Positions 1-32,000 of a DNA stretch of 32,000 nt are shown here, one piece after another. The DNA is from Paramicrosporidium saccamoebae KSL3 (taxonomy: Eukaryota > Fungi > Cryptomycota). Position 1 is the first letter of the stretch, and each line of letters opens with the position of its first letter. Location of the stretch: the NCBI GenBank assembly GCA_002794465.1, contig MTSL01000072.1, positions 50,035 to 82,034 of the forward strand, given 5' to 3'. Position numbers and translations under genes: made by a program. The notes beneath the pieces were generated by a model, which saw nothing but the letters and a program-made list of their open reading frames with translations, had not been told where the DNA came from and ran no database searches.

Positions 1-72
1 TTATTGGCGTCTCGGGCAGTTGTCCAATCGCAGATTATTATAAACATTGCAGCTAATGCTATTATTCAGAAG

Positions 73-924
73 ATGGATGGAGTCTATGCTCAGTTTAAAA
101 GATTCCTATCCAAATATGGGCTGGGGCTCTTGGTAATTGGGCTGTTTTTCGCTCTAGTGCTGACAATCCTACTTGCAATCTTGGTTTGGATGCATCGTGA
201 GAGGAGAAAACAGGAGAGAATTGATGATCGAAGAAACTCGATGGATCTACTGGAAAAGGGACAGCAGGAAATGAGGCCTAGGCGAGACTCTGAAAGCTCA
301 AGTACAGAGCCGGCAGTGCTAGTTGCTGAAGAAATTAATGATCAAGGTCTTACAATGTCTTCTGCAGAGTCTGCTTTCAAGACGACCTCCCCTGTTACTG
401 CTACCAAGACGGCTTCCCCTGATGAGGCTGTCATCAAGCCAGATTCACCCGCCTCTGTTACTAAAGCAGCTTTGCCTGTCTTTGCTGTCAAGAAAGCTTC
501 ACCAGACACTGCAGAAAGAGAGGCTCCCGGTTCTCTGGATGAAGGTTGCACACAAGAGCCCGCATCTGCTGGCTTTTCAGAGCTATCGAATTCTGATTCG
601 GCACCTGATGACTTGCCAAGCAGATCAGAGCCACCACTGCCCAGTGTGCCTGATTCAGATGAAAACGGTGCCGAGGCGCCTCAGACAAGACTAAAGTCGC
701 CAATCTCGACAAAATCTCAGGTTACCAAAGCGCACCAGACAAGACTGCAATCGCCAATCTCAACAGAATCCCATATTATCTCTGATGAAGAATCGTCTAG
801 GGTGAGTACACAAACTGGCATGGATCCTGAAGCCACCAAGCCGATCCAATCGACTGTATTCCAGGTTGATGGTGGCCGCCCAGAGGACCCTCCAAAGTCA
901 CGATCAGGATGGGGTAGAACGTAA
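73..924 (+). CDS. Orphan single-pass membrane protein: N-terminal TM helix, then a long Ser/Pro/Thr/Glu-rich low-complexity tail
   Basis: First ATG at 73 within ORF 4..924. A hydrophobic run GLGLLVIGLFFALVLTILLAILVW is followed by basic HRERRK. No family recognised. A 5' exon upstream of the window cannot be excluded, because CTAAT...CAG lies just before the ATG. Confidence 0.7.
   Translation: MDGVYAQFKRFLSKYGLGLLVIGLFFALVLTILLAILVWMHRERRKQERIDDRRNSMDLLEKGQQEMRPRRDSESSSTEPAVLVAEEINDQGLTMSSAESAFKTTSPVTATKTASPDEAVIKPDSPASVTKAALPVFAVKKASPDTAEREAPGSLDEGCTQEPASAGFSELSNSDSAPDDLPSRSEPPLPSVPDSDENGAEAPQTRLKSPISTKSQVTKAHQTRLQSPISTESHIISDEESSRVSTQTGMDPEATKPIQSTVFQVDGGRPEDPPKSRSGWGRT
676..773 (+). repeat. 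54-bp-period imperfect direct repeat inside the CDS (APQTRLKSPISTKS / AHQTRLQSPISTES)
   Basis: gcgcctcagacaagactaaagtcgccaatctcgacaaaatctca at 676 versus gcgcaccagacaagactgcaatcgccaatctcaacagaatccca at 730. Confidence 0.85.
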
Positions 925-965
925 ATAATGACCAAATAATTAATATTTTCATCGTTTCTCTGTTG

Positions 966-1373
966 ATGTCTGGAATGTGGCAGCGTGTGCAAAAGGGATC
1001 TCCGCAAGAGGGGAGAGAGGCAATTCCTTTTGCCGATTTAAAAATAGTGGGGCTGCCGTGGTATGTGTTTCTGCTAATATCTGTGGTTGCCGGGATGACG
1101 ATTGTGCTAATTCTCCACCTACTCGACCGAATCGTGAAAAAGTGTCGGAAGCAAGAGCAAGTTCCGGCCGAATCTATGCGGCAACCGACAGTGGAAGAGC
1201 ACTCGAGACAGGGAACAGTTCCAGAATTGAATTCACCAATCGACATGATGCCGGGCAGCTATTTTATGGGTAAACAAAGTCTAGCGGATAGTCCACGTCG
1301 AGCCTGGGAACCACCATCTCCGCATTACATTCCCACTCCATTTGTCGGACAAGGATATTCCTACAATTACTAA
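966..1373 (+). CDS. Small orphan single-pass membrane protein (135 aa)
   Basis: ATG at 966. TM segment LPWYVFLLISVVAGMTIVLILHLL is followed by basic KKCRK. AATAAA-like signals follow the stop at about 1404-1413. Confidence 0.65.
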   Translation: MSGMWQRVQKGSPQEGREAIPFADLKIVGLPWYVFLLISVVAGMTIVLILHLLDRIVKKCRKQEQVPAESMRQPTVEEHSRQGTVPELNSPIDMMPGSYFMGKQSLADSPRRAWEPPSPHYIPTPFVGQGYSYNY

Positions 1374-1434
1374 TCATCTCCTCTACTTCAAATGGCCCTG
1401 TCAAATAAATAAAGCGATTAAACCGTAAACAAAG

Positions 1435-1572
1435 ATGAATTGGGTCATCATCGGAATGGGCGTGGGATTCATGTTGCTGATTATATTCTCGCTGGCATTG
1501 AAGCGATGGATGGCAAGTGCAGACGATGGAGGGTACACTGGGGAATGGCAGCATGAGATGGAGAGCTGCTAG
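1435..1572 (+). CDS. Putative 45-aa membrane microprotein MNWVIIGMGVGFMLLIIFSLALKRWMASADDGGYTGEWQHEMESC
   Basis: Translated by hand; below the ORF-track cutoff. It has the same TM-plus-basic layout and strand as the two upstream ORFs. Confidence 0.45.
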   Translation: MNWVIIGMGVGFMLLIIFSLALKRWMASADDGGYTGEWQHEMESC

Positions 1573-1679
1573 TGGCAATGTGCTGGCGGACACCATCATA
1601 ATAGAGGCGACTTTAATCAATAACACTGTAAAGGAGGGCCCAGTAATGATGCGAGAATTGATGAGAGCGAATAACTCGG

Positions 1680-1785
1680 CTCATCGTCTATTAACCATGT
1701 TGTAAGAATGGATAAAAATGAAGACTTTGACTCATCATCTATTAGCCATGTTGTAAGAACGGATAAAAATGAAGGATTCGACTCA
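1680..1785. repeat. 51-bp tandem duplication of the NCA2 3' end, including the double stop
   Basis: ctcatcgtctattaaccatgttgtaagaatggataaaaatgaagactttga (1680-1730) versus ctcatcatctattagccatgttgtaagaacggataaaaatgaaggattcga (1731-1781). Confidence 0.9.
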
Positions 1786-3025
1786 ATGTCCATAGTTTCC
1801 GCTCACTGGGAATTCCAGTAAACAACTCTTGTAGATCATCCAAGAGGAGCTCAGTATGCTTTTGATCGAGTGAATTGGAGGACAGGTGAGCTAGATCATC
1901 AAGAAGGGACTGGATGATGAGAAGACATTTTCCGGATATCCGATACTCGGCCATGTTTGAGTTAAACAAGGCTTGAAGAGTGTGGAGCTTTTCTCTAATC
2001 CCTTCCAAATAAAATTTGTCAGCACTGTGTAGCCACCTTTTAACATAGAAACGACCTGCACCGAGAGTAGAATACAGAATGAAGAGAAGAGGGACCACAG
2101 CGAGCAACTCAAAGTTCAGCTCATTGGCCTTTAATAGACGATCCATGGCCAGCATGGCGCTTTCCAAATCAACCTTGCTTTTCTGAACCTGGATCAGGAG
2201 CATTGTCACAAGATTACCGGCAAAGACATTTCGCAATGGCGACTGTAACTCTTCTTCGTACTTTTTAAGCAGCAAGGTGACATCTCCCTGCCTTACTTGA
2301 CTGGTCACTAAATCTGCTGAAATGTCAGGATACTGTTTCTGGGCAAATGAGACGACCATTCTTTCAAGCGATTCCATATCGGCTTTCAGGGCAGAGGCGC
2401 TCGCCAATGCAAGATTGCTGCTGCGATACCGTATCGTTCTCCAAATATCCTTGATCGGGTTGGCAATCCAGTCAGTTAAGAGATGTTGTGACGCGTGATA
2501 GGCCTCTTTCCAAAAATTCAATACTTCTTCCCAGTCGAGTTGAGAAATCAGCTTCAGAGTGATGAGGCCAACAATACCGCATGCAGCGCACGGAACCAAA
2601 TACAAAGAGACCCAGCTCGGACGTATAAGTGGTATCTGATCGATTTGAAAGGTAGAGTCATTTGCATTTTGAAACAGAAGAGTCCTCCCAAGATCCTCAA
2701 TTGCCCTATCGCGGGCCTCTTCCATCTGAGAGATTCGTTCATGCAGGTCATCACTTTTTACAAAAGACGTCAACTTGATCCGTTTGAGAATTACACCAAC
2801 ACCAGCGTTGTATAGCTGGCGAAAATTTGTAGTTTCTACTTGGAACAGAAGATGCTTGAGAAATCCGCCCCGCCGGACAAGCTTCAGGTAGCGAATAGAC
2901 TCTTCCACCTTGTATACATTATCCAGCTTTTTTCTGACTACATCCACAACCGGAACCGCCCGCGATTCCTTGTTAATATTCTGCTGCTCAATGGCCCGAA
3001 TCCAGAGTGAAACGGCATCGACCAT
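1742..3025 (-). CDS. NCA2: Nuclear control of ATPase protein 2 family (mitochondrial)
   Basis: Family-like C-terminal blocks ADMESLERMV and SPLRNVFAGNLVTMLLIQVQKSKVDLESAMLAMDRLLKANELNF. An in-frame stop lies just upstream of ATG 3025. Confidence 0.88.
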   Translation of the reverse strand: MVDAVSLWIRAIEQQNINKESRAVPVVDVVRKKLDNVYKVEESIRYLKLVRRGGFLKHLLFQVETTNFRQLYNAGVGVILKRIKLTSFVKSDDLHERISQMEEARDRAIEDLGRTLLFQNANDSTFQIDQIPLIRPSWVSLYLVPCAACGIVGLITLKLISQLDWEEVLNFWKEAYHASQHLLTDWIANPIKDIWRTIRYRSSNLALASASALKADMESLERMVVSFAQKQYPDISADLVTSQVRQGDVTLLLKKYEEELQSPLRNVFAGNLVTMLLIQVQKSKVDLESAMLAMDRLLKANELNFELLAVVPLLFILYSTLGAGRFYVKRWLHSADKFYLEGIREKLHTLQALFNSNMAEYRISGKCLLIIQSLLDDLAHLSSNSLDQKHTELLLDDLQELFTGIPSERKLWTLSRILHFYPFLQHG

Positions 3026-3048
3026 GGGAGATGACGCCAGGGCAGGTC

Positions 3049-3568
3049 ATGGAGCAGTCTTCTGCAGCCGCTGCCGTCGATCCGGACCGTCTCACCATCC
3101 AATATTTCGAGAATGGTGGCGCGAATCCCCAAAAGGAGGAGATTTCTATTGTATGGGACCAAGTCTAGACAGACTAATAGTGCAGGTGTCAACAGCGGAC
3201 GGTACGACTGAGGATAAGCGTTGTGCCACCTTTTCCATAAAGAACGAGGACCACACTCTCGGAAATGCCCTAAGGCATGTTATTATGAAAAAGTACAGGT
3301 TGAACAGGTGATTCTGACCGTGTAGTCCGGATGTAGACTTTTGTGGCTATTCTGTGCCACATCCGTCTGAGGCCAAGATCCACCTCCGTATCCAGACGAG
3401 AGGTATGCTCGTCCAACCTGTCTCACCTTATCTGTAGGACCACCAGCTATTGATGTGCTTAGAAAGGGGCTGGACGATCTACAGTCCATGATGGAAATTC
3501 TCTTGAAAAAGTTTGATGCCGCTGTCCAAGGGGGCGATTATGAGCACTACCCTGATGTTGAGATTTAG
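3049..3568 (+). CDS. RPC19: RNA polymerase I/III shared subunit AC19 (RPAC2/POLR1D), 138 aa, 4 exons
   Basis: Exons 3049-3150, 3186-3292, 3326-3402 and 3438-3568; GT-AG introns of 35, 33 and 35 nt. The spliced product has [40 protein letters not shown]. An alternative in-frame ATG is at 3031. Confidence 0.93.
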
Positions 3569-3838
3569 AATAAATAAAGCAAGACTCTGATTTCCAACCT
3601 TAGAACAACTATAGCAAGAGATAGCGGTCACGTGAAATGTGGGGTGGGACTATGTGTTATGCTGAGCAAATAAACGTAAAGTTAACGTGTGCCAAGTGTG
3701 AGATTGGTGAGAATAAAAACCCTGTTAATGCGCGAAATGTTTCACAAATCTCTTATTGGAATCTCTACTTTATAGATACACAGTGCCATCTCCCACCAAG
3801 TAAAGGCAGAATTCCTAGACGGGCCCCGGAAGCTGACC

Positions 3839-4270
3839 ATGCTCCGCTGGTTCAGTTCAATGGCCGATACGCTACCCGCAAAGACATTCAGAGTGCGCAG
3901 TTTTAGGCCTCGTCTTGTCGACCCCGTAGAGATACAGACGAAAATTGACCGTACTCTTATAAAATAGTGCTCACGAGGTAGAATTGCCATACTTTGTGGA
4001 GCGGACAAAGCTCGGTCGAAACCTTCCCGTGTACATTCACGTCCGGAAACAACATCCAGAAACAGTAGTGCGTCGCATTTATGGAAATATTAGGGTATGT
4101 CTCATCTGAACGTTACAATATTGCTATAGGTGCTGGCAGACGAAATCAAAGCGCTTCTAGAAATAAGGAAGCCTTCGGATTTTGATGTGCGTGAAGATTT
4201 GTCGCACATTATTATCAAAGGGAGTCACCAGACAAAGCTACGAAAATTTTTAACAAAGAAGGGATTCTGA
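3839..4270 (+). CDS. IMG2: Mitochondrial large-subunit ribosomal protein mL49 (Img2/MRPL49), 121 aa, 3 exons; not in the ORF track
   Basis: Exons 3839-3950, 3982-4094 and 4130-4270; introns of 31 and 35 nt. Product has an Arg-rich presequence-like start, then LPYFVERTKLGRNLPVY...VVRRIYGNI...IIIKGSHQTKLRKFLTKKGF, matching mL49 motifs and the GF terminus. Confidence 0.85.
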
Positions 4271-4294
4271 GCTGTTCGATGAATAAAATCAGAT

Positions 4295-5347
4295 TTATTG
4301 ACTCTTCCCGCGGATATCAGTATCTTCCATAGTCCTGATAAATATAGAGTCTGGGGCATGACTAGAGAATTATTAGGCACTAACAAATAAAGACCGTACT
4401 CTTTCTCGCCTTCTTCGTAGCAATAAGAAGAGGCAATTGCAAGGAGAGAACCATCGCGGCTGAACGCCAGAGATGAGATACTTGAATGATTCTTAGGGAA
4501 GCTACGGATGCGCTTCTTTGAAATCGGATCCCATGCACAGACAATCCCATCGCTTCCGCCCGTACAAAACGTTCCGTATTTTGGATGAAAGGCCACAGCA
4601 TTGACAGGATAGACAGTCTCCATGTTTGCCTGGTCGGGCATCGGAGCGCGATGGCACTTGAAGGCAAAGTTCTGGGACTGCCCAGCGGGGTCCAAATACT
4701 CTACACCAACCCGTCCCTCTATGGATGAGATTACAAACGCCTTTCCGTTGGGGAATAAACGAATGCAACGGGTCTGATGTCTTAGGGAAGACTCTCTTGT
4801 CTGTAACGGCGCATCAAGTTTCCGGGTATCATAGACTTGGACATGCCGATCGGCCATCCCGACGACAAGGACATTCTGTGCGCAGTCCATCGAGTATACC
4901 TTGCCCGGTACATTAAGACTTGCGGTTCTGGTTGCCGAGTTTGTATCCCATGCCGTCACGGTTGAATCCCACGAGCCAGAGAAGAGAATGCCGGTGGACT
5001 GACAGCGAACGAGGGACCGGACCGCATCTTCATGCGTTCCCAGAATGGAAGTCTTTAGGGTGTTCCAGTCAATGCGCATGACTTGACGGTTCAGGCCGCC
5101 GGTGAATGCGACAGAATCACTGTCAGAGAAGCAGCAGTCGAGCAGAGCGGCGTCGAATGGGATTTTGCCTTTCAGCTTGTTCTCTTGGGCATTATACAAG
5201 TACAGGTGCTACAGATTACTTGGATACTTTACGACGTACTGCGTCCCAAGATGAGGCTAATAAATGGTCCGTTTCGTTTCCAAAATGAACTGCGGATATG
5301 CCGTCTTTGGGCGGCGCAGACAGCTCAACTTCAGTTCCCGGCTGCAT
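4295..5347 (-). CDS. BUB3: Spindle checkpoint WD40 protein Bub3, 327 aa, 3 exons
   Basis: Exons 5347-5240, 5208-4400 and 4361-4295; introns of 31 and 38 nt. Motifs PPKDGISAVHF, LLASSWD, RESSLRHQTRCI, SSIEGRVGVEY, FAFKCHR, YPVNAVAFHP and SYCYEEGEKDHAPDSIFIR. Bub3 is favoured over its paralogue Rae1. Confidence 0.9.
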
Positions 5348-5360
5348 CCTCAAAGTCGGG

Positions 5361-5680
5361 GCTGGATCCCAACTCTTAAGTCCCGGTTGGATTTTTAATC
5401 TCGGCTGGATCCCCCAAAGTCCCAGCTTGATTATCCAAAGTCCCGACTTGATTCTCCAACGTTCCGACTTGATTCTCCAAAGTCCCGACTTGATTCTCCA
5501 AAGTTCCGGCTTGATTCTCCAGAGTCCCGACTCGATTCTCCAGTCCTGACTTGATTCTCCAGAGTTCCGACTCGATTTTCCAGAGTTCCAACTGGATACT
5601 CACCCTCAGCGACTGGATTCCCACTCTTAGCAACTGGATTGCCACTCCTAGTGACTGGATTCTTGCCCTCAGCAACTAGG
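5361..5680. repeat. 21-bp minisatellite of about 15 units in two sub-families (GATTCTCCAAAGTCCCGACTT-like and GATTCCCACTCTTAGCAACTG-like)
   Basis: A GAT anchor recurs every 21 nt from about 5407 to 5678, with one 19-nt unit near 5533-5552 and degenerate units toward the BUB3 start. Confidence 0.92.
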
Positions 5681-5759
5681 TCCTACAATCTTCGTTCTAA
5701 CCAGTTCCAAGCATAAGTTTTATTTAATCCTCACGAAAGACAACACTGATTACTAATCA

Positions 5760-6381
<622 letters not shown>

Positions 6382-6640
6382 TTAATTGTTACTGTGACGT
6401 GAGGATGGAGAGCTTAGTGTACAGAAAGAGGGCCGTGGTTGAATTGACAACACAAGCGTCCCGATTCGTCAGGGGCCAGGTCCTCTTATGCGCCCGCCCC
6501 ATCTGGTCAATTAGGATAAATTACCATACACACGAAATCCAAATGAACCATTCTATAACGTGAATTATTGATTCTATCATGAAACTATCTCAGGACCATC
6601 GGGGTTGTAAAAAGGCAAACGTGACCCTATCATGAGACAA

Positions 6641-7083
6641 TCAAGACTGCACGGAGACTGGATTGATTTCCCTCTCCATCTCAATTCTTTCACGAGCGCG
6701 GACTATCTTGGATTGCAAGTAAAAGGAGCCGCCGGCCAGCCGGTCATTCGCTTTGAACATTGTCTCAAACTTCTATCAGGTTAGTCATTGCTAGATTGTG
6801 CCTCTTGGAGCTCTACAGAAGGTACATTTTTGGTGACATTCAGGACTTTGTACGCCTCATCCAGAGGCATCGTCGAGGGCGTTTTGACTGTCGTCTGGGT
6901 TGCATTCTTTGTTGCACCTGAATCACATTATGGCAATAGTGAGTTTGGTTACTGGCGGCGGCATGTTTGAAGGTTTCGCGAATAGAACCAACTATCACTT
7001 TTGTCCCGAGCACAATGACTTGTCCAAGAACCCTCAATACCTAGAATGATATAATAAACTACTTTTTGAGAAAGGCATACCAT
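6641..7083 (-). CDS. PAM16: Mitochondrial import motor J-like protein Pam16/Tim16, 112 aa, 4 exons (first exon is the ATG alone)
   Basis: Exons 7083-7081, 7040-6953, 6917-6802 and 6772-6641; introns of 40, 35 and 29 nt. Product has [12 protein letters not shown]...[30 protein letters not shown]. Confidence 0.88.
6773..6801 (-). other. Probable GC-AG intron (29 nt) in PAM16
   Basis: GAG|GCACAA...CTAAC...TAG; this donor gives the Pam16-typical spacing between LNV and FETMF. Upstream GT donors would delete 5 or 8 residues. Confidence 0.65.
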
Positions 7084-7331
7084 GCCGATGCTTGAGCAGA
7101 GGACTAGGAAGCCGAAGAATTACTTGGAATTCTCCCCGTCTCTGATTGGCCAGCGCCTCGCGACCGGGATATAGAGCATTTCAGGCCCGGTCGTGGCTTT
7201 GCGCCTCATTTGTGAACGGTTTATTAGCCTTCGTCCGGCCCGCACACTCTGGCTTGCGCCCACGCCTCCTAACCCCATTAACCCCTCGTGGTCTAGACAT
7301 ACGACCACATCCAGACTGGACTAGCCGGTGT

Positions 7332-8465
7332 ATGCTAAGCTTTTTAATTTCGCTTCGCATATTTTACACCCTGCTTGCGACATCCGTCCTGGCTGCCGGC
7401 ATCCTCCTGGTATCCTACCAGCGCGAGCGCCAGAACTTGATTCTGCGTTCGTGCTGCCTAGTAGTGCTGGTTATGTATGGCGCTATCCTGGCGGGACATA
7501 TCAACCACCAAGGGCTGGACCAGGACGACGCCTTTTGCCAGTCGCAAGCAGTCTTTCTCAACTACTGTTACATTTGCATACATGCACACACCTGCTTTAT
7601 GATGCTGAACAACTGCTACGTGGCCATGGGATGGAAGATACGCTTCTTTGAGCAGCACGTTGACCGGGAGTCAACTCTTGTGCTCCTCTCCTACACCATT
7701 CCGCTGCTGTATGTTGCATTCTTGGCCTTCAAGATGGCCAATGAGCCAGACTCTATTGCTATTTTGCCGGGTTCGTTTTTCTGCAGCATAGCAAGACCAA
7801 GGCTCACTCTTCAAACACTATGGTTTATCCTATTCTCGGTTCCGGGAAGTGCGCTTTCAGTATTCCTGCTGTACCAGACATGGAGGGCGCGCCAAAGGAC
7901 GCTGGTTTATGGAAGTACGACCCAGCTGACCCTGCCGTATCTGATTCGACTAACGATATCAACGTTTGTTTATATTTGCCTATCGTTTGGATCGTTCATT
8001 CCGCTACTCGTCATCTCAGACTTTGATCCAGAATGGCTACCGCCATCCGAGTTTGCCCCGGAGCCACACTTGCGGTCACCTTGGTTGAATCCGACAATGT
8101 GCATGGTACGCTCAGAGGATATTGGAATCCGGTACTATGCAAACATGATGTGTCCAGGTGTCTTGTCATATTTCCCTACATATGTTGGTTTGGCATTCTT
8201 CCTCATGTACGGCTTTGGAGCACATGCTCGTTCCTCATACCGCCATTTTGTGAATAGGTATTTGTGTCAGACGAAACGGAGAAACTCGACCCTCCCCCTG
8301 ATGGATACAGTTAATGGACAGTCCAGCATGGCCAGCATACCGGAAGAAGCGCCAACAGAAGCACCCTCGCCCGTGGGGTTGCATGAATGGAAAGAGGAAT
8401 TTCGCTGGTCCGTTGATTCTTCCGAAGCTCACCAATCAACTGCCGAGAGCTCGCCAGTGGATTGA
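7332..8465 (+). CDS. Seven-transmembrane GPCR-like receptor (class B / cAMP-receptor / frizzled-like fold), 377 aa
   Basis: First ATG at 7332. About seven hydrophobic segments, TM3-entry Cys (AFCQSQAVFLNY), ECL2 Cys (SFFCSI), a TM7 end FFLMYGF and a polar C-tail with KRRNST. Confidence 0.72.
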   Translation: MLSFLISLRIFYTLLATSVLAAGILLVSYQRERQNLILRSCCLVVLVMYGAILAGHINHQGLDQDDAFCQSQAVFLNYCYICIHAHTCFMMLNNCYVAMGWKIRFFEQHVDRESTLVLLSYTIPLLYVAFLAFKMANEPDSIAILPGSFFCSIARPRLTLQTLWFILFSVPGSALSVFLLYQTWRARQRTLVYGSTTQLTLPYLIRLTISTFVYICLSFGSFIPLLVISDFDPEWLPPSEFAPEPHLRSPWLNPTMCMVRSEDIGIRYYANMMCPGVLSYFPTYVGLAFFLMYGFGAHARSSYRHFVNRYLCQTKRRNSTLPLMDTVNGQSSMASIPEEAPTEAPSPVGLHEWKEEFRWSVDSSEAHQSTAESSPVD

Positions 8466-8553
8466 CTAGTTAGTTAGTGGGTCTACTAGTGAGTTGACTA
8501 GTTAGCTAATGGGTTCACCAGAGAGTTGACTAGAGTCTACCAGTGGATTAACT
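8451..8553. repeat. 32-bp imperfect tandem repeat beginning inside the GPCR stop region (two full and two partial units)
   Basis: tcgccagtggattgactagttagttagtgggt / ctactagtgagttgactagttagctaatgggt / tcaccagagagttgactagagt / ctaccagtggattaact. Confidence 0.8.
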
Positions 8554-8883
8554 CACGAATCCACCCGGCTTTTCGAGCTCACCAAGCTTCTATCAATAGC
8601 GGATTATTTTGGTGGAACTGAAACACCGCACCACATCCCCCATAAATATTGGGTATAATTCACACATAGAACAATAATATAGACTGTACATTTGTTCGCA
8701 TTATGGGAAAGAAACGACGGAATACATCCAACTAACCACCACCAATGGGAAGCGTTTGAGGTTGGCGGGAAATTGCGAATGGGCGGGATAAGAGGGCCTG
8801 GCATTGGAGGGGATAAATTGCCAGCACTTCTCTTGAAAGGAACTGCAGTTGCCCATTGTATTTGTATCTGAAAAAAGCCATCC

Positions 8884-10224
8884 ATGCGCGAAGTGATCTC
8901 TATCCACGTCGGCCAAGCCGGAGTCCAAATTGGTAATTCATGCTGGGAACTCTACTGCCAGGAGCATGGACTCCAACCTGACGGCACGCTTGCCAACAAG
9001 ACTGTCCAGCCGGACGGCTCCTTCTCCACCTTCTTTGCTGAAATGGAGGGCGGAAAAAAGTATGTGCCACGCACAGTCTTTGTCGACTTGGAGCCTACTG
9101 TGATTGACGAGGTGAGAACCGGAGCCTACCGACAACTCTTCCACCCCGAGCAACTCATCTCTGGTAAGGAGGACGCGGCAAACAACTATGCGCGTGGACA
9201 CTATACCATTGGAAAAGAGATTATTGACCCCGTTCTGGACCGCATCCGCAAGCTGGCCGACAACTGTGACGGATTACAGGGATTCTTGGTGTTCCACTCA
9301 TTTGGTGGTGGTACCGGGTCTGGCTTTGGTGCCTTGTTGATGGAGCGTCTCTCTGTCGAGTATGGCAAAAAGTCCAAGCTCGAGTTCTCCGTCTACCCTG
9401 CTCCTCAAGTGTCCACCGTAGTGGTTGAGCCATACAACTCCATCTTGACGACCCACACCACCTTGGAACACTCTGATTGTTCCTTCATGGTTGACAATGA
9501 GGCCATCTATGACATTTGCCGTCGTAATCTGGGAATTGCGCGCCCCAACTACACCAACCTGAACCGAATCATTGCCCAGGTGGTCTCTTCCATCACGGCC
9601 TCCCTCCGCTTCGATGGATCTCTGAATGTGGACCTGACTGAATTCCAGACCAACTTGGTGCCGTATCCTCGCATCCATTTCCCCTTGGTCACTTATGCCC
9701 CCATCATTTCTGCTGCCAAGGCCTCCCACGAGCAGATGGCTGTTTCGGAGATTACCAATGCTTGCTTTGAGGCCAGCAATCAAATGGTCAAATGTGATCC
9801 CCGTCGTGGAAAGTACATGGCCTGCTGTCTGCTGTACCGCGGAGAAGTCGCCCCCAACGACGTTACCTCAGCAATCGCCGCCATCAAGACGAAGCGCACC
9901 ATTCAGTTTGTTGACTGGTGTCCAACTGGCTTCAAGGTGGGCATTAATCACCAGGCTCCCACTGCTGTCACTGGCAGCGAAATGGCACCCGTTAAGCGTG
10001 CCGTGTGCATGTTGAGCAATACCACTGCCATTGCGGAGGCTTGGAGCCGTCTCGATCACAAGTTTGACTTGATGTATGCCAAGCGTGCCTTTGTGCATTG
10101 GTACGTTGGTGAGGGTATGGAGGAGGGAGAGTTCTCTGAGGCACGCGAGGATCTGGCTGCTCTTGAGCGCGATTACCAAGAAGTTGCCTCCGAGTCGATC
10201 GCTGCCGATATGGACGAATATTAA
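8884..10224 (+). CDS. TUB1: Alpha-tubulin, intronless, 446 aa
   Basis: [13 protein letters not shown] start, GGGTGSG signature, [13 protein letters not shown]-terminal EY. Confidence 0.98.
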
Positions 10225-10490
10225 GTCGGAAGTATTAAGTTGTTCAAATCCAAATAAATAATCTCTATCGATCCTACGAGTTGCAACTGTAAAGCGTGGG
10301 TACATTTAGTCTTATTTGTAAGCTGTAGTTTTGGGTGTGGATGTTTCGTTTATCATCCATGCTAGAGCTATAGGATTTCTCTCGAGCCGCCTGCATATAG
10401 ACATGCGGTCAGCTGATTGGTCAGTGGCATTCCTTTGTTGCTTCACAGACGGCCTTGTCGCTAGCAAAGGGCATTGCTCACGTTGCCCAA

Positions 10491-11315
10491 ATGCACTCTT
10501 TAGATTTTCTCGAAAAGGCTGTATCCCTCTCTTCCAAAGAGTTCATCCGTGGCTTCATTATCGGCCAGTTTGCCCTCCTCTTGGTACTGTTGCTGCTTGC
10601 TCGCCTCCTTTTCTTCCGCTCTCCCACCCCCCTTGAGCCTATCCGCTTTCCTTCCAAGCCCAAGTCCAAAAAAGCACCGTCACCCAGCATGCCTATCCTT
10701 CCCGGTCGCGAATCTTGCGTCTGGGTCAATTCCATACTCGTCCAGCTGCTAGGGCCCTTGAAGACGCTGCTCTTGGATGGCGATACACTGGAGCACCTTT
10801 CAGCGCTACTGAATGGTTATGTAGGAGGAAGCGACATGGTAGGAACTATGGAGATTTTGAAATTCGAGCTAGGCGATTCCTGTCCACAAGTACGCTGGAT
10901 TGAGACACTCTCCGAGGCATCCTGGGAGATACAGATTGAATGGAATGACGTGGCTGAGCTGGACCTAGACACGGCAGTCATCCTGTCATGGCCGCCACGA
11001 CAGCACCTGGCATCACTTCCCTGTTCATTCTCGTTTGCAGTGAAATCTGTCATGGCCACGCTAAAGGTGGTGCTGGAGGGAGACAAAATGTATATCTCGG
11101 CATTAAGCGATGGTTTTGAGCTGGATCTGCGGATCCATTCGCTGATCGGGCACCGCAGTAAGCTGAAGGATATCCCAAAGCTCACCAGTGTTCTGCGAGA
11201 AAGACTGAGGGGAGTGATTGAGCAAAAACTTATTGATCCTCATAGGATCGAGATGGACGTTGGCGAAATGGCCAGGAAGATTATTTTACCACAACCCACA
11301 AAGACTGTAGATTAG
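10491..11315 (+). CDS. MMM1: ERMES complex subunit Mmm1 (TM anchor plus SMP domain), 274 aa
   Basis: First ATG at 10491. FIRGFIIGQFALLLV TM, ESCVWVNSILVQ, LGDSCPQ, WPPRQHLASLP and LIGHRSKLKDIPKL. Confidence 0.85.
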   Translation: MHSLDFLEKAVSLSSKEFIRGFIIGQFALLLVLLLLARLLFFRSPTPLEPIRFPSKPKSKKAPSPSMPILPGRESCVWVNSILVQLLGPLKTLLLDGDTLEHLSALLNGYVGGSDMVGTMEILKFELGDSCPQVRWIETLSEASWEIQIEWNDVAELDLDTAVILSWPPRQHLASLPCSFSFAVKSVMATLKVVLEGDKMYISALSDGFELDLRIHSLIGHRSKLKDIPKLTSVLRERLRGVIEQKLIDPHRIEMDVGEMARKIILPQPTKTVD

Positions 11316-11390
11316 TGTGCGATTATATTACTCGTTTATAAAATTTACTATACAACTGAAAGACCCTGACATTTTACCAGGGTGTGCATA

Positions 11391-12539
11391 ATGAGCAAGG
11401 GAAAAAGGATTGCTCAAAAAAAGAGCTTTCTTGACTGTCTCGAGGCTAGCATAGACAAGCTAGAGACCGAACAGAGCGAAAAAGTACCGAAAAGGGAACG
11501 CTCCAAAAAGGTTACGTTTGATAGTCGTATCCATAAGCGTGGTTTCTTAAAAGACCAGCCTGCATCTGCCTTTGAAGAGGATGGGGAGGAGAGTGATGGT
11601 GAGGAGAATGATGAGGAGAGTAGTGGTGAGAGCGCTGGTGAATATGAAGGGTTTGAAAGCGCGTCTGACGAACAAGAGGGTGAAGAGCAAAGCGAAGACG
11701 AAGAACAAGAGGGTGAAGAGCAAAGTGAGGATGAAGAACAGGATGATTTTGATGCGCTTTCTCCTGCAGAACAGTTAAAAATGCTCATGATGCCTGTCGA
11801 AGAAGGAGAAGAAGACGCTGACTTGGACTATGCCGAAGAATATGATGAAGACGAAGAGGATGATGAAGACGAAGAGGATGATGAAGATGAAGACGAAGAA
11901 GGGTTAGAATACGATACTGACGAACCTCAACAGGACCTGAAAAAGCCAAAAAAGCGTCTTTTATCTTTGGATGATGATGACGAGGACGAGGAAGCTGTAA
12001 AATCAACTTTTGAAAAGCAACAAGAGCGTCTTCGAAAGACAATATCCGCGTTTGAGGAAGAGAACATTTCAGAGAAGCCATGGATGCTCCGTGGTGAGGT
12101 TAACGCCACTAGTCGCCCTGTCAACTCACTACTGGAGCAGGATTTAGACTTTGAACACGCAAGCAGAGCCGCCCCAATTATAACAGAAGAGGTTACCGAG
12201 TCCATCGAGTCGCTCATTAAGCAGCGAGTCAAGGACCAGGCGTGGGATGATCCGGAGCGAAAAGTAAAGAACACTGTGACACAAGGTAGGAAGCTGCCCG
12301 AGTTGGAAACGGAAAAGAGCGGAAAATCGCTGAGTCAGGTTTACGAAGATGAACTTGTCCAACCCAAGACGAGTGTCACTGTGGATGAACCCACGAAAAA
12401 GTCTCACGATGCAATTACAGTTTTGTTTAATAAGATTTGTCGGAAATTGGATGCACTTTCGCAGCACAAATTTACGCCGCGTGCATATTCACTTGAAGAT
12501 GTTCAGCTAAAGACGAGTAAAGTTCCTAAACACAAATAA
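11391..12539 (+). CDS. MPP10: U3 snoRNP / SSU processome protein Mpp10, N-terminal and central part; the 3' end of this segment is uncertain
   Basis: Acidic tract, then EKPWMLRGEVNATSRPVNSLLEQDLDF, IKQRVKDQAWDD, KSLSQVYEDE and KLDALSQHKFTP. Confidence 0.9.
   Translation: MSKGKRIAQKKSFLDCLEASIDKLETEQSEKVPKRERSKKVTFDSRIHKRGFLKDQPASAFEEDGEESDGEENDEESSGESAGEYEGFESASDEQEGEEQSEDEEQEGEEQSEDEEQDDFDALSPAEQLKMLMMPVEEGEEDADLDYAEEYDEDEEDDEDEEDDEDEDEEGLEYDTDEPQQDLKKPKKRLLSLDDDDEDEEAVKSTFEKQQERLRKTISAFEEENISEKPWMLRGEVNATSRPVNSLLEQDLDFEHASRAAPIITEEVTESIESLIKQRVKDQAWDDPERKVKNTVTQGRKLPELETEKSGKSLSQVYEDELVQPKTSVTVDEPTKKSHDAITVLFNKICRKLDALSQHKFTPRAYSLEDVQLKTSKVPKHK
11670..11899 (+). repeat. Coding acidic repeats in MPP10: a 33-bp duplication (EQEGEEQSEDE x2) and 18-bp DEDEED units
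   Basis: Direct reading of 11670-11735 and about 11843-11899. Confidence 0.75.
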
Positions 12540-12747
12540 ATGCATAGATGCGAGATGGCACATCTACAGATCCGGGTCTGTGAAGCAGTACCTGCCCATG
12601 ATTGGTGATCCCACGAACCGGTATACTGAGCGTATTAGTCCATAGTGGCACCTTTAATAAAGATATACTCTCGCGTAATAGCAGGGTCCTGTTTACAACA
12701 TTCCGCAATAGACTACTCCGTTTGGGCCTGCAGGGGGTGACACTCAG

Positions 12748-13086
12748 ATGGTTCGAAGCATCTCAGCTAGTATGCTGGAGGAGGCAACTCCCCTGCACAT
12801 GTCCTCTGCCACTCGTCTTGCCCCACAGGAGCACTACCGGCCGTCCAAGAACATCCCGCAAGCCACTACAGAAATGTCGCGTACCGACCGAAACCGCAAG
12901 CGTCGACAGACAAAGCTGGTGAAGAAAATGCAGAGACAGCAGAGTGATGAGAGGGCCAGGACAGCAGCGAGACTAGATCCAAAGAAGAAGGGCTCACTGG
13001 AGAAGAGGGAGGCTCTCAAGACGCTGTCGAAGAATAAGAATGTCACAATCCTGCCACAGGTCAGAAAAGATAGACGAAATAGATAA
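12748..13086 (+). CDS. MPP10: Mpp10 C-terminal segment, either the last exon or a separate gene
   Basis: SMLEEATPLHMSSATRLAPQEHY corresponds to the Mpp10 ISME..P...S....LAPQE motif; also EMSRTDRNRKRR and ALKTLSKNKNVTIL. Confidence 0.8.
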   Translation: MVRSISASMLEEATPLHMSSATRLAPQEHYRPSKNIPQATTEMSRTDRNRKRRQTKLVKKMQRQQSDERARTAARLDPKKKGSLEKREALKTLSKNKNVTILPQVRKDRRNR

Positions 13087-13213
13087 AGGCCTGATCTAGT
13101 ATTGTAGCAAATCTTGAGAGCTATTATTGCTTCACCAGACACGTGTAACCGATCATTAGTTAGTACACAATGAATCGGAAAGCTCAATAAATAAGTCTAG
13201 ACAGACGGTTTAT

Positions 13214-16200
13214 TTAGGCATCCGCAGAGGAGAGACGAGAAACCATTTGGGCTATGACTTGCCGGGCATCCTCAATAGCTTTTGGTGTACCACGAAGTTT
13301 AACCTGATCCGAGTTTTCATCCCTTTTTGGCACGAAAATGCTGCATCCAGTCTCCCCTTTTACTTTCTCAAGGTTCATTCCAGAACGTCCAATAATCGCG
13401 CCATGATATTGAAGCGGAACCGTCATTATTTGCGTGGATGCTTTCAATGTTGCCTCCATATCCTTGACAAAAGCGAGGGCCTTTTCCAGTTCACCAGCGT
13501 CTCCCAGGATCTGGATCCCATTTGGCTTGCCTTGGACTTTGAGATTAGGGAATTTCTTTGTCACGGCCGCCACTATTTCCTGACGATCTTCAAGAGAAAC
13601 TGGCACCACTTGTGGTTCTCTTACATAGTGCAAGAGCTCAGCCTTTGCCAGCTTGACATTCTCAATGGCGCCTTCGACAGTGACAAGAGTGTCTGCGGGA
13701 TTCTCCTTCTTTGGAAAGTGAATACTAACACTAAATGTGGTGCGGATTCTCTGGACGTTTGCTCCACCACGTCCCATGATCTCGCCGTGGAATCGGGTAG
13801 GAATATCTACAGTTTCTGTCATGAATTCTGTGGAAAATAGCTCGGACAGCTCCTTTATGGCAGAAGGAAGGACTTTCCTTTTCCCGCGGATGACAAATTC
13901 TTCTTTAGAGGGCACAGTAGAAATGCCAATTTCGAGTGCTTCATATTTGGTGATTAGAGCACGGAATGCGGCATTCCCAATTCCTGTCAATAGTTTAAAC
14001 TTTTCAGTTCCTGGTGAAATGGTCTCGCTCACTTTACAATTATCCACCAATTCTGCCACGAGCTTCTTGGCGGTTTCGATGCCCTCCAGAGTACCCTCAA
14101 AGGTCATGGTATAGTTTTCCTCTCTGTCGTGGTCTTTGTTGAGGTCAATGTTAGTGTCAGTATCAAATCTCAGACTGGAAATAACCGCTCCCTTTCGACC
14201 CAAAATAGCGGGGACAGCATAGTTGGGAACAGTGATCGTTTCCCGGTGACGATGGCTTTTTTCATAGGCGATAAACTCGTGAATCTCGGCAATAGCCTCT
14301 TGGAAGTTTGAACGTGGGCCCACAATTTTAATGTCGCTCTTTACCTCCTCAGTAGAGGTTGGAAGGACAAGCGTAATGTCGTACTTTTGAGCAAAATGTT
14401 TCGCATTCTTCCCGTTTTTGCCAATCAGCGCTCCGTGGAATTCAGGCTCAACTTGGATAATTTCACTGCCCCGATCGGCAATTTTTTGTAGAAACTGGAC
14501 AACACTAACTTTGAATGACTCGACATCCTTTTTGAGACCTTGGAACGTCAATGTCCTGGAATCGACTTCCAAATTTCTAATTCCATGGTCACGCGCAAAG
14601 TTACTAAGAGACCGAACAATCTTACCATCAGAGTTGGTGGCAGCGCTAAACGTCTCGGGCGTTAGGGCAATATTCCCAGAGTAGCTGTGCATGATAGCAT
14701 CGTGTCTAATCGTTTCTGCCTCTTTCAAAATTTCACACTGTGCCTCAGCGACCTCTTTGGATGGCCCTTGCAATCGAACGGAATCCTTCTCAAAGGTGAT
14801 CAGGATTGAAGGATATCGCTCCCTAGTCTTTTTGATATTGGTACCCTTGGCACCAATCAGTGCACCGTGGAACTTGCTATCAACATGGACTTCTGCGACT
14901 CGAAGATCTGCCAAATTGGCAATCTTCTTTGTGATATGCTCCTTGGCCGCACTAATGACCTGGGGGGAAGTACCGGCAATTACGACATTCTCACTTTCCC
15001 TCTCGGTGATAATGATCTCGACACCAAATTCAGCCTCAATCTGTTGGAGATTGTGTCCCTGCTTCCCAATAACATGTTTAATATATTCCGCATCCACAGA
15101 AATGCGCTCAAACTGGTAGGCGCTCAGTGCTTCAATGGCGCCCTTCAGCTCCATTACTGAGACCATCACTTCGGCCTTCTTTCCATCCAGAACAAAGCCA
15201 GCGTCGCTCTGGTGAATATGCACGGAATACTTCTTTTCCAGGTCACGGATCAAAGAGCGAGATTGATGAATAAGCAAAGACTTGATCTGCTCGTTTGCAT
15301 GGACAACCTGACTGTCCACCGCACTCGTCTTGTCCAAAATCCCCCGCACCCCTTTAAGCAATGCATCATCCTTTCCGTAAACAGTAATCGAGTCGGATGG
15401 GTTATCTGGGGGAGGCACAGAGATATAACAGCCAGTCTCCTCCTCCAGCGCGTAAAGTGTCTCGGCCTTGGGCCCCACAAGGAAACGATGCAAGGGCTTT
15501 GGCACCTGGGTTGATACCGTCTTGATCGTTTTTCTAACCTTTTCAGTGCGCTCCTCCAATTCTCTCATGGCTGCAACCACATTTGCACGATTGCCAGAAA
15601 AGGCTAGCGTCGCCAGTTCAGGATCCTTCAGATCGGTCAAAATCTTGACAGTGTGCTTAGCAGCAAAGTCGCGAATCGTGGGTGTAATTCTGCCACTAGT
15701 GGAGCATTCAAAGACAAAGGGTATCAGATGACGCTCCAGTTTAAAGCTACTACTCATCTTATTGAGTTTGTCGTGTATCAACGCCTCGATGTACTGCTTT
15801 GCCAGCGAGATGCCCTCAAAATCACCCGCAATTGAGACCTGCCCACTGTATGGCCTATGCACAGTTATGCGGGTGGAGGTGTCACTCATCAAGGCGGCAA
15901 TTTTACGCCCTTGTGGGCCAATCACTAGTCCCAAACACTCCTCTGGCACATCCAAGGCGATAGTGGCCGTCTCTGCTAGTCTGGACCATATTTTCCGCCT
16001 CGCCGCCATAATCTCCCCCTCCGTAGTGCCTTTGATTACAAAAGTGCAGACCTGCGTTTGTCCTGAGCGCGAAGCATCAATGACCGTATCCGTCTCGCGG
16101 CCAATTTGCTGACAGAGCTCAGCCAGGTTTGGGCCCTCACGGCGTCTTTGATGCTCGTAGGGCATCTGAAAAACCTGCGTGATGCCAGAAGGACGAACCA

Positions 16201-16400
16201 GCGCCTCTGTTGGGCGGCCAGTGCCCCATTGCAGTTTGGTAGGTGCTCCTACGCATTAGTATTGATAGGGTCGCAGTACCGTGGGCCGCACCGAGGGTGG
16301 GAAACATTTCATGAGAAGCCAAGTCAAGCGTTGGTTTTTTGGTGGAAACGGTGCTCGGTTCGGGCTGACTAGCAGCTTCTTCTGGTTTCAATCCGGCCAT
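13214..16400 (-). CDS. SCP160: Vigilin/Scp160 multi-KH RNA-binding protein, about 1051 aa, 2 exons
   Basis: Exon 16400-16280, 31-nt intron 16279-16249, exon 16248-13214. N-terminal FPTLG motif and many KH GxxG loops (IGPQG, IGKQG, IGAKG, IGKNG, LGRKG, MGRGG, IGRSG). Confidence 0.9.
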
Positions 16401-16679
16401 TTCAGTTTTCCGTAGCAAGGGTGCCCAGCCAAAATGATCAAGGGTCTCGGCCCCAATATCTGATCTTATGCATCAGTCTGTAAAATTTGTAAACAATCGT
16501 GGCTGTCTGGTGCGCTAAAATAGCTACTTGTCCATTATAAATTAACTGTTAACCCATTATACAACCAGTTCAAGTTGTGCTTGAAGCAGTACACTCTAAA
16601 CCTAGTAGGCGGCCATTAGGCCCTTTACTACCGCACTTGCTCACACACATGCACCTACCCATACTCACTCACTCCCACT

Positions 16680-18803
16680 TTATAAATTGTTATTCCAAAG
16701 TTCGCTTTCATCGAGCTTTTGGTTCCTAGTCACACGTCTCAGATTGCGGTTCTTTCTCACCATCTCTACATTGGGAAGTTTGGTAAAGAAGATCCCAACA
16801 GTCATTTCGGAGAGATCAAGGTAAGAATTTGGCTTAAAGCGATACATGGCGTATTGGGCAATCCTCGAGTTGTCCAATTCTGGTATGGTCAAGTTTGTGA
16901 GGGAGGAGCGCATGATGGACATGCTCCTATGAATGTAGCCAATGTAGGCAGGAACGGTGGGACAATAAATCATGTTCGTGCACAATAGTAGGTTCTCTTG
17001 TTTACCATGAATACAAAAGTCGGGACAGGTGTTGGGAATCCAGTGATTAGCAGCCAAGGTACAGTCAACAATTGTTGCGTGTTGAGAAGAGGTGCAGCGG
17101 AGAATCTCTTGCACCACGGCATCGTCAGCCACAAACTGGTGACCGCTGAGTACAAGTTCTTTGGTGTTGAACTTTTCTGAGCTGTGAGAACGGAACAACT
17201 CGGGAAGTTGGTCGCAATGATTCTTTGACTTTGCCGGAGGAACAAAATCGCGTGACATGTTGCTGAAATACTTAAAGGCCGTACGCAGGCCTTTCGATGC
17301 CTCCTCAAAGGATCTGCCCTTAAGACGTATCGGCTTGATGACAGAAGTACAAGTTTCGGGGAACGTGATATGTTCAGCAAACAAGGAAAAGAAGAGCAGT
17401 GGTTTGTGTTTATAGAGCAGGGAGAGCGACTCGTCTAACGAGTTTGGCTTCACAACAAATCCTCGAGGATTTTTCTCCCACTCTGCCGTGTTCATGTCAG
17501 CAAAGAAGTGACAATTGTCGGAACTCTCATCGCCGTGTGGCGAGATCAATGATAGCTCGTCAAACTGCAAAGCAATGCCTTGAATACACTTGGACCAACT
17601 TGACCGCAGTGGGACAGATACTTTTATCTTATTGCACGCTTCTTTACGTCCTGGGAAGGTGGTCAAAAGTGCCTCGTATGATGCTAGAGCATAAAACTCG
17701 TCCTCATTTTCGTTTGGCTGGACTGAACATTGAATCTCAAACTTGTTCCGGTCAAACTTTGATGGGACCGTCTTTTTCGCTTTGCACCAAATCTCGCTCT
17801 CACTGCTATGGGGGAGGAATCTGCTGATATAATCGCCCAGAATAGTTGCATATTCATTCTGCTTTCGCCCATAAAGAGCAAATGAGCGCTTGGCAAACAC
17901 TTGGACTAGATCTGAAGATATTGCATCAACGATGGCAAGCTGATGGAGGACTGCATTCTTGAATCTTTTTCTGGAACTGTCAGACATGCCCTGCAATCTC
18001 GACACAGCGTTGCGATGCGACATGAAGAGTGCAAGCCGCTCCATGCGAAGCTCAATGTCTTTCCTCAAGGAATATTTAGGCAGGGGAATTATGGTGCCAA
18101 ACTGACTATAATCTGGAGACGATGGTTGATCAGATGTGGTAGTCAATATGGCATGATTCGCTCTACCGACATTGTCCTGTAGCGTATCAGAAGTGTAGAT
18201 TGGGAGCTCATCCACAGTGACAACCTTGACATAGTTTAATGCCCTCGTTTCCAGACGGCCGAACGGTAAGGCGGTCGATGAAAGCACACGACATGCAATA
18301 AGATATGCAATACTTCCTCCGGATGTGTAGCCTATATGGAACTGTTGATATGTTGGGTTGCTGGCGATCACATCGGACACCTCTTCCCATGCGTCCTGAG
18401 CGCGCTCATAAATAACATTACGGAAATTATCTCCACCTTGCCCTGAGCTGTTGACGATGAAGGCGTAGCCAAAGTATAACGACCGGCTATCGTCGTCTTT
18501 AAGCATGATTACACGGTCTTTGATGCGAGCCGTGAATCCAGAGCATTCCCTTCTTGCAGTGATGTCTTCCGAAGAGCAATAGAGAGTTTTTGCAATCTTG
18601 GCCACTGTGTCATCATCCACGAGCCCCAGTTCAATTTTAGGATCTTCCTTAAAGTCCTTGAAATCCCCTAGCGGCTTATCTTTCAGTGAATCAAGGGTCC
18701 ATTGCATTTGATTCAGCTGCAATGCTTCATTGTTGCGAAGGGGGCTCATGTACGCATGCGCATGTGACACTAGCAGCGCCGCACAGATGGAAGATACCCA
18801 CAT
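16680..18803 (-). CDS. Secreted orphan protein with an N-terminal lipase class 3-like (alpha/beta hydrolase) region and a Cys-rich C-terminal half, about 707 aa
   Basis: ATG 18803 gives the signal-like MWVSSICAALLVSHAHA. HIGYTSGGSIAYLIA resembles the GHSLGGA.A.L.A elbow and VKVVTVDELP resembles the following strand. Intronless. Upstream in-frame starts exist. Confidence 0.7.
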   Translation of the reverse strand: MWVSSICAALLVSHAHAYMSPLRNNEALQLNQMQWTLDSLKDKPLGDFKDFKEDPKIELGLVDDDTVAKIAKTLYCSSEDITARRECSGFTARIKDRVIMLKDDDSRSLYFGYAFIVNSSGQGGDNFRNVIYERAQDAWEEVSDVIASNPTYQQFHIGYTSGGSIAYLIACRVLSSTALPFGRLETRALNYVKVVTVDELPIYTSDTLQDNVGRANHAILTTTSDQPSSPDYSQFGTIIPLPKYSLRKDIELRMERLALFMSHRNAVSRLQGMSDSSRKRFKNAVLHQLAIVDAISSDLVQVFAKRSFALYGRKQNEYATILGDYISRFLPHSSESEIWCKAKKTVPSKFDRNKFEIQCSVQPNENEDEFYALASYEALLTTFPGRKEACNKIKVSVPLRSSWSKCIQGIALQFDELSLISPHGDESSDNCHFFADMNTAEWEKNPRGFVVKPNSLDESLSLLYKHKPLLFFSLFAEHITFPETCTSVIKPIRLKGRSFEEASKGLRTAFKYFSNMSRDFVPPAKSKNHCDQLPELFRSHSSEKFNTKELVLSGHQFVADDAVVQEILRCTSSQHATIVDCTLAANHWIPNTCPDFCIHGKQENLLLCTNMIYCPTVPAYIGYIHRSMSIMRSSLTNLTIPELDNSRIAQYAMYRFKPNSYLDLSEMTVGIFFTKLPNVEMVRKNRNLRRVTRNQKLDESELWNNNL

Positions 18804-19243
18804 CCACAATGACACAATAAAGACTGAATGCCGCACTATTCGAATCTTATTCTCCTTAAAGTAATATGCTATATATGGCAAATTGATGAACATTGGGAAT
18901 GTGGGGGCTACTAACATTGAATTTCTTCTTTGAATGTCTTGCCGTCCAGGTCAGGTAAAGGACCAAGCAATAGATCTCTTTTAAAGGAATGATAAGCTTT
19001 CGGATTCTACAAAGATTGAATTGAAGATGCCTTTTGACATGTGCTACAAGTTTGGGAAATCATTTTCGGCACGTGTCGCAAGTTTAGGCGACGCTTTTTG
19101 ATCATTCTTGTAGGGCTACAACGGCTGGGCCCGACACTCATAATAGTTTGACAGTGACAGATTTGAACTCGTATCAACTACAGTTGACTTGTTCCACTCA
19201 GAATGTATAAAAGCACAGCCATGTTTGTTAAACGTGCAATATC

Positions 19244-22200
19244 TTACAGTTTATTATTGCTTCGCAGAGAAAGACTCGATTCCGACCGGGTCAATGCAGA
19301 ATATTCTGATGACAGCGTGCTGGACATGGATTCGGCGTCTGCGGGTCTAGGACGCGGCGTCGTGAATGTCGCCAAATCACTCTTAACCTCATCGGCACTT
19401 GCGTGTCGACTATGAGTCTTCTTCCTTCCCGCCTGGACCGTACGGATTGTATCAGAGAAGCTTCTAAAGAACTGGTCCAGAATTAAAAAGAGCTCTTCAG
19501 GCCGCCTGCCGTTGGTCTCCTCTCCCAGATATTCGGCGGTCTTATGCCATGACTCTTTGAGAAGCGTGGCCAATTTACCGAGCCGATCTAGCTCAGTGGC
19601 TGCGCGGGCGATAAACACTTTTTGGGCACCGCGGAAACTCTCAACCTGGCTTGGCTCATCATCAGCGAGCTGCAACTCGCAGATTTTTCGATACGCAGCG
19701 GCAATCTCCTCAATGTGGGTCAGAATCGCAGCCGTTTCCCAATGACGAACGACACTTAAGTCTGCAAAATCCGCTGGTAAATTTAAGACTTCTTGATTAC
19801 GTTCTTCGAGGGACGTGATGAGATATTGAAGGAGATTGGTCTTTTTATCGGCGCTCTTTACATCCTGCAACTTTATCAAACTTTCCATCTTGAATCCAAG
19901 CGCCTTTCCTCGGACTCGCACATGGGCAGCAACATGGCCATAATCATAATTGGCGAGGTTTCCCAGCTCAAGGACAGCCCTAAGAAGAGTCTTTAAGGAG
20001 GGCGATTCGCGGATCTTCGTCAAAAGACCAATGATGAGCATCAGTTTGTTAGTGGCAGTTTCAATCTCGCTATCAAATTGTCTTTCAAATATCAATGCAT
20101 CTACCATCCATGTAAGGTGCGGTTCTTTGGCCGCCAGAAGCATAAACTTTTCTGCCGTTCCCAACTCACTGACAGGACCTTTGTACAAAAGTAAAGCGGG
20201 GCGCTCCTCTATGGTCGGCATCAAAGGCCTCATTGTCAGAAGATCGTCCAAGGAAAGAATCGTCATTTGACGTGAGGTGATTGCCTCGATGATTTCAACA
20301 TCAGAAAGACGCTTATAGAACCTGGAGAGACCAATGCCCACATTATTAACCCTCCGAAGATCGAGGATACTCACCACTGGTTTTGCTGGATTCTTTCCAG
20401 TCTGCTCCAGATTAACACTTTTCTTCTCTCCGGCGTCGATGCAGAACAATTCTTCAAATTTGTGAACATCCAACATTTGCGGATCATAGTCGGGAAGCTG
20501 TTCCAACAATTCTAGCCACACGGTATTTCGAAGTCTGTGCTTGTCCTTGAGCTCTTCCCAATGAAGCTTATTCCTAATCTTGGGCTTTTGCAAACCATCA
20601 CTCGTCCCTTCATTATCGCTTGGACTAACAGATCTGCTAGGACCCTTGATTCCCGGAGGTGGCGGAGGGGGTGGTGCTTTGCCTGGGAGCGGTGGAGGTG
20701 GTGGTGGCGGGGGGACATTTCCTGTAATTGGCGGTATCTTGTTCTTGCCAGGCGGAGGAGGGGGCGGAGGAGGAGGAGGGGGTGGCGGAGGAGGAGCTGT
20801 TCCTGAAATTGATAGTGGTAGTGGTGGTGGTGGTGGAGGCGGAGGAGGTTGAACAGGTGCCCCTCCTGGCTTCAGAGATGCCATTTCTGGTTCCAGAGGC
20901 ACCACTTTTGGGATTGGGCACGAAGAAACCATTTCATTTTCTGATGCATCAGTTATCGTAGGAGGTATCGTCATTTCAGGGCTCAGTGGAGATGTCTTTT
21001 GTGCGACATCAACTATCGATCGTTTGACGCTTGATTCTATCGACGCAACAGGTGTAAGTGGTGTAGCAGATAACCCACATTCTTCTGCTGCTATTTGTCT
21101 TGTAACATCGCTCAGAGCACTTCCAGCATCCGATTCGACCTCTTCAAAGATTTCCTTAACCGCAAATCTTTGTTGTCGCCTTTCGGCACCTTTATCTTCC
21201 TTTCTAATTGGTGATTCCGGCTCACGAGAATCTGCACAAACGTTAGCAATCGTGTTCGAGGTAGAATCAACTCTTTGGTGGCCTGTACGCATCTTGTCGT
21301 ACTTTAACTTGCCCAAGCTGATGAGCTCCTTGTCTAGCGAGTCATAAAAGGGCGTCTTTGTCAGCAACGACAGTAGTTCATGGGCTGAATGAATGTCATT
21401 ATTCCTCAGTTGCAAGGCCAGTCTTGAGAAAAACTTTCGATGCCCCTGGAGCTCTAATGGCTGGATCAAGAGGGGATCAGGGCGCACAGCATGAAATTGC
21501 GACAGTTTCAGTAAACTCTTGGCTCTACTCCGAATAGTCACATTTTCGTAAGACACTTGCTTCAATTCTTCCTCCATCGGGGTGACAATAATGTCCACTG
21601 AAAATTCTGTTGAAAATCGTGAAACGTTTTGCCCCTTCAGGCCACCCGTTGCAGGCACCGGACTTGAGAAGGGAATTTCCATATCGCTAGGTCTCAACCG
21701 AATCAGGCCTGGAGCAACAAAACCAGTATTAAATACCAAGTTAAGGATTGTCATGTTCTGAGCAGATTGTTCATTGTGATGATAAATCCTAATCTGGACA
21801 TCTCGATCAAGTACAAGATTCTCCAGCCGAAAAACCACATGATTCAGGTCTTTAAGGACCAGCGGATTGTAATCCTGGATGGGTAATTGTTGAAGAGTCA
21901 TCGATATCTGCAATTCTTTGACAAGCTCATCATCTTCAAAAGTATCTGCCTGGACATCCTCGGCTGATGACTTTCGTGATTTTGATGCCACTGACAGTGT
22001 CCTCATTGAGGAACTGATTCCCGCGTCAATTTCAGCTTGCCGAACCCGACTGGAATAGATCAGTTTCCCATTCTGGTAGACTTCAATTCCTGGATTGCAG
22101 CTCCCGTCACCATCAAAGTTTGGCACCGTGTTCAGGATGACTTGATGGAGCTGCAGCGGCAGCGGATTGGGAACACGCCCATTAAGGATGAGAACATCAT

Positions 22201-22780
22201 TAAAATATCTGAGATACCGGCGTAGTGTGACAGTGACCCACGCTGAACCACCGGGACTCCGCTTCTGCACAAAATATTCAAAGCTTTCATAAGTCGAGTC
22301 GAAAAGCTCACAATACCGCAGAAAACAGGCCACAGCCAATCCTGAGCGTCCCAACCCATTCTTGCATTGGACGACGGCAACATGCTGTGTGTCCATTGAG
22401 AGCCAGGCAATCATTGAGCGACAGACATTGAACAGCGTCTTTAGTGAGGGCGACAAGGCGCGACTGAGTGAAAAGTTCATGACTTGATTCCGAAATGGCG
22501 TAGTGTCATACTGTGTGTCTGGTGAACCCAAATTCCAAATGACATAATTCCTGCCATACCGGGTGTTAAGAAAGGTGGCCATATCGCTGACATTGTTACG
22601 GTGTGAGCCTTTATCAGTGCGATGACTCCAGCAACGTCCCATCACCAGCATTCGGTCCGAAATGCGCGTCACGTCCAAGTCGCAGTTCAGCTGGGTGTCA
22701 GTCTCGGCAAGGAAGGCTTCGAGGTTTTCGGTTGTCTGGCTGAAGCCAGTGCGTCCGGAGAGGTCGAGTTGGCTGCCCAT
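19244..22780 (-). CDS. Formin with N-terminal PTEN-like phosphatase and C2 domains, FH1 polyproline region and FH2 domain
   Basis: First ATG at 22780; the ORF is open from 22882. LDVTRISDRMLVMG, VAVVQCKNGLGRSG, YLRYF and C2-like NLVFNTGF; four poly-Pro tracts; FH2 motifs KLHWEEL, ILDLRRVNNVGIGL, VLELGN, GFKMESLIKLQDVKS and LLQYL. Confidence 0.9.
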   Translation of the reverse strand: MGSQLDLSGRTGFSQTTENLEAFLAETDTQLNCDLDVTRISDRMLVMGRCWSHRTDKGSHRNNVSDMATFLNTRYGRNYVIWNLGSPDTQYDTTPFRNQVMNFSLSRALSPSLKTLFNVCRSMIAWLSMDTQHVAVVQCKNGLGRSGLAVACFLRYCELFDSTYESFEYFVQKRSPGGSAWVTVTLRRYLRYFNDVLILNGRVPNPLPLQLHQVILNTVPNFDGDGSCNPGIEVYQNGKLIYSSRVRQAEIDAGISSSMRTLSVASKSRKSSAEDVQADTFEDDELVKELQISMTLQQLPIQDYNPLVLKDLNHVVFRLENLVLDRDVQIRIYHHNEQSAQNMTILNLVFNTGFVAPGLIRLRPSDMEIPFSSPVPATGGLKGQNVSRFSTEFSVDIIVTPMEEELKQVSYENVTIRSRAKSLLKLSQFHAVRPDPLLIQPLELQGHRKFFSRLALQLRNNDIHSAHELLSLLTKTPFYDSLDKELISLGKLKYDKMRTGHQRVDSTSNTIANVCADSREPESPIRKEDKGAERRQQRFAVKEIFEEVESDAGSALSDVTRQIAAEECGLSATPLTPVASIESSVKRSIVDVAQKTSPLSPEMTIPPTITDASENEMVSSCPIPKVVPLEPEMASLKPGGAPVQPPPPPPPPPLPLSISGTAPPPPPPPPPPPPPPPGKNKIPPITGNVPPPPPPPPLPGKAPPPPPPPGIKGPSRSVSPSDNEGTSDGLQKPKIRNKLHWEELKDKHRLRNTVWLELLEQLPDYDPQMLDVHKFEELFCIDAGEKKSVNLEQTGKNPAKPVVSILDLRRVNNVGIGLSRFYKRLSDVEIIEAITSRQMTILSLDDLLTMRPLMPTIEERPALLLYKGPVSELGTAEKFMLLAAKEPHLTWMVDALIFERQFDSEIETATNKLMLIIGLLTKIRESPSLKTLLRAVLELGNLANYDYGHVAAHVRVRGKALGFKMESLIKLQDVKSADKKTNLLQYLITSLEERNQEVLNLPADFADLSVVRHWETAAILTHIEEIAAAYRKICELQLADDEPSQVESFRGAQKVFIARAATELDRLGKLATLLKESWHKTAEYLGEETNGRRPEELFLILDQFFRSFSDTIRTVQAGRKKTHSRHASADEVKSDLATFTTPRPRPADAESMSSTLSSEYSALTRSESSLSLRSNNKL

Positions 22781-22958
22781 GAGACTACTGGACAGTTGCG
22801 AGAGAGACGAGGAGAGACGATGAAGAAACGCAGACACTGTCACTGCGTGCAGGCAGGTTGGAGGCCCAACCCTAGTGGACAAATCAACGCGCTTGTATTT
22901 GAATGGCCAACACAGGATCGTCTATATAGGCCTGTAACTATTTACTAATATGTCCCTA

Positions 22959-24447
22959 CTACAAGATCATGGTGACGGGATCTTCCATATACTTTTTAAA
23001 GAACTGCAGCCAATGGGCGCCAGTGGCACCGTCCACCGCCCGATGGTCGCAGCTCATAGTCACAGTCATCATCTCTGCTGCCACGGCGTTTCCCTTTTCA
23101 TCTGACACTATGCGCCGCTCAGTCCCTCCAACTGCCAAAATGCAAGTCTGGGGGGGATTGATGATGGCTGTGAAGTGTTTGATACCAAACATGCCCAAGT
23201 TGGAAATGGTAAAGGAGCCGCCTTGGTACTGGTCTGGACGCAGTTTGTTGGCACGTGCCTTGGCCACAAGATCGCGCATTTCCTTGGAGATGGACAGGAG
23301 GCCTTTGAGCTCGGCACGGGGAACAATCGGAGTTATCAGACCCGCCTCAGTGGCCACGGCGACAGAAATGTCAGCAGTGGAGAATTGTCGGATAAAGGAG
23401 CCATGCCAGGCACTGTTAACCTCGGGCACATCGCTCATTGCCCGAGCAGAGGCCTTGATGATGAAATCGTTGACTGAGATCTTGTACTCTCCCGTTCCCT
23501 TTTGGTTAAACCGGGCACGCAGCTTTGTAATATTCTCCATGTTAATGTCAATCGTCAGGTAATAATGCGGGATTGACTGTTTCGATTCAGTCAGACGTTG
23601 TGCAATCACCTTGCGCATATTGCTCAATGGAATATCGACATATTCAGTCCCCGGTGTTGTCGACTTGGCCGGAGTGGCTCTGGCCTCAAGAACATCGGAT
23701 TTTACTATTCTTCCATCAGGTCCAGAGCCAGTAATTCCCGAAAGATCCACGCCCATAGTCTTGGCGACGCTTTTGGCAAGAGGAGAGGCAATTACCCTAC
23801 TTCCAGTTTGTGGAGGACTAGATTCTGGAGCTGGAGATGTTGAAACAGTTTTGGCCTTTGATGTTTCTTGCACATCAGCCTTTTCTACCTTTTCTACCTT
23901 GTCCGCCTTGTCCGCTTTGTCCACCTTTTCCGACTTGGCATCATCAGTGGCCTCGGCTTTAAAGTTTTTGAATTTGTCAACATCCTCCTTCTTCTGCACA
24001 ATGATAGCCAACGGTCTTCCGACCTCTGCCTCTTTCGTTCCCTCCTCCATCAGGATTTTTGCGAGAAAGCCTTCCTCTTGGCATTCAAATTCCATCTGCG
24101 CCTTGTCTGTCTCAATTTCTACCAACACGTCACCCGGGTTGACAGGGTCGCCCGGCTGTTTCTTCCATGCACCAATGTTTCCCTGCGTCATTGTGGGCGA
24201 GAGGGCGGGCATGTTTATCATGTTATGTGCTGGGTATTCTGAAGAATGATTAGGGACGCAAGGTAAGTACTTGCAGAGGCAAAAAAGCGGAGCGGGGTGA
24301 CATTTCCATAAAAATAGGGCTTACTTGCTCCCTTCCTTATGACGCCCTTGAAAATCTAAATTCAGCACCATACTAGTCTGCTACTGTGGCCCCAGACTTC
24401 CGACTGAGACTGGCACGGAACACTTTGAGGACGACTCCAGCCACCAT
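22959..24447 (-). CDS. LAT1: Pyruvate dehydrogenase E2, dihydrolipoamide acetyltransferase, 475 aa, 3 exons
   Basis: Exons 24447-24385, 24355-24271 and 24238-22959; introns of 29 and 32 nt. Presequence-like N-terminus, lipoyl motif MPALSPTM...ETDKA, E3-binding ASPLAK...GSGPDGRI, catalytic DHRAVDG. Confidence 0.95.
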
Positions 24448-24497
24448 CCCCGCTTAATTACAAATAAAGTTATTGATAAACACCACGTCATCTATTA

Positions 24498-24959
24498 TTA
24501 CAACGGCTTGAAGATCTGGGCCTCCTTTAACTGTTCCAGTTTCCGCTTATCCTCCTCAAACTTTCTCCTCAGCTCGTCCAACTGTTGCGTGCGTTGGGAA
24601 CGGGCCGAGAACTTGTAAAAGTTGGGCAATATTTTGGGCTCTTTTGCGTCGGGTGCAGAGGGTTCACTGCTATCGAATACTTTTGGTTTCTTGCTGACCA
24701 CCGTCATAAAACCATCCTCATCAGGTCCGTCGGCCTTGGCCAGCATCTCCTCGCGATGCTTGCGCTCAGTTTCTTCATATGCCTCCATCTGTTCATTCAC
24801 CTGTTCTTCAAAATCATCCAGCGGCCTTCGGTCTGCAAAATATGCTCGTATGTATTCTATATATCAGCAGAGACGACCTTGATAGTTACTTATCAATACA
24901 GAATTGTCTGTGGACGCGTCTTGTTCAGCAAGTCGTGCAGTCTGTCTCTTCTTTGCCAT
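24498..24959 (-). CDS. RRP7: Ribosomal RNA-processing protein 7, C-terminal domain only, 142 aa, 2 exons
   Basis: Exons 24959-24890 and 24856-24498; 33-nt intron. PDEDGFMTV, NFYKF, LDELRRKFEEDKRKLEQLK and FKPL match the Rrp7 C-domain. Confidence 0.82.
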
Positions 24960-25197
24960 TTTCAGTTTCCAGGGTAGCCCAAGCCTAAGTGTTTGCGAAC
25001 GAGTCTGTCCATAGACCAGTGTTAAGCGTTAAGTGTTAAATAGCACCCTCCCATGATTGGTGCCCTTGATCCAGACAGCTGTCCTATAATTCAAATCAAT
25101 AACTTACAATACAGATAAGTGGCTCACAATCCAGATGTATCACATCTTTTAATAAAGAAATAATCCCTTTCAACTAATAGGTTCACTGTTACAAATT

Positions 25198-26620
25198 TCA
25201 CAGTGCTTTATTTAGTAAATCTTCGATATCTTCTACCTCCCGGGGGACAGCGGCCGTCAAGTTAATACATCCAGTGTCGGTTAAGACGAGATCGTCTTCA
25301 ATACGAATACCAATGCCATGAAACCGCGTCGGATACTGTTCTTCTGCTGGTACATATAAACCAGGCTCAATAGTGATGGCCATCCCCGACCTCAGTTGTT
25401 CATCATAGCTGATGCTGGGACAGTCGTGTAAATCTAGTCCAATGTAGTGCCCAATGCTGTGGGGAAAGAGCCTGTGAACACATTTCTGCGGATTGGCGAA
25501 TCCAAGAGCGCCGAGCTCATCTATAAACAGTACAGTTGCCACGCTATTCAGAGCATTTAGGCTCAGATCGGGGAATTGCGGCCATTTGGATACGGCCTGT
25601 ATGCAACGCTGCTGGGTCCTCAGAACGGCTTCATATAATTCTCTTTGAGCAGCAGTGAACCTACCGGAAATGGGCCATGTGCGTGTAATATCGCTGCAGT
25701 AACCATTCACCTTGGCGCCGGCATCCATAAGGACCATTGAATCGCTCTCAATTAAACGGTCGTTTCTGACGTAGTGGATAATGTTTGCCCTGTCTCCACC
25801 AGCCACTACAGGGACGTATGCTAGTCCAGATGCGCCGCCAAGTTTCGCCTCGAATTCCATCTTGGCTGCAAGACTGGATTCCTGACGGCAACCTTTACTC
25901 CATCTCATCGTCTCGCGAAACGCGTCTGCCCCCACTTTGCCAGCATTCTGCATCAAATTTTGCTCCAAGGGCGACTTGATTAGTCTTTGCTGGTGAAGAA
26001 TATCTTTTACAGGCTTTGCCCCTTCAACAATATCGATGCAGGAATTCTCGTCAATATCGACCAAGTGTGGCCTTTTCAGTTTTAGAAACTCTCGAAGCAT
26101 TTGAAAGGGCCGAGACTACAAATCATGTGTTTGGCGGAATTGGTACCTCTTGGATTCCAAAATGGTTCTTGACCGCGGCATGATCGGCACGTGGACCGGA
26201 CCAAAGCAGAGAATGCTCGTCATTTCCCTCGATAAACAGGGTCTCTGACACAGTGCCCTCTGAATCCTTTTCCATAACCAACGCCGAGTTGGGCTCCTCG
26301 AAACCTGTCAAATACAGCAAGTTGTTATTTTGTTGATAGGGATAGCTAGTCATGAGCTAGCAGACGGTAGGGATACAAGATATTCAAGCTAGAGTAGCGA
26401 GTCTTGTATGCAGGAATCACGGCCACTGTATTTGGGGGCAAGGCTTTCCCAAAGCGCCGTCTCCGTTGTTGAAACTCTTCACGTGTTAGACCCGATGTCA
26501 CTGACAATTAGCCCAACAGTGTGAAATACCGTGCCCTGCCTCCACCAGATGCGGATGCGTCCTGTGATACGGCTGTCCTATGGCTTTAGCCATGGACGAC
26601 ATACATCTAGTCACACTCAT
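25198..26620 (-). CDS. ICP55: Mitochondrial Xaa-Pro aminopeptidase / intermediate cleavage peptidase (Icp55/XPNPEP3), 443 aa, 4 exons
   Basis: Exons 26620-26530, 26500-26377, 26345-26147 and 26115-25198; introns of 29, 31 and 31 nt. GQPYHRTHPHL, LLYLTGFEEP, DAG, SDITRTWP, HSIGHYIGLDLHD, TIEPGLY and GIRIEDD. Confidence 0.92.
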
Positions 26621-26648
26621 TGCTAAAGAAATTGTTTTTTATTCACAC

Positions 26649-27254
26649 TTAGGAGGGCAATTCGGGAACCGGAACCTGGATGTACTCTTGCTCTCCACAA
26701 TTCTCCCACCACGCCGGAAGAATGCGAATAAGCAGCGCCACATGCAGGGTCAAGACGACACCGAGACCAACGGCCGAGTGGTAGAAACAACGGTCGTAGG
26801 GCATTCCAGAGACGTAGAGATGCAATCCGTAGAATCCGTATACCAATCCACCAAGATACACCACCAGTCCAGATAGACGATGCAACTTTTGAAGTGCCGG
26901 TCGGGCATTTCCTCCATCATGTGGAACAAAGAAGATCCACAGACCAGCCAATGCCTGAAGCAGGATCAGTGCATCAAGAACCATGCCAAGTAGCTGATGG
27001 GGTCCTACGAAGCGGGGGTCGGTGATTGAATGGGCCATGACTGCAGCGGAGAGGATAGTTGCGGTGGCCGCTACCATGATGATAGCGTGGTAGTAGTGCC
27101 AGTTGGTACAGTGCTTTCTTCCCACTGTGCCTACCCAGATGCCTGCGGGTACAAGTACAAGCCAGCCAATAGCCATCATAATGGCATGGGTGGCGATCAT
27201 AGCTGCCTGATCAATCAACACTGTGTTCACGGTCACGATAGTTGCGCTGTTCAT
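26649..27254 (-). CDS. Cytochrome b561-family membrane protein, 201 aa
   Basis: First ATG at 27254. Four His at heme-ligand positions (THAIMM, YYHAII, GPHQLLG, KLHRLSG) in hydrophobic helices. Confidence 0.82.
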   Translation of the reverse strand: MNSATIVTVNTVLIDQAAMIATHAIMMAIGWLVLVPAGIWVGTVGRKHCTNWHYYHAIIMVAATATILSAAVMAHSITDPRFVGPHQLLGMVLDALILLQALAGLWIFFVPHDGGNARPALQKLHRLSGLVVYLGGLVYGFYGLHLYVSGMPYDRCFYHSAVGLGVVLTLHVALLIRILPAWWENCGEQEYIQVPVPELPS

Positions 27255-27400
27255 GACTTTGCGTCGCACACCCCAAACCGGCGCTTTTATCTCTTGTTTT
27301 CGTGTTTGAAGAACGATTGGCTGAACCTGCCGCTGTTGCACAAAGGACCAATGGCGCAAAATACATGATTTAATTGGTGGAATTTGGTGGAATGTACAAG

Positions 27401-30400
27401 CTAATTAGATGAGGGCGAATCAGGAGGCGGAGAGTGTTCTTCCAAAAGAATAGGGAGCGGAAGCTGTTTTGGCGTCACTGCCGATTCTATTGGTGACTGC
27501 ATTCCCACTGACGATCCCACCGAGTTGGACCGCATCTTGTGTCGTCCAGCGAGTGGTTTGGGATACACCTAGAAATAAAGACTAGTAACAAATCATACCA
27601 CGTAGAGATGCTCGGGATTGGGCAGGCCTTTGAGATGAGTCAGACCCAGATCGAAAATTGCAATATCAGGTCGCTCCTTTTCTGACATCCTCATATACAT
27701 GTCCCGGATGGTGTCGGTAATGTGAATTTGTCCTCCATCGGCAAGTGCACTCACCCTCGCCGCAATAATCATGTGAACGCCATGGTAATCCATCCGACGG
27801 GCAACCTTGTCTTCCTCATCATCGGTCATTCCGAAATGGATTCCCATTCTGATAGAGAGTCCTCGATAGAGGAGACTGCCATCAGAGTCGTAGACAGGGG
27901 CGGCAACGGGAGAGTTGAGAATCTCACGGGGCCAATCATTCTCAATAAACTGCTGCTGGACAGCCACACAGAATCGGAGGGCATTGATTCCGGACTGGAA
28001 GGCCACTACAAAGGCGTCGCCTTCAGTTTTGACCTCATATCCTCCATGGATCCTCATTAGTCGACGCATACTGTTATTATGCTGTCTAGTGGCCACTCTC
28101 ATGGCGTTGGGAAGCATCGACCAAAGTTTGGTGGATTCTTTAATGTCGGTAAATACAAATGCACAGGGAGGCTTTGGAGGAGGGATCTCATCCTCCAAAC
28201 GCGACAGAACCTGATCATCGAACATGTCACGACGGAAGGCATTGCGTCTCCGTTCCGCCACTGCTGCTCCACCTTCGTGTTGGGTGGTGATGCCACGGAA
28301 ATCCACAAACATAATCTTCATGCTGTCTGCCACCCCGCGAGCAATTGCCATGTCTCGAAGCTTCTGTACTGCAACATCCGGATCCGATCTCTCTTTCCGG
28401 GCCACATCCACCGCCATCTGATAAGACATTACCTGCCAGAACGAATTGGTCGCAATGAGAACAAACTCGTCTGTGGGACCCAGCAACACTTCATTAATAC
28501 TTGGATTGGCGTTCACGTAGGGAAGCAAATGGTGGTTTCCAAATGCCCTTGTTATAGGCATGTCGCCTTCAACTTGGCCCTGTAGCGAAATGAAGCCACC
28601 GAGAACCCTAATTCTCTTCTGTTCCCCTCTGGCCCAGGGATGATGTTTGGTTGTCAGAACGTATGCTGTTCCTTCACGTGAAAGCACAGCCATTGTGTCG
28701 CCGACATTGGCAATGAGCAGTTGATTTTCCAAGAGATATAAAAGACAAGCTGTCGACCATCTGCACATGTCTATTGGTTGGGTGCTCAGATCGCGGTTGG
28801 TGGACAAGAAGGCCCTTCTGATTGCTGTGGAGAATTCTTCACCTTGACGCAACCGTCGCAATTCTAGCTTGAGATTATCCGCGAGGGTATCGTTGAGGTA
28901 GGAGGAGACAAAGTCGTGGCCACGACCATCAAACAATCCAACTAAATGATCCTTCTCCTGGCCCATATATGTGCGTATCACAAATTCAGCCAAATCGAAA
29001 ATGATCTCTCTCCCACAGTACTCGGCCACGGCAACCTTTAGTCCTCCTTGTTCTTCAGACATGCGTGTTTGCAGATTGGTCATGTCGTCGGGAAGACATA
29101 ACGGTGACACTTGGACATTGGTGAGATCCAAGAGACGGAGCTTGTTCATTGACTTGAAATCTGTCAGCGTCCTCTCGAGCGGAGTGTTGGATTGCTGTCC
29201 AAAATTTGCCTTGATCTCTAGTTTCCGGTTGTTGGCCAAATTCAAGTACTGGAGAGCCGAGTTAAAGTTCCAGTTCCAGTCGTACGGCCAATTTGAAATA
29301 TTGTACTTTAGGACATTGGACTGCACGTCAAATACGGCGAGCTCCTCGTTCTTTCCTAGCTCTGCTGGCAGATTTGCCAGCTTATTGCCATTAATAAACA
29401 GCATCCTGACGGAACGACAGCGGTCCACAGCTTCGGGGAAGGAGGTGAGTCCATTTCCGGACAGATACAGTTCAACAAGCTTTGGCATGTCTCGAAGAGT
29501 ATCGTCCAAGTCAAATAGTCGGTTATACGAAAGATTCAGCACCCGGAGTTCTGTGAATAGCTCAATGACGTTTCCTACCGTGTCGGCAAGACGGTTATCA
29601 GCAGCCAAGAATTCTTCCAGACATTGTCTAAGAGGAGGCGCCTCTAATCCATAAGGTGGCTCTGGAAAAGAGGTCAGAAAGTTGGAGCTCACATTCAGCA
29701 TCCGTAATGCGGGAGCTTTCCAAATATCAGCAGTGATAGTGCGAATATTGTTTGTGTGGAGTTGCAGATACGATAGCTTTTTAAGCTGGGCAAAGTGCAA
29801 ATTAATCTCGACAATGCTATTGCTGTGAGCAGTCAGACACTCCAAATTGGTAAGCTGATTAATCGATTGGGGCAATTTGGTGAGCTCGTTCTGCTGAATT
29901 CCCAGAATTTCCAAGTTGCTCATGTACGTGAAAATGTCATCTGGGAGAGATACAATCTTGCTGCAGGACAGGTTTAGTCGTTTGAGACCGTACATGAAAT
30001 CAGTAACATTCATCCCAGTTAGGGCGTTGTTGGCACAACTGAGGCTGTTGACATGCGGCCAACGAGGACAGGAAATGTCAGACAGATTATTGTGGTCGAG
30101 GGATATTTCGTAAAGTGAGGTAATCTTGTCTAAACCCTCGGTCTTATACAGCAAGTTTCCACGAATGTCCAGTTGTCTCAGATGAAGCAGCTGCTGTATA
30201 CTCGGATTCAACGATTCGATTGCATTCCCAACAAGGATCAAGCTGCGTAAAAAGCTGAGGTTGGTTATTTCTTCTGGAACCGTAGTGATTCTATTGAATG
30301 ATGCATTAAGTTCTCGGAGATCCTTCATTCCCCAAATGCAGGGACTCAACTCGGCAAGATAATTACTAGACACATCGAGACACCTCAACGTCTTTAGTTC

Positions 30401-31767
30401 GGCCAAACAATCTGGCATGGCTTTGATACGATTACAAGAGACATTGAGGTGGGTGAGACGCGGTAGCTGGATCAAAGCGGCCAGCGCATCTCCCTCCAGA
30501 TAATTTGACGAGAGATCAAGATGAGTGATGCTTGGACAGATCAATATGGAAGATGGAATTGTAGTCAGCAAATTCCCAATCAACCTCAATAATCGCAGGC
30601 TTTCTAGCATTTCAAAGAGATCATCAGGCAGCGTCAACAAGGTATTTCGCGACAAATCAATGTACTCTAATGTCTTGGTATTCAAAAACATTGATGTTGG
30701 CATCACTGATAGATTGACGTCGGCAAGATATGCAGAGCGCTCAGTTATCCTGGCACGACCATTTCCAGAGATGGACATTCGGGGACGAGGAGAGGCAGCA
30801 GATTTGTTGGATGGATTCTCAGTGAAATCCTCTGATCGAGGGGGAGCAGGCGGATACTCCCGAAAGATGAACCGACAACAATACGAATGGTCCTCGCGTG
30901 CAATCTTTGTCAAATGATCAGTATCCTCATAGCCGATAGTCATCAAATAGCCCCGAAGCATCTGCACCGGCTTGTCGCCGTGTTCTAACAATCTCTCAGT
31001 GTTCCGATGCACAACATACAGGCGGAACCGACTCATATCTCGTTGAGAGGTAAACTTGTGCATCATTATGGTGCACAGTTGGGCGGCCGTAACATCTAGT
31101 TCGCAAGATACGGTTACATATGTATAGCCCGAACTGGCCACAACTTTGGACACGACGCCGTCTGCATTTTCGACCGGCTTAAAGACGCGGATAGCCCACA
31201 TATTCTCCAAATCGGTACCCTTATCCGTTGAGGATCTCCTAGGGCGGGGATTGACAGCATATGTCTCGCGACTCATAAAGCCCCAAGAACTGGGCGATTG
31301 CCAGCTGTAATCTTCCTTATCGCCCGAGGGTGGGCTGGTGCTGCTTGACTCGCCTTTTTCGCGCTGCTCAAAAAAGTCCTGGATGTCGCGGCGCATCTCG
31401 GCCTGTCTGGGATTGTCGCATTCCTCCACTGCGGACGCCAGTGGCGGGCATACCGGAAGAAACTACCAATCAGTCACACCAAACTAATTAATACCTCAGT
31501 CTCTGGCGACCTATTACCTTCACTCTTTGTCGTGTCTTCCTTGCGAATTTTCCCAAAAAAAGGAAACCTCCACTTGCGACTCTTACCGGCAGAATCTGTG
31601 GGCGAGTTGCCACTCTCTCGACGTTCCACTGGCGGCGGCTCAGGAACCGCCTCTGGAATCACCGAATACTTTCGTCGCGCAAGTGCTGGGTCGCTAGAGC
31701 TTAAAGGCGAGCTGTATAGGCCAGGAGTAGAGAATTTTCGTTGAGAGGACGATGGTCTGTCATCCAT
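27401..31767 (-). CDS. CYR1: Fungal-type adenylate cyclase (Ras-association, LRR, PP2C-like and class III cyclase domains), about 1434 aa, 3 exons
   Basis: Exons 31767-31495, 31462-27599 and 27568-27401; introns of 32 and 30 nt. LRR array, GLFDGRG/ANVGD PP2C-like region, catalytic FVFTDIK, YEVKTEGDAF, RMGIHFG and MDY.G....AARV. Confidence 0.93.
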
Positions 31768-31836
31768 CCTCCTATTGCCGATTTTGGAGCCATATGATTG
31801 GTAGCTCTGATGTATCTGTCGATCCGGTGGGATGGT

Positions 31837-32000
31837 TAGCTGGGTATTTGTGATTCTGCGACCAAATGCGGAATGCCTAGCTGGGTGATACGTGGTGGAT
31901 CAAATGTGAAAGGACTAGTTGGGCAATTGTTATTATGCAGCCAAATGCATAATGACTAGCTGGATGATTGTCATTATGCGGCCAGATGTGGAGCGACTCG
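31837..32000. repeat. About 41-bp imperfect tandem repeat upstream of CYR1; runs off the window end
   Basis: TAG(C/T)TGG anchors at 31837, 31878, 31916 and 31957 give periods of 41, 38 and 41; units share CCAAATG/TCAAATG/CCAGATG cores. Confidence 0.75.

Follow-up and report, generated by a model that had tools for sequence, protein, structure and literature searches.

The Mpp10 locus

The window analysed here, a stretch of 32,000 nucleotides from Paramicrosporidium saccamoebae KSL3, carries on its plus strand an Mpp10 sequence spread over two neighbouring open reading frames, hereafter the N-part and the C-part (Table 1). The frame of the N-part, read from ATG 11391, runs through ...KFTPRAYSLEDVQLKT into the tail SKVPKHK and ends at TAA 12537-12539, inside AAATAAA; the ATG of the C-part lies in the +1 frame. 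The match to the Pfam profile PF04006 breaks off at 12515 and picks up again past 12748. Residues 66-366 of the N-part cover profile positions 195-455 of 529 (E 2.8e-62, 211.7 bits) and residues 3-59 of the piece translated from 12769 cover positions 470-527 (E 2.5e-12, 46.8 bits), both scores lying above the 29.9-bit cut-off. With the Pfam match in two pieces, the interruption of Mpp10 claimed in the original prediction is real, and the break is confirmed as single and clean, with nothing missing. The coordinates given in that prediction all agree with the sequence and its translations. Past the C-part, a minus-strand vigilin gene, which closes with its own signal TAAATAAA at 13209-13216, faces the AATAAA of the C-part.

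Table 1. Features of the split Mpp10 locus, in positions of the window.
Feature	Position	Strand	Basis
Mpp10 N-part gene (382 aa; CDS including stop)	11391..12539	+	Pfam, PDB alignments, codon changes
Lysine-rich tail SKVPKHK, 7 codons after the last conserved Mpp10 residue	12516..12536	+	Comparison with L015
Intron-like 31-nt element GTAAAG...AAATGCATAG, status uncertain	12517..12547	+	Length, 3' pattern, L015
AAATAAA over the TAA stop, poly(A)-signal-like, at the end of the N-part gene	12534..12540	+	Motif counts
Inter-gene spacer, 208 nt	12540..12747	.	Alignment to L015, RNA and repeat searches
TAATAAAG, second possible poly(A) signal of the N-part transcript	12655..12662	+	Identical and collinear in L015
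Conserved block AATAGAC...GCCTGCAGGGGGTG, 9-41 nt upstream of the C-part ATG	12707..12739	+	Comparison with L015
Mpp10 C-part gene, starting MVRSISASMLEEATP (112 aa; CDS including stop)	12748..13086	+	Pfam, alignments
AATAAA about 100 nt past the C-part stop, likely poly(A) signal of the C-part	13186..13191	+	Read from the sequence

Content of the two parts

Canonical Mpp10 (yeast Mpp10, human MPHOSPH10, Chaetomium thermophilum Mpp10) is a scaffold of the SSU processome that binds Imp3, Imp4, Utp3/Sas10 and uS7. To our knowledge, the protein is essential, universally conserved and normally made as one chain. Published work presents it as a scaffold made up of linear interaction motifs, in the order N-terminal region, acidic loop, Imp4, Imp3 and basic C-terminal region (PMC5558966). 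In the particle it forms an extended chain from Bms1 past Imp4 and Imp3 as far as UtpB and helix 44 (bioRxiv 10.1101/175547).

The N-part holds an acidic region, and other stretches of it align to the parts of characterised Mpp10 proteins that bind Imp4 and Imp3. Its alignments to PDB entries extend to about residue 463 of yeast Mpp10, residue 519 of the human protein and residue 641 of C. thermophilum Mpp10 (ctMpp10). A ctMpp10 fragment that was crystallised together with Imp4 (5o9e_B, E 1.1e-17) aligns to residues 190-288, and the putative Imp4-binding helix, KPWMLRGEV, keeps the conserved W. The alignment to ctMpp10 up to residue 641 takes in the Imp3 region (612-643; PMC5558966) almost to its end. 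The C-part is the basic C-terminal region and aligns to yeast residues 475-569 and human residues 527-638.

Like canonical Mpp10, the two pieces are covered by PF04006 and keep the order of acidic region, Imp4 helix, Imp3 region and basic C-terminal region, with none of the canonical residues lost at the junction. Unlike it, they form two frames, parted between the ...F.PK.. and ..A[IL].MEE blocks (near yeast residues 468-474 and human residue 526); the N-part has gained its lysine-rich tail, the C-part starts with Met where the human protein has Val (V526, extrapolated from the alignment), and the region before the Pfam match is short, at about 65 residues. The exact 112-residue C-part exists as a stand-alone protein entry in NCBI nr and UniRef. 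An exact look-up of the 382-residue N-part frame in the protein collection that holds the C-part returned no entry, a point to be set against fission.

The end of the N-part

The window was compared with L015, the closest relative. Over 190 codons of the N-part, 43 changes are synonymous and 8 non-synonymous. The tail of L015 reads SKVSKHK in the same frame and with the same stop, with one synonymous and one non-synonymous codon change; tail and stop together are identical at 21 of 24 positions and the following 10 nt at all 10. In a wider sample of 13 loci from independent assemblies, representing 11 lineages, the N-part frame stops 4-32 codons after a conserved ...F.PR.Y....K[TPSL] block without exception. 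The resulting tails of 4-32 residues are rich in K, S, T, P, A and G, and 10 of the 13 end in K. The C-terminal part of Mpp10, which extends to UtpB and helix 44 in yeast structures, is thought to hold a nuclear import signal, and the lysine-rich tail may possibly play a compensatory role in the N-part, for instance in nuclear import, by replacing the signal that was lost.

The stop of the N-part coincides with a motif typical of gene ends. With 13 copies in the window, mainly at the 3' ends of genes, AAATAAA exceeds its expected number of 4.8, and A[AT]TAAA marks 7/13 N-part stops and 6/9 C-part ends, compared with 2 of 357 coding windows. Further downstream, TAATAAAG is collinear and identical in L015 (999-1006) amid a spacer that has otherwise diverged.

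The spacer and the start of the C-part

In its interior the spacer aligns to L015 no better than random sequence does, with 107 identical columns against 106 +/- 3.2 after shuffling, and with indels. The CCAAT-box-like element that had been noticed upstream of the C-part is merely ATTGG at 12601-12605, that is CCAAT on the minus strand, and lies within this randomised interior. The spacer searched by blastn and tblastx against the window and all loci gave no repeats and no conserved coding sequence.

Roughly 45 nt ahead of the C-part ATG, conservation with L015 begins again; it covers about -41 to -9 and returns exactly from the ATG onwards. The block at 12707-12739 matches L015, and the last 7-10 nt before the ATG are scrambled. 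A comparable sequence, CAGGG(G)TG, stands 10-20 nt upstream of the N-part ATG, and the block could represent a putative core promoter or 5' leader of a C-part gene. The depletion of ATG triplets upstream of the C-part start goes in the expected direction and, by a rough estimate, is not significant.

The prediction of a separate ATG at 12748 is borne out by the relatives, in which this ATG falls in one and the same alignment column wherever a locus extends that far (11 loci). It is followed by G in nine of them (ATGG) and preceded directly by CC in several (CCATGG), and the frames open with M-[VGIA]-[RIV]... throughout. More distant clusters at 50% identity begin at the same column, either with their first residue or with an internal Met of a frame called further upstream. 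In L015 an in-frame TGA directly adjoins the ATG. Residues 2-8 of the C-part align to human residues 527-533, and therefore the bases between the ATG and the candidate acceptor at 12766 encode homologous residues. These 19 nt (12748-12766) are identical to L015 at 18 positions, the sole change being synonymous, amid nearby neutral sequence that has been randomised. Over the first 100 codons, 22 synonymous and 9 non-synonymous changes separate the C-part from that of L015.

Distribution and selection among relatives

The same split is carried by all 13 independent assemblies, which excludes a mis-assembly. In the tree, the split sequences group together as a single clade (UFBoot 99, SH-aLRT 97), and one change suffices. 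Stops and a frame change part the two frames in every member of the clade, and no fused Mpp10 protein was found among these relatives. A profile search with the C-part gave short stand-alone frames as its best 14 matches, full-length Mpp10 proteins appearing only from E ~1e-13. Scans of the metagenome_contigs collection with the C-part alignment and with the single protein returned 600 pattern matches each and no confirmed locus. For alpha-tubulin, the closest named sequences of ordinary length (444-450 aa) come from Mucorales, at 83-84% identity; animal tubulins are just as close at 82-84%, and metagenome relatives attain 96%. No poly(A) tail, a mark of possible transcripts, was found at contig ends, and every contig is genomic.

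The spacers from stop to ATG measure 65-249 nt, compared with 65-227 nt between unrelated tandem genes of the same contigs (MMM1 to Mpp10, Nrap to Mpp10, tubulin to MMM1). Both halves are under purifying selection. Between the lineages L001 and L005, synonymous and non-synonymous changes number 56 and 23 in the N-part and 31 and 8 in the C-part. Both halves are functional, because synonymous changes far exceed non-synonymous ones in each.

A probable fission into two genes

Comparative evidence favours two proposals of the original prediction, namely that Mpp10 is split into two genes and that the N-part is read unspliced to a TAA overlapping AATAAA. Each piece has its own conserved stop or start accompanied by signals of a gene boundary, and selection acts on each. 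On this sequence evidence, MPP10 has probably undergone a fission into two adjacent genes in this organism and in a whole clade of its relatives. The event looks old and is most likely common to a group of compact-genome eukaryotes. An upstream gene would encode the acidic and the Imp4- and Imp3-aligned regions, close with a lysine-rich tail and stop within its own poly(A) signal; after the 208-nt spacer, a downstream gene with its own ATG would encode the basic C-terminal region. The two would be transcribed separately and be present in the particle as separate polypeptides. As Mpp10 is an extended scaffold of linear binding motifs, we infer that each of the two polypeptides joins the SSU processome on its own and is kept there by partners of its own.

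Splicing and other readings of the insert

Fission has to be weighed against several readings of the insert that rely on splicing. Eight convincing introns in the window have lengths of 30-38 nt and share the 3' end T[AG]AT-N3-TAG. In the first of these readings, the locus still comprises two genes and the N-part mRNA loses a 31-nt intron from the GTAAAG at 12517 to the AG at 12547, perhaps as an alternative isoform. Translation would then continue into a tail of 32 residues, up to TAG 12643-12645 and followed by AATAAA at 12656-12661. The element has the modal length of local introns, begins with GTA, ends with TAG and differs by one mismatch from the local branch and 3' pattern; it is kept in L015, where the downstream TAATAAAG is conserved too. 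The new terminal exon of the original prediction is not conserved, L015 stopping after 9 codons in randomised sequence. What L015 retains is the unspliced SKVPKHK frame and its stop, with a tail as lysine-rich as those of all other lineages. The bases of the element would fit a coding tail, an AAATAAA signal and a cleavage site equally well, and a TAGA-type motif also follows the true ends of terminal genes. Splicing of the 31-nt element appears rather unlikely. A model with two introns (12517-12547 and 12632-12662), read through in the sequence, ends in the wrong frame.

A single gene with a long intron is an improbable reading. It would produce full-length Mpp10 by removing either 250 nt (12517-12766, up to the CTCAG) or 217 nt (12517-12733), the ATG being internal or intronic. 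GTAAAG and CTCAG are present, in phase in the window and in L015 and conserved between them, which speaks for such an intron and against fission. GTAAA[GT]-like donors occur near the end of the N-part frame in five lineages, which counts the same way, but their phases differ and codons for Ser-Lys-stop or Lys-stop can yield the same letters. At least one frame-compatible GT..AG pair is available in 8/11 loci, and in L006 a GT..AG of 32 nt would join both frames through an open linker of 18 codons, a further point against fission. However, GT..AG pairs that restore the frame, as both candidates of the window do, are also present in 5/7 unrelated adjacent gene pairs, and frame restoration by itself hardly tells a long intron from two neighbouring genes. 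A GT..AG scan without restrictions, run on the contigs of the relatives for intron sizes, was too noisy to be of use, unrelated neighbouring frames being easily 'joined'.

Several observations stand against a long intron. Between the conserved block and the stop, L014, L006 and L010 lack any GT, and a GT-AG intron therefore cannot be the general explanation. In L015 the acceptor corresponding to 12733 is out of phase and, as said, a TGA adjoins the ATG. The acceptor at 12766 would delete VRSISA, which is homologous to human residues 527-532, and would assign to the intron 19 nt that behave as coding; neither a donor common to all relatives nor a fully non-coding interior is seen. Both candidates have GT..AG ends like local introns, but they lack the local length and 3' motif; the insert is indeed several times longer than the local introns, as had been noted, with 250 nt amounting to 6-8 times their length. 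The single 250-nt intron of the original prediction is accordingly disfavoured.

A low probability also attaches to a single transcript bearing both frames, from which the C-part would be translated by reinitiation or leaky scanning, or on which it would be an accidental passenger of read-through transcription. Transcripts that overlap are known from compact genomes, the shortest spacer measures 65 nt (L006), and the spacers of L001, L005, L014 and L006 contain no ATG. The spacer of the window has four ATGs and others up to seven, a poly(A)-signal motif stands at the N-part stop, a conserved block immediately precedes the C-part ATG, and unrelated genes in the same contigs are equally close. 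It is very unlikely that the halves are rejoined or co-expressed in some other manner, whether by a clade-specific non-GT or unconventional intron that would still give full-length Mpp10 where a lineage lacks a GT donor, or by obligatory coupled translation.

That the insert hosts a snoRNA or other non-coding RNA, or is a nested or mobile element, as also proposed originally, is hardly credible: beyond its unusual length only C/D-box snoRNA matches far below gathering scores (E 1.4 and 9.1) speak for it, whereas Rfam gave no family in the whole window at gathering thresholds and nothing usable in 12400-12900 at E <= 10, a tRNA scan found none, folding of the insert on both strands was no stabler than that of shuffled sequence (z +1.02 and -0.44), the interior is not conserved even in L015, and there is neither a repeat in the window nor translated similarity to other spacers.

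Significance of a probable split of Mpp10

Gene fission, the reading preferred here, is a known process, so no general principle is changed by it. As in other eukaryotic cases, the pieces are adjacent, collinear and on the same strand, each with its own start and stop and each under purifying selection. The present case differs in that it would affect an essential ribosome-assembly scaffold and be fixed across a deep clade, with 40-70% protein identity. Our full-text literature searches found no paper combining Mpp10 with 'gene fission' and none describing a split Mpp10. A related architecture is offered by yeast Utp14, of which two well-separated segments occupy different sites in a 'split structure' (bioRxiv 10.1101/175547), which shows that extended proteins of the processome function in linear modules that are separate from one another. 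Utp14 nevertheless remains a single polypeptide, whereas the modules of Mpp10 would here be separate genes.

On a practical level, gene predictors and orthology pipelines would overlook Mpp10 in these genomes, or give it in truncated form, unless both frames are recognised. For the biology of the SSU processome, a clade in which Mpp10 is stably encoded by two genes would constitute a natural experiment. The break would mark a tolerated split point, at about yeast residue 470, and the novelty under fission would be that an essential scaffold of the SSU processome naturally works as two subunits. The cut falls just after the Imp3-aligned region (ctMpp10 612-643), ahead of the ..MEE.. block and the basic C-terminal region, and its position would therefore imply that a covalent linkage between the Imp4/Imp3 part and the C-terminal part is dispensable.

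Layout of the Mpp10 locus

The window consists of compact eukaryotic DNA (~47-50% G+C) in which long ORFs are separated by very short spacers; among its genes are a fungal-type adenylate cyclase, MMM1, NCA2 and a mitochondrial E2 acyltransferase. The best named matches of normal length (444-450 aa) to its alpha-tubulin come from Mucorales (83-84% identity), animal tubulins being equally similar (82-84%). Mpp10 sequence occupies two forward-strand ORFs, an upstream N-part of 382 aa and a downstream C-part of 112 aa. On the Pfam Mpp10 profile of 529 positions these pieces cover 195-455 and 470-527, and therefore no Mpp10 sequence is missing between them. All coordinates of the original prediction proved correct when the sequence and translations were re-read. 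Among the readings it had offered, comparison of loci favours a split: Mpp10 is likely encoded by two adjacent genes.

The C-part has its own entry in NCBI nr and UniRef; judging from this entry, the depositor's automatic annotation likewise treats it as a gene of its own, which is weak evidence. The exact N-part product of this genome is absent from the protein collection, though the C-part is present, and the homology search returned no near-identical N-part. The depositor may have no N-part model, or one fused to an adjacent gene.

Features of the window, in window coordinates
Feature	Position	Strand	Description	Basis
Adenylate cyclase, fungal-type	27596-31462	-	RA, LRR, PP2C, cyclase; 1289-codon ORF	Domain search
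Formin	19247-22921	-	1225 codons; PTEN-type C2 domain ahead of FH2	Domain search
Tandem repeat, 21-nt unit x9	5414-5677		Inside minus-strand ORF region	
Tandem repeat, 32-nt unit x2.2	8462-8533		Begins right at stop of ORF ending 8465	
Tandem repeat, 51-nt unit x2.3	1669-1785		Overlaps NCA2 ORF 3' end and downstream flank	
Mpp10 N-part	ATG 11391	+	Single frame through ...KFTPRAYSLEDVQLKT, last such codon ending 12515	Translation
N-part end	TAA 12537-12539	+	SKVPKHK after KFTPRAYSLEDVQLKT, then TAA	Translation
Mpp10 C-part	ATG 12748; stop 13084-13086	+	+1 frame, open from 12712	Translation
AAATAAA	12534-12540	+	Encloses N-part TAA	Sequence
AAATAAA	1403-1413, 10252-10258		Also at C-part ends of loci	Sequence
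AAATAAA	5719-5725, 13209-13215	-		Sequence
Second TAATAAAG	12655-12662	+	Collinear and identical in L015, the closest relative	
CAGGG(G)TG	11378-11386, 12731-12741	+	10-20 nt upstream of N-part and C-part ATGs	Motif search
Local introns	31494-31463, 26376-26346, 26146-26116, 24889-24857, 16279-16249, 5239-5209, 4399-4362	-		GTA...TAG pattern
Local intron	8653-8682	+		GTA...TAG pattern

The same split in related loci

Searching with the N piece revealed about ten close relatives (best BLASTP local alignments at 42-58% identity); their sequences come from assemblies of metagenomes or read archives, with one more from an NCBI assembly. Relatives are present in many environmental read sets, and the lineage is therefore widespread and poorly sampled. 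Fifteen loci, all on genomic contigs, were fetched and gave 12 distinct sequences, or 13 with the window. The comparison with MPP10 of relatives proposed originally found the split throughout: each relative's N ORF stops a few residues past the block ...F.PR.Y....K[TPSL], the early stop is present in 13/13 sequences, and a second ORF has its ATG in the identical alignment column in all 11 contigs that extend far enough (window counted). Eight relatives resemble the window in having an opposite-strand vigilin gene downstream.

The best 14 matches of a C-part profile among 1.84 billion cluster representatives are all short stand-alone ORFs, and those reaching the junction carry Met in the same column: either they begin with it, or it is internal, the ORF call starting farther 5'. 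The first full-length Mpp10 proteins come below them, from E ~1e-13. Short ORF fragments from other lineages are continuous across the junction (...FHYTPKP...IISNLPAVTVEE...), as are named full-length proteins. A phylogeny built from the conserved region of the N-part unites the 13 split sequences (UFBoot 99, SH-aLRT 97), so that a single origin suffices; the Mpp10 tree does not reliably place this clade.

At protein identities of 40-70%, part of the local gene order persists. Nrap lies directly upstream of Mpp10 in L001, L002, L004, L005 and L006, where the window has MMM1, and the downstream opposite-strand vigilin is kept in these five loci and the window.

Probable gene boundaries

In L015, the C-part protein is 88% identical, with synonymous changes in ~23% of codons. 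The codons after the last conserved N-part residue (12516-12536), together with the stop, are identical at 21/24 nt with frame and stop kept, and the following 10 nt are unchanged. The spacer interior has 107 identical columns versus 106 +/- 3.2 when shuffled, with indels; a conserved block lies ~9-41 nt upstream of the C-part ATG, the adjoining 7-10 nt are scrambled, and an in-frame TGA stands directly 5' of the L015 ATG. From the ATG on there is conservation, 12748-12766 being identical at 18/19 positions with the lone change synonymous in the ATG frame. The CTGCAG acceptor (equivalent of 12733) is out of phase in L015 through a 1-nt indel. The boundaries of conservation are therefore the stop and start codons, not the proposed splice sites. 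A GAGATGTG-type low-complexity run in the L015 spacer (888-925) is absent from the window, consistent with fast spacer turnover.

AAATAAA occurs 13 times in the window versus 4.8 expected, and most copies are at the 3' ends of genes. Many overlap a stop codon or lie shortly after one, frequently with a TAGA(C)-type motif a few bases downstream; AAATAAA is probably, with that motif, the 3'-end signal of the clade. Within a 41-nt interval at the N-part stop, A[AT]TAAA is present in 7/13 loci, compared with 6/9 at true terminal C-part ends and a background of 2/357 coding intervals and 2/37 intervals taken elsewhere in the spacers; at the N-part stop it usually overlaps the stop exactly as at C-part ends. 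At the other boundary, the C-part begins with ATGG in 9/11 loci, several preceded by CC (CCATGG). CAGGG(G)TG, with one further copy in the window (minus strand, near 7373), may be a start-proximal promoter motif. Unrelated tandem genes on the same contigs are 65-227 nt apart (65-104 nt in 5/7), so the 65-249 nt between stop and ATG across Mpp10 loci are room enough for a gene boundary. N-part and C-part are both under purifying selection. The suggested split into two genes is supported by the clade-wide layout, the L015 boundaries, the gene-end signals and selection on both halves.

Alternative readings

The N-part mRNA could lose a 31-nt intron (12517-12547) and gain a different tail. As originally proposed, this element resembles local introns, and it is kept in L015; the new terminal tail, however, is not conserved, its stop lying at 12643-12645 in the window and after 9 codons in L015. 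Such splicing changes only the N-part tail, and the two-gene conclusion is therefore unaffected.

A single gene could instead join both ORFs through a long intron. In five lineages GTAAA[GT] is found close to where the N ORF ends, in differing phases, but it can also arise from Ser-Lys-stop or Lys-stop codons, and Ser-Lys-stop endings are found with other codons too (TCT AAA TAA in L006, TCA AAG TAA in L008). From the conserved block to the N-part stop, GT is absent in L014, L006 and L010, so a GT-AG intron is not the general explanation. Restoration of the frame is no evidence for an intron, because under the same rules a GT..AG pair compatible with the frame exists in 5/7 unrelated adjacent gene pairs (MMM1 to Mpp10, Nrap to Mpp10), versus 8/11 Mpp10 ORF pairs. 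The eight convincing introns of the window are highly uniform: 30-38 nt long (mode 31), with GTA at the 5' end and T[AG]AT, ~3 nt and TAG at the 3' end; candidates of 250 nt (12517-12766) and 217 nt (12517-12733) fit neither this length nor the 3' motif. In HMMER alignments, with canonical junctions also compared, C-part residues 2-8 (VRSISAS) match human Mpp10 527-533 (VSNLPAI); the bases from the ATG to the 250-nt acceptor therefore encode homologous residues that this intron would delete. Wrong in length and 3' motif, costly in homologous residues and lacking a GT in three lineages, the 250-nt intron is disfavoured. Only in L006 could a short intron fuse both ORFs: a 32-nt GTCCCA...CCATAG (4170-4201) would do so in frame, leaving an open linker of 18 codons between them. 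With a chance probability roughly estimated at 0.1-0.2 and 11 lineages inspected, it is probably due to chance.

The ncRNA or nested element envisaged in 12517-12766 found no counterpart. Rfam gave 0 families at threshold in the whole window (best weak matches in 12400-12900, E 1.4 and 9.1), the tRNA scan gave none, and folding of both strands was no better than shuffled (z = +1.02 and -0.44). No spacer copies were found elsewhere in the window, and nucleotide and translated comparison with relatives' spacers gave no similarity except two short patches in the closest relative; the insert carries no hidden gene. Mis-assembly is excluded because the split is replicated across loci.

Implications for Mpp10

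Published work (PMC5558966) describes C. thermophilum Mpp10 as a scaffold of linear interaction motifs and distinguishes five parts: a Utp3-binding domain at the N-terminus, an acidic loop, Imp4-binding (475-562) and Imp3-binding (612-643) domains, and a basic C-terminal region (673-785), the presumed site of the import signal. In the yeast particle Mpp10 is an extended chain running from Bms1 via Imp4 and Imp3 to UtpB and helix 44 (bioRxiv 10.1101/175547). The N-part aligns up to C. thermophilum residue 641, yeast ~463 and human 519, and the C-part to yeast 475-569 and human 527-638; this places the cut immediately downstream of the region aligned with the Imp3-binding domain and upstream of both the ..MEE.. 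block and the basic C-terminal region. Each piece would be recruited by its own contacts, and the lysine-rich N-part tail added in every lineage may, speculatively, compensate for the lost basic region.

Full-text literature searches found no paper pairing Mpp10 with 'gene fission', nor any account of a split Mpp10. As a process, gene fission is already known, and the split Mpp10 would add a new example. It is directly testable, and of moderate interest to specialists in ribosome assembly and for annotation.
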